The notes beneath the pieces are model-generated. The model made no database searches, was not told the DNA's origin, and saw only the letters and a list, made by a program, of their open reading frames with translations. A stretch of DNA of 64,000 nucleotides, from IMG/VR virus record IMGVR_UViG_3300025316_001100. One strand, given 5' to 3'. Made by a program: the position numbers and the translations under genes. Below are positions 1 to 64,000 of this stretch, piece by piece. Every line of letters begins with the position of its first letter. Positions within the stretch are counted from its first letter, which is position 1. Origin of the DNA: a virus. Its lineage: Duplodnaviria; Heunggongvirae; Uroviricota; Caudoviricetes.

Positions 1-150
1 GTTTTTTGGGTTTTGACCGTTGTTTGGGCAGGCTTGACCGTATGGACAGGCCACACCAATGGGGCATTGCCATTAATTATTAGTTTGGTTCCAGTGGCAA
101 CCGTTGCCGCTTTAGGTTATCAAACTGTCGGCCTTCCTACTAAGGAATAA
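1..150 (+). CDS. Partial CDS (3' end) of a hydrophobic, probably membrane protein; frame 1 ends TAA at 148-150
   Basis: Open frame from the window edge, translating ...VFWVLTVVWAGLTVWTGHTNGALPLIISLVPVATVAALGYQTVGLPTKE*; followed by a GC hairpin and T-run terminator. Confidence 0.3.
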   Translation, partial: VFWVLTVVWAGLTVWTGHTNGALPLIISLVPVATVAALGYQTVGLPTKE

Positions 151-153
151 GCC

Positions 154-190
154 TTGAAGGCCCGGAAGCGGAGCTTCCGGGCCTTTATGT
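154..190 (+). terminator. Rho-independent terminator (GGCCCGGAAGC-GGAG-CTTCCGGGCC then TTTATGTTT)
   Basis: Perfect 11-bp GC stem followed by a T-rich tract on the plus strand. It lies between the plus partial CDS and the converging minus gene 185..472. Confidence 0.5.
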
Positions 191-472
191 TTCATCTGGC
201 ACATCTATGATCTTGATGTTCCTACCGTCCCAACCGCAAATCATTTCTACAATCTTTTCGGCAGGCAAGACACCTTGAGCAACCAGGGCCTCGGCAATAT
301 TCCCAGCAAATCGCTCTAATCTGGTAATGCGATCTTCAATTCCGGTGCGTCTATCATAACGATCCCCATCATCGTCACGCAATTTACGTTCAACGAAATG
401 GGCGATGTTCTCAGATCGCACCTCATTGCCTCGCCATTCAAATTGTTCTAGTGGATCAACAATTTGCTTCAC
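185..472 (-). CDS. hypothetical protein (95 aa)
   Basis: ORF in the minus-strand gene chain; basic/acidic small protein. Confidence 0.45.
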   Translation of the reverse strand: MKQIVDPLEQFEWRGNEVRSENIAHFVERKLRDDDGDRYDRRTGIEDRITRLERFAGNIAEALVAQGVLPAEKIVEMICGWDGRNIKIIDVPDET

Positions 473-474
473 TG

Positions 475-714
475 TTATTCCTCCGACGTTTTTGCACCAG
501 CAAACAGTTTACCGATACGCTTTTCAGCATAACGATTCGGATCAGAAGATCCATTATCAATACGATTCTTGGGCGTAGTGTATTCACCAAATTCGTCCAG
601 ACACACTACGGTGCCATCCTCGTTCTCCTTGACAACCATGCTCTTGTGAGAGCCAAAACGAGAGGGGTACGGGTACTTCACTGTTGCCGCTACGGGCCTC
701 GATTCCTTTGACAT
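475..714 (-). CDS. hypothetical protein (79 aa)
   Basis: ORF tightly packed with its neighbours (3-nt gap). Confidence 0.4.
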   Translation of the reverse strand: MSKESRPVAATVKYPYPSRFGSHKSMVVKENEDGTVVCLDEFGEYTTPKNRIDNGSSDPNRYAEKRIGKLFAGAKTSEE

Positions 715-737
715 TTTACTCTCTCCTTGTAATTAAA

Positions 738-1298
738 CTATTTCTTGGGCAATGGTGCAAAACACCACTTGGGTTGATAGATGATTTCAATCATCGGTCC
801 CATAACCAAAAGATCACCACCAATAGGGTCTTCCACATTTGGCTTTTCCATGCAACACGCACCAGAAACTTCAACACAGGTTGCATTTTGCAACATCAAT
901 CCATCGCTGGTCACATCTTCAAGAATACCTCGATACTGGTAACGATTGCACAATACTGCAACTTGCTGGCCTGCAAATCTCTTCTTGGCCAATTTCAGCA
1001 TGGCCTGCACTGTGGTATTTGCAGCCGGTTCTTCGTTCGTGATTTGATTTACAAATTCTGGAAGATTCGCTACTGGACCCGCAGACTCAATGCAACAAGC
1101 AGCAATTACCACCTCTCCCTTTACGTCAGATTTAGACCTACTTCCACGTCCATAAGAGCCTCCCACAATATAATCTTCTATGTCGAGGGCAATTCCATCT
1201 GACAACACCTTCAACAGAGTGCCGGTGTAATAAGTATTACTTGCCAGCACTTTGATTTTGTGACCAATACACGCTTTCAGACTATTCAATACGCTCAT
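738..1298 (-). CDS. hypothetical protein (186 aa)
   Basis: ORF with SD AAGGAG 8 nt upstream; sigma70-like promoter at 1322-1350. Confidence 0.55.
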   Translation of the reverse strand: MSVLNSLKACIGHKIKVLASNTYYTGTLLKVLSDGIALDIEDYIVGGSYGRGSRSKSDVKGEVVIAACCIESAGPVANLPEFVNQITNEEPAANTTVQAMLKLAKKRFAGQQVAVLCNRYQYRGILEDVTSDGLMLQNATCVEVSGACCMEKPNVEDPIGGDLLVMGPMIEIIYQPKWCFAPLPKK

Positions 1299-1321
1299 TG
1301 CTTTGAACTCCTTATAAGAAG

Positions 1322-1350
1322 AATATACTACAACTTATGTTACTTGTAAA
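1322..1350 (-). promoter_or_regulatory. sigma70-type promoter TTTACA-N17-TATATT (minus strand)
   Basis: Reverse complement of 1322-1350 reads TTTACAagtaacataagttgtagTATATT; upstream of the gene starting at 1298. Confidence 0.5.
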
Positions 1351-1724
1351 CTAAAACGGGGAATATCGTCACCATTCAATGGTCGCATTTCACGGGCGGC
1401 AGCCGCAAGATCCAGTCCATCCAAAAGCGGAACATCATCTGCCTCACGCTGCCGCAGATGGCTATCGTCCTCTTCCTTATTGATGGTTTCTTCCATCTTA
1501 GTGATGTCCCGAAATAGCATCCTGGCTAATGGTGATCCTTCGCTTTGAAGCTTCAAGTATTCCATCACTTCATCGTAATAAACGAGAAGGGCCATCATTT
1601 TGGCAGAACAATTACACTGATTACCGATTTCCACTTCATAATCTTCATAATTACTGCCAACACCGCCACGACAACCGCCACGGTCTTGATGATCGGTACA
1701 CTGAAGATAATGACCACGCATCAA
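1335..1724 (-). CDS. hypothetical acidic protein (129 aa)
   Basis: ORF in the gene chain. Confidence 0.45.
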   Translation of the reverse strand: MMRGHYLQCTDHQDRGGCRGGVGSNYEDYEVEIGNQCNCSAKMMALLVYYDEVMEYLKLQSEGSPLARMLFRDITKMEETINKEEDDSHLRQREADDVPLLDGLDLAAAAREMRPLNGDDIPRFSLQVT

Positions 1725-1991
1725 TCAATCTCCTAAACAGTTGGTGTTTGTATAATAGACATTCAACGGTGCTTCCGGGTGTCGAACAAACACTTTTGGG
1801 GTCAAATGTCGAACCTTACGATTGTCCACTATTCTCTTGCTGCCGTCTGGCAATACGATCCTGCTCTTACAAACCCCATCTGGTTCGTGAATCGCAGTTA
1901 CGCACTTCACCTGGACCCACTTGCCTTCGGCCTTAATATAACCGAAGACGGGATCTTTCAATTCAATAGTAAGATACATTGTATCTGCCAT
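1725..1991 (-). CDS. hypothetical protein (88 aa)
   Basis: ORF; protein-like composition. Confidence 0.5.
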   Translation of the reverse strand: MADTMYLTIELKDPVFGYIKAEGKWVQVKCVTAIHEPDGVCKSRIVLPDGSKRIVDNRKVRHLTPKVFVRHPEAPLNVYYTNTNCLGD

Positions 1992-2187
1992 TATCCATGC
2001 TCCGACCAGGGTGGTTTTCCACGTTGGACTCTTGATTGTATTCCTGATATTCTTTTCGAGCTAGAAGTGCATCTAGCATCCTTCCACGTACTGCATACTC
2101 CATATCCGACTTTATGGTGTGACCGCCTAACATGATCGCCAATACCACGGGGAGTACACACAAGCATTCGCATCATCTTCATGCTAT

Positions 2188-2216
2188 ATTATAGCCCAGA
2201 ATATGATCGTTGTAAA
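2188..2216 (-). promoter_or_regulatory. sigma70-type promoter TTTACA-N17-TATAAT (minus)
   Basis: Reverse complement gives TTTACAacgatcatattctgggcTATAAT. The downstream gene assignment is ambiguous because two overlapping ORFs (1963-2163 and 1991-2182) lie in different frames. Confidence 0.4.
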
Positions 2217-2268
2217 CAAAGCCTTGCCCGCCACGGTGGCGGGCAAGGCAGGGGCGAGAACATTGCAT

Positions 2269-2472
2269 TTATGAAAATTGTAATGTCATCGCAATGGCAA
2301 TTTTACGTTCAAAAACCATGCCACAAAATGCCGTCCACTTGGTCTTATGAGCAAAATCCATTATGATTTGCAACTCTTGAACATCTTCGACCTTGGCATC
2401 ATAATACTTAGCCAATGAAACCACATTAGCTTTTGCCTTAGCGTCTTGAAATTCAGCAGCAATCTTGAGCAT
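2269..2472 (-). CDS. hypothetical protein (67 aa)
   Basis: ORF. Confidence 0.35.
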   Translation of the reverse strand: MLKIAAEFQDAKAKANVVSLAKYYDAKVEDVQELQIIMDFAHKTKWTAFCGMVFERKIAIAMTLQFS

Positions 2473-2474
2473 GA

Positions 2475-2732
2475 TTACTTTCGACCAATGGCCTCGGCCG
2501 TAATGCGAGTAGCCTGCTTGCGATTAAAACCAGCTTTTCGCAATTCATGATAAGTCAGTCTCGCCATACGTGCTGTAGCTTTTGCCACACGTTCGCCAAG
2601 TCCGCTTTCCACAAGATATTCAGATACTTGTGCGGTGACCTCTAGCGAAGATCGCATTTGGCCAACCATTTCTTCCAGTTCTTCTTGTTCGTCTTCTTTC
2701 GACATGATCTTCTTTCTATTTAGGTGTCCCAA
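2475..2732 (-). CDS. hypothetical protein (85 aa), acidic N-terminus and basic C-terminus
   Basis: ORF. Confidence 0.45.
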   Translation of the reverse strand: MGHLNRKKIMSKEDEQEELEEMVGQMRSSLEVTAQVSEYLVESGLGERVAKATARMARLTYHELRKAGFNRKQATRITAEAIGRK

Positions 2733-3094
2733 CTTGTGCCCAAACTGGCTAATTCTTCTTTAGTCCATTCTGGTTCCGCTTCTAGTTTCCAAAGATAACA
2801 TCCTTGACTGGCACCTTTGGTGTTGGCATGACGCCAACCATACCAATAAGCTGTAGCGACCTGATTGATCGTGTTACGCAACTCATCGGACATTTCTGGC
2901 AAACCCTTGCTATCCATGCCTGACATTCCAAACACGCCAGAACTCACATTGATTGCAAATTTACCCACACGAACAAGCTGATCTTGGTGCGCAAAGCTAT
3001 TGTCTTTTGTAAAGACATGTACAGTGGCCACACCGACCAATTCATTCTTTTCGTTTGGATCTTTTTCCCACTTAATGTCAACTCTTGTATGCAT
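2720..3094 (-). CDS. hypothetical protein (124 aa)
   Basis: ORF. Confidence 0.5.
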   Translation of the reverse strand: MHTRVDIKWEKDPNEKNELVGVATVHVFTKDNSFAHQDQLVRVGKFAINVSSGVFGMSGMDSKGLPEMSDELRNTINQVATAYWYGWRHANTKGASQGCYLWKLEAEPEWTKEELASLGTSWDT

Positions 3095-3095
3095 T

Positions 3096-3334
3096 TTAAT
3101 CTATGTTTCTATTGAGAGCTTTTGTAATGATCTTGGAATCTTCCTCGCCACGGGAGGCTACGCCCAATGAGACGCTCTTGCCATAGCAATAAGCAACTAT
3201 TTTACCATCTTCTGGAACTAAGTCAACCGTCCCTGCTCCTAGCACATTTCCTCTGGACATCTGTGCGTGTTCTAAAATGGGATCAAACATCATGAATATG
3301 TTGCAACAAGAGACTTCTGTCACGATGTATTTCA
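3096..3334 (-). CDS. hypothetical protein (about 79 aa, MKYIVTEVSCC...), re-started relative to track ORF 3096..3542
   Basis: The N-terminal 70 aa of the track ORF is low-complexity. An ATGA stop/start overlap with the upstream 68-aa ORF and GGAGGA 9 nt upstream support an internal start. Confidence 0.35.
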
Positions 3335-3538
3335 TGTGATCGAACATAATTCCAAGTCCTCCACATTCCAACTGTAGAAGCCATTCACTAGCTTGTCTAA
3401 TCTGACACCGCCCAGTATGTCGGCGTAAATAAAAACAACAGTCCTGATCTGCCCCTGGCACTTTATTTGTTGATTCAGTAAAGTACCCGACTTCCACATT
3501 TGCATTAGCTTGTTCATGCCGCTTCCTTCCAGTGCCAC
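3332..3538 (-). CDS. hypothetical protein (68 aa)
   Basis: Alternative frame to 3096..3542; RBS GGAAGGAAG; ends in an ATGA overlap with the next gene. Confidence 0.35.
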   Translation of the reverse strand: MALEGSGMNKLMQMWKSGTLLNQQIKCQGQIRTVVFIYADILGGVRLDKLVNGFYSWNVEDLELCSIT

Positions 3539-3676
3539 ACACGTGGCGTTTTCTCAGCGTTGTGCGACTTCAATTCACGATGCTGGCACTGTTCGGGTTC
3601 ATATCCCCGCTTCTTGTTCCGCTTGTTATTACGGTCCAACGAGGACCGCTTATATTGCTTACCGCTCTTACCCATG

Positions 3677-3704
3677 ATTATACTACCGTTTCTCCTTTTG
3701 TAAA
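3677..3704 (-). promoter_or_regulatory. sigma70-type promoter TTTACA-N16-(GTAG)TATAAT (minus)
   Basis: Reverse complement gives TTTACAaaaggagaaacggtagTATAAT; a leader of about 130 nt precedes the 3538 start. Confidence 0.5.
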
Positions 3705-4198
3705 GCTTTCCTCCATCCAGGCGGATGAGGAGTTATATCCACCCGGTTGAACGCCGGATGATATTTCAATTCATAATCACGTGGGTTTTGTACCCGCATG
3801 ACACTCATAGTGACATATGCAATAAAATGCTTTTTGAACTTTGCCCACGTAACAATCTTGCCACGTTCAAATCGTTGAAATTGAAAGGCTTGTTCTTCGG
3901 GAAAATCTGCACTAAACATTTTATTGCTAAGAATCTTCAATCCCTTGAATGTAATTTCAGCGTCCAATTGAACGAATCCATCGCACATCAATCGAAATCG
4001 TTTCATTTCTTTGGGCGGCGGATCACCCGGCCTGCCGCACATTGGAGCAAAAGTTTCCGGGTTACGCTGGTACGCATCGTGATTGACTACATCACATCTG
4101 ATAATCAACCAGCTTTTAAGACCGATCTTATTCAGATCTTCAATCTTTTGTTCGATGGTCTTCATTTCAACTCTTTCCATAGAAAGCCACAAAGCCAA
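3683..4198 (-). CDS. hypothetical protein (171 aa)
   Basis: ORF; the start may lie at an internal Met because the annotated start overlaps the promoter at 3677-3704. Confidence 0.45.
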   Translation of the reverse strand: MALWLSMERVEMKTIEQKIEDLNKIGLKSWLIIRCDVVNHDAYQRNPETFAPMCGRPGDPPPKEMKRFRLMCDGFVQLDAEITFKGLKILSNKMFSADFPEEQAFQFQRFERGKIVTWAKFKKHFIAYVTMSVMRVQNPRDYELKYHPAFNRVDITPHPPGWRKALQKEKR

Positions 4199-4385
4199 GA
4201 ACTATTTTTTCCAGAGCCAAGAGCTTCAAATCGTCTGTATTTGCTGGACACGAAAACTCCCAGGCTCCATCGACCCAAGTCATTGTCACTGGCAATTTAG
4301 TTCTACGCAAAGCACTTTGCACCTTAGTCATTGGCCCAGTGCTATGGTATCGTAAAATCAATTGTCTTACTGATTGACTCATTAC
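4167..4385 (-). CDS. hypothetical protein (about 72 aa, start at the internal Met MSQSV)
   Basis: Track ORF 4167..4424 is trimmed so the overlap with the upstream gene becomes an ATGA junction. Confidence 0.35.
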   Translation of the reverse strand, partial: VMSQSVRQLILRYHSTGPMTKVQSALRRTKLPVTMTWVDGAWEFSCPANTDDLKLLALEKIVLGFVAFYGKS

Positions 4386-4579
4386 AAAATCTCGACTTCG
4401 ACGCTCGGCTTGATATAAGCCCATTTGGTAAGACCGCCATCATTACGAGCGATCCTAATTCGCTTACGGTCACCGTCAACATGGACATCACTCCAAGTGA
4501 CACGGCCTTTCAGCAAACGAAAACCCTTGCGATATTGCAGCTTGGGCAAATCCAAAAGCTGATGAACTCTAACTCTCAT
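4382..4579 (-). CDS. hypothetical basic protein (66 aa, MRVRVHQLLDLPKLQYRKGF...)
   Basis: C-terminal part of track ORF 4382..4696; RBS GAAGGAG directly upstream of ATGAGAGTT. Confidence 0.4.
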   Translation of the reverse strand: MRVRVHQLLDLPKLQYRKGFRLLKGRVTWSDVHVDGDRKRIRIARNDGGLTKWAYIKPSVEVEIL

Positions 4580-4580
4580 T

Positions 4581-4748
4581 TCATGCTCCTTCTTCACTAA
4601 AGATAATGATTTTGTTTTCACTGACTTCGATCTCACTGACGGTCGAACCACCAGCCGTTCCCACACTGGAAGCGTCAGTATAGACAACGATCTCAACTTC
4701 CAGTTCTGGATGTTTCAATAGTTCGGCAGCCAAGTCTTTGGCTTTCAT
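4581..4748 (-). CDS. small acidic protein (55 aa, MKAKDLAAELLKHPELEVEIVVYTD...), not in the ORF track
   Basis: Clean ORF in another frame; TAATG overlap with the upstream micro-ORF. Confidence 0.4.
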   Translation of the reverse strand: MKAKDLAAELLKHPELEVEIVVYTDASSVGTAGGSTVSEIEVSENKIIIFSEEGA

Positions 4749-4913
4749 TATTGTTGCTCCGCTGAAATTGAAAACCGGGTTTCTGTTCTGGGGTCAACCA
4801 CACTATCAGGCCCCAATATACGCCAATACTCTATTCGGCCAGTACGGGGATTTATCAAAGAAACCGTTACTTCGGCTTCTTGATTGTGTTCCTGCAATTG
4901 CTCGATCAAACGA
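4749..4913 (-). CDS. small protein (54 aa, MRNDRLIEQLQEHNQEAEV...), not in the ORF track
   Basis: ORF read manually from the minus strand; stop overlaps the next start. Confidence 0.3.
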
Positions 4914-4925
4914 TCATTTCTCATT

Positions 4926-5264
4926 TCAACAGCCCTTCATTTGCACACCAAGTAGATCGGCAAGTTCTTGCTTAAATTCCTTCTTGCCATCGTGCAGACC
5001 ATCGCCATAAGCACAACCGATCATTTCATCAACATGGGTGACAGAATGATTGTGTTGCCAACCATCCGACGTATCGTGGCCACCAAAGTCGTAGGCGGGT
5101 TTGCCATCGGTACACGTGCCAGCTATCTTACGAATGTTGAAGACGTAACCATGTATTCGCATTTCCCATAATTGACCAACAATAATCTCCTGGCAACCAA
5201 AGGCTTTCAAAACCTTGGGAGTGATACGAATACCGGGAATGGAATCATCTGTTCTGGGTTTCAT
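4926..5264 (-). CDS. hypothetical protein (112 aa), His/Asp-rich, possible metal-binding hydrolase fold
   Basis: ORF; GGHDTSDGWQHNHSVTHVD segment. Confidence 0.45.
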   Translation of the reverse strand: MKPRTDDSIPGIRITPKVLKAFGCQEIIVGQLWEMRIHGYVFNIRKIAGTCTDGKPAYDFGGHDTSDGWQHNHSVTHVDEMIGCAYGDGLHDGKKEFKQELADLLGVQMKGC

Positions 5265-5562
5265 TTTGTTCTTTCACCAATTGTTCAACAATCTTTTGTG
5301 CTTGCAAGAGCATGTACAAAGCCGGATAGTTCTCATCGCCCGGTTGAGCACTCATAAGGTGTTCACTACGATAGACGGTAATCAATGCCACATCTGGAGC
5401 ATCAGGATGTCGATAATAATACTCCCTGCTGCCACCAAGGGAAATAGACTGTTCTTTATCGTGATTTTCATGAATACCAAATCCCCTCCACGGACCAATT
5501 CGCTCGGGCTTATCCATCGAATTGATGAAGGCACAAGGCACAAATGTTACTTTCTCGTCCAT
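5245..5562 (-). CDS. hypothetical protein (105 aa)
   Basis: ORF. Confidence 0.45.
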   Translation of the reverse strand: MDEKVTFVPCAFINSMDKPERIGPWRGFGIHENHDKEQSISLGGSREYYYRHPDAPDVALITVYRSEHLMSAQPGDENYPALYMLLQAQKIVEQLVKEQNETQNR

Positions 5563-5564
5563 AT

Positions 5565-5816
5565 TTAACCCTTCTTAGTTGCAATGTGTCGCACCATATC
5601 TTCCTTACGGTACGCAGTTTGACCCCAGGCTTGATGGTGAGTATTGGTTTCCCACCCATTTTCATACCGCAACCACCACGTTCCGCCTGAACGGAATAGG
5701 ATAGCCATCATGGGCCGCATCGGCGGCTCCTTGGTATAAAGTTCGTAAAGTCCAACAGGTGTTAATGTTTTCATTGTGTTATCGGTAGTACCGTAAACCA
5801 TCATCTTTGGCAACAA
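5565..5816 (-). CDS. hypothetical protein (83 aa)
   Basis: ORF. Confidence 0.4.
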   Translation of the reverse strand: MLPKMMVYGTTDNTMKTLTPVGLYELYTKEPPMRPMMAILFRSGGTWWLRYENGWETNTHHQAWGQTAYRKEDMVRHIATKKG

Positions 5817-5992
5817 ACCATCTCTTTAGAAAACGAGTGCCCGGTTTACAACACTCCTCAATCGAAAATTCTCGATAATGAATTGCTCCATAACCGAAGT
5901 TGACTTCACTTTGCGTGGGAGGCCGATGGTACGTGACTGTCACCACATCTTCTCTTACTGGTAATGGCATGATTATTGTCCTATCTGATTTC

Positions 5993-6012
5993 TCTTATAC
6001 ACCCGGACTGAG
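5993..6012 (-). promoter_or_regulatory. conserved 20-bp intergenic element, copy 1 (minus: CTCAGTCCGGGTGTATAAGA)
   Basis: Exact family member. Its TAA supplies the stop of upstream ORF 5995..6402 (..SPGV*), and an RBS and start follow downstream. Confidence 0.6.
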
Positions 6013-6402
6013 CTTTTGTGCCGGTCGCTTCTTGGCTTTGCGGTCATTAAGTTCTCGTTGTAACCGGATAACTTCCTTATTCAACTGAATGATTTCATTT
6101 TGTCTTGACGAAAGGCACGCTTGAAAATGATCGCTACTCACATAATCAATGTCATTCCGCACATCACCCAACATCTTGAATTTCTTGATGGTGGCAGGGT
6201 CTCGACCACTCCTTTTCACAGCCTCTCGCAACGTATCTTCACCCATATCTTTGGTAACATAATATTCGACTTTAATCGGTTTCATAAACCGCTTATCGGT
6301 CAAACAACCACCCAAAAGAAACATCATAGGAACCTGATTCCTACGCTTTTTTCTTGCCTTCCACTGTCGGGCTGTAGTGCATCGAACTTTCCAAAGATAC
6401 AT
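5995..6402 (-). CDS. hypothetical protein (135 aa), coiled-coil C-terminus
   Basis: ORF ending inside the 20-bp element. Confidence 0.5.
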   Translation of the reverse strand: MYLWKVRCTTARQWKARKKRRNQVPMMFLLGGCLTDKRFMKPIKVEYYVTKDMGEDTLREAVKRSGRDPATIKKFKMLGDVRNDIDYVSSDHFQACLSSRQNEIIQLNKEVIRLQRELNDRKAKKRPAQKLSPGV

Positions 6403-6838
6403 CGTAATTTCCTTTCGATTAAATAAAAACGGACACTTGGGGGTGGTATTTCATTATTGGCGTCATTTGGTGTTATCCACTAACTACGATGCTTGCAAGT
6501 CGTCGCAGATCATCTATAACCCCATCGGCCTCCCACCTATACTACACGCCAAGGATTTATCACTCATGCGCATGGCGTCCGTCTTGTTTCAAAAAAGTAA
6601 TGGTAGGCGTACAGTTACGTCAAAGGCAGGGGTTAAACTGGCAATTACACCCTATGGGTCTTACCCACTTTGTTCAGTTCCCAATCGTGCTTCTTCGTAT
6701 GTGCCATAGCCGCCAGTGAGGTTTAGGCTTTCCAAAGTTGCTGTGATAGACGGTTCAATACCGTCCTCTTCCATTCTGGGAACGTGGCCACTCATTAAAG
6801 CTGACTTTCTAGGCCCACTACCTACCACTACTTAATTC

Positions 6839-7525
6839 TTAATTTTCACTTACTTCCTTGCCGCCAGTAATTTCATTTACTAGCCGCACACAAGCCAATG
6901 CATGGGCCAAAGTCACACCGCCCGGCAAGATCACGCTGGGCAGATTCTTGTTGGCTTCGGCCTCGGCTTGCTCCAAAAGTTCTACCGCCTGCTTAATCCT
7001 CACCTTACCCGACTTGACCAATGCAGGACTGCCATTCCTAGCACCTTCATCTTCTTGCATGATGCCTTGAATAGTAGCCAAAGCTGCACCAAAACGCACA
7101 ATGTCTGCTGCACGTTCGCTAGGGGTGGTGATTCGCACTTCGCAGTTTTCATCGCACTGCTCAGGCAAAGTAACACGGAAACAAGACTTTCGGGTATCAA
7201 TACCTTGACGCCGGGCACCACACTGGGGGCACGTCTTCACATACTCTTCTTCCTCAACCCACTTACCCTGCTTGCTCCATTCGGCATCAGGATGCTCCCA
7301 ATGTCCTTTCACCCATTTACGACCACATTGGTGACAAGTAGCACGGGGTTTGCCACCCGTAGCTTTCTCGCCCACCACATCGGCAGAAACAGATACCGCA
7401 CAATCGGACTTCGTACCATTGTCGGTATTCACTCGACACCAACCACCATTGGTATTTTGCCGACCGCCGACACTGACTTGACGATTATCGTTACCTGCCG
7501 TAATATAAACATTCATTCGAGCCAT
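6839..7525 (-). CDS. hypothetical protein (228 aa) with CxxC Zn-ribbon motifs
   Basis: ORF; CHQCG...CPQCG pairs. Confidence 0.55.
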   Translation of the reverse strand: MARMNVYITAGNDNRQVSVGGRQNTNGGWCRVNTDNGTKSDCAVSVSADVVGEKATGGKPRATCHQCGRKWVKGHWEHPDAEWSKQGKWVEEEEYVKTCPQCGARRQGIDTRKSCFRVTLPEQCDENCEVRITTPSERAADIVRFGAALATIQGIMQEDEGARNGSPALVKSGKVRIKQAVELLEQAEAEANKNLPSVILPGGVTLAHALACVRLVNEITGGKEVSEN

Positions 7526-7537
7526 GAATAATCCCTT

Positions 7538-7675
7538 TCATTTAATACAAAAACTGTAAGCAACAGCCACCCAAGCTGCCACTGCTCCTGACACAGAAAT
7601 AGCACAAGCTACCGTAGCCCCGAAGATGGTCCAATCGAATTGATTGCCGATATAAAACCAACTCAGCTTTAGCAT
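7538..7675 (-). CDS. small membrane protein (45 aa, MLKLSWFYIGNQFDWTIFGATVACAISVSGAVAAWVAVAYSFCIK), not in the ORF track
   Basis: 20-bp element, then AGGAG, then ATG 6 nt later; one predicted TM helix. Confidence 0.4.
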   Translation of the reverse strand: MLKLSWFYIGNQFDWTIFGATVACAISVSGAVAAWVAVAYSFCIK

Positions 7676-7685
7676 GACTTGCTCC

Positions 7686-7706
7686 TTGTTATACACCTGG
7701 ACTCAC
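7686..7706 (-). promoter_or_regulatory. conserved 20-bp element, copy 2 (minus: TGAGTCCAGGTGTATAACA)
   Basis: Directly followed by AGGAGcaagtcATG. Confidence 0.6.
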
Positions 7707-7916
7707 GAATCGCAACTGCCATTCAGCATCCCTCTGACCAGCCTGAAACAAGGCCCAATCGTCAGGATACAGACCAATATCATCAAACTTTGCCAAGGTT
7801 TCCTCGCACACCTGCTTTACCTTGGCCCAATCTTTCTTGTTCCTAGCTCTGGTCAAGGCAGACTTGCCAGCCCTGAACGCTTTGGTACAAGTGTCATATT
7901 GAACTTGTGTAGGCAC
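7689..7916 (-). CDS. hypothetical protein (75 aa)
   Basis: ORF ending ..SPGV* inside the element. Confidence 0.45.
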   Translation of the reverse strand: MPTQVQYDTCTKAFRAGKSALTRARNKKDWAKVKQVCEETLAKFDDIGLYPDDWALFQAGQRDAEWQLRFVSPGV

Positions 7917-8344
7917 TATTTACTCCTATGCTTTCGTATCAACTCCACGGCACTCTCTGGATCAATTTCTTCCATGCCCTGAAATCGATCTTCAATCAAT
8001 CGATTGTCTTTCATAGGCACCCACACTTCCGAAGTGTAATTGTATGGGGTACACTCTCCAACCATCCTGCCGCCAACTTCGACAAAACTGATCGAAAAAT
8101 TAACGCCACCCTTAGTTCCGTCATAGTATTCGCTTTCGCAAATTGTAAACGAAACATCAATGTCGTGATCTTCAAACTCTTCAGGATTACCGAAGTGAAC
8201 ACCAAAACTCCATTGGTGCTGATCGCCGCACATGTCTGCCGGTGCATCAACCACGAATCCAGCATCCCTTAAAGCACCCGCTGTTTTCTTTAGGATAGAC
8301 ATGATCCTAGCTTCATACTTTTTCTTGATCTGTTCAGCAGTCAT
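7916..8344 (-). CDS. hypothetical protein (142 aa)
   Basis: ORF; SD AAGGAG after the element at 8364-8383. Confidence 0.55.
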   Translation of the reverse strand: MTAEQIKKKYEARIMSILKKTAGALRDAGFVVDAPADMCGDQHQWSFGVHFGNPEEFEDHDIDVSFTICESEYYDGTKGGVNFSISFVEVGGRMVGECTPYNYTSEVWVPMKDNRLIEDRFQGMEEIDPESAVELIRKHRSK

Positions 8345-8363
8345 TTCAAATCTCCTTGCCTTG

Positions 8364-8383
8364 TGTTATACACCCGGACTCAG
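8364..8383 (-). promoter_or_regulatory. conserved 20-bp element, copy 3 (minus: CTGAGTCCGGGTGTATAACA)
   Basis: Its TGA is the stop of upstream ORF 8380..8613; SD AAGGAG follows. Confidence 0.6.
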
Positions 8384-8613
8384 CGTTGTTCCACATCCCG
8401 AAGTTTTAGCACCTTAATTGTCACCTGATCGGGGGGCACCTTAGTGCCACGCTCGGCATTGTGAACTGCCAGTCCGACGACCATGTTTTCTCGGACTTTT
8501 TTCTCTACAGCCTCTATCGCTGCATCCTGATCGTCTGCCTCCACAAAGGTAGATTGATGAGCCGCTTCGGCCCAGGCAGGACATTCAAGTGCCACACGTG
8601 CCCAATACAACAT
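8380..8613 (-). CDS. hypothetical protein (77 aa)
   Basis: ORF. Confidence 0.45.
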   Translation of the reverse strand: MLYWARVALECPAWAEAAHQSTFVEADDQDAAIEAVEKKVRENMVVGLAVHNAERGTKVPPDQVTIKVLKLRDVEQR

Positions 8614-8981
8614 TAAACAAATGTCCTTTGCAAAACGTCAATGGCCTCTTCAAGTTGATGCCGAATAAGTGACTTGTCGGCATTACGCTCGGCAGCATAT
8701 TGCTTTAGGACTTGTTTTGCAATATCCAAGGCAAAGCAATGAACCCACGGCCCATTAATTTCTTCGACTTCACTCAATACCGGACTGATGTGAATTTTCA
8801 ATTCACGGTGCAAGCCACTGGTTTTACCGTATGTATGCCAAAATCCAGCCGGTCCACCCGGTTTAGACCCGGTGGGAACCTCCAACTTGACTTCCAATTT
8901 AGAATCTAATGTACCAAGAACCTCATTTGCCTTGCTGCTAACAGCACGGCAGAATTCCTTAATAGTTCTTTTCTTTTCCAT
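8613..8981 (-). CDS. hypothetical protein (122 aa)
   Basis: ORF. Confidence 0.5.
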   Translation of the reverse strand: MEKKRTIKEFCRAVSSKANEVLGTLDSKLEVKLEVPTGSKPGGPAGFWHTYGKTSGLHRELKIHISPVLSEVEEINGPWVHCFALDIAKQVLKQYAAERNADKSLIRHQLEEAIDVLQRTFV

Positions 8982-9175
8982 TACGATGCCCTTCTACCAA
9001 GACGCAATTCCACACCAGCATCCTTTGCTAGTTTGCCTAGAGTGGGACGACTAACCTTAGTTCCCTCCCCTGCCAAAACTGCCTGGGCTCCCATCGTGCC
9101 ATGCTTTCGCACCAAGGCCACAATATGACGGGCCAAACGACCCTTATACACAACTGGACGACCTCGTTCTGCCAT
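8981..9175 (-). CDS. hypothetical basic protein (64 aa)
   Basis: ORF; SD AAGGAG; promoter at 9196-9224. Confidence 0.5.
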   Translation of the reverse strand: MAERGRPVVYKGRLARHIVALVRKHGTMGAQAVLAGEGTKVSRPTLGKLAKDAGVELRLGRRAS

Positions 9176-9195
9176 GATTCACTCCTTTGCAAAAA

Positions 9196-9224
9196 TTATA
9201 CTACGCTATCGGCTAATTGTAAAC
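9196..9224 (-). promoter_or_regulatory. sigma70-type promoter TTTACA-N17-(GTAG)TATAAT (minus)
   Basis: Reverse complement gives TTTACAattagccgatagcgtagTATAAT. Confidence 0.6.
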
Positions 9225-9233
9225 TAAGTCCAT

Positions 9234-9413
9234 TTAATCTAAAGGATCTTCTTCGTGAAGTGCAGAATCCAAGTCATTATCACGAATACGTGAATGATAC
9301 CACTTTCGCATCCCTTGCCATCGCTCAGAAGAAACACCCCACATTATTTTATCGGGAGTCTTTTCAGGATTGGCCTGATGCTTAATGTAACTTAGAAACA
9401 CAAATAGTCTCAT
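9234..9413 (-). CDS. possible small protein (59 aa, MRLFVFLSYIKHQANPEK...), not in the track
   Basis: Manual minus-strand ORF in an otherwise empty 500-bp interval; no clear SD. Confidence 0.25.
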   Translation of the reverse strand: MRLFVFLSYIKHQANPEKTPDKIMWGVSSERWQGMRKWYHSRIRDNDLDSALHEEDPLD

Positions 9414-9747
9414 TGATTAAAAATCCATAGAAACTACCACAAGTTGCGTCCATCGTGTAAAAGACACATTGCCCAACCAAGCCTGCGATAAGGACCACTG
9501 CCTGCCTATTGAATAAGATTCTTGCCCATGATTAAAGGGTACGGTTGTGGGAATTAAAATCATTTTCATTTAATTGACACCTGATCGTTATTGACCATCG
9601 CACACGACATGAACCTATTCAAAGATCCCAACATGGAAATCGCTCGTTCGTTTTTTCGACTACCAAATTGATGATTGGTACTTAACGACTTTATCTTCGT
9701 GCGCCCTATAGACCGGCCATCAAGGCATATTACTTTGAAAATGCGTT

Positions 9748-9999
9748 TCATGTACTGATTTGAAATCCCATATCGATCATTTCTTCCAAGGTCGTAATGC
9801 GAATCTTATCCTCTGGAATAGCAGCAATGATCTTGGCATTTTCCCAATGTTCCCCAAGTTGCATACGACGACACAACTGTGCAGTACAAAATACTTGGAA
9901 GTGAGGGAATTCGTTTGCATCAAAATTATCAGGATCGGCCGGAACCTTCATGCCCGCCTTCTCTGCTGCCGAAACCAACATGCCTGGAAATGCCATCAT
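9748..9999 (-). CDS. hypothetical protein (83 aa)
   Basis: ORF; RBS GGAGATAG. Confidence 0.5.
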   Translation of the reverse strand: MMAFPGMLVSAAEKAGMKVPADPDNFDANEFPHFQVFCTAQLCRRMQLGEHWENAKIIAAIPEDKIRITTLEEMIDMGFQIST

Positions 10000-10019
10000 G
10001 ATTTTCTATCTCCGTTTTT

Positions 10020-10063
10020 TGTTTGTAAAAACACTCGCCCGGCGAATGCCGGGCGAGTGTCCA
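10020..10063 (-). terminator. Rho-independent terminator on the minus strand (CACTCGCCCGGC-ATTC-GCCGGGCGAGTG then TTTTTACAAACAAAAAA)
   Basis: Perfect 12-bp GC stem with a T-run on the minus strand. Confidence 0.5.
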
Positions 10064-10182
10064 GCAGTGGTCAACTTTTACCACCACCATTTTATAAGGG
10101 TCATACGTCGTACTCACGTATCCCGCCGTGATAAGGAAAACCTAGTTAGGGTTTAACTCCCTACAGACCTTTCGATCTCCGG

Positions 10183-10476
10183 TCACGGTGCCGGTGTTTT
10201 CTTGGCCTTTTTTACAACAGCCAATAAATGTGTTGAAATTACTTTGTTCCGATTCTTGAGCCACTTATCAGGAGTGTCTAATTCAACGATTCGATTATGT
10301 GTCTTAGATCGCCAATCCCAATGGTCTTGCAAAATACGCAATACCTTAGCCGCTTCTTGCTTGCCACGGAAGTGTTTATAGCCACGCTTGTAACGAGTGC
10401 GACCGCATGGCGCACAAGGATGCTTGGCAGCAATGGCACTATTCTTAAAACGTACTAAATCACCAACTTCAATCAT
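10183..10476 (-). CDS. hypothetical basic protein (97 aa)
   Basis: ORF. Confidence 0.5.
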   Translation of the reverse strand: MIEVGDLVRFKNSAIAAKHPCAPCGRTRYKRGYKHFRGKQEAAKVLRILQDHWDWRSKTHNRIVELDTPDKWLKNRNKVISTHLLAVVKKAKKTPAP

Positions 10477-10673
10477 TGTTGTACCCGTTCAAAATCCCAA
10501 TCTACTTCCTTTTCAAACCTACGAAGTGGCTGTACAAAATCAGGAACATCCGCAGCGTCAGTGACTAGTTCATAACCCACCTGTCCAGACTCAAATTCTG
10601 TAACGGATTTAATCGTAAACACAGTTCCCATAACTTTGTGTTCCAGTTGTTCACCAACTTGATACTTGGTCAT
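10473..10673 (-). CDS. hypothetical protein (66 aa)
   Basis: ORF; ATGA coupling. Confidence 0.45.
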   Translation of the reverse strand: MTKYQVGEQLEHKVMGTVFTIKSVTEFESGQVGYELVTDAADVPDFVQPLRRFEKEVDWDFERVQQ

Positions 10674-11605
10674 ATTTTTCTAGCCTCATCCATCAGGATC
10701 GTCAAATATTGTTCCAGCTTCTCTTTGTTCCAGGCATGAACACAAACCTTAGTAGCCTTTGGAGCATCGGACTTCCAGCCCTCATCGGCATAATAGGTTG
10801 TATCATCAGCCTTGGCAACCGCAGCAATAGCCGTAGTGTCCAACTGCTTTCCAGATGGGCAAAACACTTCAATGTTATCAACCCGCTTCCTGGGTCCAAC
10901 CACAAACGTACATTCACCAATTATGAATTGATACCAAGGTTCACACTTGGCTCCACAATATTGATTCGTGATTTCAGTCGGATGTCCCAGGCCCAACTTC
11001 TCGAACAAAGGCAAAAAGTAGGCATCATGTCGAACCCTAATGGGATCAATCGGTAACGGCAGCAATTGTGAGGTCGCATTGTCGGCCAATGTCCAACGCT
11101 CTGCGCCACGGCCCGTAAAGTTCCCCAATCGAATCACCAACTCCTTCGGAATTTGGGGTGGCAAAACGGAACATTCAAAACCGATTGGGCATCTATATTC
11201 AGGCTGTTTGTCCATTTCGTAAAACGAATCGGAATACTCGCCTCTCAACTCTTTGGAAAAGGTTGTCACATCCGAATCCAAAGGCAAATCATGCTCGGCA
11301 AACCACTTGTTCTTATGAGCCAACGACATTGCATCCCTAGCCTTTTGGCACTTCTCGCCGTTGGCACGAAATGCAACCAATAGGATTTCATTAATATATC
11401 CCAAATGGTTGTCCAGCTTTGAATATTCCGATGCCGAAGCCATTTGAACAAATGCCTGATTACTACCAGCACATAAATCCAATGCTTTACGACCACAGGA
11501 TGGACATGTGAACCATTGACTGCTCACACTACCACCAAAGCTACCACCACCTGATTCCCAGGCATGGGCACCACAAACACAACTCGGACAATCTTCTGGC
11601 ATCAT
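10670..11605 (-). CDS. hypothetical protein (311 aa), Cys-rich N-terminus
   Basis: Long clean ORF; function not recognised. Confidence 0.6.
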   Translation of the reverse strand: MMPEDCPSCVCGAHAWESGGGSFGGSVSSQWFTCPSCGRKALDLCAGSNQAFVQMASASEYSKLDNHLGYINEILLVAFRANGEKCQKARDAMSLAHKNKWFAEHDLPLDSDVTTFSKELRGEYSDSFYEMDKQPEYRCPIGFECSVLPPQIPKELVIRLGNFTGRGAERWTLADNATSQLLPLPIDPIRVRHDAYFLPLFEKLGLGHPTEITNQYCGAKCEPWYQFIIGECTFVVGPRKRVDNIEVFCPSGKQLDTTAIAAVAKADDTTYYADEGWKSDAPKATKVCVHAWNKEKLEQYLTILMDEARKI

Positions 11606-11606
11606 G

Positions 11607-11819
11607 CTATTGATCTTCCTTTTGATCGAACACGCAATGGCAATCGGTACATCGGAATCGATTTTTGAACATTCGTCCCAAACTTAAAACGTATGGAATA
11701 AATTCCCGTACCGATACTGGTTCAGTATAACGAACCACTCTACCTTTGAAGATGCCCTTGTTATTAGCCCCACACTCTGGACATACTGCATTGTAGATTC
11801 CCGATTGCACAATGCTCAC
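11607..11819 (-). CDS. Zn-ribbon protein (70 aa)
   Basis: CPECG ... CTDCHC motifs. Confidence 0.4.
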   Translation of the reverse strand: MSIVQSGIYNAVCPECGANNKGIFKGRVVRYTEPVSVREFIPYVLSLGRMFKNRFRCTDCHCVFDQKEDQ

Positions 11820-12445
11820 GATTTAACCTTTACTTTTTTCGGCCTTTCGACCGTGGTTTCAATTACATCGCCAGTACGCACTACCGGCACAGACATTCTC
11901 ATGTCACAAGGACGCACTCGCAGTTCCACATTGTCCAAGTCGATCCGGCCCTTGGCCTTGACCGTTTCCTTGATGCACTTGGCAAAGGGGGCAATGCTAT
12001 CGTTCGCACGCTTTTCCCATGCCGTAACACGCTGGGCCTCAGCCTTAACTTCGTCGGCCTTGATCGTGTGACTTTCACCCTTGGCATCAAACCAAGTAAC
12101 GTCATGCACTTCCCGGCCCTCATCGGACGCACGATCCAATTCAACACAAACCGTGGCAGCACGCCGCAAATTATCCTCAAGGAAGCCGGGGCTAGTTGCC
12201 ACGACCCAGGACAAAACTTTGTCCAACTTCACACCCTTGAATCGGTCAGTTTCGTAATCCTCACCGATCTTAACATCCATTGAATATTCGATGACGCCCG
12301 AAACATGGCTCTCGCCAACGGGCAGGGGCAATTCCTCACGAATCTGGTCCGAAAGGCTCTTACCCTTACTTTGGGATGCCAGCACCTTGCCCACAAAGAC
12401 AAGATCCTGTTTCCGATCACCACTGATTTGCTGATTCTTAGCCAT
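11816..12445 (-). CDS. hypothetical protein (209 aa)
   Basis: ORF; SD AAGGAGAA; preceded by the 20-bp element and a sigma70 promoter. Confidence 0.55.
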   Translation of the reverse strand: MAKNQQISGDRKQDLVFVGKVLASQSKGKSLSDQIREELPLPVGESHVSGVIEYSMDVKIGEDYETDRFKGVKLDKVLSWVVATSPGFLEDNLRRAATVCVELDRASDEGREVHDVTWFDAKGESHTIKADEVKAEAQRVTAWEKRANDSIAPFAKCIKETVKAKGRIDLDNVELRVRPCDMRMSVPVVRTGDVIETTVERPKKVKVKS

Positions 12446-12467
12446 TTTTAGTTCTCCTTGCCCCTTC

Positions 12468-12487
12468 TCTTATACACCCGGACTGAC
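12468..12487 (-). promoter_or_regulatory. conserved 20-bp element, copy 4 (minus: GTCAGTCCGGGTGTATAAGA)
   Basis: Lies 18 nt downstream of the promoter -10 at 12506-12511 and upstream of the SD. Confidence 0.6.
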
Positions 12488-12505
12488 CTGTTGTTTCATG
12501 GGGAA

Positions 12506-12534
12506 ATTATACTACAGAATTCGGAATTGTAAAC
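12506..12534 (-). promoter_or_regulatory. sigma70-type promoter TTTACA-N17-(GTAG)TATAAT (minus)
   Basis: Reverse complement gives TTTACAattccgaattctgtagTATAAT. Confidence 0.6.
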
Positions 12535-12779
12535 TAAACCGGCATCCGGCCGTCAACGATCTGTTCTTGAATCAATACATCAGTTACTTCGTAATCTTCA
12601 AGGCAATCTTCACACCAGAAGAAATCGCCATTGTGCAATTCAGTCTTTTCAGATTGCAGAATTATGGTTTCTGGACCGTCAAGCATCCAGAGCTTTATTG
12701 AACCACAGTTCGGGCATTTGAAATTCATCTTCGTTTCCTTTGTCAGGTGGACACATCGGGGGCCATATGGGCGGCACAC
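12534..12779 (-). CDS. Zn-ribbon protein (up to 81 aa; true start probably an internal Met)
   Basis: CPNCGS ... CEDC; overlaps ORF 12679..12909, so the start is uncertain. Confidence 0.35.
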   Translation of the reverse strand: MCRPYGPRCVHLTKETKMNFKCPNCGSIKLWMLDGPETIILQSEKTELHNGDFFWCEDCLEDYEVTDVLIQEQIVDGRMPV

Positions 12780-12905
12780 CCTCGATTATAATTGGCCCAT
12801 CAATAATGGGCGGATATTGCGGTTGAGGTACAACCTTCTTATGCAATCGGTCTTGCATTGGAATCAAAGCAAAAAACACACACATCAATATTTGCGCAAA
12901 CATTT

Positions 12906-13340
12906 TCAACTCTTCTCCATTTCTTTCAAACGAGTTTTCAAATCTTCCCGCTTCATCTCACCCGGTTCAAACTGCCCAAGACGATGAATCTCGCCTGGGA
13001 ATATTGCAAAACGAGCATGATCGGCAACGTAGTCAATACCAGGAGCCGATTCCTCTAGTGTCTTTTCACACATTGCACCAATCGGTCCAAACCGAGTGAC
13101 AAAATTCCAAAACGATTCATGTTCTCCAAGAACAATAAACGCTTCGCCGGGCTTCAGACCCTTAGAAATCTTTTCCAAATCCTTTTGAGACAAGTCACCC
13201 CAACCTAGCTTCTCGCCAAGTTGATTATACCAACCACCATTATGCGATACGGATGTGCCACGCATTTGACCACAAAATAAACTAAATAGCCCATCTTTAT
13301 GCTCAAATTCATGTCCGTACAAACCCTTAGTTAGTCTCAT
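12906..13340 (-). CDS. hypothetical protein (144 aa)
   Basis: ORF. Confidence 0.55.
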   Translation of the reverse strand: MRLTKGLYGHEFEHKDGLFSLFCGQMRGTSVSHNGGWYNQLGEKLGWGDLSQKDLEKISKGLKPGEAFIVLGEHESFWNFVTRFGPIGAMCEKTLEESAPGIDYVADHARFAIFPGEIHRLGQFEPGEMKREDLKTRLKEMEKS

Positions 13341-13572
13341 TTCGTTCTCCCTTCAATTTCTCTACCAATTTGGCAACACGCCACGCTGATCCTTCTAAAG
13401 AATCCATACCTGGACCGCCGTCGATACCAGTAATAAAATTGCCACGCTGTTTGACTTCTAAAATTTGAAGCAAATAGCTAATTGCCTTTCGTTCTCGATC
13501 AGCGTTTTCAATCGGACCCATCCTAGTTTCGATAAACAATGGGCCAAAATTTGGTTTTTCGTCTACATTCAT
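13327..13572 (-). CDS. hypothetical protein (81 aa)
   Basis: ORF. Confidence 0.45.
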   Translation of the reverse strand: MNVDEKPNFGPLFIETRMGPIENADRERKAISYLLQILEVKQRGNFITGIDGGPGMDSLEGSAWRVAKLVEKLKGERNETN

Positions 13573-13766
13573 TTCTTACCCTTTTCCAAAGTCTTAGCTG
13601 TGTCGTGTGCCCGTAATCGCTCTACAATAGTTTGAAGACCGTCCACGGCAATGTTGAGCTTACGAAGATCATGCTTGCCTGTAGCTTCGTCAGCCCCTTC
13701 GGCCAGCAAATTAGCCTCAAACCAAATAGCATCCAACTCTTCTTCATTCAAAAGTTTCGGTTTCAT
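13569..13766 (-). CDS. hypothetical protein (65 aa)
   Basis: ORF; ATGA coupling. Confidence 0.4.
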   Translation of the reverse strand: MKPKLLNEEELDAIWFEANLLAEGADEATGKHDLRKLNIAVDGLQTIVERLRAHDTAKTLEKGKK

Positions 13767-13975
13767 TTGTTTTCCTTAAATTCTAAGGACACGCCTTCAC
13801 GTTTGGTAAAGTCACGAATAGTATCCAAGCAAGGACTGCTAAAGAAACAATCGGCCCAATGCTTTACAGTTCCTTCAAACATGTAAGATTCTCCACTGCC
13901 CAAACAAATAACAATCTGCTCGGCCTCAAGAGCCTCTTCTAGTTCCCAGTCTTCCATTTGTTCGATTGGTTTCAT
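13763..13975 (-). CDS. hypothetical acidic protein (about 70 aa, start at the internal Met MKPIEQ)
   Basis: Trimmed from track ORF 13763..14041 to remove a 70-nt overlap with the upstream gene. Confidence 0.4.
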   Translation of the reverse strand: MKPIEQMEDWELEEALEAEQIVICLGSGESYMFEGTVKHWADCFFSSPCLDTIRDFTKREGVSLEFKENK

Positions 13976-14181
13976 GCTGGCTCCTTGATAATACACATGT
14001 CCATTACGACTTCCCAACCAACACGCCAACGCTGGCCACACTCATTGCATTGGTACTCATCATAATTGACATGCTCTTCTGTTCTACCTACGTTCTCAGT
14101 GTGACAACCCGGCCTTGGACAACAATTAGGTCCAATGATTTGAGCTAAGGCAGATGCCTCATTCAAACTGGTCTTACTCAT
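13972..14181 (-). CDS. Zn-ribbon protein (69 aa)
   Basis: CCPRPGCH ... CNECG motifs. Confidence 0.4.
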   Translation of the reverse strand: MSKTSLNEASALAQIIGPNCCPRPGCHTENVGRTEEHVNYDEYQCNECGQRWRVGWEVVMDMCIIKEPA

Positions 14182-14729
14182 TTCGTTTCCCCCGTCAAGG
14201 TCGCCTTAACCTGGGCCAATGTTTCAACCACATTATCTAATGTGTTTTGAGCATTCGCTCGCTCTTCCTCCAAGGAAGAAATATCAACTTCAATGCCGAA
14301 GTCCCGAATGAATTGCCGGGCAATTTCGTCACTATCGAAATTCAAAGACATGTCGCCATCGCTCCAATGCAAATCGACAACACCATCCTGATATTCTTCG
14401 CCACGCCGATTCTTCATCTTGTGAAAAACCAAGTAATCAGTGGAGTGATAATCGGGCCGCAGCAAATCCCGCAATTCGGGGAAATCTTCCCAATTGCCAA
14501 GACAAATCAATCCAAATGTAGACGCACCACCATGACGACCGGCACCCTGATGAAGATACAAACGCCAAGGCTTCTTCGTCAATAGCTTCTCCCCCTTGAC
14601 AATCTCATTTGTCAACTCAACAGTTAGGGAGTCCAAAGGGTCCATCTGCTGATGCAGTGCATCAATTTGGCTTCGTAAAGCCTCACGCTCATCGGTAGCT
14701 ATTTTTAGCAGGTTTCTTAATTCGCTCAT
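14178..14729 (-). CDS. hypothetical protein (183 aa), coiled-coil N-terminus
   Basis: ORF. Confidence 0.55.
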   Translation of the reverse strand: MSELRNLLKIATDEREALRSQIDALHQQMDPLDSLTVELTNEIVKGEKLLTKKPWRLYLHQGAGRHGGASTFGLICLGNWEDFPELRDLLRPDYHSTDYLVFHKMKNRRGEEYQDGVVDLHWSDGDMSLNFDSDEIARQFIRDFGIEVDISSLEEERANAQNTLDNVVETLAQVKATLTGETK

Positions 14730-14935
14730 TTTCTTCTCCCACTCGATTGCAGTCCACGCAATGTTGCGTTCATGGACTTGATGACTTTCTTCTCACAAGC
14801 CGGGCAACGCTTCTCCATAAACACTGGAAAGCCTCCAAAAATCAATTGCTTCCGGCTTGGCTCTGTAGATAACTTGGGATGGGTCTGCCTACACATACTG
14901 CAAATAGGTTCGCCCTGTTCATTATATTCGATCAT
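14726..14935 (-). CDS. Zn-ribbon protein (about 69 aa, start MIEYNEQ)
   Basis: CSMC ... CPAC; good RBS AAAGGAAAATCATG at the internal Met, whereas the track start at 14968 has no SD. Confidence 0.4.
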   Translation of the reverse strand: MIEYNEQGEPICSMCRQTHPKLSTEPSRKQLIFGGFPVFMEKRCPACEKKVIKSMNATLRGLQSSGRRK

Positions 14936-15232
14936 GATTTTCCTTTGAAAAAGAATCGCAACAGTCATTCATGACAACCAATTTGGTCGCACCTATTTAT
15001 GAGCTAACTAGGCTACTGGTGCTGTTACTGCCTGACCATACACCTGTTGCGATTCAAGGAGGCCCTCCCCGCCATAGGCGGGGAGGGCCTAAGTCCACCT
15101 TCTTTTTGTTTCAAAATACCGGATGCCGTTCCACGCCGAACGGCTTGTTCACACAGGTCATGACACTGGTGTGGCCCACTTCGGATTAGCCTCACGGCTT
15201 CCAACTTCTCGTAACTGCACATCCGGTATTCT

Positions 15233-15250
15233 CTTATACACCTGCACTCA
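15233..15250 (-). promoter_or_regulatory. conserved 20-bp element, variant copy 5 (minus: CTGAGTGCAGGTGTATAAGAG)
   Basis: Variant with GTGCAGG instead of GTCCGGG; lies in a 430-bp gene-free region. Confidence 0.45.
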
Positions 15251-15261
15251 GGGTATTAAAT

Positions 15262-15377
15262 TGCAGATAGTGGAATCGAACCACTTTTCTCCCCCATATG
15301 GCGGGGGCGAGTTAGAGTATCCTAATTCTAGCTCCCAAAGAGACTTTAAGGATGCCCACCACATTTCTCTAATCTGC
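15262..15377 (-). ncRNA. tRNA-like structured element (TpsiC arm AGTGG-TTCGATT-CCACT and a CCCCC-GCCATAT-GGGGG hairpin carrying CAT), closed by a GCAGAT/ATCTGC acceptor-like stem. No canonical 72-90 nt cloverleaf could be completed by hand
   Basis: The minus strand reads ...GCAGATTAGAGAAATGTGGTGGGC...CGCCCCCGCCATATGGGGGAGAAAAGTGGTTCGATTCCACTATCTGCA. It is flanked by two copies of the 20-bp element. Confidence 0.3.
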
Positions 15378-15383
15378 TACATG

Positions 15384-15404
15384 GTGTTATACACCGGGAC
15401 TCAC
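15384..15404 (-). promoter_or_regulatory. conserved 20-bp element, copy 6 (minus: GTGAGTCCCGGTGTATAACAC)
   Basis: Its TGA is the stop of ORF 15401..15784. Confidence 0.55.
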
Positions 15405-15784
15405 TTTGGCAACAGCCCTTCACGTTCCAGAACAGCACGGGCAACAGTGATTTCTGCTTGCCGACGACGTTCAGCCATAGCTTGCTCTTCTGTCTCTCGT
15501 TCTTTCTGTTCACGCTCGATTTCACTTTGGATATAGGTGTCCCAATTCTCTTTCGGCCCAAGCAGAACTGCTACAGGCACATTAATCCAACCCTCTTCTT
15601 CAGCACCATAAGCACCATGCCAATGCCACTTAATGGAAACAGATGTTTCATCCATCTGTACCTCACTAAAATGCTGAGCAGCAAAGTTTCTGTTCAAAAA
15701 CCGATATTGTAGAGCATAATGCTCGGCCACAGTATCGATCTCAGCTTTTTGTTTAACTAGGGCTTGATATGTTTGAATGTTCAT
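15401..15784 (-). CDS. hypothetical protein (127 aa)
   Basis: ORF. Confidence 0.55.
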   Translation of the reverse strand: MNIQTYQALVKQKAEIDTVAEHYALQYRFLNRNFAAQHFSEVQMDETSVSIKWHWHGAYGAEEEGWINVPVAVLLGPKENWDTYIQSEIEREQKERETEEQAMAERRRQAEITVARAVLEREGLLPK

Positions 15785-16020
15785 GCTGACGCTTTCAATA
15801 TTGCATTAAGGCCATCGAGCCGCTTCTGTTGTTTAATAACGATCATGCCTCGCATGTCATCCCAACAGAATAAACCATTTGTACTAATCGGTAACATTTT
15901 ACTTTCGCCCTTGAAAGTATAACAACCAAAGACACCTTCATGGTTCCATCGTTCTACAAGAACGAAATAGGAAATGTTTAGTCCAGATGATTCAAATTTA
16001 ATCCAATCGCCGGGTTTCAT
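15781..16020 (-). CDS. hypothetical protein (79 aa)
   Basis: ORF; ATGA coupling. Confidence 0.5.
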   Translation of the reverse strand: MKPGDWIKFESSGLNISYFVLVERWNHEGVFGCYTFKGESKMLPISTNGLFCWDDMRGMIVIKQQKRLDGLNAILKASA

Positions 16021-16314
16021 TTTATTCTTTCTTTTGTTAAATCTCGCCTATGCAGGACTTGCACCCACACTGCAAACTAGGATACAGCAACATACCGAAG
16101 TATTCCCTATCGTGAGTAGCTAATTAGCCTAATTTGCGTTTCCTAAGCCATTTCCCTTGGCTTTATGACCACTATTTCAAGGGCGGTTTCTAGGCGTCAT
16201 TTTTCTTAAATGTAATCAACTACCCCTTCGAAAGACTAGCTTTTCCGGCTACTGGTGAGCCGCACCCTACGATTTTCACGTTTATGGGCCACGGGGCAGT
16301 TAATCACTGATTCG

Positions 16315-16581
16315 TCAGACCTCTCCGGTGACAGATCGAACAAATGCCTTGGAATCGAAGCTATCGTGTGTATAACGCAACTTCTCGGCAAAAGATTGGG
16401 CAAGCTGTCGCTTCAACATCTTACCCAGGACAGTCAGGTTTCGCTCACGACCACTAGGATCGCTGGGGGTTCGCCCTGCATCCACCTTGTTTTGAACCGC
16501 TTCGTTGTCGAAAAACGCATCGACGCTTTCGTTGATAGCATCAGCAATAAGAATGTGGTGCTTTTTACTCATATCGGCCAC
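16315..16581 (-). CDS. hypothetical protein (88 aa; GTG start 6 nt after AAAGGAGAA)
   Basis: ORF; promoter at 16647-16674. Confidence 0.45.
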   Translation of the reverse strand: MADMSKKHHILIADAINESVDAFFDNEAVQNKVDAGRTPSDPSGRERNLTVLGKMLKRQLAQSFAEKLRYTHDSFDSKAFVRSVTGEV

Positions 16582-16646
16582 AATGTTCTCCTTTCAAAAG
16601 AGGGTTAGTGTTTCGATATTGGTGGGACGTTCGTCCCTGTTACTGA

Positions 16647-16674
16647 ATTATACTACGCTTTCAGAGTTTGTAAA
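16647..16674 (-). promoter_or_regulatory. sigma70-type promoter TTTACA-N16-(GTAG)TATAAT (minus)
   Basis: Reverse complement gives TTTACAaactctgaaagcgtagTATAAT. Confidence 0.55.
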
Positions 16675-16679
16675 GCACC

Positions 16680-17267
16680 TCAATTATCCTCTGCCCCATT
16701 CTTGATCCATCGGTCAATAGCCTTTTGGACTTTAACCCTTGTGGTAATGACAGGGTTGGTACGTCTAAACCAATTACAAAACTGTAGTAACATCTTTTTA
16801 CTGGTGTAATCGGGACTCAAAGCAATCCCCACAGCTACCACGTTCGCCACAGGCAACCACTTTTCTCGCAACGATACTTTCGCCCAACCACAATAATCCA
16901 AAGAATATTTGCGATATGCTAGAGCAAAAGGATTGCATAATCCATGACATGTTCCAGCACCATGTTCATAGCATCGCTGTCTATTGGGACAAGACCAAAC
17001 AAATTTCTTTTTGTGTGATCCTCGCACATGATTACCCCAAGTGCCATCATTCAATTCAGGTTTGCATCCATGATCTAAATCCGCTAGATCCGAATGAAAA
17101 TCTACATTGACCAATGTATCAAAATGATTTTGATTCACATGAGGCAACAATTCTTCGTGACTAATCACCAATCGTTTCGGTGCAGAAATCCGCATTACTT
17201 TTTCAAAATACTTCTGAGGAAACTCCCCTTCCCAGAAGTCTAAATCAATTGATAAATAAATACGCAT
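16680..17267 (-). CDS. hypothetical protein (195 aa), His/Cys-rich
   Basis: ORF. Confidence 0.55.
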   Translation of the reverse strand: MRIYLSIDLDFWEGEFPQKYFEKVMRISAPKRLVISHEELLPHVNQNHFDTLVNVDFHSDLADLDHGCKPELNDGTWGNHVRGSHKKKFVWSCPNRQRCYEHGAGTCHGLCNPFALAYRKYSLDYCGWAKVSLREKWLPVANVVAVGIALSPDYTSKKMLLQFCNWFRRTNPVITTRVKVQKAIDRWIKNGAEDN

Positions 17268-17280
17268 GATTTACAAACCA

Positions 17281-17445
17281 TTAATCTATGTCGGTTAGCG
17301 CACAAATACGGGCACAGTACAATTGATCTTGCAATTTCTTGATTTCAATTTGAGATCGCTCATATCGTCGGCCCCAAATAAATACCAACCACATCAATAG
17401 TGATTGCAGGATACTAAGACCTAACGCTAATACCAAATATGCCAT
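17281..17445 (-). CDS. small membrane protein (54 aa, MAYLVLALGLSILQSLLMWLVFIWGRRYERSQIEIKKLQDQL...), not in the track
   Basis: ATGA overlap with the stop of 17445..17711; one TM helix. Confidence 0.35.
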   Translation of the reverse strand: MAYLVLALGLSILQSLLMWLVFIWGRRYERSQIEIKKLQDQLYCARICALTDID

Positions 17446-17711
17446 CATCTATTGTCGTCTCGCATTTCATCAATGGTTTTAAGATTCGTAGCCCACAATC
17501 CCCCTTGGAGGAATCCCAGCCAGCGATTGGCCTTGTCCATTTTATCCTCTGCAATAATCTTGGGAATCTCCTGGCACATCCATCGTAAATGTTGGAACCT
17601 TGTTCCACCATCCGATTCTCGCACTGGCGATGCCGACACGTAAAGCAAGGCGTCGTACCGCTCCAATACCTCTAACATTTGTTCTTTATTCATGGATTCC
17701 ATCCGAAACAA
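17445..17711 (-). CDS. hypothetical protein (88 aa)
   Basis: ORF. Confidence 0.45.
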   Translation of the reverse strand: MFRMESMNKEQMLEVLERYDALLYVSASPVRESDGGTRFQHLRWMCQEIPKIIAEDKMDKANRWLGFLQGGLWATNLKTIDEMRDDNR

Positions 17712-17813
17712 AAAGGATCAACCCCCACACAATCAAGCAAATGCCCGGCCCCAAGCACCTTGCCAACAAAAAAAGTACACCAGCACACAATAACAATAAA
17801 CTGTCTTTGTTTA

Positions 17814-18086
17814 TCATCTTTGATGCGACCAAATCATTTCCTTAGCCAATTCCTTTTCTTCTTCATCTTCAATCATTACTTCAGCAAGAACAGAAAGACC
17901 TAACAGCATTTGTTCCTCCGACTCTTCCTCGCTAGGAATATAAGGGAATCTACTGTCTTTCCATTTCTTCCTACCAATACGATATGATTCCCAAATGGTA
18001 GTTTTCTTCCAAGCCTTGGGACGCCAACCATCCGTCCAAGGTTCTTGAAGATTTTTTTGAATTTTAATAGCTGTTCGCAATCTCAT
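17814..18086 (-). CDS. hypothetical protein (90 aa)
   Basis: ORF. Confidence 0.45.
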   Translation of the reverse strand: MRLRTAIKIQKNLQEPWTDGWRPKAWKKTTIWESYRIGRKKWKDSRFPYIPSEEESEEQMLLGLSVLAEVMIEDEEEKELAKEMIWSHQR

Positions 18087-18130
18087 GGCTTGTTCCTGTT
18101 ATAAAGTATCTGTCTCATAACAGAGTGCTA

Positions 18131-18168
18131 AATGAGAAAAAAGCCTCACCCGGCTTGCCGGGTGAGGC
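18131..18168 (-). terminator. Rho-independent terminator (minus: GCCTCACCCGGC-AAGC-CGGGTGAGGC then TTTTTTCTCATTT)
   Basis: Perfect GC stem plus T-run, immediately downstream of the 18182 gene end. Confidence 0.6.
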
Positions 18169-18181
18169 TATGCCTTGACTA

Positions 18182-19267
18182 CTAAACCGCAGCCAATTCG
18201 GCACCTAATGCATCGTCATCGGTAACTTCATCTTGATCTTCATAAAGATCATCATTTTGGGCATCTACGCCAGTTACGCAATTATTAAGATGACAGATGA
18301 TTGTATCAAACTCTTCTCCGTTCCGATCATATTGACGGGATGCAAAAGATCGCAAGGCCGCAGGGCTGTAATGCAGTCCAATTTCATGACCTTGTTTAAT
18401 CGTCTTTTCCATCCAAGCACAAACCGCATCGGCATCGGTACTGTTCAACTTGGGAGCATCGCCTGCCGGGGCAAGAATCAAACGATTCCCACAGCCGCAC
18501 TTTTGAAACGCTCTTGATGCCTCAATGTCAACATAGCTAGGCAGATCGAATCGATCCTTTTTAGCCGTTTCAATTTCCTCTACTGGGGGAAACTCATGTT
18601 GGCAAGAAGGGCAAACCTCTACGGTTCGGCCTACGATGATTTTGCATCCAGGGCATTCTTTTCGCCCACGACCACTCTTATCGTAGACCTCCACCTTTTT
18701 GACAAACTCTTCACTACCGCAAGCACAATGCTTGTGAACAGCCGCCATGAATTGGCTGCACTTGGCACACTGCTTTCGGCCAGGACCAGCTTCGCTATAT
18801 GTCTGGACAGCCTTGGGGGCCTTTGGTTCAACTACTCTCTTAACGAATTCAGTAGAACCACAAGCACACTTTAACAATACGCTGGCAATATACTTGTGAC
18901 AGCCCGCACACTGCTTACGACCCTTGCCCGGCTCCTCATGAAGCTGGATCGGCTTGGGGCCTAGCTGAATCGCTTTCTTAATGAATTCTGTAGACCCACA
19001 AATGCAAGCCTTCAAAATTGCACCCACATACTTGTGGCACTTGCCACACTCTTTTCGGCCTTGGCCCGGCGTGTCATAAGTGTTGATGATTTTCAGCTTT
19101 GGGGCTTTGGGTTCCTTGGGAAGCTTTGGGGCCTTGGGAGCCTTCACTACCTTTGGTGGCCTAGTCCCTCCACCCTTTACGGGGAATTGATAGCCACAGT
19201 AGCACTCCTGAAGACGAACTCCGCACGGTGTACCACATTCCTTGCAAATTTTCTTTCCAACTGGCAT
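18182..19267 (-). CDS. Multi-zinc-ribbon repeat protein (361 aa): four or more tandem units G(R/K)GRK(E/Q)CxxCxxx(10)CxCGSxEFVKK, with a KAPKxPK-rich linker
   Basis: Internal protein repeats are visible directly in the translation; function unknown. Confidence 0.6.
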   Translation of the reverse strand: MPVGKKICKECGTPCGVRLQECYCGYQFPVKGGGTRPPKVVKAPKAPKLPKEPKAPKLKIINTYDTPGQGRKECGKCHKYVGAILKACICGSTEFIKKAIQLGPKPIQLHEEPGKGRKQCAGCHKYIASVLLKCACGSTEFVKRVVEPKAPKAVQTYSEAGPGRKQCAKCSQFMAAVHKHCACGSEEFVKKVEVYDKSGRGRKECPGCKIIVGRTVEVCPSCQHEFPPVEEIETAKKDRFDLPSYVDIEASRAFQKCGCGNRLILAPAGDAPKLNSTDADAVCAWMEKTIKQGHEIGLHYSPAALRSFASRQYDRNGEEFDTIICHLNNCVTGVDAQNDDLYEDQDEVTDDDALGAELAAV

Positions 19268-19306
19268 GTTAAAATTCCTTGTGTAAATGGTGCCTTGAAT
19301 ACTCTC

Positions 19307-19326
19307 TCTTATACACCTGGACTGAC
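19307..19326 (-). promoter_or_regulatory. conserved 20-bp element, copy 7 (minus: GTCAGTCCAGGTGTATAAGA)
   Basis: Its TAA is the stop of ORF 19309..19698 (..VSPGV*). Confidence 0.55.
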
Positions 19327-19698
19327 TTGTTTAGCAAGGTCAGTTTCTTGAGCCAATTGTCGGCCCAGCACCAGCAACCCCTCTCTAGCGGCAAAATATT
19401 CGCCAATCTTAGTCTGGCATTCTGGATGATTTTTACCGATTCGACTAGACACCCAACAACTAGCACAACCAGAGTCCATCATGGCATTAACATATCGCCG
19501 GAACTCCAATGGATACTCGACAGCTAAGCCGATTGACAAAAGTAGCTCCTCTTCGGCATCATGAATTTCTTTCATCAGTTGGGCACAATGATCGGACATT
19601 GCCGTAGAAGGGTCTTTCAACATTTTTTGAGGATTATCCTCAGCAGCATCATGGGCCTTGCTCCACTTAACGATGGTTTCTTTCAAAAAATCATTCAT
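19309..19698 (-). CDS. hypothetical protein (129 aa)
   Basis: ORF. Confidence 0.5.
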   Translation of the reverse strand: MNDFLKETIVKWSKAHDAAEDNPQKMLKDPSTAMSDHCAQLMKEIHDAEEELLLSIGLAVEYPLEFRRYVNAMMDSGCASCWVSSRIGKNHPECQTKIGEYFAAREGLLVLGRQLAQETDLAKQVSPGV

Positions 19699-19886
19699 TT
19701 CATTTCTCTCCCAAGAGCAATACCCTCGGCAAACAGTTTTGCTTTAGGATAGGTGAAAGTTGTTTTGAATGGCCGTGAAGGGTCACCAAAAACAAAACAT
19801 GTAACGCCCATTTCCTTGTAAGCTACAACCGGCAGACCAGAAAGGTCTTGCAGAGTTTTAATTCGATCTGGCAGTATTTCTTTCAT
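19695..19886 (-). CDS. hypothetical protein (63 aa)
   Basis: ORF; ATGA coupling. Confidence 0.45.
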   Translation of the reverse strand: MKEILPDRIKTLQDLSGLPVVAYKEMGVTCFVFGDPSRPFKTTFTYPKAKLFAEGIALGREMK

Positions 19887-19896
19887 CAGTACCCTC

Positions 19897-19933
19897 TATA
19901 AAAAGACCCTGCCCGGCCTTTGGCCGGGCAGGG
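19897..19933 (-). terminator. Rho-independent terminator (minus: CCCTGCCCGGCC-AAAG-GCCGGGCAGGG then TCTTTTTATAG)
   Basis: Perfect stem plus T-run, 15 nt upstream of the 19886 start and downstream of two promoters. Confidence 0.55.
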
Positions 19934-20016
19934 TTGTCCAAGGATACTGGATGCAACTCAATTTTAACCGGGGAGCCTCATTTTGAGACGAAGTGATCCG
20001 GTGCTGCACCCAATAT

Positions 20017-20044
20017 ATTATAGCGTAGCTGGACGCAAATTCAA
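20017..20044 (-). promoter_or_regulatory. sigma70-type promoter TTGAAT-N16-TATAAT (minus)
   Basis: Reverse complement gives TTGAATttgcgtccagctacgcTATAAT. Confidence 0.45.
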
Positions 20045-20085
20045 GTCCCATCTACGCAAATTCTATCATTCTGGCCTTCAGAATG

Positions 20086-20114
20086 ATTATACTACAAATG
20101 GGGTTTCTTGTAAA
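20086..20114 (-). promoter_or_regulatory. sigma70-type promoter TTTACA-N17-(GTAG)TATAAT (minus)
   Basis: Reverse complement gives TTTACAagaaaccccatttgtagTATAAT; no ORF lies before the terminator at 19897-19933. Confidence 0.55.
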
Positions 20115-20123
20115 GATGACCAA

Positions 20124-20330
20124 TTAAGTGTCGATTCCGCCTAAAAGTCGCTCGTCATCGTCATCTTCGACATTGATTTCAAGGTTCAGGGCATCGATCA
20201 TACATTCCAGATCAGACGCCAACTCCTCTAGTGACTCAACAGTTTTGAATTTGCTCACCGACCTGTCACCCATCACCTTATCAATGGCACTCTTGGCATC
20301 CTGCTTTAATTGTTCGTGCTGATTCATCAT
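20124..20330 (-). CDS. hypothetical acidic protein (68 aa)
   Basis: ORF. Confidence 0.4.
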   Translation of the reverse strand: MMNQHEQLKQDAKSAIDKVMGDRSVSKFKTVESLEELASDLECMIDALNLEINVEDDDDERLLGGIDT

Positions 20331-20596
20331 GTCTCCAATTCTGAATCTATATGACCTCGCCTATTTCCATCAATCATGAGTCCATCCGGATTAAAAATAC
20401 ACCCATGAATGACTTCCCAACCTGGAAGTTCGGATTCGGCCCAATCGCAAGCATAGCTAAATGGCATCCGCTTAGGCAATTTATAGGTCATATAACTACC
20501 CGTACTTTCACGCTCCATCCTCACATATTCAACTGCCTGTTTCATTTTCTTTCTCCAATTCAAGAATACCTTTGCCGAAAGGAACATCCTTTTCAT
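20327..20596 (-). CDS. hypothetical protein (89 aa)
   Basis: ORF. Confidence 0.45.
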   Translation of the reverse strand: MKRMFLSAKVFLNWRKKMKQAVEYVRMERESTGSYMTYKLPKRMPFSYACDWAESELPGWEVIHGCIFNPDGLMIDGNRRGHIDSELET

Positions 20597-20669
20597 TCAA
20601 AGGTTCGCAATCACTTGCCAGCACTTGGTGAATTACCCCTCCCACAAGGGGAGGGGCTTCCAATCTAAC

Positions 20670-21893
20670 TTAACTGCTTGTCAATGCGACAAGACTTACA
20701 TTAGAACTCAATTGGCTATCCCCTGCATTCCGCAGGTTCATCATTCTTAAACCTTCGTTTAAGATATTCTTACTCGCATTGTAATCTCTATCGTGAGGCG
20801 TAAAACAATTAAAACAAGTCCAATGGCGTTCTTCCCCTAAATCACGATATCTCCATCCACATTCACTACACAATTGGGAAGATGGAAACCATCGGTCTAT
20901 TTTAATTATTTGTCTTCCATACCACTTTGCTTTATACATCAACTTTTGAACAAATGACGAGAAACAACAATCATTTAATTGGCGATGAAGTAATTTTTCT
21001 CTCCATCGCTTCTCTTTCCTTTTTTCTGGGTCTTTGTTTTTCAGCATTGATTTTACACTTAAATCTTCAATAACTATGACTTGGTTCTCATCAATTATTT
21101 TTTTAGATGTTTTGTGTAAGAAATCTTCACGAACATTACTTTGCTTTACTTTCAACTTATTTAACGCTAATTTACTTTTGTTTCTACGATTGCTTCCTTT
21201 AACTTTTCTGCTAACGGAACGAGCAAGGAAGCGTTCTCTTGACTTATATTTTGTAGTAGCAGGACGAGGATTAGCGAACCTTTCATCCTCACTACTTACA
21301 ATATATTGAACATTAAGGTCTAAACCTACAACTTTAATTACTTTGGGTAATTCTTCTATTTCTTTGACACAAGTAATAGAAACAAAGTATTGATTGGCTT
21401 TGTTTTTGCTAATTGTGGCAAACTCAATTTCACCTTCTAATGGTCGGTGAAGGATGATTGGGATGCCTTCAAGGAACTTCGGTATGACTAATTTATCATC
21501 AATCACTTTAACATTTTGTGGCACACGGAATGACTGCTTGCCGTGTCTTTTCTTAAATCGTGGGAAACCACACTTACCTTTGAATTTGCCTTGTTTCTTT
21601 AACTTACATTTTTCAAAGAAATTATCAAAGCCATTCTGTAATTGGCGTGCTGCGTATTGAAGTGATTGACTACCGACTTCCTTCAACCATTCGTATATTT
21701 GTTTCAATTCAGGAATACTTGTGGCGTTGTCATAATAATTTAATGACTTATGTTCTTCACCTTTATGAGCATCAATGCGAGAACGGAGAAACTGATTATA
21801 CAAAAACCTTACGCAACCAAAGTGTTTGGCTAAAAGTATTTGTTGTTGCTCCGTTGGATACAACCTATATTTATAGGTAAATTGATGCTTCAT
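20670..21893 (-). CDS. tnpB: TnpB/OrfB transposase-associated RNA-guided nuclease family protein (407 aa)
   Basis: N-terminal YKYRLYPTEQQQILLAKHFGCVRFLYNQFL (the OrfB helix-turn-helix signature); C-terminal CSECG...WTCFNCF...DRDYNASKNI (Zn-finger plus the RuvC-III motif). Confidence 0.8.
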   Translation of the reverse strand: MKHQFTYKYRLYPTEQQQILLAKHFGCVRFLYNQFLRSRIDAHKGEEHKSLNYYDNATSIPELKQIYEWLKEVGSQSLQYAARQLQNGFDNFFEKCKLKKQGKFKGKCGFPRFKKRHGKQSFRVPQNVKVIDDKLVIPKFLEGIPIILHRPLEGEIEFATISKNKANQYFVSITCVKEIEELPKVIKVVGLDLNVQYIVSSEDERFANPRPATTKYKSRERFLARSVSRKVKGSNRRNKSKLALNKLKVKQSNVREDFLHKTSKKIIDENQVIVIEDLSVKSMLKNKDPEKRKEKRWREKLLHRQLNDCCFSSFVQKLMYKAKWYGRQIIKIDRWFPSSQLCSECGWRYRDLGEERHWTCFNCFTPHDRDYNASKNILNEGLRMMNLRNAGDSQLSSNVSLVALTSS

Positions 21894-22135
21894 TTGTTGG
21901 GTTTTGTCGCCTTTTTAATTGGATAAACTTGTTCTAACGCCTCTCTTATGAGGTCTGAAAGCGTTAAGTTTTCATTTCTTTCAAGAGACAATTTGTGAGA
22001 CATTTGAGTTAAATGTTCTGCTTGTTCATCTTCAAAATTGACACATATCTTTTTCATACTACAATTATATAGTAATCTAATTATATTTTTCAACACTAAT
22101 TCCAAATTATTTTCACTTATTTTAGTGGCGGGCAT
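21890..22135 (-). CDS. hypothetical protein (81 aa) inside the IS region
   Basis: ORF overlapping the tnpB start by 4 nt; no recognisable TnpA (Y1 or serine) motifs. Confidence 0.3.
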   Translation of the reverse strand: MPATKISENNLELVLKNIIRLLYNCSMKKICVNFEDEQAEHLTQMSHKLSLERNENLTLSDLIREALEQVYPIKKATKPNK

Positions 22136-22407
22136 TCATCCCCTACCACAAGGGTTTGACCTAGTTCGCATTTTCACTCGCTCCGCTCGTTCAACGCTCA
22201 CAGGTCAAACATTTCTGCGAAATGTAGAGGTTTTCTGCCCGCACGACCTATAAAGCATTGGCTTGCCGTCCTTTACTCCTCCAAACCAAATATCACAATG
22301 GCCACGAAACACGCCACCACACGTATCGTTACGGATGATGCAGGCCAATGCGCCATTCGACGGCTTATATCGCACAAAATCACGAATTGTTTGCATTTGA
22401 TTTTCTC

Positions 22408-22653
22408 CTAAAAACTCAACTCACATTGAAGAAGCTTACCTTTTTCATCATGGAAAACATTTGTTGCCATTAAAGAAATTGACAAGCCTCTATGGAATGT
22501 AATTTGATAACAGGACGATCCATCTGTCTCCCATTCAGTTTCGGCATCGTATTCATCAATAGGAATGCCATAAGGCCGAAATAAATCTCTAGCCTGAACA
22601 ACCAACTGTTCGCTGATTTCTCGTTTTTCTTGATCGTCTTGGTTAATCACCAT
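22408..22653 (-). CDS. hypothetical acidic protein (81 aa)
   Basis: ORF. Confidence 0.45.
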
Positions 22654-23389
22654 TGTCTAATCCGCTTTCAATAAACCTAGTGACTTCAGTCAAAACTTGC
22701 CGATGTTTAGTGTTGTCAAAGTCTTTTAATTTGACAATAGCAGCCTCCCGTAAACGCACCAATCGAGCATTTTCGACTTCGATTGCTGTCATTTCCGGCA
22801 CCGTTAAATCAATAGGTGTCAAGGTCGCAGGATTAGACTCGCCGGGCCGGGCACTATATGCTGGGCTTTCAACAATGTTGCCGTAGTGTGGAGTAAAAGT
22901 ATCTCCCAACTGCATCATTTTAGGGAAATAAGAATGATAAATATGACCATCATTTTGACGCCGTGACAAATCATGACTCGACCACTTGCCTATCATAGCA
23001 ATAGGTTTCAACACATTGCCCTGACGACCCTCTTTATCTTCTCCGTAAACAACTTCACAACGAACAAAGTTTTCAAAACCATTATTGTAATGAAGAATCT
23101 GACCGACCTTTAGATTGGCATAAAAAGAATCTTGAACGCTCATGGACTGCTCGAACATCCGTTCCATGCCGACCGATGCAAGAATTTCTTTGGACGTAAA
23201 CACCTTACGGGTTCCGGCCCAATCACTATCGATTTCTGTGCCGTCTTGCAACTTGAATTTCTCATTAACGATTGCACACATCCATACTCCGCTACCCTTG
23301 GACAGCTTTACCTCCCATAGGGGATTACTATCGGCATAGTGATACCGAAAACGCATACCCTTACTAACTCGCTTACTAACAGTCTTCAT
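22643..23389 (-). CDS. hypothetical protein (248 aa)
   Basis: ORF. Confidence 0.55.
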   Translation of the reverse strand: MKTVSKRVSKGMRFRYHYADSNPLWEVKLSKGSGVWMCAIVNEKFKLQDGTEIDSDWAGTRKVFTSKEILASVGMERMFEQSMSVQDSFYANLKVGQILHYNNGFENFVRCEVVYGEDKEGRQGNVLKPIAMIGKWSSHDLSRRQNDGHIYHSYFPKMMQLGDTFTPHYGNIVESPAYSARPGESNPATLTPIDLTVPEMTAIEVENARLVRLREAAIVKLKDFDNTKHRQVLTEVTRFIESGLDNGD

Positions 23390-23410
23390 ATTATTGGTCC
23401 TTTCATCTTC

Positions 23411-23430
23411 CTCTTATACACCTGGACTCA
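23411..23430 (-). promoter_or_regulatory. conserved 20-bp element, copy 8 (minus: GTGAGTCCAGGTGTATAAGA)
   Basis: Followed by GGAAGATGAAAGGACCAATAATATG; its TAA is the stop of 23414..23647. Confidence 0.55.
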
Positions 23431-23647
23431 CGGCATTAAGTTGCCTAACAGCAGAAGCACTCCAACGACCAATATCGCCAACCTCGTTCCAACCACATGT
23501 ATCATCTGGATCATTTTGAGACAAACGTACAATTCGATCACTTCCTCTAGCACCAACCAAGACCCCTTTAACCTCACGCTTACATCCTGGTCCCTCAGTG
23601 CGAGTTAGACTTCCACGTTCAATTATAACTGGTGTACCGAATTTCAT
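23414..23647 (-). CDS. hypothetical protein (77 aa)
   Basis: ORF ending ..VSPGV*. Confidence 0.4.
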   Translation of the reverse strand: MKFGTPVIIERGSLTRTEGPGCKREVKGVLVGARGSDRIVRLSQNDPDDTCGWNEVGDIGRWSASAVRQLNAVSPGV

Positions 23648-23783
23648 ATTTATCTCCTATAATAAAAGTGGCAGCCTCCGGTCTACTACCCTCGACGCCC
23701 TTACGGACGAACCGGAGGCCCTTATCAACACCATTCTGGCAAACCAGTGGTGGGGTGAGGCTCACACGGCCACTATTTCAATC

Positions 23784-24119
23784 TTACCCGCATTTTTGCT
23801 TACGCACCTTATTCGCTGTCTTTACTTCACCTAGACGTTCCAGTTCAAAACAAAGCGTGGTAATGGCAACTTTATAATGAATAATTTCATTCATAATCTG
23901 CTTGACTCTAGGATTGATGGTGAACTGTTCCACCTTGCGTGCTAACGCCTTAGCAGATCTTGGCGTTCGATCCATCTTCAAAAAGACTTCTACCAAATCC
24001 ATGTCGCCACATTCACCACGGGCAATCTTACCGGCCGTACAATAGCCACAACAAGTATTGTGGTCCAATCGATAAGCCAAATGACCCTTTTGATCTTCAT
24101 TCAATTCAGAGATTTTCAT
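23784..24119 (-). CDS. hypothetical protein (111 aa), Cys-rich
   Basis: ORF. Confidence 0.5.
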   Translation of the reverse strand: MKISELNEDQKGHLAYRLDHNTCCGYCTAGKIARGECGDMDLVEVFLKMDRTPRSAKALARKVEQFTINPRVKQIMNEIIHYKVAITTLCFELERLGEVKTANKVRKQKCG

Positions 24120-24400
24120 CCTGCCGCCCTCGCTAATCTCATGTGTTTAATCTTCTCAATATCTACTACGATTTCATGCATGAGAGCAACAGCCTTACTA
24201 GCAATGTGATACGCTCCTGGCTCTTCTTCTTTCATATCCTGCAAATAATTGATGATTACTGCCACCGAAGCATCAATTGAACTGGTTTCTGGCGCAGTAC
24301 CAATGAGCCGCTTACGTTTCGCTTTAGGAGGCACAACCGCCACAGGCGGTTGTGCCTCTTGTGGCGGAAGTGACGGAATTTCAAACATCAAATCGTCCAT
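24116..24400 (-). CDS. hypothetical protein (94 aa)
   Basis: ORF; ATGA coupling. Confidence 0.5.
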   Translation of the reverse strand: MDDLMFEIPSLPPQEAQPPVAVVPPKAKRKRLIGTAPETSSIDASVAVIINYLQDMKEEEPGAYHIASKAVALMHEIVVDIEKIKHMRLARAAG

Positions 24401-25278
24401 TATTCATCACTCCAACGATTTTGTCTCTGTTCACGAAAGGTTCGCAATTGGTAAAGCTGATCTTCCATTGCCTTCATTAATTCCGTCATGGCAGGATCAA
24501 GATCATTGACTTCATATTTACGATCCACCAACACTCTAGCAACCCTTTTACCCAGTTCGGCATTAAGACACGCACACACATCGCCGTGACCCATATATTT
24601 CACATCGAACTTGGGCCGTTCTACTTCTGGACACTCATCACTTGAACGCTTTGCCCGTTTCTTAATTGCTTTAGTGGGATTTTGCAATCTGCACACTAGG
24701 GCGTCCAAACTCTCTTCAAAAGGATGCCCATTCTTATTTCTTTGAGAAACTACAGTTGCCAACGCACTACAAAATCGTTCATTAGCAATAATGTATAAAC
24801 GACCATAAAATGATCGAATGTCGTACAACATATCAGATACTTTATCCTGTTCTTGTCGCAACGCATAAAGCACTTCTTCTGATTGTTGAAGCAAATTGAA
24901 CAGTGGCGGTTCAAAATAACCGTTTTCTTCTTGTCGATCTTCCAGAACTGACATGATACGTCTAGTCAAATCTGTCGTCATGCCAATTACTGCATAGCGA
25001 ATGAAAACAGGCTGAACATCGAATTCTTCTGTTGCAACATCCGTTCGACGTTTCTTGCCAATAGATTCAATGTCACTCAGCTTATCGGCCAGCAAATCCA
25101 ATTCATCTTCAATCGGACCAGAAAGTCTCTTACGTTGATCCAAAGCTTTTGCAAACAGTTCACAGAAATTTTGATTTGCCAGCAAAAAAGCACGATTGTT
25201 AAATGGCCGGATATTAAATACCGGCTTGCGCTCAGTGGGCTGAATTTGTTCCATCATAGGTGTATCCCCTCTGACCAA
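24400..25278 (-). CDS. hypothetical protein (292 aa)
   Basis: ORF. Confidence 0.55.
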   Translation of the reverse strand: MVRGDTPMMEQIQPTERKPVFNIRPFNNRAFLLANQNFCELFAKALDQRKRLSGPIEDELDLLADKLSDIESIGKKRRTDVATEEFDVQPVFIRYAVIGMTTDLTRRIMSVLEDRQEENGYFEPPLFNLLQQSEEVLYALRQEQDKVSDMLYDIRSFYGRLYIIANERFCSALATVVSQRNKNGHPFEESLDALVCRLQNPTKAIKKRAKRSSDECPEVERPKFDVKYMGHGDVCACLNAELGKRVARVLVDRKYEVNDLDPAMTELMKAMEDQLYQLRTFREQRQNRWSDE

Positions 25279-25642
25279 TTTTTACCTTCGGTTTAATCTT
25301 CCAAAAACCACGAATGGCCTCTGGTGTGGTGTCCCAATCCCTGATGTAATGTAAAAATGCCTGTTTCCATTCTTCTGGCAATATACTCCACTCAACACGC
25401 TTCATTCCCCATTGCTGCAAATATCCATCCGAAACAGATGTGCCGCAAAGTGACGGATTGGAACTGGAATAAACATTAGCAATTGCATCCCAGTTTCCCG
25501 CTCCGCTTCTACCATTTTCCACCAGGACCATTACATATGATCCCTCACGTTCACGGTATAAACGACACTCTTCTTTTGATCTAGGCCAACCCATTATTAT
25601 TGCACCTTTTTGATTTGATTGCAGGTGGGCCAATTCGAGCAA
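25232..25642 (-). CDS. hypothetical protein (136 aa)
   Basis: ORF. Confidence 0.5.
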   Translation of the reverse strand: MLELAHLQSNQKGAIIMGWPRSKEECRLYREREGSYVMVLVENGRSGAGNWDAIANVYSSSNPSLCGTSVSDGYLQQWGMKRVEWSILPEEWKQAFLHYIRDWDTTPEAIRGFWKIKPKVKIGQRGYTYDGTNSAH

Positions 25643-26046
25643 CCGAAAAAATCTCCGTATGGACCCTTACGCTTCACCATAGGGACTCCACACTTGGGAC
25701 ATGTATGCTCTGGCAAGTTCTCTTCCCATGAATTCAATCGGTTTTGAAGATTATTCTTCCACCCGCCAACTCGGTGAACTCTTTTTGATCCACCTAGTTT
25801 TATAATTTTGCCATCCGGCAGTCTTACAAACAAATTAATTCTGATTGCATCCTCACCCACAGCACGGGATTCGCCACTTGGCCAAATACCCGTGTAAACC
25901 CTAAGACTCAATATTAGACCTTCATGGTCAACTCGCTTGCCATAAACAAGCTCAGTCGTTCCAGGTAAAGGAAGTGCCTTAAATCCCTGGGGAACAAGGA
26001 ACGCTTCCATATCTTCTTTTGAAATGTTTGTATACGTAGCAGCCAT
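25597..26046 (-). CDS. Protein with a C-terminal topoisomerase-type C4 zinc ribbon (149 aa)
   Basis: CPKCGVPMVKRKGPYGDFFGCSNWPTCN matches the zf-C4 topoisomerase DNA-binding ribbon pattern. Confidence 0.55.
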   Translation of the reverse strand: MAATYTNISKEDMEAFLVPQGFKALPLPGTTELVYGKRVDHEGLILSLRVYTGIWPSGESRAVGEDAIRINLFVRLPDGKIIKLGGSKRVHRVGGWKNNLQNRLNSWEENLPEHTCPKCGVPMVKRKGPYGDFFGCSNWPTCNQIKKVQ

Positions 26047-26070
26047 GATATTTCCTTCTTGATATAAAAG

Positions 26071-26099
26071 ATTATACTACGAAATAAAGCTTTGTAAAC
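26071..26099 (-). promoter_or_regulatory. sigma70-type promoter TTTACA-N17-(GTAG)TATAAT (minus)
   Basis: Reverse complement gives TTTACAaagctttatttcgtagTATAAT. Confidence 0.6.
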
Positions 26100-26281
26100 T
26101 AACTTTTTTCGTAGGGCACAGATGTAACATCCTTAATTGCAATATCTAGCCCTTCAATATTTAGAAGTACAAAATCTCCATCTTGGGGCTGGGGATCTTG
26201 GCCGTGTGAACATGTGGTACGCACAACGCCATTATAGGTTCTACCAGCCAACGTCCAGCTAATCTTCCCACCTACGTTCAT
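26099..26281 (-). CDS. hypothetical protein (60 aa)
   Basis: ORF. Confidence 0.35.
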   Translation of the reverse strand: MNVGGKISWTLAGRTYNGVVRTTCSHGQDPQPQDGDFVLLNIEGLDIAIKDVTSVPYEKS

Positions 26282-26462
26282 TTGAATATTTCCTTTAGAA
26301 TCATGAACATTAGACCAACACAGATAGCAACACCGCCAATCATTACGATACCTGTAATGGCATATACGATTAGCCCAATTAAAAACGTGGGATTCATCAC
26401 CAAAATCAAAACCAAGATGATGCCTGCTATTCCCACTAACACCTTACCTTCTTCTCCCACGA

Positions 26463-26723
26463 TTATCCCTTTCCTGAAAAGACACATATTGCTGCAACGA
26501 TCAATACGATAACCATAATGACTTGCATGAAACACGTGCCAAGAAACAAACTGATTATCCATTCAAACGGGCCTAGCAAAAAGACCAAGACTAATACAAC
26601 AGCCAAGATCATTAGAACTGCATTAGCCTCTCCGCTTGCAGCACCCTTACGCTTATTCTTCATGTTAATAGTCCTCTCGATCATAACGATCCATAGGATC
26701 GTATTCAGGACCGTCGTTGTCAC
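26463..26723 (-). CDS. small membrane protein (86 aa, 2 TM helices)
   Basis: Hydrophobic ORF. The adjacent track ORF 26278..26562 (also TM) overlaps it by 100 nt and probably starts at an internal Met. Confidence 0.45.
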   Translation of the reverse strand: MTTTVLNTILWIVMIERTINMKNKRKGAASGEANAVLMILAVVLVLVFLLGPFEWIISLFLGTCFMQVIMVIVLIVAAICVFSGKG

Positions 26724-27027
26724 AGTAATCGGGATCGCCCTCGACAGCCGTGGCAGTCAATGTCAGGATGTTGCCCTTCAATTCACGATCCCATGTCACG
26801 GACAAAATGCCATTCGGCAAATCAATGTCCAATTCGCTCACGAAATCGTCAGCACATTCGTTGTACCAACCAATCTCTTCATCGGTCAATTCAATCTGAA
26901 CTTCTCCATCCAAACCAGCTAAAAAATCGTAGCTAGGCAGAGGCCCAGCCCCAGCATTGGATGGGTAGTCCCCAGGATCATCCCAACGATCCATTTCAAC
27001 TTCCAACGTATTCTTAATCGTCTTCAT
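26665..27027 (-). CDS. hypothetical highly acidic protein (120 aa)
   Basis: ORF. Confidence 0.45.
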   Translation of the reverse strand: MKTIKNTLEVEMDRWDDPGDYPSNAGAGPLPSYDFLAGLDGEVQIELTDEEIGWYNECADDFVSELDIDLPNGILSVTWDRELKGNILTLTATAVEGDPDYCDNDGPEYDPMDRYDREDY

Positions 27028-28223
27028 TACAACCCTTTCATAATAGCATCTAGGTGTGCCACACGCATGGCATTTTCCACCTTAATACCAGATTCGTAAG
27101 TATTGTTATTCGGGGATTCAATCTTAAAGACCTTGCCTTCAAAAGGTTCTACTCGTACATAATGTTCACACCATGTATCACAAGTAGTACGAGCTAAGAC
27201 CTCTACAATTTCACCACCTTCTATTTTTTCTTCAACACCATCCAAATAATGGACGGTTGCTGTATTGCCACGGGTGCCCAGCACCAAGGCACGACATACA
27301 AACGTCTTCTTGTCCACTACAACGATGTCACCGATCTTAACAGCCAACCAAGGCTTCTTTTGTTTCGGTGGGGCTTCCCACTGTTTGACTCCAAAAGCCT
27401 TACAAATTTCATCTTCACTCAACATCGCCACCTGTTTATCACCCGGCTTGACCACCACTTCATGGAACGTCAAAGGATACTGAGCATACGGGTTGCCATT
27501 GACTGAATAATTCGTTTTCAAAATAACATGGGTACGAAATCCAGTCTTGTCGGGGAAAGTGATAAAAATATCGCCTTCAAAAGCACCGACACTAAATTGC
27601 CCCTTCTTCAATTCGCAAACATATTCTCCCTTAGCAACCAAAATGTCTACGACTTTACCAATAGTCTTACGAATGAAGTTTTGCACGGCATTCTCAACTA
27701 CCTCCAAAACTTCAGCCTTGATCTTGGCCTTGCCATTCTTCAACCAATTTACTTTGAAGTCTGGCCGATTTTCATCACTAATCCATTTAGTGTTCGTGTC
27801 CCGTGCCTTTTCTTGCTCAAAATACGGCAAGTCTTTCAAAGACATCAATTCAACCGGATGATTGGTATACTGGGAAATCCAGTGCAAGGCTTCACGGGCA
27901 TCGCCTTTTAACTTTCGTAGATAATCACCCGCATTGTAATACTTTTTCTTTTCAGGCATTTCAGCCAATCGCTTGGCCTCACTACGAATTAAAGTAGCCG
28001 CACCCTCACAAATCAACTGATTCGGCTTTCGATTGTCCAAGAACTTCTGAATTGCCTCAATCCGACGCTCGTACAAATAATCCTCATACGACTTCCGATG
28101 ATGGACACACAATTCTTCGATTGCTGCCTTAACGCCAGCCACAACATTAGCATGTTGGTCAACATACTGCTGTCGCAACTGCTCTTTTGTTAAGATGGGC
28201 TGTTCAGGTAATTTGATGGGCAT
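27027..28223 (-). CDS. hypothetical protein (398 aa)
   Basis: Long clean ORF with the 20-bp element and a promoter upstream. Confidence 0.6.
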   Translation of the reverse strand: MPIKLPEQPILTKEQLRQQYVDQHANVVAGVKAAIEELCVHHRKSYEDYLYERRIEAIQKFLDNRKPNQLICEGAATLIRSEAKRLAEMPEKKKYYNAGDYLRKLKGDAREALHWISQYTNHPVELMSLKDLPYFEQEKARDTNTKWISDENRPDFKVNWLKNGKAKIKAEVLEVVENAVQNFIRKTIGKVVDILVAKGEYVCELKKGQFSVGAFEGDIFITFPDKTGFRTHVILKTNYSVNGNPYAQYPLTFHEVVVKPGDKQVAMLSEDEICKAFGVKQWEAPPKQKKPWLAVKIGDIVVVDKKTFVCRALVLGTRGNTATVHYLDGVEEKIEGGEIVEVLARTTCDTWCEHYVRVEPFEGKVFKIESPNNNTYESGIKVENAMRVAHLDAIMKGL

Positions 28224-28260
28224 GATATTTGTCTCTTGTATAATGCAACTAAGTCCGCAG

Positions 28261-28281
28261 TGTGTTATACACCCGGACTCA
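28261..28281 (-). promoter_or_regulatory. conserved 20-bp element, copy 9 (minus: CTGAGTCCGGGTGTATAACAC)
   Basis: Lies 24 nt downstream of the promoter -10 and upstream of the 28223 start. Confidence 0.6.
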
Positions 28282-28305
28282 GTTTGATTTCATCTTCGCT
28301 ATAAA

Positions 28306-28334
28306 ATTATACGCTGGGGCCTGCCCCTTGTAAA
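28306..28334 (-). promoter_or_regulatory. sigma70-type promoter TTTACA-N17-TATAAT (minus)
   Basis: Reverse complement gives TTTACAaggggcaggccccagcgTATAAT. Confidence 0.55.
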
Positions 28335-28850
28335 CTAGCGGGGGTTCTCTTGCAAGAACTTTTCCACCAATTCCAAGATCAGCTTTCCCTCATCTACCTT
28401 CCGTTTTTTGGCAAGAGCCTTAAACTCCTCCAATGTCGCTTTATCCGTAAACGGAATAGCAAGTACAGCGGGATCGGCCTTCTTCGGCTTGGGATTACTC
28501 ACTTTGGGGGTGGAAGGCACGGCCTGCCATGCCTGATCGCTTTGATTGATCGCCTTGGGTTGATTGTGATCGTAATAACGAACGCCATGATTCTTCTTGG
28601 CCTTTTCGTCATTCAGTTCCTTGAGAATCTTTTTGTCCACAATCACACAAAATACATTGCCAGCCGGGCGATCATATTCATCCGGTGTTTCACCACTGGT
28701 GTTGCGTTTCTTTTCCTGCGCCCAATAAGCAACAATATATGCTTTGGCATCTTCGGGAGTTAGATGTAAACTATAGCCATCAGGGCGACTTCCCCAACCA
28801 CGTTCACTTTCTTCCCACTGTTGACACCAAGCGATTAACTGAGCGGCCAT
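28335..28850 (-). CDS. hypothetical protein (171 aa)
   Basis: ORF. Confidence 0.55.
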   Translation of the reverse strand: MAAQLIAWCQQWEESERGWGSRPDGYSLHLTPEDAKAYIVAYWAQEKKRNTSGETPDEYDRPAGNVFCVIVDKKILKELNDEKAKKNHGVRYYDHNQPKAINQSDQAWQAVPSTPKVSNPKPKKADPAVLAIPFTDKATLEEFKALAKKRKVDEGKLILELVEKFLQENPR

Positions 28851-29061
28851 TTTTATTTCCTTTCTTAACGGTTCGCATATCCACGCCTGCTTGGGATAAT
28901 AAAAAGAATCGTAGTATTTCCGATTCTTTCAAATGATCCTTCCAAAAGGCATCGACAATCCATTTCTCCAATTCATCCCGTTCAATCGTTTTGAGCCATG
29001 CTATGAATTCTTGCAACGACTCCGAATGTTCGGTGGGTGTATAATCAACGGAAGACATCAA
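28804..29061 (-). CDS. hypothetical protein (85 aa)
   Basis: ORF. Confidence 0.4.
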   Translation of the reverse strand: MMSSVDYTPTEHSESLQEFIAWLKTIERDELEKWIVDAFWKDHLKESEILRFFLLSQAGVDMRTVKKGNKNGRSVNRLVSTVGRK

Positions 29062-30125
29062 TCAAATCTCCCGCCCTGCGACCAGGACCGCACTTCGGTA
29101 TTGTGATACACTTCATACCACTTGTCGCCAAGAGCTACAGTTTCATGGTCACGGGTCAACTGACTACTCCAAGCACTTCGGTGAAACACTTTGCCTCTGG
29201 CAAAGTGTTTCACTTTTGTTTTGCCTGTGCAAGACCATCCACGACTAAGTTCATGCTTGTTGCTTCGGTCGTCTTGCCGTGGCAAAACCACAACTGCAAC
29301 ATCTTTCAAAAATGCCGTTTTACTAGCATAATCAAACTTAGCAGCCATACCGACATCATCCAGACCGGTTTCGACAAAGAACCATTCGCCTTGTCGTAGC
29401 ACTTGCTTGCCTTCCTTTTCAGCCTTGCATACTTCGGTAGGCTTGAGGCATTCAAAGGCATCTTCAATGCTCTTTGGCTTGCGTGGCAATTCGGACACGA
29501 AATAGGCACCACCATCGAGGGCGCACAAATAGTATTTCTTGTCTCGTTCGATTACAGCCGCACCAAGAATGTGCCAAACGCCATTAACTTTGGCTTCATC
29601 GCCATTCTTATATGGCATAAACATGCCTTGCTTCGGCGGCACAAATTCTTCACGCTTCTTAACAGGATAAATATCCTTGAAGTATTTCTTGGCACGTTTA
29701 TCCCAATAAACAAACTCACGACTATCGGCTCGCCAATAAAGAATGGCTGCCCTTGGATCATCCGATTCATCTGCATTAATCGGCTTACGTTTATCCTTGA
29801 GTGTCAAAGACTCAAAATGAATTCCAGCCGCTTCCAAATTGACCCTTGAAACGGTTGGGCCTTGACACGCCTTTTGTGTGTCAGATTGATGGCCGCTAGT
29901 CGTATTGCTATAGCGGTCGCCATTCTTTACAAACACGGGTTGAATTTCACCCTTATCGTTTTTCACCTCCCCGATACGCTTTGCCAAGGGGAAATGATAA
30001 CCATAACTATAGACGGTATCGCCTTCACAGAAGATCACAGAACGACCATGACTCTTCCACGATACGGCTCCACCTTGCCGAGAATTCGGTTTCTGTGCAA
30101 CAAAATTTTTGAATACGTCTGCCAT
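29058..30125 (-). CDS. hypothetical protein (355 aa)
   Basis: Long clean ORF. Confidence 0.6.
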   Translation of the reverse strand: MADVFKNFVAQKPNSRQGGAVSWKSHGRSVIFCEGDTVYSYGYHFPLAKRIGEVKNDKGEIQPVFVKNGDRYSNTTSGHQSDTQKACQGPTVSRVNLEAAGIHFESLTLKDKRKPINADESDDPRAAILYWRADSREFVYWDKRAKKYFKDIYPVKKREEFVPPKQGMFMPYKNGDEAKVNGVWHILGAAVIERDKKYYLCALDGGAYFVSELPRKPKSIEDAFECLKPTEVCKAEKEGKQVLRQGEWFFVETGLDDVGMAAKFDYASKTAFLKDVAVVVLPRQDDRSNKHELSRGWSCTGKTKVKHFARGKVFHRSAWSSQLTRDHETVALGDKWYEVYHNTEVRSWSQGGRFD

Positions 30126-30189
30126 TGATTTACCTTTCTTGTATTTCCTGTTTCAGCCCACACTGCATTACGCAGCGATTGTTACAAGA

Positions 30190-30218
30190 ATTATACTACA
30201 AAAATATTCCTTGTAAAC
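30190..30218 (-). promoter_or_regulatory. sigma70-type promoter TTTACA-N17-(GTAG)TATAAT (minus)
   Basis: Reverse complement gives TTTACAaggaatatttttgtagTATAAT. Confidence 0.6.
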
Positions 30219-30518
30219 TTAGTTCATCAAATGTGCAGGAGGTTCTCTGGCATCGAAAACCTCGTAACCGATTCTGGCAAATAGAATGATGTTTTTATAA
30301 AACCAATCATCGATTTCGCCTTGTACCAAACGAAGTTGTTTTTTGGTCTTGTCCACAACATAGGTGGTGCAATTGCCAGGGATTCCCCAAACAGCCCCGT
30401 CCTTCATCATATTGATAAGGTTCTCGGCCCATGCAACATCGCTTGGCGAAGGTGTATATTTAATCGCTGGTGGAGTTTTGCCTTGACCCCACGGCATTTC
30501 AGATGGAAAACGACTCAT
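30219..30518 (-). CDS. hypothetical protein (99 aa)
   Basis: ORF. Confidence 0.5.
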   Translation of the reverse strand: MSRFPSEMPWGQGKTPPAIKYTPSPSDVAWAENLINMMKDGAVWGIPGNCTTYVVDKTKKQLRLVQGEIDDWFYKNIILFARIGYEVFDAREPPAHLMN

Positions 30519-30623
30519 TTGCTACTCCTAATGATTGTCAGTTGAAATAAAACATTTGTAATAATGATTGAAAATATTATGCCACTATCCACCAAAAATG
30601 CTTGAACGAACCATATATAAGAT

Positions 30624-31349
30624 ATGGTTAAACACATAATTAAAATAGGCGACAGATTTAACGACCTCACAGTACAAAGCAAATCGCTCGAAAAAAAATA
30701 TCAGTGGGTTTGTAGGTGTGATTGTGGTAATGTTACAACCGTTCCACCAGCGTCACTTTATACAGGAAATACAAAAAGTTGCGGATGCAAACACAACAAA
30801 CTAAAAAAATACTTCATAAATCCAGGTGACAAATTTGGAAGGCTGACAGTCTTGGAAGCTTTGCGTAACAATCAAGTTAAATGCTTATGCGAATGTGGAA
30901 AAACAACGATAGTGAAAAAAGTGGCCCATTTACATCGTGGACATACGAAAAGTTGTGGTTGTCTCAAAGAGGAAATTCTTCATTCATTTACGCTGCCTGA
31001 TGGGCAAGCATCAAAAAATAAAACCTATAGCGTTTACAAATACTCCGCATCGCAAAGAGGTTATATTTTTGAATTAACACAAGAACAATTTGAAACACTG
31101 GCCGTACAACCTTGTTACTATTGCGGTAGGGAATTTACAGCTTCTAAGGGAAGTAATGACATGAATGGCAAATGGAAATGCAATGGCGTTGACAGAGTGG
31201 ACAATACACAAGGATATACGGTAGAAAATTGTGTCACCTGCTGTTTTCTATGTAACTACTGGAAAAGTGATTTATCATTACAAGAGTTTACTGATCATTT
31301 GGAAAGAATAATGGCAAAAAAGACTCAATGGAATAAAAGATGGCATTAA
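30624..31349 (+). CDS. HNH homing endonuclease-like protein (241 aa): two N-terminal Cys-rich repeats plus a C-terminal HNH motif
   Basis: C-terminal NGVDRVDNTQGYTVENCVTCCFLCNYWK (HNH); repeated GD(R/K)F..LTV...C.C(D/E)CG...SCGC modules; lone plus-strand gene among minus-strand genes. Confidence 0.65.
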   Translation: MVKHIIKIGDRFNDLTVQSKSLEKKYQWVCRCDCGNVTTVPPASLYTGNTKSCGCKHNKLKKYFINPGDKFGRLTVLEALRNNQVKCLCECGKTTIVKKVAHLHRGHTKSCGCLKEEILHSFTLPDGQASKNKTYSVYKYSASQRGYIFELTQEQFETLAVQPCYYCGREFTASKGSNDMNGKWKCNGVDRVDNTQGYTVENCVTCCFLCNYWKSDLSLQEFTDHLERIMAKKTQWNKRWH

Positions 31350-31586
31350 ACATCCACCTCTCATGACCAATCTCCATGTTTTGTTTGTACCAACAACATT
31401 AATGCTACTTTGATGCCGTGGCGTTTGCCCCTCCAATAATCTGGCGGCTCACCATCACGCTGAACGTCAGCGTCGTCATGCGTGCTGTCAATCATTCGTT
31501 CAAGATATGCAATCTTACCTCGAAGACACCAACGAATGAATGCCCGAACTGGCATGCCCATTGCGTAAATCAAATTGTATATCCAA

Positions 31587-31943
31587 TCAAGCATATTCTT
31601 CCTCGTACAAATCAGGAAAGGACTCTCGCATTTCTCGATCAAACTCATCAGCTTCGGCATCACATTCATCCACATACTTTTTAATCTCTGCGGATAGTTT
31701 AGCTACATCCTGTCCAGGAAACGGCCAACCTTTAATGTCAAGCCATTCCAAGTGTTCTGGCTCGGCTCCTTCGGCTAACAATCGAGCCTTTGTCTCTGCA
31801 CGGGTAGCGTCAAATTCTCTAGCGCAAATAGCACAAGGAAATTCCCAATAACCATGTTCGTCTAGTCTGCCGCTACCAAAGGTCAATCCGTCATGGATAC
31901 CAGTTGAAGTGCTACACTTGAGATTACCACATGGATGATTCAT
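31587..31943 (-). CDS. hypothetical protein (118 aa)
   Basis: ORF. Confidence 0.45.
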   Translation of the reverse strand: MNHPCGNLKCSTSTGIHDGLTFGSGRLDEHGYWEFPCAICAREFDATRAETKARLLAEGAEPEHLEWLDIKGWPFPGQDVAKLSAEIKKYVDECDAEADEFDREMRESFPDLYEEEYA

Positions 31944-32305
31944 TATTTATCTCCAAAGTTGGGCACTTCCATTTCTGCTCCACAACCAGGAATTGATCCT
32001 GGTGTAAATTCTTTCTTAACAGCCGTGGTCTTTTGTACTTTGCCACATTTCTGACAAGTACGTTGCCATTGGCGAGTATTGGCTGCCGGGACATGAACAT
32101 CTGATACAGTTGTATCCACTCCCAAATACACACCACGACTAAGATCACTAAGCACCGTATATCCCTCACGATAAATGGGCACGTATTCAACGCCGCCCCA
32201 TTCGTGTTGACATGTATGTTCAATTTCCTCCAACTGCTTCCATCTTCGATGCAGTTCGGACTCTAACTTCTTGGCTTCATCACGTATAATATGAGCATCA
32301 GACAT
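31943..32305 (-). CDS. Zn-ribbon protein (120 aa)
   Basis: CQHEWGG...CQKCGK...CGAEM motifs. Confidence 0.5.
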   Translation of the reverse strand: MSDAHIIRDEAKKLESELHRRWKQLEEIEHTCQHEWGGVEYVPIYREGYTVLSDLSRGVYLGVDTTVSDVHVPAANTRQWQRTCQKCGKVQKTTAVKKEFTPGSIPGCGAEMEVPNFGDK

Positions 32306-32984
32306 AACACACCTGATCGTTTGCTTTCAATTCGGGAAAATGGTTAATGAGATTGTCGGCCAGGGCCAACAGTTGTTCTTCTGTGCCGTTCATGCCCTGA
32401 ATACCACCACGGCAATAGTCGGCGGAATCATCAAAGATCGCCGTCAAAGTTTCAAAATGCTTCTTTTGTTTTACCTTGGGCGGCTGGATCGTAATCAACA
32501 CTCTTCCAGCACTGCCCCATATCATCGCATGACAAAACTTGTTGTCGCCAGCATGACCTCTGTCCGATGAATCGTTCCAATATTTCTTCAATTTTGGCAA
32601 CCAAATCGTGGCTTCAAATTCACGGATTTTATCATGAACCTTATCTGTAGTAGCGGAAATCCGCAACCAAATATCACGATAACGTTCGTAAGAACTGCGA
32701 ACCCAAGGAACTAAACGATGCAAGCTATCGCCATTGAATTCCACCAAATGAAGCTTAGCCATTGAAGCTTCTATCATTAGGTTGGTGGTAATCACACCCT
32801 TTTTGATGAAGTCTTGCATATCCTCGTCTTGCCTGCACACCGGGCAGATGACTTCAATAACAACATACTTCTCGCCCTGCTTCTCAAAGCAATCGATACG
32901 GTGTCCACGAAAATTCTCCAATGGAGTTTTACAACGAGTACAGTTGGTCACCGCATCTGCGTTTTCAATAATCGTAGTAGACAT
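32298..32984 (-). CDS. hypothetical protein (228 aa)
   Basis: ORF. Confidence 0.55.
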   Translation of the reverse strand: MSTTIIENADAVTNCTRCKTPLENFRGHRIDCFEKQGEKYVVIEVICPVCRQDEDMQDFIKKGVITTNLMIEASMAKLHLVEFNGDSLHRLVPWVRSSYERYRDIWLRISATTDKVHDKIREFEATIWLPKLKKYWNDSSDRGHAGDNKFCHAMIWGSAGRVLITIQPPKVKQKKHFETLTAIFDDSADYCRGGIQGMNGTEEQLLALADNLINHFPELKANDQVCYV

Positions 32985-33176
32985 TTATCGACCCTTATAA
33001 GTCTTTCTGATCCACAGATCAGGGATGCCAGCAAAAGGATCAGCACGCTCTATAAACTTTTCAATAGCGGCTTCCGCCGATTCTTGAGAAACATGAGGAG
33101 TTCTATTCAATTGATTGAATGACGAAGACTCACCATGACGCTCCTGCATTACAACAAATTCGACAATAAATTTCAT
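32985..33176 (-). CDS. hypothetical protein (63 aa)
   Basis: ORF. Confidence 0.4.
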   Translation of the reverse strand: MKFIVEFVVMQERHGESSSFNQLNRTPHVSQESAEAAIEKFIERADPFAGIPDLWIRKTYKGR

Positions 33177-33193
33177 TTTTCGCTCCGTTCTTT

Positions 33194-33427
33194 CTATTGT
33201 CTATACCCGCATTTTTTACACACCAGAACACCATATTCACAACCATAAGGAACATGGAAAGACGTGTCATCTTCTTTTATGTACTCAAAATCATGATGAG
33301 TACAACAGCCATTATCAATCGATGAATTCGCTTTATTGTGTTGATCGAATGAATGTAATTTAACCGCTATAATTCCAATGATTCCAATAATGATCAATGA
33401 AACAGTGACAATTAAACACATCATCAT
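33194..33427 (-). CDS. small membrane protein with a C-terminal Zn-ribbon (77 aa)
   Basis: N-terminal TM helix; CKKCGY motif. Confidence 0.45.
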   Translation of the reverse strand: MMMCLIVTVSLIIIGIIGIIAVKLHSFDQHNKANSSIDNGCCTHHDFEYIKEDDTSFHVPYGCEYGVLVCKKCGYRQ

Positions 33428-33792
33428 GTACCCGCCTCTTCATAAACCAATTGCATTAATGGCGACCATTGGGGACTATCGCTTTTTCTATTCATCCATT
33501 CTTTAACACTGCCCATACCGTCCCACGGTGGTGGAATGATTTGATTGGGTAACATTGCATCACCACATCGAGGACACTTATGCCGCCACAAACCAAACAT
33601 ATTCTTGTAATAATCCCCCCGATGATTTTCATCCACAATTGGCACATCTGGAATGAGATTCGTAGGAATTAAAAGTCCACAAACACAACAACAAGACAAT
33701 AAATCACCACGCAGTTGTCCAGTTGCATTGCCTAGACAGGTATTGATTTCTCTCGCCGCTTGCAGTTTTTCAGCCTCATCCTGAAATAACAT
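33424..33792 (-). CDS. Cys-rich protein (122 aa)
   Basis: ORF. Confidence 0.5.
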   Translation of the reverse strand: MLFQDEAEKLQAAREINTCLGNATGQLRGDLLSCCCVCGLLIPTNLIPDVPIVDENHRGDYYKNMFGLWRHKCPRCGDAMLPNQIIPPPWDGMGSVKEWMNRKSDSPQWSPLMQLVYEEAGT

Positions 33793-33813
33793 TGTGTTTT
33801 TTACTTTCTGTTT

Positions 33814-34053
33814 TTAGATCCAATTCCTTCTTCTTGAAATCGCACTCTGCCTACGACCACAATAACTACATGTACCAATATAATGCACAGAAATTAAAGT
33901 GTGCATCTGGATCACTTCATTTCGTCGCCATATAGAAAAATTCGCTGCCCATGTTTCTGCAAGCCACACACTTAATTCGGAATGTTCTGGGAATCGACTC
34001 CACCCTCTGTTTCCACGCCCTCCCACTCCGCACATGTAGCGTCTGAATTTCAT
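33814..34053 (-). CDS. hypothetical protein (79 aa), possibly translated from a leaderless mRNA
   Basis: The -10 of the promoter at 34060-34065 places the TSS at or next to the ATG at 34053; no SD. Confidence 0.35.
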   Translation of the reverse strand: MKFRRYMCGVGGRGNRGWSRFPEHSELSVWLAETWAANFSIWRRNEVIQMHTLISVHYIGTCSYCGRRQSAISRRRNWI

Positions 34054-34059
34054 AATGAT

Positions 34060-34087
34060 ATTATACTACAAAAAGAACCAATGTAAA
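34060..34087 (-). promoter_or_regulatory. sigma70-type promoter TTTACA-N16-(GTAG)TATAAT (minus)
   Basis: Reverse complement gives TTTACAttggttctttttgtagTATAAT; the -35 overlaps the T-tract of the upstream terminator. Confidence 0.55.
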
Positions 34088-34121
34088 CAAAACCGCCCGG
34101 CCTTGGCCGGGCGGTTTTTCC
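34083..34121 (-). terminator. Rho-independent terminator (minus: AAACCGCCCGGCC-AAG-GCCGGGCGGTTT then TGTTTACAT)
   Basis: Perfect GC stem plus T-run, after the 34127 gene end. Confidence 0.55.
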
Positions 34122-34126
34122 CAAAG

Positions 34127-34612
34127 TTATGCTCCACAGCACTGATCGAACACAGTGCGTTTTGCTACCTTTTCTGGATAGTGGCGTTCGATTTCTGGCT
34201 TGCTAGAAATGATGATTCCGTTTTCATCAGTTATAACATAAAAGCTGTGCGGGTAGATCGGCTTAAACTTCTCTCCCAGCGTCAAACCCTTGAGATTAGA
34301 CACCTGTACGGCCACATTGACTCGATAATAACGATTTCCACTACGGAAATAATTATCTGGATCAATGTCAATAGCCATAATTCGATCCAAATTATCAGGG
34401 GTGCCCAATTGAGCCTCTACCTGTACCGCAACCTTCTTGGAATAATCCGGTCGCTTAGCATCCGCCTGCAACTCAGGCTTTTGTTCGGGCGTTTCTTTCT
34501 TTGTCTTACTACAAACTCTTCCCATGATTGTTCCTCCATTAAGAATTAAGTGCATGCTCCAACATTCCTTCTGCCGTTTTGCCCAAGGGCCAATAATCAG
34601 CAGGAAGTTCAT
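34127..34612 (-). CDS. hypothetical protein (161 aa)
   Basis: ORF. Confidence 0.5.
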   Translation of the reverse strand: MNFLLIIGPWAKRQKECWSMHLILNGGTIMGRVCSKTKKETPEQKPELQADAKRPDYSKKVAVQVEAQLGTPDNLDRIMAIDIDPDNYFRSGNRYYRVNVAVQVSNLKGLTLGEKFKPIYPHSFYVITDENGIIISSKPEIERHYPEKVAKRTVFDQCCGA

Positions 34613-34731
34613 ACCGACCGCTCACAAGATGAGCTTTATGCGCCGTCCTGACAATCTTATGTCCAGCGACAGCATCCATGTGACGAAACATGACACACAC
34701 ATCCGTCACAGGATCGAAAAAACATTGTGAC

Positions 34732-35154
34732 TTAGTTTGCATCTTCACGTTTTTGTTTCCTTTCATATGCCGTTCGTAATTTCAATATTCCTGTTTGAAT
34801 GGAATGTAATTGTTTCAAATGTTCCTTTTTATCTTTAGGAAACGTCCATTCAGCTTCATCGGTAGCTTCACTGGCTTTGTACAGTTTCACCAGCATTGTC
34901 CACGTTTCATCTAACAACTCTTTGTAGCCCGTGACATCAGGCAACATCTTTCGATAAGGCCGTTGACTCTCAAGGAGAATCAAAGCAACATTGACGGGGC
35001 CAGGGGTATTCCATTGAGATTCATTGAAATTCCCCACTTGCTTTCGCAGCATTTTAACAGCTTTTTCCGCCGCCGTCAATATTGCATTTTCAATTTCTGC
35101 ATCGAGATCGCTGGCTCTGTCAGACCCGACCAAACTCATTTCAAAATAGCCCAT
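34732..35154 (-). CDS. hypothetical protein (140 aa)
   Basis: ORF. Confidence 0.5.
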   Translation of the reverse strand: MGYFEMSLVGSDRASDLDAEIENAILTAAEKAVKMLRKQVGNFNESQWNTPGPVNVALILLESQRPYRKMLPDVTGYKELLDETWTMLVKLYKASEATDEAEWTFPKDKKEHLKQLHSIQTGILKLRTAYERKQKREDAN

Positions 35155-36047
35155 TATCGATCCAGGGCCTTTCCTGCAATAAAGTCTTCGGGACTGACCA
35201 ATTTCACCTTAGCCCTTGTCGGATCGTCGGGATCAGGCTGTGAAACCCTTACGCCTGGGCCTGCTGGCAACGTGCCCATTTTCTGGGACGCATCCCGCAG
35301 ATACGATTCCATTTGACGAGCCGGATCAGGGCCTACCTTTTCCGATTCATCAAACACTTCTTTGTTCAGCTTTTCCATGTCATCTTCGTGGACATAAACG
35401 CTGAAATCCATGTCGAATTGACCAACTGAATCAATCCTGAAAATAAATCGTTCAACACCCTGTTCTTCCAGGGCCTTGCCGATCTTCTTAGGATCATCAG
35501 CCTGACCACCGTACAAACCGTTTTCAAAACCCGACTCCAACAGTTTGTAACCATGTTCAGTCGGATCAATGCCATCAATCGTGATAGCACTTCCGGTATT
35601 GCCTTCAAAAGACTGCAAATAATCTTCTGGATTTTCTTGAACACACTCCACGCATACCGGGCCATCATCGCTATCCCAGTATTGCCGGGTCCAACTGTAG
35701 CTGTCGGCTTGGCAACGCACTAGCTTGCCGCACTGTTCACAGGCAACCCATTCGTCGCTCCATTCCAATTCGACCCCCAACTTCTCAAACAACTTCGCAA
35801 TACGACCTGGGGTATCGTCAATAACCTTTGACTCATTCTTCTCACGATCCCACTCGGTAACCGTATTCCAATTGCCAGTACAGATCACACCACTATCGGG
35901 ATCGCTGTATCCTGGTTCGGCATAGCCTTCGGTATGAACCGTAATTTCATCAATCCGGCTCTCGGCCTGCCACCCCTTGGCCTTTTTCCTGGCAGCTTCA
36001 AGAATGGCAAATACACGCTTCGTAACTTGATTCTTATCTCGCTTCAT
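35154..36047 (-). CDS. hypothetical protein (297 aa)
   Basis: Long clean ORF. Confidence 0.6.
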   Translation of the reverse strand: MKRDKNQVTKRVFAILEAARKKAKGWQAESRIDEITVHTEGYAEPGYSDPDSGVICTGNWNTVTEWDREKNESKVIDDTPGRIAKLFEKLGVELEWSDEWVACEQCGKLVRCQADSYSWTRQYWDSDDGPVCVECVQENPEDYLQSFEGNTGSAITIDGIDPTEHGYKLLESGFENGLYGGQADDPKKIGKALEEQGVERFIFRIDSVGQFDMDFSVYVHEDDMEKLNKEVFDESEKVGPDPARQMESYLRDASQKMGTLPAGPGVRVSQPDPDDPTRAKVKLVSPEDFIAGKALDR

Positions 36048-36555
36048 CTTCTTGTCCCTTTAATTGAGCCGCCCGTTCTAAGGCAGCAGTTTCGGTTTCT
36101 AATACTTGATAGAGAACTTCGGACTTAATACTTTCTACATCGTAATCACTATCCCATTGTTCCCACACCAAACTACTCTTCAGCCAAAATTGTTCGTATT
36201 TACCATCGCCTGTTGGGACTAATTTCAAAATAGTAGTTAGAGGCGCACCATATGTTACATCTGGGTCGCAGCATTCTACAAATAGCGTTTCACCTTGATG
36301 TAATCGATTTCTGATTCTATTAACTTGTGTATCTGCCCGTCTATCAAGTTGCTTCAATGTGCCACGTAACTTACACTCTTGGCAATGCCAAATGCAATCG
36401 TCTTCTGACATGCTAAATCGCCAATGCCACCCGATGTTTTGTTTCATATAAACGATGTCGAGTTGCAAACCGTCTTTTGCCTCACACACAGGGCATTGCC
36501 GGGTGCGACTGTCATCGTTTTGCACGTTTCGCATTAAAGCCCATTCAGGAAACAT
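36034..36555 (-). CDS. hypothetical protein (173 aa) with CxxC pairs
   Basis: ORF. Confidence 0.55.
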   Translation of the reverse strand: MFPEWALMRNVQNDDSRTRQCPVCEAKDGLQLDIVYMKQNIGWHWRFSMSEDDCIWHCQECKLRGTLKQLDRRADTQVNRIRNRLHQGETLFVECCDPDVTYGAPLTTILKLVPTGDGKYEQFWLKSSLVWEQWDSDYDVESIKSEVLYQVLETETAALERAAQLKGQEDEAR

Positions 36556-36573
36556 AGATCACCTATTTTATAT

Positions 36574-36726
36574 GGGTAGGACAACGGAACCCGTCTGCCT
36601 TAGTAGCAGCCTCGCTGGACAGTTACTAGAACTGGTGGGTGCTGCCCCCACGGTAACTACGGCATCGGCCAGCCAATTTCCTAGCCTAGCCTCAGACTCA
36701 ACGAGCTAATTGGCCGTTGCCCTACC
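36574..36726 (-). ncRNA. Candidate structured noncoding RNA (about 150 nt) closed by a 14-bp long-range stem GGGTAGGACAACGG / CCGTTGCCCTACCC
   Basis: 165-nt intergenic interval with no ORF; near-perfect terminal inverted repeat; internal hairpins (GTGGG-GGCAGCA-CCCAC) and a GGCTAGGCTAGG repeat. Confidence 0.25.
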
Positions 36727-37084
36727 CTGCACTTTTACAATTTCGTTCATCTTCACGAAGAAGTCGTAGCCGATCTTTTCGGCATGTGTCGATTGTATCC
36801 GCAATGGCGATCAGAATTTGCTCCATCCCTTCTTGCTGGCCGATTAGCCCAAAGAAGAAATCCGCAAACACACTGTTAATGTACGGTCCCAAATCCTGAT
36901 TGTACGCTTCGTGCCGTTTGCTCAAACTCACTGACGAAGTGTAAAGGCCCCATTGCCTCGCCCATTCCATGACCACGCCTACAGCTTTGACATCGCTTAT
37001 AAAAGCCCGGTCAAGCGTTTTATCGTCCTCGCCGTGCAATTCAAATTGCTGACGAATAACATGTTTGGCTTTTGAACGATCCAT
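36722..37084 (-). CDS. hypothetical protein (120 aa)
   Basis: ORF. Confidence 0.5.
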   Translation of the reverse strand: MDRSKAKHVIRQQFELHGEDDKTLDRAFISDVKAVGVVMEWARQWGLYTSSVSLSKRHEAYNQDLGPYINSVFADFFFGLIGQQEGMEQILIAIADTIDTCRKDRLRLLREDERNCKSAG

Positions 37085-37350
37085 TATAATTGATCCAAAA
37101 TCTCTTGGGTAATTTCCACCCGCCTGTTGTGTCCTACAGTCAATACATCACCAATTTTTACTTCTATCGGTGCCGATAGATCAGTAATCGGGTTGTCATT
37201 CAGCTTAACGATGCCGCCAACAACCAACCGCCGACCCTCAGATTGACTCACTACCATTCCAGCCCTTGCTAGTAGCTTGGCCGGAAGGACGCTCTGTGTT
37301 ATACACCCGGACTCACGAAATTTCTTCTGGTCGAAAAATATTAGATCCAT
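37084..37350 (-). CDS. S4-like RNA-binding domain protein (88 aa)
   Basis: LPAKLLARAGMVVSQSEGRRLVVGGIVKLNDNPIT...IGDVLTV fits the S4 (Hsp15/TyrRS C-terminal) pattern. The 20-bp element sits inside this ORF, in the non-stop frame. Confidence 0.4.
   Translation of the reverse strand: MDLIFFDQKKFRESGCITQSVLPAKLLARAGMVVSQSEGRRLVVGGIVKLNDNPITDLSAPIEVKIGDVLTVGHNRRVEITQEILDQL
37296..37316 (-). promoter_or_regulatory. conserved 20-bp element, copy 10 (minus: GTGAGTCCGGGTGTATAACAC), the only intragenic copy
   Basis: Encodes ..RESGCIT.. within ORF 37084..37350. Confidence 0.5.
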
Positions 37351-37664
37351 TATGCTGCCTCATCTATGTTAAGGGTCACACCCAACCGATCTGCAATCTC
37401 TTGGGCACATAAATTTTCAAAAACTGCTCGAAACTGCATCGCAGGATTATTATTCATGGTTCTTGCCAAGTCCTGCGCCCACTGGGGGACATTTTCTTTG
37501 ATTTTTTGCTTATTTACTCGGCAAAGATAACATGATTCTGGATGTTCGCAGTGGTCCATGTGTCGTAGATCACGACCCAGTATCACTAGCCGATCAGCCA
37601 TTGTCATGGTTTCGCACTGTGACATACTTTCCAAGAACTTCGCAATCATTCCCATTATATTCAT
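37350..37664 (-). CDS. hypothetical protein (104 aa)
   Basis: ORF; RBS GGAGG after the element. Confidence 0.45.
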   Translation of the reverse strand: MNIMGMIAKFLESMSQCETMTMADRLVILGRDLRHMDHCEHPESCYLCRVNKQKIKENVPQWAQDLARTMNNNPAMQFRAVFENLCAQEIADRLGVTLNIDEAA

Positions 37665-37684
37665 GTCATTACCTCCTACACCTT

Positions 37685-37703
37685 CTTATACACCGGAACT
37701 CAG
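37685..37703 (-). promoter_or_regulatory. conserved 20-bp element, variant copy 11 (minus: CTGAGTTCCGGTGTATAAGA)
   Basis: Its TGA is the stop of the upstream ORF; followed by AGGTGTAGGAGGtaatgacATG. Confidence 0.5.
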
Positions 37704-37996
37704 GGTTCATCACCCTCGTCGTCCTCTGCCAAGCGATGTTCCACAAAAGAATCCAAGTGTAGGCCCTCATAAATATCGGCTACACTCATAGTTTTGCCAT
37801 TTGGCATCTTGATCTGCTCCTGCCAAATAGATTCATCCTCCATCACAACCGCTTCCGTCGCTCGTTCAATTACCTGTTGAGCAATTGGAATAAACGAATC
37901 ATGAATCGGAGGGTAATGATTTGCTGTCAAGTGCCAATGAAGAGCCTGTTCTTCGTTGGTAAAATTCAACATATCGTCAATACCTAAACGTCCCAT
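37700..37996 (-). CDS. hypothetical acidic protein (98 aa)
   Basis: ORF. Confidence 0.45.
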   Translation of the reverse strand: MGRLGIDDMLNFTNEEQALHWHLTANHYPPIHDSFIPIAQQVIERATEAVVMEDESIWQEQIKMPNGKTMSVADIYEGLHLDSFVEHRLAEDDEGDEP

Positions 37997-37997
37997 C

Positions 37998-38258
37998 TTA
38001 CTTACCTTTCTTTATTATAAACTGATCTTGCCACCACTCACATGTACCGCTGTGCATTTTATCATCATTCAAAAAACTATATCGTTCGGAATGTCCGTCG
38101 CTTATTGCATGATGAAGAGTAAATGAAGCCGATTCGAAACGATGGTTTTTCCACATATTCTTTTGAGAAAATACCGCAGAACCAAACAAAGTGAATATTT
38201 TCATCATTCTGTTCCAGGTGCAATTCGCATATGAATGTTCATTCTTGGAGCAGGCCAC
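37998..38258 (-). CDS. hypothetical protein (86 aa)
   Basis: ORF. Confidence 0.4.
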   Translation of the reverse strand: MACSKNEHSYANCTWNRMMKIFTLFGSAVFSQKNMWKNHRFESASFTLHHAISDGHSERYSFLNDDKMHSGTCEWWQDQFIIKKGK

Positions 38259-38581
38259 TGCCTCGCATCTCGGGGTACAATTTTATAACCGGCGTTTATC
38301 GCCGCTATTAACATATCCCTTATCGGTTCCGTTAAGCCACGCTCCAAATAAACGTCTATGTCATTAGTGGTTGTGGGCGAAACATATTGATCGTGTGACG
38401 TAACCAAAACTGCTTTGCCCGGCCCTGCCTTTGGATGTTCATCAGTCACAAATCCAAAAGCCATATTTGCCAAATCTAAACCACGCAATAAACTACCCTT
38501 CGTCCAAGCTGCATTCAATCTCATAGTTGTCACCATTGTTTCTCGGCAGTGCCGTAGCAATACTATTGCGATTACGGTCAT
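38204..38581 (-). CDS. hypothetical protein (125 aa)
   Basis: ORF. Confidence 0.45.
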   Translation of the reverse strand: MTVIAIVLLRHCRETMVTTMRLNAAWTKGSLLRGLDLANMAFGFVTDEHPKAGPGKAVLVTSHDQYVSPTTTNDIDVYLERGLTEPIRDMLIAAINAGYKIVPRDARQWPAPRMNIHMRIAPGTE

Positions 38582-38825
38582 ACACGAAACGAATTATAAT
38601 CATCTTGTCAACTCTTGCCGGATCGTCCGTGTCCACCTTTTTAATTCGATATAGGGCATCATAAACTGCTACCCTATTCGATGTCCTTTCAATCAATACT
38701 GCGCCACCACTATGAACCGCACAGCGTAAGTGATCGTCAATATGCTGTTTGTATTTAATCCCATAGCGTTCCCATAACCGACGAGCAGTATGAACTTGTT
38801 GTCCTTTCCGTTTTCCTTTGGCCAT
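38493..38825 (-). CDS. hypothetical basic protein (110 aa)
   Basis: ORF; overlaps the next gene in another frame. Confidence 0.45.
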   Translation of the reverse strand: MAKGKRKGQQVHTARRLWERYGIKYKQHIDDHLRCAVHSGGAVLIERTSNRVAVYDALYRIKKVDTDDPARVDKMIIIRFVYDRNRNSIATALPRNNGDNYEIECSLDEG

Positions 38826-38828
38826 GAT

Positions 38829-39053
38829 TCATTCATTGCCTCCGAACTTCTTAACTTCTTCCTGTTGCTTTATTACCGGCCATTCTACGCCTAACTCCGA
38901 CAAAATCTCTCGGGCATCACGGGTACGATTTAGCCAATCAGTAAACTGCTTAATAGGACTTGTATTGGGCATGCCTCTGGAACCGGCTGGAAGATAATGC
39001 TTTTCCGTTACCAACCGATTTCCCAATTCCATTAAAACCGCTTTGAGATTCAT
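38829..39053 (-). CDS. hypothetical protein (74 aa)
   Basis: ORF. Confidence 0.45.
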   Translation of the reverse strand: MNLKAVLMELGNRLVTEKHYLPAGSRGMPNTSPIKQFTDWLNRTRDAREILSELGVEWPVIKQQEEVKKFGGNE

Positions 39054-39124
39054 GTTTTATTCCTTATGTGGACAAATGGCCGTGCCCGCAGAGCGGGCAC
39101 GGCCTGTTACTTGCCTTCCAAAGA

Positions 39125-39153
39125 ATTATACTACACACCAGGGCAATTGTAAA
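39125..39153 (-). promoter_or_regulatory. sigma70-type promoter TTTACA-N17-(GTAG)TATAAT (minus)
   Basis: Reverse complement gives TTTACAattgccctggtgtgtagTATAAT. The 5' leader contains the GC hairpin GGCCGTGCCCGC-TCTG-CGGGCACGGCC at 39082-39108. Confidence 0.55.
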
Positions 39154-39154
39154 A

Positions 39155-39415
39155 TTACTTCTTTGCCTTAGCATATCCCTTCTTGATGACGTTGCCAAGA
39201 TAGGGGCCATCGTAGTTTGTATACGGCCCCCTGATCGGCTTCCGGTAGTTGATCGGATCATCATCGGTGCAAGGTTCAACCCACACTTCCATCTTCTTGC
39301 CACGATAACTCTTCCTCAAAGTAGCCGCTCGCTGATTAGCCGCCTTGAGGCTATCGTGAGTAGAATCAAGATTGCCATGATTCCGACTCTTGCCCTTTAA
39401 TACTTTGTGTCGCAT
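39155..39415 (-). CDS. hypothetical basic protein (86 aa)
   Basis: ORF. Confidence 0.45.
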   Translation of the reverse strand: MRHKVLKGKSRNHGNLDSTHDSLKAANQRAATLRKSYRGKKMEVWVEPCTDDDPINYRKPIRGPYTNYDGPYLGNVIKKGYAKAKK

Positions 39416-39416
39416 G

Positions 39417-39731
39417 TTAATTCTCCTTGTAATTCTTTACAATCACTTCGTCACTTACTTTGTACGCTAGGACTGCTTTTTGTTTATAATGCTTGGCCGT
39501 AAAATCCATGATTTGTTCAATTTGTTCACGGGTGCAAGACACCCTTACTGGAATTGTACTATCGATATACAAAGTCCCTTCGGGAGAAATCCATTCGCCC
39601 TTAATAGTTGGTGGATGAATTGTCAAGCCGCCACATATATCTCTCACCTTTGCATCAAATACACGGTGATGTCTAGTGCGTACCGGTCTGCCATTATTCC
39701 ACTTTCTTGGAACAAGTATTTCCCACAGCAC
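39417..39731 (-). CDS. hypothetical protein (104 aa)
   Basis: ORF. Confidence 0.5.
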   Translation of the reverse strand: MLWEILVPRKWNNGRPVRTRHHRVFDAKVRDICGGLTIHPPTIKGEWISPEGTLYIDSTIPVRVSCTREQIEQIMDFTAKHYKQKAVLAYKVSDEVIVKNYKEN

Positions 39732-39857
39732 GATTCTTTTGTCCTTCCTTATTGGGCTGTTTCACCGCCCGAATATCTTTCAATAGTTGCTGCCAACCTT
39801 CTTCGGTTTGGTTATTCATATAGCGACTTACAATTTCATATCGTTGCAAAATCATAT

Positions 39858-40127
39858 TCATTGGTCTTCATCCTCATCGTCATCTGGATCGTGACAAATC
39901 CACGCATCTCGGCCAGAGGCATTGTCTTCATGACGAATCAACGCACCGATCGTTTCATCGCAAGCACCAGCGTAACGGCTGTCCAATTGCTCTGAATCTT
40001 CTACCACACCCAATTCTGCGGGCAAGGTAAACTCTCGTCGCAATCCCTCCGCTACATGTTCTGTATTTACGTCTTCGGGCACTTCCACCTTTACCCGAAA
40101 CAAAAAATCAATGTAATGCTGACTCAT
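39858..40127 (-). CDS. hypothetical acidic protein (89 aa)
   Basis: ORF. Confidence 0.45.
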   Translation of the reverse strand: MSQHYIDFLFRVKVEVPEDVNTEHVAEGLRREFTLPAELGVVEDSEQLDSRYAGACDETIGALIRHEDNASGRDAWICHDPDDDEDEDQ

Positions 40128-40136
40128 AGTTATGCC

Positions 40137-40328
40137 TTATCCTTCGTAGGCAGAAATACCCAAAAGCCCCACCGGAGGCCCAGCGTTTTCTGCTTCAATA
40201 ATCACTTTGGTTTTGTCGGTGAATGTAATAGTGACACAATTGATGGCATGAGTATCCACCTTCGCAATCGTCTTGCCCTTAAAAGTCTCCATATCGACTT
40301 CCTTAGGATCTTTCGTTCTCTTACTCAT
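40137..40328 (-). CDS. hypothetical protein (63 aa)
   Basis: ORF. Confidence 0.4.
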   Translation of the reverse strand: MSKRTKDPKEVDMETFKGKTIAKVDTHAINCVTITFTDKTKVIIEAENAGPPVGLLGISAYEG

Positions 40329-40531
40329 TGTCTCCCTTTCCGTAAATTACATGACCCTACCCAATCTAGTATTCTTTCTCGAAGCCATGTTGTGAACCTT
40401 CCAACTCATACAACACGACCAGCCCGTATGCAAACAAATAGAACGCTTCATTGTCGCATCCATCACAAAACATCTGGACTGACATCTGCGATTTCTACTA
40501 TGGCTTCTCGACCAATTTCTATCAAACAATC

Positions 40532-41092
40532 TCACAGCTTCAAAACCTCGCCTTTGTGGATTCGACACATGTATTCCAAGATATTCTCAACGTAATAATC
40601 TCGGTCCTGGCCCTCTTCGTATTCCGTCTTAGCACCGGGCAGCTTACATTCGTAGGCTTCTCTTTGACCAAATACTTCTGCAAATCCGCCAAGACTATAG
40701 CCGGTTTGCATATAATATTTCATCAATTCTTCGGCCGTAAAAAGACCATCATAAAAGTCGGTCCACAAATTATTCATGTCCAGGCTGGCACGAATAGACG
40801 TACAATGTCGGCCATATCCGAATTTGCCCTCGGCATGATTTACCGCAGATGATGGCGTATAAACCGGACAGAATTCTTCAATCAAATTGGTCAGCCGATT
40901 CGGTCGCCATCGCCAAGTGTCCCCCATTTCCACAATTTCGTGATTGAAGATTTCAGCAAGATCAGCCATGTCATTATAATGACCACTCGCCCGCACTTCA
41001 TCCAACGGTATCACCCGCTTAATATCCAGCGGCTTCCGCAACTCCTTACGAATGGGCTCCTGCCTCTCTTGCTCCTCTTGTAGACTATTCAT
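40532..41092 (-). CDS. hypothetical protein (186 aa)
   Basis: ORF. Confidence 0.55.
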   Translation of the reverse strand: MNSLQEEQERQEPIRKELRKPLDIKRVIPLDEVRASGHYNDMADLAEIFNHEIVEMGDTWRWRPNRLTNLIEEFCPVYTPSSAVNHAEGKFGYGRHCTSIRASLDMNNLWTDFYDGLFTAEELMKYYMQTGYSLGGFAEVFGQREAYECKLPGAKTEYEEGQDRDYYVENILEYMCRIHKGEVLKL

Positions 41093-41148
41093 TTTATCCC
41101 TTTCATGTTGCCAAACATAACAAATTTGTTATATTTGGCTACCTGTAA

Positions 41149-41526
41149 TCAATCTTCGTCCGGTTCTTCACTGTGAAGTCCCTGCTTAATCAAAGCCTCG
41201 ACACGCTCTTGCAACCAAACACGGGCATCTGGCTCGGAATCAAATCGCTGCTTAACAGCCTTCCACATCCATTGACCATCTTCGCTTTCAAACATCAGAT
41301 GAACACCCCACTTATGGTCTTTGGTATTCCAACACGGCGCACCAATATAACCTACCGACATCTTGTTTAATTTGATGTCGGTATCTGGGTACGGATGTCC
41401 CACGCCCATCAAACCGGTTTGTGCTTTTTGTTTCTTGAATGTAAATTTTGGTTTTTTCATATTTTCACCATCTCTGTAGAACGAATTGTTTTGCAAAAAG
41501 CAACAATGTGAATGCATTGCTCGCAA
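41149..41526 (-). CDS. hypothetical protein (125 aa)
   Basis: ORF. Confidence 0.5.
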   Translation of the reverse strand: MRAMHSHCCFLQNNSFYRDGENMKKPKFTFKKQKAQTGLMGVGHPYPDTDIKLNKMSVGYIGAPCWNTKDHKWGVHLMFESEDGQWMWKAVKQRFDSEPDARVWLQERVEALIKQGLHSEEPDED

Positions 41527-41705
41527 TCCACTCGTTCTTCAGTCGGCTCCCCCACACCCCACTCTTTGTCCCCAGCGTAATCTTGTCCGCATAAGGTAGA
41601 AGAGCAAGTCAGTCCATCAAAATGGACCTCGCAATGACCATCAGTAAAGGGTATTTTAATCTTGGTCGCCATATTGGATAATAGCAGCCTGACCGGCAAA
41701 GCCGG

Positions 41706-42926
41706 TCAGGCTGCCTTCACTTCAAAATCATCGGGATCATAATTACCGAAATCCAGGGCTGGAATGTCGATCTTCACCGCATCTTCGCCCAGATTCGGAA
41801 TACCCCGCTTGTTCAACTCATCAATACCCGCCATCGTCAGCGAGTAGCCCTGACTGGTCACTGCAACCAATGCAGGTTCATTCTCCGTAGCTGTCAGCAA
41901 TGGTGGCATCAGGTAATGAATCAATTCTTCCTCTTTGCAACCTGCATAAAGGATCAATCGACTACGTGGGATTGCTCCCTGTTGGCCCAATGCCGCCAAT
42001 ACCGTAATTCGCTGTCGGGTCATGCCATACGGATCAATGTCATTGTCACGGGCCACAGCCGCCGCAACCTGTTCCCAGGATACTGCGCCCTTATGGCTCT
42101 GAAGTTCGTACTCGGCCCGCATGTCAACAGCAAACGCCAGGGCTTCACGTGGAACCCGCCAGCAATACTTTGCTACCAACTTGCAAACGCTCATATCCCA
42201 ATCGGGATTTGCACGACGCACGATCTCTGCAATTTCATCCCGGCCATACAGATTCAAATAAATCTTTCGGAACCGGGTATCAAAAGCATCAAACAATAGA
42301 CCACGATCCGTGGTCGCAATAATCCAGCAAACCCTACGGCAATCGGCAGTCCAACCATCGCCCAAAGACAGCATACCGTCTTTCGGTTCGGTTGCCTTCA
42401 ACAATGCCTGCACAACCGGATTCGGCAAAGCATGTACTTCGTCAATCAATGCCACGGTTGGCGGAATGACAAAGACCCTATTCTCATCTGGGTTTAATCG
42501 CAAGGTGATGGGATCACCACCACTTTGTTCATAAGCCACACGATCAAGAACATCGGCAAATGCTTCAACAATATCCAGAGCATTTTGAACTGCCTTCGGC
42601 TGAATCTCAACATAAGGCAACAAAGTCGTCTGGCCGAACAATCGTGCCAGAGTCGTCTTACCCGCCGATGAACCACCGATCAAAGAAAACTGCTGATCGC
42701 CACCAGCATGGTTTTCACGGCCCCACATTTGGTACGCCGCCCGGCTCAATCGCCGCTTCGCCTTGTCGTTGCCCACAAACTTGGACAACGGGCAATCGGG
42801 ATTCTGATGGCTAGTCTTCCACTGACGCTGCTCGACCGACAAGCCAGTATTGAACAACAACTGGTTCTGTGGGCCGGGCTCTCGCACCAGCAAAGGACTC
42901 AAGATTGTTTTGTTACCTTTACGCAT
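41706..42926 (-). CDS. RuvB-like AAA+ ATPase (406 aa)
   Basis: Walker A GGSSAGKTTLARLF; Walker B VALIDEVHAL; sensor and arginine region IIATTDRGLL..FDTRFRK; C-terminal winged-helix segment resembling the RuvB domain III pattern. Confidence 0.55.
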   Translation of the reverse strand: MRKGNKTILSPLLVREPGPQNQLLFNTGLSVEQRQWKTSHQNPDCPLSKFVGNDKAKRRLSRAAYQMWGRENHAGGDQQFSLIGGSSAGKTTLARLFGQTTLLPYVEIQPKAVQNALDIVEAFADVLDRVAYEQSGGDPITLRLNPDENRVFVIPPTVALIDEVHALPNPVVQALLKATEPKDGMLSLGDGWTADCRRVCWIIATTDRGLLFDAFDTRFRKIYLNLYGRDEIAEIVRRANPDWDMSVCKLVAKYCWRVPREALAFAVDMRAEYELQSHKGAVSWEQVAAAVARDNDIDPYGMTRQRITVLAALGQQGAIPRSRLILYAGCKEEELIHYLMPPLLTATENEPALVAVTSQGYSLTMAGIDELNKRGIPNLGEDAVKIDIPALDFGNYDPDDFEVKAA

Positions 42927-42977
42927 TTTTCACACCTTATAGTAAAAGCCCACCCGGCACACGCCGGGTGGGCTCTC

Positions 42978-42999
42978 TGTGTTATACACCCGGACTCAG
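42978..42999 (-). promoter_or_regulatory. conserved 20-bp element, copy 12 (minus: CTGAGTCCGGGTGTATAACACA)
   Basis: Lies 4 nt downstream of a GTAGTATAAT -10 box at 43004-43013 and upstream of the RuvB-like gene. Confidence 0.55.
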
Positions 43000-43008
43000 G
43001 GTATTATA

Positions 43009-44043
43009 CTACGCAGAAGCCCTTTTGGGACGTTGTGCTTCGTAAGTTTTCTGAATCTTGGCAATCGCACTGTTGAACGCCAACCGGGTGAATCGCCGGG
43101 AATACGGCTTACCAGTATTGGGATTGATGTTGGCAGCCGCCACTGCTGTTTGCCAACCTTTTTCCCAATGCTCACCAAGCAATTCCTTGTTCGGCTGTTG
43201 GAAAGCCATCAGTACAGCATTTTCAAACGGGGTAAGAACCGTTTCTCGAATCGCACGACGTTGATCGTGATCTAGCAATTCAGGCACCGGCCGCAACTCA
43301 TCGGAAAACAACGTCTCAAATACGGCTGAATCTCCATCCACTGCACTTCCTTCATGCTTGGATGACATGCTTGTGGCATGATACGTTTCGGTCAACGTAG
43401 CTTGCACAATCGCACATTCATTTTCGTTGAATCCCAAGTATGCCGTCACTTCATCAAAGGTGGCAGGCCGATTAAAATCAGCACGGCCCTCTTCGTAAAG
43501 CATATGCAATTTACGAGCCTCATTTGACCAGGGGGACAACGGATTGGCCTTATTGACCGCACCCGCCAACTTCCTACGAACGCAATGGTACAAATAGGTC
43601 ATAAAAGCAATGTTGGTATCGGTGTAATAGTACATCGCATTGATGGCACCGATGATGCCTTCATCGTAATAATCTTGAAACGACAAGATCATTTCGGGAT
43701 GAGCCGACGCATACCGATAAGCCAATTTTTCAATGCAACGGGTATAACCACATAGAATCTCCATACGAATATCGGTTACCGCCTGAATCTTTTCCAGGGA
43801 CTTGGCATCCAACTTAATACCACGAATAGAACTCACTACGCCCTTCTTCATGGCATCAACCAGTTCGTCACGAAAGTCCGCTCGGCTGTAAGACTTACGC
43901 TTGATGTCAGCAATTTCTACAACCTGATCGTACATCTGCTTTAGGGCCTTATTACCCCGACGCATAACCTTCGCCAACTGATCCTTCCGTTCCTTAGACA
44001 AGGGCATATACGGAAGGGTTTCGTGATCGGCTACAATTCGCAT
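43009..44043 (-). CDS. sigma-70 family RNA polymerase sigma factor-like protein (344 aa)
   Basis: Region 2-like FQDYYDEGIIGAINAMYYYTDTNIAFMTYLYHCVRRKLAGAV (compare DLIQEG.IGL.KAV.KFD...FSTYA.WWIRQ); region 4-like LDHDQRRAIRETVLTPFENAVLMAF ... FTRLAFNSAIAKIQK. Confidence 0.55.
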   Translation of the reverse strand: MRIVADHETLPYMPLSKERKDQLAKVMRRGNKALKQMYDQVVEIADIKRKSYSRADFRDELVDAMKKGVVSSIRGIKLDAKSLEKIQAVTDIRMEILCGYTRCIEKLAYRYASAHPEMILSFQDYYDEGIIGAINAMYYYTDTNIAFMTYLYHCVRRKLAGAVNKANPLSPWSNEARKLHMLYEEGRADFNRPATFDEVTAYLGFNENECAIVQATLTETYHATSMSSKHEGSAVDGDSAVFETLFSDELRPVPELLDHDQRRAIRETVLTPFENAVLMAFQQPNKELLGEHWEKGWQTAVAAANINPNTGKPYSRRFTRLAFNSAIAKIQKTYEAQRPKRASA

Positions 44044-44097
44044 GATTCAAAATCTTTCTGATAAAATGGGTAACTTGTTATTTGCGTTTCCGCCTCA

Positions 44098-44117
44098 TGT
44101 TATACACCTGGACTCAC
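44098..44117 (-). promoter_or_regulatory. conserved 20-bp element, copy 13 (minus: GTGAGTCCAGGTGTATAACA)
   Basis: Upstream of the sigma-like gene; its TAA is the stop of 44100..44402. Confidence 0.55.
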
Positions 44118-44402
44118 TTGATTTTTCACCTCTTTCGCCCGAAATCGGGCCAAACCCTCAGCAAAAGCCGCTTCGGGAGTGGCACACCAGCCGCAAATGC
44201 CGGTGTTATACCAAGAACCGTTCTCAGTACCGGGCATGATACTCTTTGGCCCCTTGCTGTCAAGACCATTCCACCACGTCGGACCATTGCTCCAATCCAG
44301 AACACAGTAAAAATAGGGGGTTCTGATAGTGGAGTCGTTCCAATCCACGTTTTCGGGATCATCATCAGGGACTAAGTGAACTTCAATTTTAGGATTTTGC
44401 AT
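44100..44402 (-). CDS. hypothetical protein (100 aa)
   Basis: ORF ending ..QVSPGV*. Confidence 0.45.
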   Translation of the reverse strand: MQNPKIEVHLVPDDDPENVDWNDSTIRTPYFYCVLDWSNGPTWWNGLDSKGPKSIMPGTENGSWYNTGICGWCATPEAAFAEGLARFRAKEVKNQVSPGV

Positions 44403-44430
44403 TTTTTACTTTCATTATGAGTCTGCTCCA

Positions 44431-44450
44431 TCTTATACACCTGGACTCAC
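44431..44450 (-). promoter_or_regulatory. conserved 20-bp element, copy 14 (minus: GTGAGTCCAGGTGTATAAGA)
   Basis: Followed by TGGAGCAGACTCATAATGAAAGTAAAAAATG. Confidence 0.55.
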
Positions 44451-44456
44451 TTGATT

Positions 44457-44492
44457 TCTCTGTTGCCACAAGAATTCTTGTGGCAACAGAGA
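44457..44492. repeat. Perfect 36-bp palindrome TCTCTGTTGCCACAAG-AATT-CTTGTGGCAACAGAGA (contains GAATTC)
   Basis: 16-bp perfect stem with a 4-nt loop, between the terminator hairpin and the 20-bp element. Confidence 0.6.
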
Positions 44493-44523
44493 AATCAGCC
44501 CCCACGGCCGGGTGGCCGTGGGG
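44486..44523 (-). terminator. Rho-independent terminator (minus: CCCCCACGGCC-ACCC-GGCCGTGGGGG then CTGATTTCTCTG)
   Basis: Perfect GC stem directly after the 44540 gene end. Confidence 0.5.
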
Positions 44524-44539
44524 GCTATCATCCAGCGGT

Positions 44540-45004
44540 TTACTCAAACTGTTGGCACCAATACGGAGTGCCTTCTGGCGAAACGTAGCCAGCAATACCG
44601 ATTTTACGATAACCGGGATTGAGAATGTTGGCTCTATGACCAGACGAATTCATCCACTGGACCATTACACCATCTACAGTAGATGATCCCATTGCGATGT
44701 TTTCCGCACCATCGACTGAATGAACCATTTGTCGATTATTGGCCATCCAACCGCAATGGCGGCGAGCCCGCATATGCACAATGGGGTCCAAAATCAACGC
44801 TGCCAAACCGTATCGTTGCCGTTCGGCATTGACTTGATTAAGCAACTGGGTTTCAGTCGTATACACAGGGGCTTTGTCCACAACTGCGTTTTGAGACGCC
44901 GCCGTAGAACCCGTAGAGTTGCTATAACCCCTACGGCCCCGTGCATGAGCAACTGAACAAACACACAGACACAACACAGCACACACGATTGTTCTCAGCT
45001 TCAT
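44540..45004 (-). CDS. Secreted CAP/SCP (YkwD-like) domain protein with an N-terminal signal peptide (154 aa)
   Basis: MKLRTIVCAVLCLCVCSVAHA signal peptide; then LNQVNAERQRYGL..L......A..HC.WM......HS..GAENIA.....V..W..S.GHRANIL.P.Y...G.A......G.YW.Q.F matches the CAP pattern. Confidence 0.55.
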   Translation of the reverse strand: MKLRTIVCAVLCLCVCSVAHARGRRGYSNSTGSTAASQNAVVDKAPVYTTETQLLNQVNAERQRYGLAALILDPIVHMRARRHCGWMANNRQMVHSVDGAENIAMGSSTVDGVMVQWMNSSGHRANILNPGYRKIGIAGYVSPEGTPYWCQQFE

Positions 45005-45062
45005 TGGATTCTCCTTGTACTGAGACTATCAATAGATAACCAAACCATCCAAAAGGTTCGGT

Positions 45063-45272
45063 TCAAACGCTTGCTTTAGACAATTCTCGCCAACGGTCCA
45101 GGTGGGTAAACGCAGCGATGATAGTAAGAATATCATCCTTAGAACGAATTCCCCACAAGGCTGCTGCGCATTCACGATCAGCGACCGGCAGCTTATCAAT
45201 ACTTTCCAAGTATTCTTGGTAATTTTCAGCCGGATGCTGTTTTCGCCACTCGTACAGATGGTCACGAATCAT
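45063..45272 (-). CDS. hypothetical protein (about 70 aa, start at the internal Met MIRDHLYEW...)
   Basis: Trimmed from track ORF 45063..45353 to remove the overlap with 45262..45477. Confidence 0.35.
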   Translation of the reverse strand: MIRDHLYEWRKQHPAENYQEYLESIDKLPVADRECAAALWGIRSKDDILTIIAAFTHLDRWRELSKASV

Positions 45273-45477
45273 TTTCGTCCTCCAAATTTTCGAAACTGTT
45301 GTCGTTATCGTAAAAACGGTATTTCCTGCCCCTAAATGAAAACACCCGACCATTCAATTTACGTTGATACGTCATAGCTCCAACACTACCATCGATAACC
45401 AATCGAGCATAGATTTCTACAACGTCACTAGCAAGTCGTTTCACGCTAATGATTTGATGGGGTCTGGTAAATGGCAT
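45262..45477 (-). CDS. hypothetical protein (71 aa)
   Basis: ORF. Confidence 0.4.
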   Translation of the reverse strand: MPFTRPHQIISVKRLASDVVEIYARLVIDGSVGAMTYQRKLNGRVFSFRGRKYRFYDNDNSFENLEDENDS

Positions 45478-45806
45478 TAGATTACAATCATCTTATGATA
45501 AGCTGGATCGTTGGGATCATTAACTCGACGGAAATATTCTTCCGATTCAGTTAATTTACCTTCCAACCAATAACAGGGAACGGTAATAACGGCAAATAGG
45601 GTTCGGTTTTCAAATCGACCAACGACGTATTTACGACGAATGTTTACACCGTCAGCACCACAGGTTGCCCGCCAAGCCGTTGCAAGATTGACCGCTGCGT
45701 TCAAATCAAATTCAGCTTCAAGGACGAAGGCTTCAAATAAATGCCAATCTTCGGCCCGACCACCGGACGATTCAGAAACAACGTGAACAATATCTCGATA
45801 TTCCAT
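45477..45806 (-). CDS. hypothetical protein (109 aa)
   Basis: ORF; RBS GGAGGAATTTTTATG after element copy 15. Confidence 0.5.
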   Translation of the reverse strand: MEYRDIVHVVSESSGGRAEDWHLFEAFVLEAEFDLNAAVNLATAWRATCGADGVNIRRKYVVGRFENRTLFAVITVPCYWLEGKLTESEEYFRRVNDPNDPAYHKMIVI

Positions 45807-45825
45807 AAAAATTCCTCCGGGGCAG

Positions 45826-45844
45826 CTTATACACCCGCACTGGA
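45826..45844 (-). promoter_or_regulatory. conserved 20-bp element, variant copy 15 (minus: CCAGTGCGGGTGTATAAGC)
   Basis: Variant; precedes the RBS of 45477..45806 and lies directly downstream of the iteron block. Confidence 0.45.
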
Positions 45845-45882
45845 TGTATTAATCAAAGCGTATTTGACCTATATTCCCCAAC

Positions 45883-45953
45883 TTCATAGATTCTCGTAAA
45901 CCCATAGATTTTCCCAAACCCATAGATTTTCACAAACTCATAGATTCTGAATG
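45883..45953. repeat. Four tandem 18-bp direct repeats (iteron-like), core (C/A)NCATAGATT(T/C)T(C/G)NNAAA
   Basis: acttCATAGATTCTCgtaaa / cCCATAGATTTTCccaaa / cCCATAGATTTTCacaaa / ctCATAGATTCTGaatg, read directly from the sequence. Confidence 0.65.
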
Positions 45954-46151
45954 ATTGGGCAATGGTGAATCTTGTGCTCTTGGCATTGGCCAACATCGTG
46001 TATCCCAACCTGCTAGCCACCCAAGGCAATCGAATAGCCAATCTAAAAATACGCAAAGATATTGAAATAGATTTCGCAATAACAGACAGGGAAGTGTCGC
46101 TGCATACAAAATAATCAAAATTGGCACGGCAATCATTTGAATAATAATCAT
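45930..46151 (-). CDS. small membrane protein (73 aa)
   Basis: Hydrophobic ORF; its C-terminus overlaps the iteron block. Confidence 0.35.
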   Translation of the reverse strand: MIIIQMIAVPILIILYAATLPCLLLRNLFQYLCVFLDWLFDCLGWLAGWDTRCWPMPRAQDSPLPNHSESMSL

Positions 46152-46570
46152 TTTGTTATACCAACAGCCACTCTACCGGCTGGTTTGTCATCACTTGTTA
46201 CCTGATGAATACAGTAACCGCACTTGCGGCCCTTATATGTCCACGCCCCTACATTCAAAGCTCCCAATTTATCTTCAGATACAAAAAACCAACCAATATA
46301 TCTGTGTCGATGTTTCTCACGACATTCCAGCACAATGAAATTGCCAAGACAAGTTCCCACTGGAATATATTGCACCCCCACATGATCTGGAGACCAAATC
46401 TTGAGAGCATCCAGATATTCTTGCAACACATCACTCATATCATGAATCCAGATTTTCCCAATCTTTCTTGGAAGAATTTTCTGGGCTGCCGCCTTCTTGG
46501 CAAATTTCTTATGCATTTTTTTCACAAAATCATCGGCGGCTTGCAACGCTTCTTTTTCAAGTTTACTCAT
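46148..46570 (-). CDS. hypothetical protein (140 aa)
   Basis: ORF. Confidence 0.5.
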   Translation of the reverse strand: MSKLEKEALQAADDFVKKMHKKFAKKAAAQKILPRKIGKIWIHDMSDVLQEYLDALKIWSPDHVGVQYIPVGTCLGNFIVLECREKHRHRYIGWFFVSEDKLGALNVGAWTYKGRKCGYCIHQVTSDDKPAGRVAVGITK

Positions 46571-46863
46571 TATTCAGCCCGTACCTTTTCATAGATTTCA
46601 CGTTCTTCATCGTCTGCAAACTTAGTACGAATAATACCTGCTGTTTTTTCAAGTTGAAACATATGACGAGTTCGAATCGTTTCCGATTCATAATCCGTCC
46701 ACTCTGCATGGCAGGCCCTACAATTACGAACAGGCACCAAAACAAATGTCATGTCGCATTTGGGATAGAAAAACGGTTCACTTTCTTGTGTAGTGAATAC
46801 ATCTTCGCAACCGCAATTAGGACACGTAAAATCTATCCCACAGTGAGGACACAAATTACTCAT
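46570..46863 (-). CDS. Zn-ribbon protein (97 aa)
   Basis: CPHCG..CPNCGC ... CRAC motifs. Confidence 0.5.
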   Translation of the reverse strand: MSNLCPHCGIDFTCPNCGCEDVFTTQESEPFFYPKCDMTFVLVPVRNCRACHAEWTDYESETIRTRHMFQLEKTAGIIRTKFADDEEREIYEKVRAE

Positions 46864-46910
46864 TGTCGCCTTCCTGAAATTCCAACTGAAACCCTTAGAC
46901 TCAATAGGGT

Positions 46911-46939
46911 ATTGTACTACTAAACGACACTCTTGTAAA
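46911..46939 (-). promoter_or_regulatory. sigma70-type promoter TTTACA-N17-(GTAG)TACAAT (minus)
   Basis: Reverse complement gives TTTACAagagtgtcgtttagtagTACAAT. Confidence 0.5.
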
Positions 46940-46991
46940 GAGATCGACCAACACTACATATATGAAGATTCTTGGTAAAATACACAAGCTA

Positions 46992-47037
46992 GGATATATC
47001 CTACCGATATGCGGTCTGGGATATATCCTACCGATAT
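46992..47037 (+). promoter_or_regulatory. Two copies of the 19-bp operator-like repeat GGATATATCCTACCGATAT (each with the palindrome GGATATATCC), 27 bp apart, immediately upstream of the plus-strand gene 47050
   Basis: Exact direct repeat at 46992-47010 and 47019-47037; lies in a divergent promoter region. Confidence 0.55.
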
Positions 47038-47049
47038 AGAGAGGGAAAC

Positions 47050-47736
47050 ATGGAACGAGTTAGTGTAATCGAAGGAGATATCCCAGTGCTAATCGTGGCA
47101 CCTCATGGCTGCCAACAAGATGACTTCAACACTGCCTATATTGCCGAAACCGTTGCCACTGACCTTTCAGCCTATGCTGTTATTAATCGTGGATGGGAAA
47201 AATCTGATAAGGTAGATTGCTTTAAGGATAAAGCCAATTGCAATAATGTTCCACACTGTCATGAATATGTGGTAAAAGATGAATTCCTAATGCCCATTAT
47301 GCGATACGTTGTCCAAATTTCAAAATTCAGTCGCTTTACCTACATCTTTTATATTCATGGAATGAAAGATGATATTAAAAAGCAATTCCCTGATCTCCAA
47401 ATCATCATCGGTTGTGGTAAGGGTAAGTTTCAATCATTCCCCAGTTGTGATGAATGCCGTAAAGACGCCTTTGTTTCATTTTTAATTAACAAAGGTGTTA
47501 AAGCTTACGAAGGCGTTGATGGCCAATATGCTGGTAAAGATCCTAATAACATGAATCAATTATACCGAAAATGGTATCCTAATTCTGATGTTCATAGTAT
47601 GCAGTTAGAAATTGTGAGAAGTTGCCGCACACCAAAGTGTGCGGCAACTTCTATGGCTACCAACATTTCTAGAGCGATTAGTGATTTAGTAGCAATCAGC
47701 GATCATGGTTTTAGCCGAATTATTGTAAGTCCATAG
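47050..47736 (+). CDS. hypothetical protein (228 aa), plus strand; possible amidohydrolase-like fold
   Basis: Clean ORF with RBS AGAGAGGGAAAC; IVAPHGCQQDD and HG.KDD segments suggest a metal-dependent hydrolase, but this is unconfirmed. Confidence 0.5.
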   Translation: MERVSVIEGDIPVLIVAPHGCQQDDFNTAYIAETVATDLSAYAVINRGWEKSDKVDCFKDKANCNNVPHCHEYVVKDEFLMPIMRYVVQISKFSRFTYIFYIHGMKDDIKKQFPDLQIIIGCGKGKFQSFPSCDECRKDAFVSFLINKGVKAYEGVDGQYAGKDPNNMNQLYRKWYPNSDVHSMQLEIVRSCRTPKCAATSMATNISRAISDLVAISDHGFSRIIVSP

Positions 47737-48259
47737 GAACATTCCCAAGAATCTGCTTCTGTTCATCAGTTAAACGAATTCTAGTGGGAATTTTATCTAC
47801 AGACCAATTACTTTGAATATAAACCACTTCTGCATTAGGAGCAATTTGTTGCAAACTTGCAAAGTTGTTGTTGTTCAACACTCCCAAAACCCACACCCGA
47901 TGTTCTAGTTCTTTAGTTTTTGCCACGATCCCATTAACAGTGTTTGTTAACATTTCCGAACCTTGATCTGGTCTAAGATCTAACTTCACTGGTTGCTGTT
48001 CCATCGGAGCAGTATCCAGTTGCTCCATTTGTTGTACTTGCGACTCTGGCACTACATTTTTATTAGTATGATACTGTAACGCCAAATAAATAAACGCTCC
48101 TAATGCCACAATCGCTATCAATAGAAACATTGTAGCTAAAACTTCGTGAGCCACTTGTGGCTTAACAACAGCCGGAATCGGCTGAGGCGATGGCAACGGA
48201 GCCGGATCTGTTGCCGCCATCTGCCTCTTTAATTCTTCTACCCATTTTGATTTGGACAT
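47720..48259 (-). CDS. membrane-anchored protein (179 aa), one TM helix
   Basis: ORF; RBS GGAGGAATTATG; hydrophobic stretch LATMFLLIAIVALGAFIYLAL. Confidence 0.55.
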   Translation of the reverse strand: MSKSKWVEELKRQMAATDPAPLPSPQPIPAVVKPQVAHEVLATMFLLIAIVALGAFIYLALQYHTNKNVVPESQVQQMEQLDTAPMEQQPVKLDLRPDQGSEMLTNTVNGIVAKTKELEHRVWVLGVLNNNNFASLQQIAPNAEVVYIQSNWSVDKIPTRIRLTDEQKQILGNVPMDLQ

Positions 48260-48467
48260 AATTCCTCCAACGGTTATACTAATAGAATAGTTAAAATCTT
48301 AAAAATTATTTCACATAAAAAATGCAGAATATGTTACCTCCCTACAAAAACTCTACCACCCATTCGTTAAGAAATGTTTTGTTGTTAAAACAAAAAATCC
48401 CAAACAGCCCGATGAATATTTTAGCAGCCTACGATTTTTCTCCAATGCATGCCCAATCTTTACAGAA

Positions 48468-49001
48468 ATGCGAAAAAAATGGTACAAAGAACCTTTTGTT
48501 CGCAGAAGCAAAAAAATAGTCCCATCTGATTTAATTTTAACATGGAGAATCGCTGCATTGTGGGCCTGCGATGATGGTACTAATAATCATAAAATACGCA
48601 CGTTTAGATTGTCCACTAATTGTTTTTCTGAAACTGATGTTTGTTTTCTCATTACTAGATTAGATAATGACCTTGGTGTAAAAGCACGCATGAATATGGA
48701 ACGTAATCAACCAACAATTACCATGTGCGGAGCAAATGCTGAAAAATTTATAGATGGCATCAAACGCTACATACCGTGGTCTTGCCTGCAATACAAATTA
48801 AAGTGGCGTCCGAGTCTTAACCCAAACACTTCTGGCATTATTGGCGTAAGTAAGGTTGGTAGATATTGGCAAGCTCATATTATGATAAATGGAATTAAAA
48901 AATTCCAACACTTTAATACAAAAGAAGAAGCAATTCTAATACGAAAGGAATGGGAAAATGATAAATTATTGGTTAGAGAAAGACAAAGCAGAACAAGCTA
49001 A
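48468..49001 (+). CDS. Putative homing endonuclease with a LAGLIDADG-like motif and a C-terminal AP2 DNA-binding domain (177 aa)
   Basis: IAALWACDDGTNN (LAGLIDADG-like); C-terminal GIIGVSKVGRYWQAHIMINGIKKFQHFNTKEEAILIRKEWE matches the phage AP2 domain pattern; plus strand against a minus-strand background. Confidence 0.45.
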   Translation: MRKKWYKEPFVRRSKKIVPSDLILTWRIAALWACDDGTNNHKIRTFRLSTNCFSETDVCFLITRLDNDLGVKARMNMERNQPTITMCGANAEKFIDGIKRYIPWSCLQYKLKWRPSLNPNTSGIIGVSKVGRYWQAHIMINGIKKFQHFNTKEEAILIRKEWENDKLLVRERQSRTS

Positions 49002-49227
49002 AGCAGTCCACTCATTTACAATCACCACAGGTGCAAACCACTATTGTGGGTGTGGAAATGTAACCTATACTTGCGGTGTGGGAACATATCATTGTGGCAA
49101 TATTATAATGAATGTACTTCCTTCTTGCGTGCCTTGTGGAAGCGGTTCAGTTTATTGTGGCAACGTGCCTGTTTATGGCAATTGTAGCTTTACATATTCT
49201 GAAAACGTTTGTAGCATTACCTGTTAA
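48958..49227 (+). CDS. small Cys/Gly-rich protein (89 aa)
   Basis: ORF followed by a bidirectional terminator; repeated CG(N/S)V motifs; uncertain. Confidence 0.3.
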   Translation: MINYWLEKDKAEQAKAVHSFTITTGANHYCGCGNVTYTCGVGTYHCGNIIMNVLPSCVPCGSGSVYCGNVPVYGNCSFTYSENVCSITC

Positions 49228-49237
49228 TTAAATAAAC

Positions 49238-49270
49238 AAACCCACCCGGCCAAAGGCCGGGTGGGTTTTA
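49238..49270. terminator. Bidirectional Rho-independent terminator (ACCCACCCGGCC-AAA-GGCCGGGTGGGT, T-runs on both sides)
   Basis: Perfect GC stem between the converging plus gene (end 49227) and minus gene (end 49297). Confidence 0.6.
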
Positions 49271-49296
49271 ACGATCAATGGTGGAGCATTGATCAA

Positions 49297-50178
49297 TTAG
49301 TTTGCAGGAACACCAACGGTTTCCTTTTTGACTTCGGTCGGACCAAGAGCCTTTTCGACCGGAACAAAAGTAATTTGTCCAACTTCACCGTTGCTATTGC
49401 CAAGAGCAGATTGAGAAATGCCCGCCAGTCGGTCAAACTCATTACTCGCATTAGTATCTAATGCATACTTGAGGAATTCATCTTCCGATTGCTTTGCCTC
49501 GACACCGGCCAATTTCTGGCTGATCTTAGCTTCAGAAGTAATACGCCGACGCATATCCTGCAATCGTTGAAGTGTTTCGCCACTGCGACTTTGACTGATA
49601 CCAGAAATGATATCATTCGCTTCCTTTTCTTGCTTGGCGATTTCAACATCGGCTACAGTTGCGTCCTTCTGTTCTTTGATTTTGCCGAGTTCACGAATCA
49701 TGCCTTGCATGGTCACTTCGTAACCCGTCAACTGTTTGGCCGATTCTTCCAACTCATCGTGAAGACGAGAAGCTTCTGTCTTCTTGCTGCTCAAGGTTGA
49801 AGTGGCATCTTTGAAACCCCCAGAGCAACGCAAATAATCTGCATCCACCTGAATTTCTGCATCGCTCTTACCTTGAGACTTTAGCAATTGTGCTCGCTTT
49901 TGTCCCATTGCCAAAGCACCGGCCATAATCTTTTCCTGCTTGGCAACATCCTGGTCTAGTTCCGCAAGACGATCTTGCTTCTTCAACTGAACAGACATAA
50001 TGCCAGCTACCGCTCGTTTTACTTCTTGGATACGAGTGCGATGTTCGGTTTCCACAGCATCAAACTGTGCCCGAATCGCTGTCGGACTGGACTCCCAAAC
50101 TTGAGACCAGTAATCGAAATTTCCGGTCAGAGTGTAGAGAATCGCACGAATCAATCTACCAAACGCCTTAAACATCAC
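49297..50178 (-). CDS. PspA/IM30 (Vipp1)-like coiled-coil protein (293 aa)
   Basis: The N-terminus MMFKAFGRLIRAILYTLTGNFDYWSQVWESSPTAIRAQFDAVETEHRTRIQEVKRAVAG parallels the PspA N-terminus ([40 protein letters not shown]...). The remainder is long heptad coiled-coil. Confidence 0.4.
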   Translation of the reverse strand: MMFKAFGRLIRAILYTLTGNFDYWSQVWESSPTAIRAQFDAVETEHRTRIQEVKRAVAGIMSVQLKKQDRLAELDQDVAKQEKIMAGALAMGQKRAQLLKSQGKSDAEIQVDADYLRCSGGFKDATSTLSSKKTEASRLHDELEESAKQLTGYEVTMQGMIRELGKIKEQKDATVADVEIAKQEKEANDIISGISQSRSGETLQRLQDMRRRITSEAKISQKLAGVEAKQSEDEFLKYALDTNASNEFDRLAGISQSALGNSNGEVGQITFVPVEKALGPTEVKKETVGVPAN

Positions 50179-50202
50179 TCAACTCCTTCTACTTGGTTAA
50201 AC

Positions 50203-51159
50203 CTATTGAGAACCTAAAACTCTATCACACTTTACAGAACTTGTCAATCCTTGATAAAGAGTGAAAAACGCTCCATTGAAAGGAAAATCAAAACACTCAC
50301 CTTCTTGTTTTATTGGAAATAATACCGTACCTCTCTTAATGCAAGCCACCGGCACCAATTCCTTGCTAATACTGTCATAGACAGACATGCCCACCAAAGC
50401 ACCGCCAGGAGTTTTCAAAACATGCAAATCACAATTTGCAATTAACCCCTCAATTTTCACTGCTGAATGTTCTATTCTCGGCACTTCCAATTCTTTTCTG
50501 CGATTGACGATTAAATTCGTTAATGCTCGCTTGCCAATTTTATCTTTATTGGCATCAAACAATTGTCGCAATTCTCTAATTGCATCCAAAGACAAATTAC
50601 ATGATGCTTTTAGATTATTGCAAATTGCACACATGCTCTGATAATTTGAGAATTCATTTCTGCCGCCTATTGATGCTGGACAGATATGATCCTTAGTCAT
50701 CAGCACCAATTCTCCATTTTCTTCTGCATACAGATTGAAATGTGGAGCTTTATCATTTGGGTGCATCTCCAATAGCATTTTTGTTCCTTCAATGCCACAG
50801 GCTGCACAATTACGATTGGCGTGAAAGACAAAGTAACGGTGCGAATTCATTCGTACTAAATATTGTTTCTTACCAGCCGCATATTCTTTTTTTGTATCTG
50901 TGTGGGTAATGAAAGGCAACACTTCTTCTGGAGTAAACTCGCCCAAAACAAGCCTATATGTTTTTTGTTTCCGCTGAGCAATTTGTGAAATTCTAGTTAA
51001 AGTGAATGGCGGAACAAGAATGTTGCCTAGCTGCTCGGCAGCCAACTTCATTAAATCTTGTCCTGCTCCCTCTATCTCAAAATCCCACTCGACGATTGCT
51101 CTCGCCTTATATCGTTTCGTCATGATTGCATTAAGTGTATCAAAAATCCTAAACCCCAC
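50203..51159 (-). CDS. HNH endonuclease-domain protein (318 aa)
   Basis: CAACGIEG....DHICPASIGGRNEFSNYQSMCAICNNLK is an HNH motif. Confidence 0.5.
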   Translation of the reverse strand: MGFRIFDTLNAIMTKRYKARAIVEWDFEIEGAGQDLMKLAAEQLGNILVPPFTLTRISQIAQRKQKTYRLVLGEFTPEEVLPFITHTDTKKEYAAGKKQYLVRMNSHRYFVFHANRNCAACGIEGTKMLLEMHPNDKAPHFNLYAEENGELVLMTKDHICPASIGGRNEFSNYQSMCAICNNLKASCNLSLDAIRELRQLFDANKDKIGKRALTNLIVNRRKELEVPRIEHSAVKIEGLIANCDLHVLKTPGGALVGMSVYDSISKELVPVACIKRGTVLFPIKQEGECFDFPFNGAFFTLYQGLTSSVKCDRVLGSQ

Positions 51160-51530
51160 AACAACAATGGACGCAGAAATAAATTGCCCAGTAATATACC
51201 GCCCCTATAGGCTCTTTTGTTTATATCCTGAGAATCATTTCCTTCTGCAAATCGCTCGAACGTACTACCGAACAATCCTGCAATAACCACTAATCCAATT
51301 GCTACAGTTAAATGAGGCGTAGCGACACCAAACGCTGGAGTAACAAACCACATCCACAATTTTCTTAGCACAAATCCTTTTAACACATAAGCCAAAGCAA
51401 ACACTACCGCTACAAAACATCCCTGCTGTAGTATACTTCCATAATTTGCTTTTACTATTTCGGATACTGGCTGATCCTTACATATTGGGTCCATACATAC
51501 CGCCTTTTTGATATAAGAGTGATGTAACAC
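51120..51530 (-). CDS. integral membrane protein (136 aa, 3-4 TM helices)
   Basis: Hydrophobic ORF. Confidence 0.5.
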   Translation of the reverse strand: MLHHSYIKKAVCMDPICKDQPVSEIVKANYGSILQQGCFVAVVFALAYVLKGFVLRKLWMWFVTPAFGVATPHLTVAIGLVVIAGLFGSTFERFAEGNDSQDINKRAYRGGILLGNLFLRPLLLWGLGFLIHLMQS

Positions 51531-51568
51531 TGATTATATCATAGACGGTAATAATAGCCAAGTAAAAA

Positions 51569-52192
51569 TTACTGTACCATTTTCCACGGTGGCATAAATG
51601 GATAATCAAAAAATCTACCAGTCTCCTGATCAATTGAATTGCGAACATCACGAATGGGACAACCGGGTGGAAAACCCTTTACCGGCCATTCATTCAAAAA
51701 TCCATTAAATGTCACAAGCCAATATTTGCCTCGGAAAAATGCGAATTGATTTGTATAATTCTTCTGCCACCAGGGGTCCACAATATAGCAAGAAGTAGAC
51801 ATAAGCCGTACCCTTTCACCCCAAGGTTGCTCATGACCACTCTCCACTAAAAATCGATAACTGTCCCCCTCTGTGTCGTGACGGAAGGCATCGTGAACAC
51901 CGAAAATAGTAGACCAATCATCACACACATAAAACAATTCGTAGGAGTCATATTCAACTCCTCCCAATTTATTCAACAATACTTTAGCATGAGGATTACG
52001 TGGTCTGCCCGTTTCATCCAACGGGATCGGCACCTCTCGCAATTTGTTTCTTGGATAAGCGATTTCAATATCTAATCGCCATTTTCCTTCAGGACAGGGA
52101 TAGTCCGCACATCGCTCTGCTCTCCATCGTTCCCAATTCTGGTAATGAAGATACATTTTCCCATCCGGTCCTATTGTCTCGAATGGTTGCAT
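51569..52192 (-). CDS. hypothetical protein (207 aa)
   Basis: ORF. Confidence 0.5.
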   Translation of the reverse strand: MQPFETIGPDGKMYLHYQNWERWRAERCADYPCPEGKWRLDIEIAYPRNKLREVPIPLDETGRPRNPHAKVLLNKLGGVEYDSYELFYVCDDWSTIFGVHDAFRHDTEGDSYRFLVESGHEQPWGERVRLMSTSCYIVDPWWQKNYTNQFAFFRGKYWLVTFNGFLNEWPVKGFPPGCPIRDVRNSIDQETGRFFDYPFMPPWKMVQ

Positions 52193-52201
52193 GTTAGGGC
52201 C

Positions 52202-52330
52202 TCATTTATCTTTACGTTTCCACCAACTTGAAATCAATTTGTCCCACACAAAACTCACCGTTGCTCCTAAAATAGCCAGTGTTACTGTTGTAATGACACT
52301 AGCCGTAGTAAGAAAATTACGTTTTTTCAT
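52202..52330 (-). CDS. small membrane protein (42 aa, MKKRNFLTTASVITTVTLAILGATVSFVWDKLISSWWKRKDK), not in the track
   Basis: RBS GGAGCAATTATG; one TM helix. Confidence 0.4.
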   Translation of the reverse strand: MKKRNFLTTASVITTVTLAILGATVSFVWDKLISSWWKRKDK

Positions 52331-52463
52331 AATTGCTCCAAGAAGTTAAAGGCAGCCGCCCGGCCGTGAATGCGATTACTCGCAGGGCCAAGCTGAGTCG
52401 GCGGTTCACCCCCGCACACATTCACAGGGAATTGATTTCACGACCGGACAGTTGCCTCTTTAT

Positions 52464-54068
52464 TTACTTCCCAGACTGCACATTTATCACAGGGGTAATC
52501 CCCTTGAGATCCGTCCAAAGAGTACCAGGGCCAGAATAAATCATCTTCAAATCAATGTCATCTGGCAATCCTGTAGCAAATTGCCACTGCGTATAAGCCG
52601 ATGGATCACCAAAAGCCTTAACGGCCAATTCAAACAACTGTGCCTTGGCTTCCTGCTGCAACCGTTTGGAAGCGTTCTCGGCCTCACCGATAGCGACCAC
52701 CTTTTGAGCTTCGATATCGGCCACCTTCCTATCAACAGCAGCAATCATCTTCTCCGTTTCAGCGGCCGTAGTATCAGCAGTCTTTTGGCCTTCGGCATTG
52801 ACATTGGCAACCAATTTCTTGGTGCCTTCCGTAATTTTTGCCGCTTCCAATTTAACAGTCTGTTCGGCAGCACGCAACTTCATTTCAGTCTTGGCTGTAG
52901 TCGCTTCCTGGGTACGTGTCAAAGCCAATTCGTCGGCAATGTAGCCCTTTTGAATAGGTTCTCGCACGTCCTTCGGAATGTAAATGTGACGCACTAAACC
53001 GTACAATAAACTAATGTTCTTTTCTTTCAACACTTTATTGAAAGATTTATCAACATCCTCTTGGAATTTTTGTCGGCTATCACCCACAAGCAATTCCACG
53101 GCTCCCAATCTCGATCCATTGTTACGACAAATAGATTCGCATTGAGGAATAATCACTTTGCTTTCCACAGCGGCCAAATTACCAAAACGACTGATAATGT
53201 CTGGGCACTGATCAGGCAGCACTCCCCACACAGCACTGAAGTCCATTTGAATCTTGAATCCATCGCTCGAAGGGAATGTAATGCCTGTATTCACTACTGG
53301 CATACATTCTCCGCTGGCGTCAACTAGAACTTGATTCTGCTGGTTGACTTGCTTCTCGGTCGAAATCTCTTTGGCATTATAACCAATAGAAACAATATCG
53401 ATTTGCATCTCACGGGGATTGATCGGATAAAGGCCAGGAGGCAATGTATCCTTTTGAATTCCCGCTTTACGACCAAGAGCAGTGTTGTCTGTCAAATACG
53501 TGACCACGCCAACATAACCAGGGTTTATATGCACCCAACCAGCGTGCTTCATTTGTGGTATTTGTTGAGAGCCAACATTCGTCTCTTCAGTTCTAACGAC
53601 CTTTACTTCGTAACCATACGGATTGATACGATACCGTCCAGGTCCGAATGTACGTCGCAAAATACCCTTTTGTGTAGTGGCCCCAAGATCACCATCAACC
53701 AAAAATTGACCACTAGGCAAATCGTTGCCCAATTTACTGGTAACAATGGCCAATTCACCGGGCTTCACCACAACGTCGTCAACCACTGTTCGTTCCCACC
53801 AAACGGGACAATAAAAATGACGACCAGGGCCGGGCATGTCACACTTTACACCAATCTCACCCTCTTTGGCAAAATTGCCAGCAGCAGCATACTTGTTGCC
53901 CAACGTAAAAAACAACGGTCCCTTATACCGCAACATAAGACTTTGACCGGGTTCAACGTAAACTCGATTAACAGTCCAGTCGAAGAAAAAGTAAGAGCAG
54001 AACAGGGCAATTACGCCCAGGCCCACACTAGCAAGCAAACAACCCTTGGTTTCATCTCTCAAACTCAT
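52464..54068 (-). CDS. SPFH/band-7 (flotillin/HflKC-like) membrane protein, paralog B (534 aa)
   Basis: N-terminal TM helix; internal PG-YPINP repeats; C-terminal Ala/Glu/Gln-rich coiled-coil (AETEKMIAAVDRKVADIEAQKVVAIGEAENASKRLQQEAKAQ). Paralogous to 54084..55628. Confidence 0.5.
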   Translation of the reverse strand: MSLRDETKGCLLASVGLGVIALFCSYFFFDWTVNRVYVEPGQSLMLRYKGPLFFTLGNKYAAAGNFAKEGEIGVKCDMPGPGRHFYCPVWWERTVVDDVVVKPGELAIVTSKLGNDLPSGQFLVDGDLGATTQKGILRRTFGPGRYRINPYGYEVKVVRTEETNVGSQQIPQMKHAGWVHINPGYVGVVTYLTDNTALGRKAGIQKDTLPPGLYPINPREMQIDIVSIGYNAKEISTEKQVNQQNQVLVDASGECMPVVNTGITFPSSDGFKIQMDFSAVWGVLPDQCPDIISRFGNLAAVESKVIIPQCESICRNNGSRLGAVELLVGDSRQKFQEDVDKSFNKVLKEKNISLLYGLVRHIYIPKDVREPIQKGYIADELALTRTQEATTAKTEMKLRAAEQTVKLEAAKITEGTKKLVANVNAEGQKTADTTAAETEKMIAAVDRKVADIEAQKVVAIGEAENASKRLQQEAKAQLFELAVKAFGDPSAYTQWQFATGLPDDIDLKMIYSGPGTLWTDLKGITPVINVQSGK

Positions 54069-54083
54069 GATTAGGTTCCTTTC

Positions 54084-55628
54084 TTAATTCTTAGAGGGTG
54101 TAATAGGAGTGTTCGCCGCTGGAGTCGTAGTCCATTGACGTTTGGAATCAAACGTCCTGAATACATCCATGAGCGGACTATCCTGTGTATTGACCATCAT
54201 GCCCTTAAAGGCTGGGGCCAACTTCTTGTAAAGCGTCCAACGAGCAAATTCATTACCGTTATTTCCAAACGCCGCAATAGATCGCTTCCAACCAGCAGCC
54301 TCGGCTTCATTAGCAAACATAACAACGTCTGCCTTGGCTTTGCCAGTGGCCATAATGGCTGCCGCTTGATCTTTAGCTGCAAGCAATTGTTGCTCGGCAA
54401 CAGCCAATCGTTTTTGGGCTTCAATTACAGCCACTTCCTGCCGTTGCAAAGCTTGTGTAGTTACAGCAACCACAGCTTGGTCAGCAGCAACTTTAGCTTG
54501 CTTCTGCAACACCGTCGCCTTTTGTACGGCCAAATCCTGCTCCGAAGCTTGCTGCGCAATCTCTTTTGTAAATTGCGATTCTTGCTGTAAAGCGATTTGT
54601 CGTCTACGAACCGGATCAGCAATTTGTTCCGGTGGCCGAATGGTTGTAATCAATGCCTGGATCACTTCGATGCCTTGTGCGCCGCAAGTAACCTTCATTG
54701 CCGTTTGAAAATCTTCTTGGAACGTCACACGGGTATCCCCAGTAATAAATTCTTTACCAGAATGGTTTGATCCCTTGAGACGAGTATAAGCACGTGCATT
54801 GGGTAGAATAACTTTGGCAATTACCTCTTCATCCAATGCCTTACCACTACGCTCTTCATTGAAAAGAATGTAGGTAGTCGGTGCAGTCTCGGGCTTCACC
54901 CTAAATTCAATAATACCCTCAAGACTGACCCAAAAACCATCTCTAGTCGGGAAGCCAATATCTTGCAAATTGTATCGTTGACTTCGACAATCAATCAAAC
55001 GAGTTTCTTGCACATACGGATTCAAATAATATGTGCCCGGCTCCAAACAATCAGCTTGTACTCCACGACAATCCTTGGGCGACAAAATTTGATTGGCTTT
55101 TTCAGGCATCGTTGCGGCCAAATTGGTAAGCAACCCCTTATACCCAGCAGGAATACTTACGGGATCATGCAATTCAATCATTTCTGCATAATCATTTCTG
55201 ACAGGCGTAGTGCCTTGAATAAAACCATTGATTGGATATCGTCCAGGTCGCAATACTTCAGGAACAATACCCTTTTGCGTTTCTTTCCATGCAATCAATT
55301 CACCGGCTGCAAGGTCTTCGCCATAAATACGAATGCGAACACCCAACTTGCCTTCGGGAATTTCAACCTGCGGCACCACTTCAGAATCCCAAACATAAGG
55401 ATTGTAGTAATACCGACCTTCAGTAAGTACATCCTTCTGAACACCCTTATAATCTTGAGTGGGGGCAATAATCATGCCCGGCTCCAGATCATTGCCAGTC
55501 TTTTTCATCAGAATGGCCATGTGCTTGGCAGGCACGTCAATCCGCATCTCGGAATACATCCACCAAGGCGTAATCACAACAAACGCTACAAGAATCGCAA
55601 TCCAAATCCAAATCTTTGAGGAGTCCAT
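54084..55628 (-). CDS. SPFH/band-7 (flotillin/HflKC-like) membrane protein, paralog A (514 aa)
   Basis: N-terminal TM helix; SPFH-like core (FPTRDGFWVSLEGIIEFRV...); flotillin-like AQ/AEA coiled-coil (KQAKVAADQAVVAVTTQALQRQEVAVIEAQKRLAVAEQQLLAAKDQAAAI...ANEAEAAGW). Confidence 0.5.
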   Translation of the reverse strand: MDSSKIWIWIAILVAFVVITPWWMYSEMRIDVPAKHMAILMKKTGNDLEPGMIIAPTQDYKGVQKDVLTEGRYYYNPYVWDSEVVPQVEIPEGKLGVRIRIYGEDLAAGELIAWKETQKGIVPEVLRPGRYPINGFIQGTTPVRNDYAEMIELHDPVSIPAGYKGLLTNLAATMPEKANQILSPKDCRGVQADCLEPGTYYLNPYVQETRLIDCRSQRYNLQDIGFPTRDGFWVSLEGIIEFRVKPETAPTTYILFNEERSGKALDEEVIAKVILPNARAYTRLKGSNHSGKEFITGDTRVTFQEDFQTAMKVTCGAQGIEVIQALITTIRPPEQIADPVRRRQIALQQESQFTKEIAQQASEQDLAVQKATVLQKQAKVAADQAVVAVTTQALQRQEVAVIEAQKRLAVAEQQLLAAKDQAAAIMATGKAKADVVMFANEAEAAGWKRSIAAFGNNGNEFARWTLYKKLAPAFKGMMVNTQDSPLMDVFRTFDSKRQWTTTPAANTPITPSKN

Positions 55629-55646
55629 ACAAATTCCTTTCTTGAG

Positions 55647-55937
55647 TTAGTGGGACTCTGGCTGGTCCTGAATTTTCGGCACATTGACATAATCAAGCAC
55701 CGGTTTCTCACAGGCTTCCAGCATTTTTTGAAGAATATCCTTTGTCACATCCAGGCTTTCACCTACAACCGCTTGTGCATGCAAAGAATAACTTTGCACA
55801 TTTTCTTCGGCATCATAATAAACTTCATGAATGCCGAACCATGTTTCATCCTGCCCGCCAACATTCGGCACCCAATCTGGGTTCCGGTCAACGTGCTTCA
55901 TTACTCGATAATTCCAATGCATATGGTACTCTCCCAT
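55647..55937 (-). CDS. hypothetical protein (96 aa)
   Basis: ORF. Confidence 0.45.
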   Translation of the reverse strand: MGEYHMHWNYRVMKHVDRNPDWVPNVGGQDETWFGIHEVYYDAEENVQSYSLHAQAVVGESLDVTKDILQKMLEACEKPVLDYVNVPKIQDQPESH

Positions 55938-55957
55938 ATTAAACCTCTTTCAGCACT

Positions 55958-55987
55958 AATTGTACTACGGTGAACACCGCTTGTAAA
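55958..55987 (-). promoter_or_regulatory. sigma70-type promoter TTTACA-N18-(GTAG)TACAAT (minus)
   Basis: Reverse complement gives TTTACAagcggtgttcaccgtagTACAAT. Confidence 0.45.
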
Positions 55988-55988
55988 A

Positions 55989-56243
55989 CTAGATTTTTTT
56001 ACGATTTTCAAACTTCTCCAATAGTGCTTGCACACGATCAATAAGAAGATCTGGTGTCCCAAAGTCGGGGTGATGACAAAAATGATTAAGAACGTGATCT
56101 ACGGATAGCAACACTTCCATGACCTCGTTTGCCAATTCACCGTTCACACAAGATTCACCAGTACGCAATAATGCGACTTTCTGATACGGACCTTCCATAA
56201 TACGCTCCTTGGGGTAAGCTAGAGAGCATATCAGGTTTCCCAT
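55989..56243 (-). CDS. hypothetical protein (84 aa)
   Basis: ORF. Confidence 0.45.
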   Translation of the reverse strand: MGNLICSLAYPKERIMEGPYQKVALLRTGESCVNGELANEVMEVLLSVDHVLNHFCHHPDFGTPDLLIDRVQALLEKFENRKKI

Positions 56244-56255
56244 CCCAAGTCAATA

Positions 56256-57200
56256 TCACTTGAAAAACTCGGCCTGATCGACAAACTGCATGCTAGCCCG
56301 GAGTGCGCCCGTCTTGTCTGTCGTGGAATCCCCCACGAAAATGCACTCGCTAGGTTGTAATTTCCAATTCCTGATGTGGTGAATGAAAAGTCCAGACTGC
56401 GGCTTACGACAATAGCAAGTCATTGGTGGAATCCGATGAGGACAAAACAGAGTGTCGATTTCCACGCCCAACAATTTACAAGTATGGGCAAACATCGCTT
56501 CTGCTTCGGCATGGGTAAATTCATTTTTGGCAATAGCCGATTGATTCGACGCACCAAGCAAGTGATAACCTTTCTTCTTCCATGCTTTGAGAACAGCCGT
56601 TCGATTAGGAAGAATTTCAATCTCGTCCTTGGCAACCGGATATACCTTTGCTCCCTTTGATTTACGAAGCGTGTCATCAAAGTCAAGAATAATTGCCTTA
56701 TTGACAAAATCCTTAGGATATGGACGACGCTCGAAATGATGTTTCTCAATTCGTGCGAATCCTTCTGTCGTCGTCGGTTTTTGAAATTCTTTACGATACT
56801 TGAAAAGCACAGCCACAGGAAACATATTGGGATCGTCTTTTACGGCTTTCAAATCATCCTGCGTGAAGAAGATTTCGCCATAACGATCCCACATGCGATT
56901 CAACGCATTGATCTGTGCGTCTTCAATGCTGGTGTCCATTAATTTACAAACAACAACGGCCTTCCTCTTCGTGGCTTGCTCAATAAATGGCTTACGGCTT
57001 TCAACGGTGGGAAATGTATTGTCAAGGACTACATTCTTGCCATCAGATAAAGCAGCCACCATCTGCGGCACAAGATCGATAACCTTACCGCCTGTAATGT
57101 CTCGACTAAGATGTATATGACCTTGTTTCTTGTAATCCTCGGTAACTGTCGATTTGCCAGAGGCCGGGCATCCACAAATAAGAACAACTTCTTGGGTCAT
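56256..57200 (-). CDS. Polynucleotide 5'-kinase / 3'-phosphatase (T4 PseT/Pnkp-like, 314 aa)
   Basis: N-terminal P-loop LICGCPASGKST (kinase); C-terminal HAD phosphatase motifs ILDFDDTL (DxDxT) and FVGDSTTD. Confidence 0.8.
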   Translation of the reverse strand: MTQEVVLICGCPASGKSTVTEDYKKQGHIHLSRDITGGKVIDLVPQMVAALSDGKNVVLDNTFPTVESRKPFIEQATKRKAVVVCKLMDTSIEDAQINALNRMWDRYGEIFFTQDDLKAVKDDPNMFPVAVLFKYRKEFQKPTTTEGFARIEKHHFERRPYPKDFVNKAIILDFDDTLRKSKGAKVYPVAKDEIEILPNRTAVLKAWKKKGYHLLGASNQSAIAKNEFTHAEAEAMFAHTCKLLGVEIDTLFCPHRIPPMTCYCRKPQSGLFIHHIRNWKLQPSECIFVGDSTTDKTGALRASMQFVDQAEFFK

Positions 57201-57213
57201 AATGATCTTTCTT

Positions 57214-58347
57214 TTAACCAGGAATGTAAGCAGTCTGCATGGTCAATATATTGCCAGGACTGTCTTTGGCGTTAAGTAAATAAGACGTAGGATCAAGCAA
57301 ATAATCCCATTTGGGAGCATCTAATTTCCAAGAATGAGAAGCCGATGTTCTTTCCCGTTCGTACAACTCCACATGGAGCATCGCACGGGAATGGCCGGGA
57401 ACGTCGGGACGTTCCCGGCCTTCTTTCACAACTGGTGTTACCGTGCCAATAAAATCACCAGCCCGCACAATATCGCCGGGTTTCCATTTTTCATAAACTT
57501 GGATTTCGCCATAACACACAATTCCACTGGGGCCTTCGACTAAAACGCAATCCGTATCGTTCCACCAAGGCGAATTATCCTGCGGTCCTGTAAACATTTC
57601 CTTGCCAACCACTCGGCCATCTTCCACCGCTTGTACAAAAGTGCCTTGGGCACAATAAAGATCCACACCAGTATGATGGGAGTGTTTACGTGCAAATCCA
57701 AAAGCCCCTGGATGATAACCACAAGGAATGCCTGGGCAGTTGGTCAATGGAAATCTCCATCGCAAACAATCTTTTGTTTGCTGTACGATGTCACTAATGT
57801 TGGCCATCGCACCATTACCTTCATCGTTGCAAGCCAGCATCTTAGTTTGTGGATCGACTCGTTTCCAACCCATGCCAAACAAAGTACGCATATTTTTTTG
57901 CGTAATCTCGTTTTGAAGCATCATGGTATTCATAGCCGGTGCATAAATGATCGGCCGTGTATAATCCCATGCTGCAACCGTGCTAGTTAAAATATTATCC
58001 GCCAATCCATTGGAAACCATACCCAACGTATTGTATGTGATTGGTGCAATGACCAATACCCCTGCCCATTTTCTTAGACCGATGTGAACTACCGGATCAC
58101 CCTTCTTCTGCCAAACCTTCGTGCCATGCGGCGTAGTCCATTCATTAAAATCAGTGAATACTTGAATATCTTTGTGCCCAGCAATATATGCCTGTGCATT
58201 TTCGTCGTGAAAGATGTCATTTTCAAAAAAATAACGACCCTTGTCGGTAGTGACAACTCTTACGTTGCCAAGCTCCCGAAGGGTAACCGCTAATTTTTTA
58301 GTAAGTGTCGCTGCAACACTACCGGTAACACCAAGTAAAATATTCAT
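57214..58347 (-). CDS. HFCD-family flavoprotein (phosphopantothenoylcysteine decarboxylase CoaC-like) fused to a C-terminal degenerate M23/LytM peptidase-like domain (377 aa)
   Basis: N-terminus MNILLGVTGSVAA..., VLVIAPITYNTLGMVSNGLADNILTS..PAMNTMM...ACNDEGNGAM (CoaC/Dfp N-domain pattern). C-terminus HHTGVDLY..GTFVQAVEDGRVV...GDFIG..AMLHVELYE...DPTSYLL (M23 fold, HxH degenerated to MLH). Confidence 0.65.
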   Translation of the reverse strand: MNILLGVTGSVAATLTKKLAVTLRELGNVRVVTTDKGRYFFENDIFHDENAQAYIAGHKDIQVFTDFNEWTTPHGTKVWQKKGDPVVHIGLRKWAGVLVIAPITYNTLGMVSNGLADNILTSTVAAWDYTRPIIYAPAMNTMMLQNEITQKNMRTLFGMGWKRVDPQTKMLACNDEGNGAMANISDIVQQTKDCLRWRFPLTNCPGIPCGYHPGAFGFARKHSHHTGVDLYCAQGTFVQAVEDGRVVGKEMFTGPQDNSPWWNDTDCVLVEGPSGIVCYGEIQVYEKWKPGDIVRAGDFIGTVTPVVKEGRERPDVPGHSRAMLHVELYERERTSASHSWKLDAPKWDYLLDPTSYLLNAKDSPGNILTMQTAYIPG

Positions 58348-58614
58348 GATCTACTCATTCTTTCCCCATGTGCCCACCGAGACATACACTGATTAACTCG
58401 CCAAGCACCACACCACGGTCGATGCCAATGAGATTCACGGGTATTACTAAAACAAATAGTCCACGGGTAAATGACCATCATTTTTTTGTTCTCGTTTCTT
58501 GTTTCCACCTGGACATATAACTGCCAAATCGCCAACAACCGGGCCATCTGCGATGCCAAAAAGCTTCACGTCCATTACAAGCGAATGATAGTGTGACAGG
58601 CCATGCTTTGCGAA

Positions 58615-59400
58615 TCATTTCAAGCTTTCTCGATGTCTTAATCCAGCAGCCGCTCCCGTAACTACCACTTTTGCTAAAAAATTTGGATCACTTATTTGCT
58701 GGTGATAAACTTGTGGCTCATTAGGACATGCGGCACAACCGAATACATCATCTTTCTCATCGGCATACACCAACGTCAAACAATGCGCATTGTTTTTCAT
58801 ATCCCTTAAATCGTTTGCAACAATCATATCGCAATGATTGCTACGAATACTATGTTGAGCCGCTTCAATCAATTGTTCATCTGTAGAGTCCACCAACAGT
58901 TTGAATCCGACCAAATATGTTCGTGGATACCACGATTTAACTTGGCTAATGATCTTAGGCAAAGCTACCAAAGGAATGTTCATTTCAGCTACACTCGACC
59001 GCATCTTGCCCTCTACGATAGCTGCTGCACCATAGTCCGATACAGCCGCCGCAAGAATTACAATATCTGGCCTGCCGCCCATTACTGCTGCCTTTAACTG
59101 TATGTGATAATCATCAAAGGTGCGATATTCAAATTCCCAATAAGACGTGTGATGGGCTGCATACAATTCATAAATTTCACCTGTCCGCTGCATGGCTACT
59201 GCAAGGCTCTCACGATCAAAATTTACCCTAGTAGAAAATGGAGACTTTGAATCTTTGGCCTTTAGAAATGTTACCTTGTGCCCGGCCTTCAATGCTTCGG
59301 TCGCAATCTTAGCACCAAATGTTCCACTGCTCATGTTCGTAATATCACGGACACGATCAATTGAAATTTTTGTCCCACCAGATGTAATTAAAATGTTCAT
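58615..59400 (-). CDS. coaB: Phosphopantothenate-cysteine ligase (CoaB domain, 261 aa)
   Basis: ILITSGGTKISIDRVRDITNMSSGTFGAKIATEALKAGHKVTFL matches the Dfp C-domain motif ([34 protein letters not shown].VTLV). Confidence 0.7.
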   Translation of the reverse strand: MNILITSGGTKISIDRVRDITNMSSGTFGAKIATEALKAGHKVTFLKAKDSKSPFSTRVNFDRESLAVAMQRTGEIYELYAAHHTSYWEFEYRTFDDYHIQLKAAVMGGRPDIVILAAAVSDYGAAAIVEGKMRSSVAEMNIPLVALPKIISQVKSWYPRTYLVGFKLLVDSTDEQLIEAAQHSIRSNHCDMIVANDLRDMKNNAHCLTLVYADEKDDVFGCAACPNEPQVYHQQISDPNFLAKVVVTGAAAGLRHRESLK

Positions 59401-59621
59401 TGTTGGCTCTCCGTTCTACCTCGACCAAAAGCTTGACACATGGGTGATCTTGATGATATAGATCGCCTATGAATTACATCAATTCCAATTACTTTAGAAG
59501 AATAATATGACGCATCTGAACAACCGCCTATAATGATCCATCTTCTATAAGTTTTCATGAAATCATCAGCCCAGCCAAATGAATAACCGGTAATGAATCC
59601 ACGATTTACTGAAAAAATCAC
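59397..59621 (-). CDS. hypothetical protein (74 aa)
   Basis: ORF preceded by a copy of the 37-bp direct repeat. Confidence 0.35.
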   Translation of the reverse strand: MIFSVNRGFITGYSFGWADDFMKTYRRWIIIGGCSDASYYSSKVIGIDVIHRRSISSRSPMCQAFGRGRTESQQ

Positions 59622-59649
59622 GCCACATGACCTCGTTCGTAAAATCTAT
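59613..59649. repeat. 37-bp direct repeat, copy 1 (AAAAATCACGCCACATGACCTCGTTCGTAAAATCTAT)
   Basis: Identical to 59878-59914 except for one base; located at a gene 5' region. Confidence 0.6.
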
Positions 59650-59864
59650 TAATTCAAGTGAACTTCACCACGTCCTTTTGTTTCACAAACCACTTTTGTC
59701 ACTCCGTCAACTTCTGTTTTAACAATCCTTACTGGATTGCTTGGATAGTGTGAATCCATGCAGTCTACATAACCCTGACAATAAATTTTGTTTTTACACT
59801 CCGTAAATGATATTTTTACCCATCCAAGTCCAGGATGATTCATTTCAACATGAAACATAGTCAT
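59649..59864 (-). CDS. hypothetical protein (71 aa)
   Basis: ORF preceded by repeat copy 2. Confidence 0.35.
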   Translation of the reverse strand: MTMFHVEMNHPGLGWVKISFTECKNKIYCQGYVDCMDSHYPSNPVRIVKTEVDGVTKVVCETKGRGEVHLN

Positions 59865-59877
59865 TTAGACCTCTTGC

Positions 59878-59914
59878 TAAAAATCACGCCACACGACCTC
59901 GTTCGTAAAATCTA
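59878..59914. repeat. 37-bp direct repeat, copy 2
   Basis: See copy 1. Confidence 0.6.
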
Positions 59915-60165
59915 TATGATTGCACCACTTGAGTCCATATAGATTGCATCGTCATATCCGACCTTCCAAGATGGAATCCTAATCTCCAACACGAATTAGA
60001 CATTAAATAATGTATAGTCATGTCAGGATTGAATATAATACCTGCTGTAGATGCTCCCTCTCTACGATTCTCTGACCAGCAAGCAGAGTTCGGATACCTA
60101 TTGGATGCCAAAAACATGACTACGGCTCTATAACCATTTGGGTTCCAACGCCACAATGCGGACAC
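59884..60165 (-). CDS. hypothetical protein (93 aa)
   Basis: ORF. Confidence 0.35.
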   Translation of the reverse strand: MSALWRWNPNGYRAVVMFLASNRYPNSACWSENRREGASTAGIIFNPDMTIHYLMSNSCWRLGFHLGRSDMTMQSIWTQVVQSYRFYERGRVA

Positions 60166-60306
60166 GGGCCATGAAACTTCAAAACATCGTAAGCACCACT
60201 AATAGAATCAAAATTGATCCAACCACTTTGCCTATGACAACAAAAATTACATTGCGTTACAAGCTTGCTACATCCAAAAATGTGTCGCATTATCCAGTTA
60301 GTCATT

Positions 60307-61347
60307 TTAGATTCCAAAAACATCGCAAAATTCCTCTGCGATATCTAGGATCTCTTCTTTACGATCCAGACCATCGATCAAATGTTGGGGGAAGATACTC
60401 ATGCCATTTACAGCACCAAGCATCGCACCCACAATTGCTCCATTGGTATCGGCATCGCCACCCACGCTAACTGTATCATACAAAGTCTCAATGCCATGCG
60501 GGTTACGCAAAAACATCATATAGGTCAAAGGCATATTCCAATAGCAGCAAAATCGCTGACCACCTTCGCCCATAAACTCTTCAACGATCCTGGGAATATT
60601 ATACTCTCGATACGCTTCTAGTAAAGCAAATCGCTGAGTAATATCATCAGTTTCGGGATCGGTGTTCAACCGACCTTCGGCACACCATTGCTTACCACGT
60701 AGGCCCGCACGTTTGATGGTAGCAGCAAATGCATCTGAATCAAACGGATCAGCAGCAAGACAATAAAATGCCGCCATAACTTGAGCAAATGCTGAACACA
60801 ATGACATTTCAGTGTAGTGCGTCATGAAATTCAAATTCTTGACAAACTGAAATGCTTCCAGAGCAATCTTGTCACGTTCAACCGGTTCTGGATTGTTGCC
60901 TTTAATCAATTGATAAAGAACAGCCGATACCGGACTAATCTTCATGGGCAAACCATTACCCTTGCCCCGGCCTTCATTCTTCAATCCACTCTTTGACCAA
61001 TGCACGCCATTAGCCAAACTACGGATAGCTTCTCTGGTTGTTCCACCCCAAGCCTTTGAATTTTCTTTGAGAGCTTCGATATGCGTTTCAGCCTGGGCGT
61101 CCATATCAAAGCTTTTGGCTTTAATCAGGCCCTTGGCGACAGCCAATGTCAATTGAGTGTCATCTGATGTACAACCGGCTTTCACGCCATTATGCCACTT
61201 ATGTCCAGTAGGATCTTGATATGTTGTAATGCGACCGTACTTTTCTTTTATTTGATCCGCAGACCAACATTCTACCGGCAATCCAAGACTGTCGCCAACA
61301 GCCGTTCCAATAAAAACAGCTTTTACTCTATCACGCATTGATACCAT
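60307..61347 (-). CDS. ADP-ribosylglycohydrolase family protein (346 aa)
   Basis: N-terminus FIGTAVGDSLGLPVE (G..GDALG.P.E motif); C-terminus VSVGGDADTNGAIVGAMLGAVNG (GGDTDT...G.L.GA motif). Confidence 0.75.
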   Translation of the reverse strand: MVSMRDRVKAVFIGTAVGDSLGLPVECWSADQIKEKYGRITTYQDPTGHKWHNGVKAGCTSDDTQLTLAVAKGLIKAKSFDMDAQAETHIEALKENSKAWGGTTREAIRSLANGVHWSKSGLKNEGRGKGNGLPMKISPVSAVLYQLIKGNNPEPVERDKIALEAFQFVKNLNFMTHYTEMSLCSAFAQVMAAFYCLAADPFDSDAFAATIKRAGLRGKQWCAEGRLNTDPETDDITQRFALLEAYREYNIPRIVEEFMGEGGQRFCCYWNMPLTYMMFLRNPHGIETLYDTVSVGGDADTNGAIVGAMLGAVNGMSIFPQHLIDGLDRKEEILDIAEEFCDVFGI

Positions 61348-62218
61348 GATTTATCTCCAATAACGTTTGATAAGCCTTGAGTTTTCTCGCCAAACAAACA
61401 GTGGCGTTTTTATATAAAAAATTACACACTGTATTGATTTGCCTATTACCATGCACCCTAAGAGTAAAGTTGTTGTTCTTTCTGCGTTTGTGCCGCTTGT
61501 TGATTTCGTAACGCACTCCCAGTGTGTCGAAATGACTTCCTATTGCCAGCAACATTTCCTTGGTGGATACTATAGAAAAACATGCTGCACGACTCTTGCG
61601 TTGTTTACGCTTATAGAATGTTAAAGATCCATCTCCGTCAAAGTACCCACGAATAAAATGATGGTGTAAACACTGCGGTATTTCTGGAAATTTCAAAACA
61701 AACGTCTTGCGTGGCACACACCCCAACTTTTCCAAATCAGCACACAGCTTCTTACTCACCACATAAATTGCCACCCTATTCTGAGTATTTTTCTTCTTGG
61801 ATTTATATTCCTTTACATTCACGTGTCCGCACAACAACCAACCCGATATTATTTCGAGTATATCTCTGTCCTGTTTGGCCAATGAGACTTCCAGCCGTCT
61901 ACCGCTATTACATCCATCGGCAAACAAAAATCCCAAACAATACGCCTTCTCTTCCGAGTCAATTGATTCAAAAAACGTGTCGCATACCGGAAATTTTCTA
62001 CGTGTCACCTCTTGCGGTATCACTTCTAGGCCCAATCGCCTAAATCCATGCCGCAAAGCATAAATAGATACCTTACGTGTTTTAGCAAAACGTGACAATG
62101 GCCACGTTTTCAAACCCATATAATCTTCATAAAGACTATGGATTTTTTCATCTGAGTACATTTTTGCAGTCATGCTATTATATAGTAGCGTGACTGCAAA
62201 AATTATCTGCGTATACAC
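61331..62218 (-). CDS. LAGLIDADG-family homing endonuclease (two-motif, 295 aa)
   Basis: AYCLGFLFADGC (motif 1) and FIRGYFDGDGSL (motif 2); overlaps the ARH gene start by 17 nt. Confidence 0.75.
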   Translation of the reverse strand: MYTQIIFAVTLLYNSMTAKMYSDEKIHSLYEDYMGLKTWPLSRFAKTRKVSIYALRHGFRRLGLEVIPQEVTRRKFPVCDTFFESIDSEEKAYCLGFLFADGCNSGRRLEVSLAKQDRDILEIISGWLLCGHVNVKEYKSKKKNTQNRVAIYVVSKKLCADLEKLGCVPRKTFVLKFPEIPQCLHHHFIRGYFDGDGSLTFYKRKQRKSRAACFSIVSTKEMLLAIGSHFDTLGVRYEINKRHKRRKNNNFTLRVHGNRQINTVCNFLYKNATVCLARKLKAYQTLLEINHGINA

Positions 62219-62555
62219 CGCACTATTATTTTGCGGTTTTTTCTCCTAGCGTCCACCACGGTTGTACCAACCCATAGCGGCTTTTTTACTTTTGAAACTT
62301 CCAGTACAGTGATTACGGCTATATCGAAGCCACCATTTCCTTTTGTAATTAAAAAAGTCCACTCCGTTTTTGAATGGAAGTAAACGACCTTCAATCACAA
62401 TGAGTTTAGTGGGGTTTTTTCCAGGCCACCAAACTTTACTTTTGACAATTGTATCTTTTGTGACCACGATTATCCCAATTCGCTAGCAATAGCTTCTAAT
62501 TCCATTAGACTCCATAATTTTTACTGGATTCTAGAACCGAATTTACACGATACAC

Positions 62556-62930
62556 TCACTTCTCCAACTCCTTCGCCAGCTTCAAAATGATTTTACGATC
62601 TTCCTCGGAAAAACGAGAAAGTTGTTTCGCAGCATGTAACAACTCACGGGCATCCTTTCGATCCACAACTTGCTTACGCAATTTAGATGGATCTTTCGGT
62701 CCCTTCCAACGATCCGAAGTAAAATCGTAACACTGTTTACGAACAACTCTTGTTTCTTGAATGGTCACTTGAACGATTCCACACTCAGCTACACAAGGCT
62801 GAAATCTTTCAAGATCTTTCTTAGAAGGATAAACACGTACACCACCACTAGCCGTACCAGTTTCCTCCTCCCAATCAATCAAATCCATGTAACCAGCAAT
62901 GGTCGTATTAGTTTTTTTAGTTTTTGCCAT
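62556..62930 (-). CDS. hypothetical protein (124 aa)
   Basis: ORF. Confidence 0.5.
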   Translation of the reverse strand: MAKTKKTNTTIAGYMDLIDWEEETGTASGGVRVYPSKKDLERFQPCVAECGIVQVTIQETRVVRKQCYDFTSDRWKGPKDPSKLRKQVVDRKDARELLHAAKQLSRFSEEDRKIILKLAKELEK

Positions 62931-63786
62931 GTGCTATATCTTTCTCCGCAAAGACAACAGTGTCGTTAAGATCAACAGGAATGGGATTACCATGCAAACC
63001 AAAATGCACAACATATTTCCCAGGCAACAAACGAGTGGCCAACACACCCGCTTCCTTTTGAACAAAATTACCTTCATCATCTGCTACGTAAATGTCCGTC
63101 ATCATTTCATTAGCAGTTACCACCAACCGATGATACGATTCCTTCTGCTTGAACATAGCCCAACATCGTTCCCACAAGAACAAAATAGGCCATGCCTTTG
63201 CTGAAATGTACGCATCCTTAAATTCACCCTGCCGTCTACTTAAATCACGCACCTGGGCCGGTGAAAGAATCAACGTTTCGATATCTTCATGAGTCTCTTG
63301 ATTGATATCGCTTAAATCGCCAGTTGCTACCGTGAATAAAATCTGTACTGATTCGTCGGACAAACCAGATGAAGAAAAAAGAACTGGACTAATAATTTCA
63401 AAACCATTAGACTTCAAGCCAGTTTCTTCAAACAACTCTCGCTCCGCAGTTTCCTCAACCGTTTCATTCGCATCTACAATGCCTGCGGGAAAAGCGTATT
63501 CATAACCGCCCAGCGGCACTCGCATTTCTTTGAGAACCACCAAATGTATTTCGTCACCCACTGCAATGCCCGGTACGATTATAGCGGCATCCGGCACCAA
63601 ATGTTCCTGTTGCTGTGGACCTCCACCTACCGCTTTAGACAAAAGGGGTCGTGACCTTCTGGAAGCAAAAGTCCACGTCCCCTTTTTACCATTTTGTTCA
63701 AAATTTGCTCGCCACAAATTAAGGAACCGGTCGGGTGGTGTATTCACACAATCGAGGCTTGTAAATTTGACCGTTTTCATCATCAT
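62917..63786 (-). CDS. Nudix hydrolase (ADP-ribose pyrophosphatase-like, 289 aa)
   Basis: The Nudix box GGYEYAFPAGIVDANETVEETAERELFEETGL matches Gx5Ex7REUxEExGU. Confidence 0.7.
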   Translation of the reverse strand: MMMKTVKFTSLDCVNTPPDRFLNLWRANFEQNGKKGTWTFASRRSRPLLSKAVGGGPQQQEHLVPDAAIIVPGIAVGDEIHLVVLKEMRVPLGGYEYAFPAGIVDANETVEETAERELFEETGLKSNGFEIISPVLFSSSGLSDESVQILFTVATGDLSDINQETHEDIETLILSPAQVRDLSRRQGEFKDAYISAKAWPILFLWERCWAMFKQKESYHRLVVTANEMMTDIYVADDEGNFVQKEAGVLATRLLPGKYVVHFGLHGNPIPVDLNDTVVFAEKDIAHGKN

Positions 63787-64000
63787 CCTCCTCGTCGTAT
63801 TCTATTCCTAATCCCTCTAATAAAACGGTCGTTAAAAAAAGTGAATCTTCTTCACCATCAGTAACGACCGTAACAAGAGAAGACAACCTTGTATTATTGG
63901 TGTTTACCCAATTTTCAACAGCATAACTCGCTGCTTTCAATGCCGAAACTTGTTCTACCCCCACTGTCAAATCACCACATTCCACTGCGTAATTTATCAT
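63719..64000 (-). CDS. hypothetical acidic protein, partial (N-terminus beyond the window)
   Basis: ORF running off the window end. Confidence 0.4.
   Translation of the reverse strand: MINYAVECGDLTVGVEQVSALKAASYAVENWVNTNNTRLSSLVTVVTDGEEDSLFLTTVLLEGLGIEYDEEDDDENGQIYKPRLCEYTTRPVP

Follow-up and report, generated by a model that had tools for sequence, protein, structure and literature searches.

The window analysed here is a stretch of 64,000 nucleotides from a virus of the Caudoviricetes (IMG/VR record IMGVR_UViG_3300025316_001100). On its minus strand lie a gene for CoaB, a spacer with two small open reading frames (ORFs), and a gene for a 377-aa fusion protein (57214-58347) that joins a CoaC-type flavoprotein to an M23-fold domain. 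The features of the locus are as follows.

56256-57200, minus strand: gene for a T4 Pnk-like kinase/HAD phosphatase (Pfam AAA_33, PNK3P, HAD), downstream and given for context only.
57214-57762, minus strand: residues 196-377 of the fusion protein, a phage-type M23-fold domain with a predicted zinc site.
57763-58347, minus strand: residues 1-195 of the fusion protein, predicted CoaC (phosphopantothenoylcysteine decarboxylase, PPCDC), an FMN flavoprotein.
58344-58481, minus strand: small ORF B', 45 aa, MMVIYPWTICFSNTRESHWHRPWCGAWRVNQCMSRWAHGERMSRS, overlapping both the A' stop and the fusion-gene start by ATGA.
58345-58575, unstranded: diverged tandem duplication with a period of 131 nt (copies 58345-58444 and 58476-58575).
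58355-58438, minus strand: second Cys/Gly micro-ORF of the sequence-only reading, (V)NLIGIDRGVVLGELISVCLGGHMGKE, open from a GTG start only and overlapping B' in another frame.
58447-58575, minus strand: first Cys/Gly micro-ORF of the sequence-only reading, MDVKLFGIADGPVVGDLAVICPGG..., open in the window, not a conserved frame.
58478-58618, minus strand: small ORF A', 46 aa, MIRKAWPVTLSFACNGREAFWHRRWPGCWRFGSYMSRWKQETRTKK, whose ATG overlaps the CoaB stop (ATGA).
58615-59400, minus strand: predicted CoaB, a monofunctional phosphopantothenate-cysteine ligase (PPCS) of 261 aa (Pfam DFP, 8.5e-34).

CoaB and CoaC are textbook enzymes. The separate CoaB gene that the sequence-only reading had placed at 58615-59400 is recovered on the minus strand by the Pfam DFP domain and by the NCBIfam PPCS models (PRK06732, 3.3e-41; coaB_strep, 2.4e-37). 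Its scores lie below the curated equivalog cutoffs of both models (141.6 bits against 265 and 128.9 against 217.2, respectively), and judged by sequence it is a divergent PPCS member. In the PDB it matches Streptococcus pneumoniae CoaB (2gk4, 1.5e-23) and human PPCS (5e-15), with which it aligns over the motifs TSGGT..ID.VRDITNMSSG, AAAVSDY, GKMRSS, GFKL and VAND. In E. coli CoaB, Asn210 lies in the GGT..ID.VR.I.N.SSG motif and Lys289 is catalytic; the window protein combines the DFP domain with the N-terminal motif TSGGT..IDRVRDITNMSSG, AAAVSDY, and a GKMRSS motif holding the predicted catalytic Lys. The gene order is indeed reversed relative to dfp: in place of the bacterial bifunctional CoaBC (Dfp) the window encodes two separate proteins, CoaB and then CoaC, and its CoaB is nearer to the monofunctional S. 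pneumoniae type and to human PPCS than to CoaBC. It further differs from CoaBC by the added M23-like domain, although in the relative P0257 the M23-like domain precedes a fused protein of the CoaBC type.

The N-terminal half of the fusion protein had been described as an HFCD flavoprotein of the CoaC type, and the evidence agrees. Pfam Flavoprotein covers residues 1-193 (1.3e-24), corresponding to the FMN-binding Rossmann-like fold of PPCDC enzymes, though like CoaB this half falls under the NCBIfam equivalog cutoff. Plant and human PPCDC are matched at 1e-37 to 1e-35 (AtHAL3a, 1e-37), against 1e-5 to 1e-11 for the LanD-type enzymes EpiD, MrsD, TvaF and CypD (EpiD about 1e-6, MrsD 1e-7), so that the comparison called for at the outset places the protein far closer to the PPCDC side. 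His88 (codon 58084-58086), Asn140 in PAMN, and the clamp residue Cys173 (codon 57829-57831) are invariant in all 65 aligned relatives. His88 and Asn140 align, respectively, with the catalytic His90 and with the PXMNXXMW-motif Asn of AtHAL3a, and in the clamp LACNDEGNGAMA is aligned to LACGDYGNGAMA, which makes Cys173 the counterpart of the reducing Cys175 of AtHAL3a. This reducing Cys is specific to PPC decarboxylases and is missing from LanD enzymes, which act on peptides with a C-terminal Cys. By its sequence, then, the flavoprotein half is a phosphopantothenoylcysteine decarboxylase and not an EpiD/LanD peptide decarboxylase. It differs from the monofunctional eukaryote-type enzymes (AtHAL3a, 1e20/1mvl; human, 1qzu) by two short insertions in the N-terminal half, by the 180-residue C-terminal M23-fold domain, and by a Leu at the Trp position of PAMNxxMW, where at least 90% of the relatives have Trp.

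That this C-terminal domain is M23-like, with MLH in place of HxH, is confirmed by a Pfam Peptidase_M23 match over residues 224-331 (2.8e-07; 31.1 bits, cutoff 28.7) and by direct reading of codons 57373-57381. The description of the domain as degenerate captures only part of the picture. Both M23 catalytic His are replaced in 65 of 65 relatives, by E281 on the 'YxH' strand and by M323 (codon 57379-57381) at the first His of HxH, but E281 and M323 are themselves invariant, as are the predicted zinc ligands H225, D229 (HxxxD) and H325 (codon 57373-57375). Alignment to zoocin A sets YGE on YAH, with the Glu exactly at the catalytic His. Across proteins that are 46-81% identical, H212, R220, E242, Y279, E281 and E327 are also invariant or nearly so, and H319 is kept in 62 of 65. 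Since E281 and M323 occur in every relative examined, the site is better described as remodelled than as decayed. Compared with the M23 peptidases LytM, lysostaphin, zoocin A and Csd3, the window domain has the fold and, as far as the sequence tells, the zinc-ligand positions, but Glu and Met at the catalytic His; it also has no export signal (judged by reading) and is fused to a cytoplasmic cofactor enzyme. Degenerate LytM factors of the EnvC type have, as far as is known, lost their metal ligands, whereas the window domain keeps all three, which sets it apart from the EnvC/NlpD type. Human LECT2 (leukocyte cell-derived chemotaxin 2, 5b0h) is the second-best M23-fold structural match of the fusion protein. 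LECT2 is an extracellular animal signalling protein which keeps the zinc triad yet is not known to be an enzyme, and apart from the shared fold it is only weakly homologous to the window domain (E 0.003 across about 40 residues).

The synteny of CoaB, HFCD flavoprotein and M23 domain, for which a search in other phages had been proposed, is found in a large family. There are 1177 homologues of the fusion, on contigs of up to 622 kb, and the best 120 of the 1177 are all full-length fusions; the fusion is also present in the 735-kb uncultured phage LR756501, where it is followed by CoaB with an ATGA overlap. CoaB adjoins the fusion in every locus read. Of the 80 best loci in GTDB genomes, 79 match the PPCDC half only, and the fusion family is almost absent from cellular genomes. 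Other domain arrangements include the reverse order M23-CoaC (P0160, with a CoaC of the window's type) and the triple fusion M23-CoaC-CoaB (P0257, whose CoaC is of the type found in bacterial CoaBC). At E <= 1e-30 the family of the M23-like domain has 451 clusters. The domain is also joined to unrelated partners, among them MORN-like repeats and an unassigned Rossmann-like domain, and occurs in stand-alone proteins such as gp441 of Pseudomonas phage PA5oct and its counterpart in XacN1, phages in which CoaB and CoaC are not detectable. Together with the XacN1, RAS14 and CM1 homologues, gp441 belongs to the same subfamily as the window domain (40-48% identical, with the signature HxGVD/YGE/MLHxE), but these proteins are stand-alone and about 165 aa long. 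That the domain occurs alone, as M23-CoaC and as M23-CoaC-CoaB argues for a functional link between it and CoaC; at the same time, as the domain also occurs alone or with unrelated partners, its function cannot depend on CoaC. CoaB is the only constant neighbour, and the Pnk, Band_7 and ARH genes are syntenic in close relatives only; the Pnk-like gene is syntenic in the L002 and P0004 contigs and not in L004, L005 or L008. Among some 38 ORFs of the window scanned with Pfam there are no other CoA-pathway genes, and a nearby NUDIX protein considered as a CoA pyrophosphatase was rejected, being of the NudE/ADP-ribose type. No DNA-level relatives were found among isolated phages.

The spacer between the two genes had been read as a diverged tandem duplication, and it is one: the copies share 61 of 100 ungapped positions at an offset of 131, a value reached by none of 2000 shuffles (mean 38.5, maximum 49). 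The two Cys/Gly micro-ORFs assigned to it are open in the window, but in the closest relative, L002 (whose fusion protein is 81% identical to that of the window), a stop interrupts this frame in one copy, and a consistent start is lacking; in the frame of the first micro-ORF, L002 reads ...GVVVGDLEQ*, with the stop ahead of the Cys. The Cys/Gly frame was rejected as the coding frame after this comparison, and the conserved frame is instead a Trp/Arg-rich one, which is open in all four copies (window and L002) with ATG starts and ATGA overlaps, and which has a mean BLOSUM62 score per site of 3.63 against 1.85 for the Cys/Gly frame. It encodes A' (pI 11.3, 5 Trp; L002 orthologue at 4569-4721, 23 of 46 identical) and its paralogue B' (19 of 43 identical to A'; L002 orthologue at 4718-4870, 21 of 44). 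An AlphaFold model of A' together with B' is a nominal helical hairpin of low confidence and is uninformative.

The distribution of these small ORFs is narrow. In a tblastn search of the window and every retrieved locus, the Trp-rich peptides occur only in the window and in L002/L003, and a degenerate DNA scan for the pattern WH..W...W.....MS.W gave one chance match in IMG/VR and 80 matches in JGI metagenomes, none of these 80 beside a CoaB or fusion homologue. At the junction there are no small ORFs in L005, L091, L008, L114 or one of the two P0004 contigs, the other P0004 contig has only a 56-nt gap, and other lineages have unrelated small genes or nothing. A' and B' are lineage-specific passengers at the junction, outside the conserved module, and not peptide substrates.

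Whether the small ORFs are genes at all has to be weighed, as the duplication could instead be non-coding, either a remnant or a regulatory stretch that separates two coupled genes. Consistent with an untranslated spacer, substitutions in the Trp-rich frame show no third-position bias (mismatch 0.42, 0.33 and 0.34 at codon positions 1, 2 and 3), the source annotation of L002 did not call the small ORFs, a profile search of 5.8 billion proteins returned no homologues, and AlphaFold confidence is low (pLDDT 56). However, every CoaB-to-CoaC junction is an ATGA overlap, three in the window and four in L002; among 200000 shuffles each, a full chain of overlapping ORFs across the spacer arose only 364 times for the window and 3 times for L002; residues typical of the A type and of the B type are retained in both genomes; and the distances between conserved TGG codons are multiples of three. 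An RNA element was considered and rejected (fold z = +0.30; Rfam empty at gathering and at E <= 1), a promoter scan of 56000-60400 gave no excess over shuffles, and the terminator-like matches in that interval (8 against 3.7 ± 2.1 expected) include none in the spacer. An untranslated spacer is thus somewhat unlikely in our view. It is far harder to accept the cryptic RiPP-like cassette proposed in the sequence-only reading, in which the flavoprotein would decarboxylate a Cys peptide from the micro-ORFs in the manner of LanD/EpiD. Cys-containing small ORFs do adjoin the flavoprotein gene, but PPCDC enzymes match that protein about 30 orders of magnitude better than EpiD or MrsD do, and the clamp Cys173 is invariant. 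Moreover, a stop interrupts the Cys/Gly frame in L002, none of the spacer peptides, read in either frame, has the C-terminal Cys of a LanD precursor, and the four Trp-frame copies share no conserved cysteine position. In most of the family the junction carries no small ORF, the window ORFs scanned contain no lanthipeptide enzymes, and the conserved partner is the adjacent bona fide CoaB. We regard such a cassette as extremely unlikely.

The remaining alternatives concern the M23-like domain. A peptidoglycan-targeting fusion that uses the M23 fold for binding had also been suggested; more broadly, that fold might bind or cut the cell wall, with the flavoprotein as a passenger. Besides the fold, endolysin families in PHROG, matched weakly (3.6e-06 to 0.045), point this way, as does the label of murein hydrolase given to PA5oct gp441, although this label comes from bioinformatics alone and gp441 was not detected in PA5oct virions (PMC7318152). 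Against access to the wall, the window protein has, by reading, no signal peptide or transmembrane segment, and its N-terminus is the FMN-binding strand MNILLGVTGSVAA; stand-alone homologues start directly with the domain, the catalytic His pair is missing, and the partner conserved alongside it is an enzyme of cytoplasmic cofactor synthesis. This reading is accordingly very unlikely. A non-catalytic binding or scaffolding module, comparable to LECT2 or the LytM-factor activators, would tether partners, including CoaC, to a host protein or structure, or aid assembly. Such an adaptor would fit the loss of both catalytic His, the varied partners of the domain, and a fusion-protein model that is rigid across both domains (pTM 0.91), but it would need neither the strict retention of metal ligands, which true degenerate LytM factors such as EnvC lack, nor a new invariant Glu, and we consider it unlikely. 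A more far-reaching proposal is that the domain is catalytically active as a zinc hydrolase, Glu281 serving as general base, and adds a third step to those of CoaB and CoaC in a thiol pathway. Cysteamine might be split off 4'-phosphopantetheine, phosphopantothenate then being a recycled carrier for cysteine decarboxylation; alternatively, the substrate might be a peptide such as Cys-Gly, from which cysteine would be freed. The invariance or near-invariance of the zinc triad and many polar residues at 46-81% identity is as expected of an enzyme, the Glu stands exactly at the catalytic His of 'YAH', and three independent architectures fuse the domain to CoaC or CoaBC. On the other hand, action of the M23 fold on such substrates has no biochemical precedent, stand-alone copies occur in phages without CoaB or CoaC, and LECT2 retains the same triad without, as far as we know, being an enzyme; we hold this pathway to be possible but improbable.

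The reading that fits best is ordinary CoA synthesis, to which a further domain has been added: CoaB and the CoaC-M23 fusion are probably a two-enzyme CoA module of a large phage, in which the added domain is cytoplasmic and the spacer genes are passengers. As homology and the conserved catalytic residues suggest, CoaB would couple cysteine to 4'-phosphopantothenate, and the flavoprotein half would convert the product into 4'-phosphopantetheine by an FMN-dependent decarboxylation involving His88, with the clamp Cys173 serving the final reduction. Together they would give the phage its own capacity for the two middle steps in the synthesis of CoA and of the acyl-carrier-protein cofactor during infection. 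The M23-like domain would act in the cytoplasm alongside CoaC, its remodelled zinc site possibly binding or hydrolysing a small molecule of the CoaC reaction, rather than as a peptidoglycan hydrolase, and the two paralogous, basic, Trp-rich genes of about 45 aa, if expressed, would be translationally coupled through their ATGA overlaps.

CoaB and CoaC have been annotated in phages before, as in the coaBC of an Acinetobacter phage record, but full-text literature searches found no description of a CoaC joined to a zinc domain of the M23 fold, and BFVD has no protein that matches along the full length. The family of such fusions is large and almost entirely viral, occurs in three domain orders, and has a non-canonical site that is strictly conserved. 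The interest of the duplicated Trp-rich genes is purely local. Tentatively, and with less likelihood than the plain module, large phages may carry a new three-part thiol-metabolism unit, in which a zinc enzyme rebuilt from the M23 fold works on what CoaC consumes or produces. If so, phage CoaB and CoaC would serve something besides topping up CoA, and hundreds of stand-alone jumbo-phage 'M23 peptidases' would be cytoplasmic small-molecule enzymes and not lysins. More generally, our results suggest that the jumbo-phage 'M23 peptidase/murein hydrolase' domain typified by PA5oct gp441 has a cytoplasmic role in cofactor or thiol metabolism, which would affect the annotation of lysins and would point to an unexplored piece of phage metabolic takeover.

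By every sequence criterion tested, the flavoprotein half of the 377-aa fusion is a predicted PPC decarboxylase, and the separate gene beside it is CoaB.

57214-58347 (-), fusion gene: Flavoprotein domain at residues 1-193; Peptidase_M23 domain at residues 224-331 (weak Pfam match, above threshold)
58615-59400 (-), CoaB: Pfam DFP 8.5e-34

For the flavoprotein half, the match to Arabidopsis AtHAL3a has an E-value of 1.3e-37 and that to human PPCDC one of 3.3e-35, as against only 1e-7 for MrsD and 1e-6 for EpiD, which upholds its assignment to CoaC and argues against the LanD/EpiD-type enzyme that the sequence-only reading had raised as an alternative. The AtHAL3a alignment pairs the catalytic His (PVVHIGLR / PVLHIELR), the motif Asn (PAMNT) and the clamp Cys (LACNDEGNGAMA / LACGDYGNGAMA), and none of H88, N140 and C173 varies among the 65 aligned family members, which are 46-81% identical. 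The clamp Cys of AtHAL3a and Dfp carries out the final reduction; to our knowledge, LanD enzymes lack it. Residue 144, Leu in the window and Ile in the closest relative locus (L002), is Trp (PAMNxxMW motif) in at least 90% of the family and in AtHAL3a, a lineage-specific change adjoining the active site. The CoaB assignment also stands: the top NCBIfam models for this ORF are monofunctional phosphopantothenate-cysteine ligases, with scores below the equivalog cutoffs, and among solved structures S. pneumoniae CoaB (1.5e-23) and human PPCS come closest, the ORF aligning with them in the nucleotide-binding and catalytic motifs.

The C-terminal half had been described as a degenerate M23 domain in which HxH is reduced to MLH. 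The MLH is there (codons 57373-57381), but 'degenerate' does not quite fit: H225, D229 and H325, the zinc ligands, do not vary in the 65-member alignment, nor does the Met of MLH, and the substitutions are fixed across the family. An invariant Glu (YGE) replaces the other M23 catalytic His, in the 'YAH' strand, an equivalence taken from the profile alignment to zoocin A, and H212, R220, E242 and E327 are further fixed polar residues (H319 is found in 62/65). Since the ligands, the Met, the Glu and the other polar residues are all fixed, the metal site has been remodelled and is strongly constrained rather than decaying. The AlphaFold model on the family alignment is confident over both domains (pLDDT 94, pTM 0.91). 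The idea of a peptidoglycan-targeting fusion finds no support, because both catalytic His are replaced and no export signal is read in the fusion, whose N-terminus is the FMN-binding strand. Inside the fusion gene, a 28-nt palindrome, GGCCGGGAACGTCGGGACGTTCCCGGCC (57393-57420, +), has a 12-bp stem with 9 G-C pairs; it spans the conserved GRERPDVPGH codons, and on the non-coding strand it scores as terminator-like.

CoaC-M23-like fusions with this rebuilt metal site form a large, viral and apparently undescribed family. At E <= 1e-3 the full-length fusion finds 1177 homologues; the best 120 are fusions throughout, 313-443 aa long, and some of them lie on contigs of 200-620 kb. The fusion is also present in the 735-kb uncultured phage LR756501, in the order fusion -> CoaB and again with an ATGA overlap. 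GTDB, taken as one genome per species, yields 591 relatives, and in 79 of the best 80 only the PPCDC half is covered, the exception being a Methylococcaceae MAG contig; BFVD holds no full-length match. On that contig (L114, 2997-7125 of CAIMDR010000213.1), which carries the only full-length fusion among the best 80 cellular-genome loci, the fusion and CoaB directly follow two bacterial-looking ORFs that by eye are AmgK/MurU-like, one resembling a kinase and the other a nucleotidyltransferase. The contig could be phage DNA that was mis-binned or the edge of a prophage, or a bacterium could truly have acquired the genes. The profile of the M23-like domain alone retrieves 1985 cluster representatives, of which 451 reach E <= 1e-30. 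The best 150 of these comprise 56 CoaC-M23 proteins, 55 stand-alone domains of about 155-230 aa, 24 that are extended N-terminally by 45-159 aa and 15 that begin with the domain and continue for at least 100 aa beyond it. The HxGVD / YGE / MLHxE signature is shared by stand-alone copies in the isolated jumbo phages PA5oct (gp441), XacN1, and Stenotrophomonas RAS14 and CM1. The murein hydrolase label on PA5oct gp441 came from bioinformatics alone, and the protein was undetected in virions (PMC7318152).

CoaB adjoins the CoaC-M23 fusion in every locus read and is its single constant neighbour, one of the observations that speak for a functional tie between the M23-like domain and CoaC. CoaC and the M23-like domain are joined in both orders, CoaC-M23 as in the window and M23-CoaC in the homologue P0160, while P0257, on a phage-like contig, is M23-CoaC-CoaB with a bacterial-type CoaBC. 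Given three fusion layouts and two CoaC lineages, chance adjacency is hard to accept as an explanation. An obligatory link to CoaC is in turn counted against, because the domain occurs alone in phages in which no CoaB/CoaC was detected, and with unrelated partners: MORN-like repeats in P0265, a Rossmann-like 'GFTGTR...GDCVGAD' domain in P0167, and a Cys-rich N-terminal domain common to P0190 and P0259, none of these partner regions having a Pfam match.

Between CoaB and the fusion gene, and just upstream of CoaB, lie small ORFs.

58344-58481 (-), B' ORF: MMVIYPWTICFSNTRESHWHRPWCGAWRVNQCMSRWAHGERMSRS
58478-58618 (-), A' ORF: MIRKAWPVTLSFACNGREAFWHRRWPGCWRFGSYMSRWKQETRTKK
59397-59621 (-), 74-aa ORF with GTG start, its end overlapping the CoaB start codon as ATGA

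The spacer is indeed a tandem duplication (61/100 identities at offset 131; shuffle maximum 49, n=2000). Both Cys/Gly micro-ORFs proposed for it are open in the window; in L002 (fusion 81%, CoaB 62% and Pnk 84% identical), whose spacer is 428 nt, one copy of that frame contains a stop (...GDLEQ*), and an alternative, Trp-rich frame has no stop in any of the four copies from the two genomes. The Cys/Gly frame is therefore wrong, and with it broken in L002 and the flavoprotein half PPCDC-like, a RiPP-like cassette is unsupported. Twelve residues (M, P, T, F, R, W, H, W, W, M, S, W) are invariant over the four copies, and the peptides are very basic (pI 9.8-12), with 4-5 Trp per 45-50 residues. 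In the window, ATGA overlaps, read directly, join CoaB/A' (58615-58618), A'/B' (58478-58481) and B'/CoaC (58344-58347); in L002 such overlaps join CoaB/A'/B'/C'/CoaC at every junction. A complete chain arises in 364/200000 shuffles for the window and 3/200000 for L002. Since the 74-aa ORF overlaps CoaB in the same way, the chain may start upstream of CoaB. The A and B types are 50% and 48% identical to their counterparts in the other genome, a slight excess over the 38-44% to the paralogue, so the duplication is older than the window/L002 split and both copies were retained. Substitutions in the small ORFs show no third-position bias, the BLOSUM comparison of frames is partly biased because its block was anchored on the Trp-frame motif, and the source annotation left the ORFs uncalled. 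The Trp-frame peptides have no homologues elsewhere in IMG/VR, JGI metagenomes, the related loci compared or 5.8 billion proteins, and neither fold z-score nor Rfam gives any sign of an RNA element in the spacer. L002 has two extras absent from the window: an unrelated third ORF in the spacer (4867-5004; basic, 45 aa) and a 73-aa gene (6139-6360) between the fusion and a Pnk-like gene.

In other lineages, CoaB directly overlaps the fusion gene (L005, L114 and one of two contigs carrying the homologue P0004) or is separated from it by 10 nt (L091) or 56 nt (the other P0004 contig); L004 has two unrelated small genes (79 and 69 aa) at the junction and L089 one unrelated 87-aa gene. The small ORFs belong to no conserved CoaB-fusion module, and the junction is a recurring landing place for small passenger genes, predicted to be translationally coupled.

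Taken as a whole, the window looks like DNA of a large phage. CoaB and the fusion sit within a series of minus-strand genes, most ORFs have no Pfam match, GC skew is negative and uniform, HNH and LAGLIDADG endonucleases and TnpB are encoded, and the window contains no tRNA genes.

20670-21893 (-), TnpB / IS605 OrfB-type gene: Cas12f1-like TNB, HTH_OrfB_IS605 and OrfB_IS605 domains
52464-55628 (-), two adjacent paralogous proteins, each >500 aa with an SPFH/Band_7 domain
60307-61347 (-), ADP-ribosylglycohydrolase, DraG-like (2e-26)
61331-62218 (-), LAGLIDADG homing-endonuclease gene, overlapping the ADP-ribosylglycohydrolase gene start by 17 nt
62917-63786 (-), NUDIX hydrolase, NudE / ADP-ribose type

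The GC content of the window is lowest (0.379) where the TnpB gene lies, and this gene resembles an insertion element within the phage genome. The LAGLIDADG gene is apparently mobile, since its L002 equivalent (555-1343) lies on the strand opposite to the ADP-ribosylglycohydrolase gene. The Band_7 pair, downstream of the Pnk-like gene, is kept in L002 and the P0004-carrying contigs. The ADP-ribosylglycohydrolase and NUDIX genes, just upstream of CoaB, recur near the module in one P0004 contig and may be an ADP-ribose-handling pair without relation to CoA.

The data show the order and overlaps of the genes, their domain content, the fold and the conserved residues, as well as the distribution and the fusion layouts, and the original observation is largely right apart from the micro-ORF frame. 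During infection, CoaB and the flavoprotein half probably carry out the two middle steps of CoA synthesis; no additional CoA-pathway genes were found among the roughly 38 window ORFs scanned with Pfam, the nearby NUDIX being of the ADP-ribose type. The M23-like domain may be a cytoplasmic zinc site cooperating with CoaC, and could hydrolyse something with Glu281 as base, bind a thiol-bearing ligand or serve as an adaptor. The main value of the locus lies in the large viral family of CoaC-M23-like fusions with a rebuilt metal site to which it belongs.
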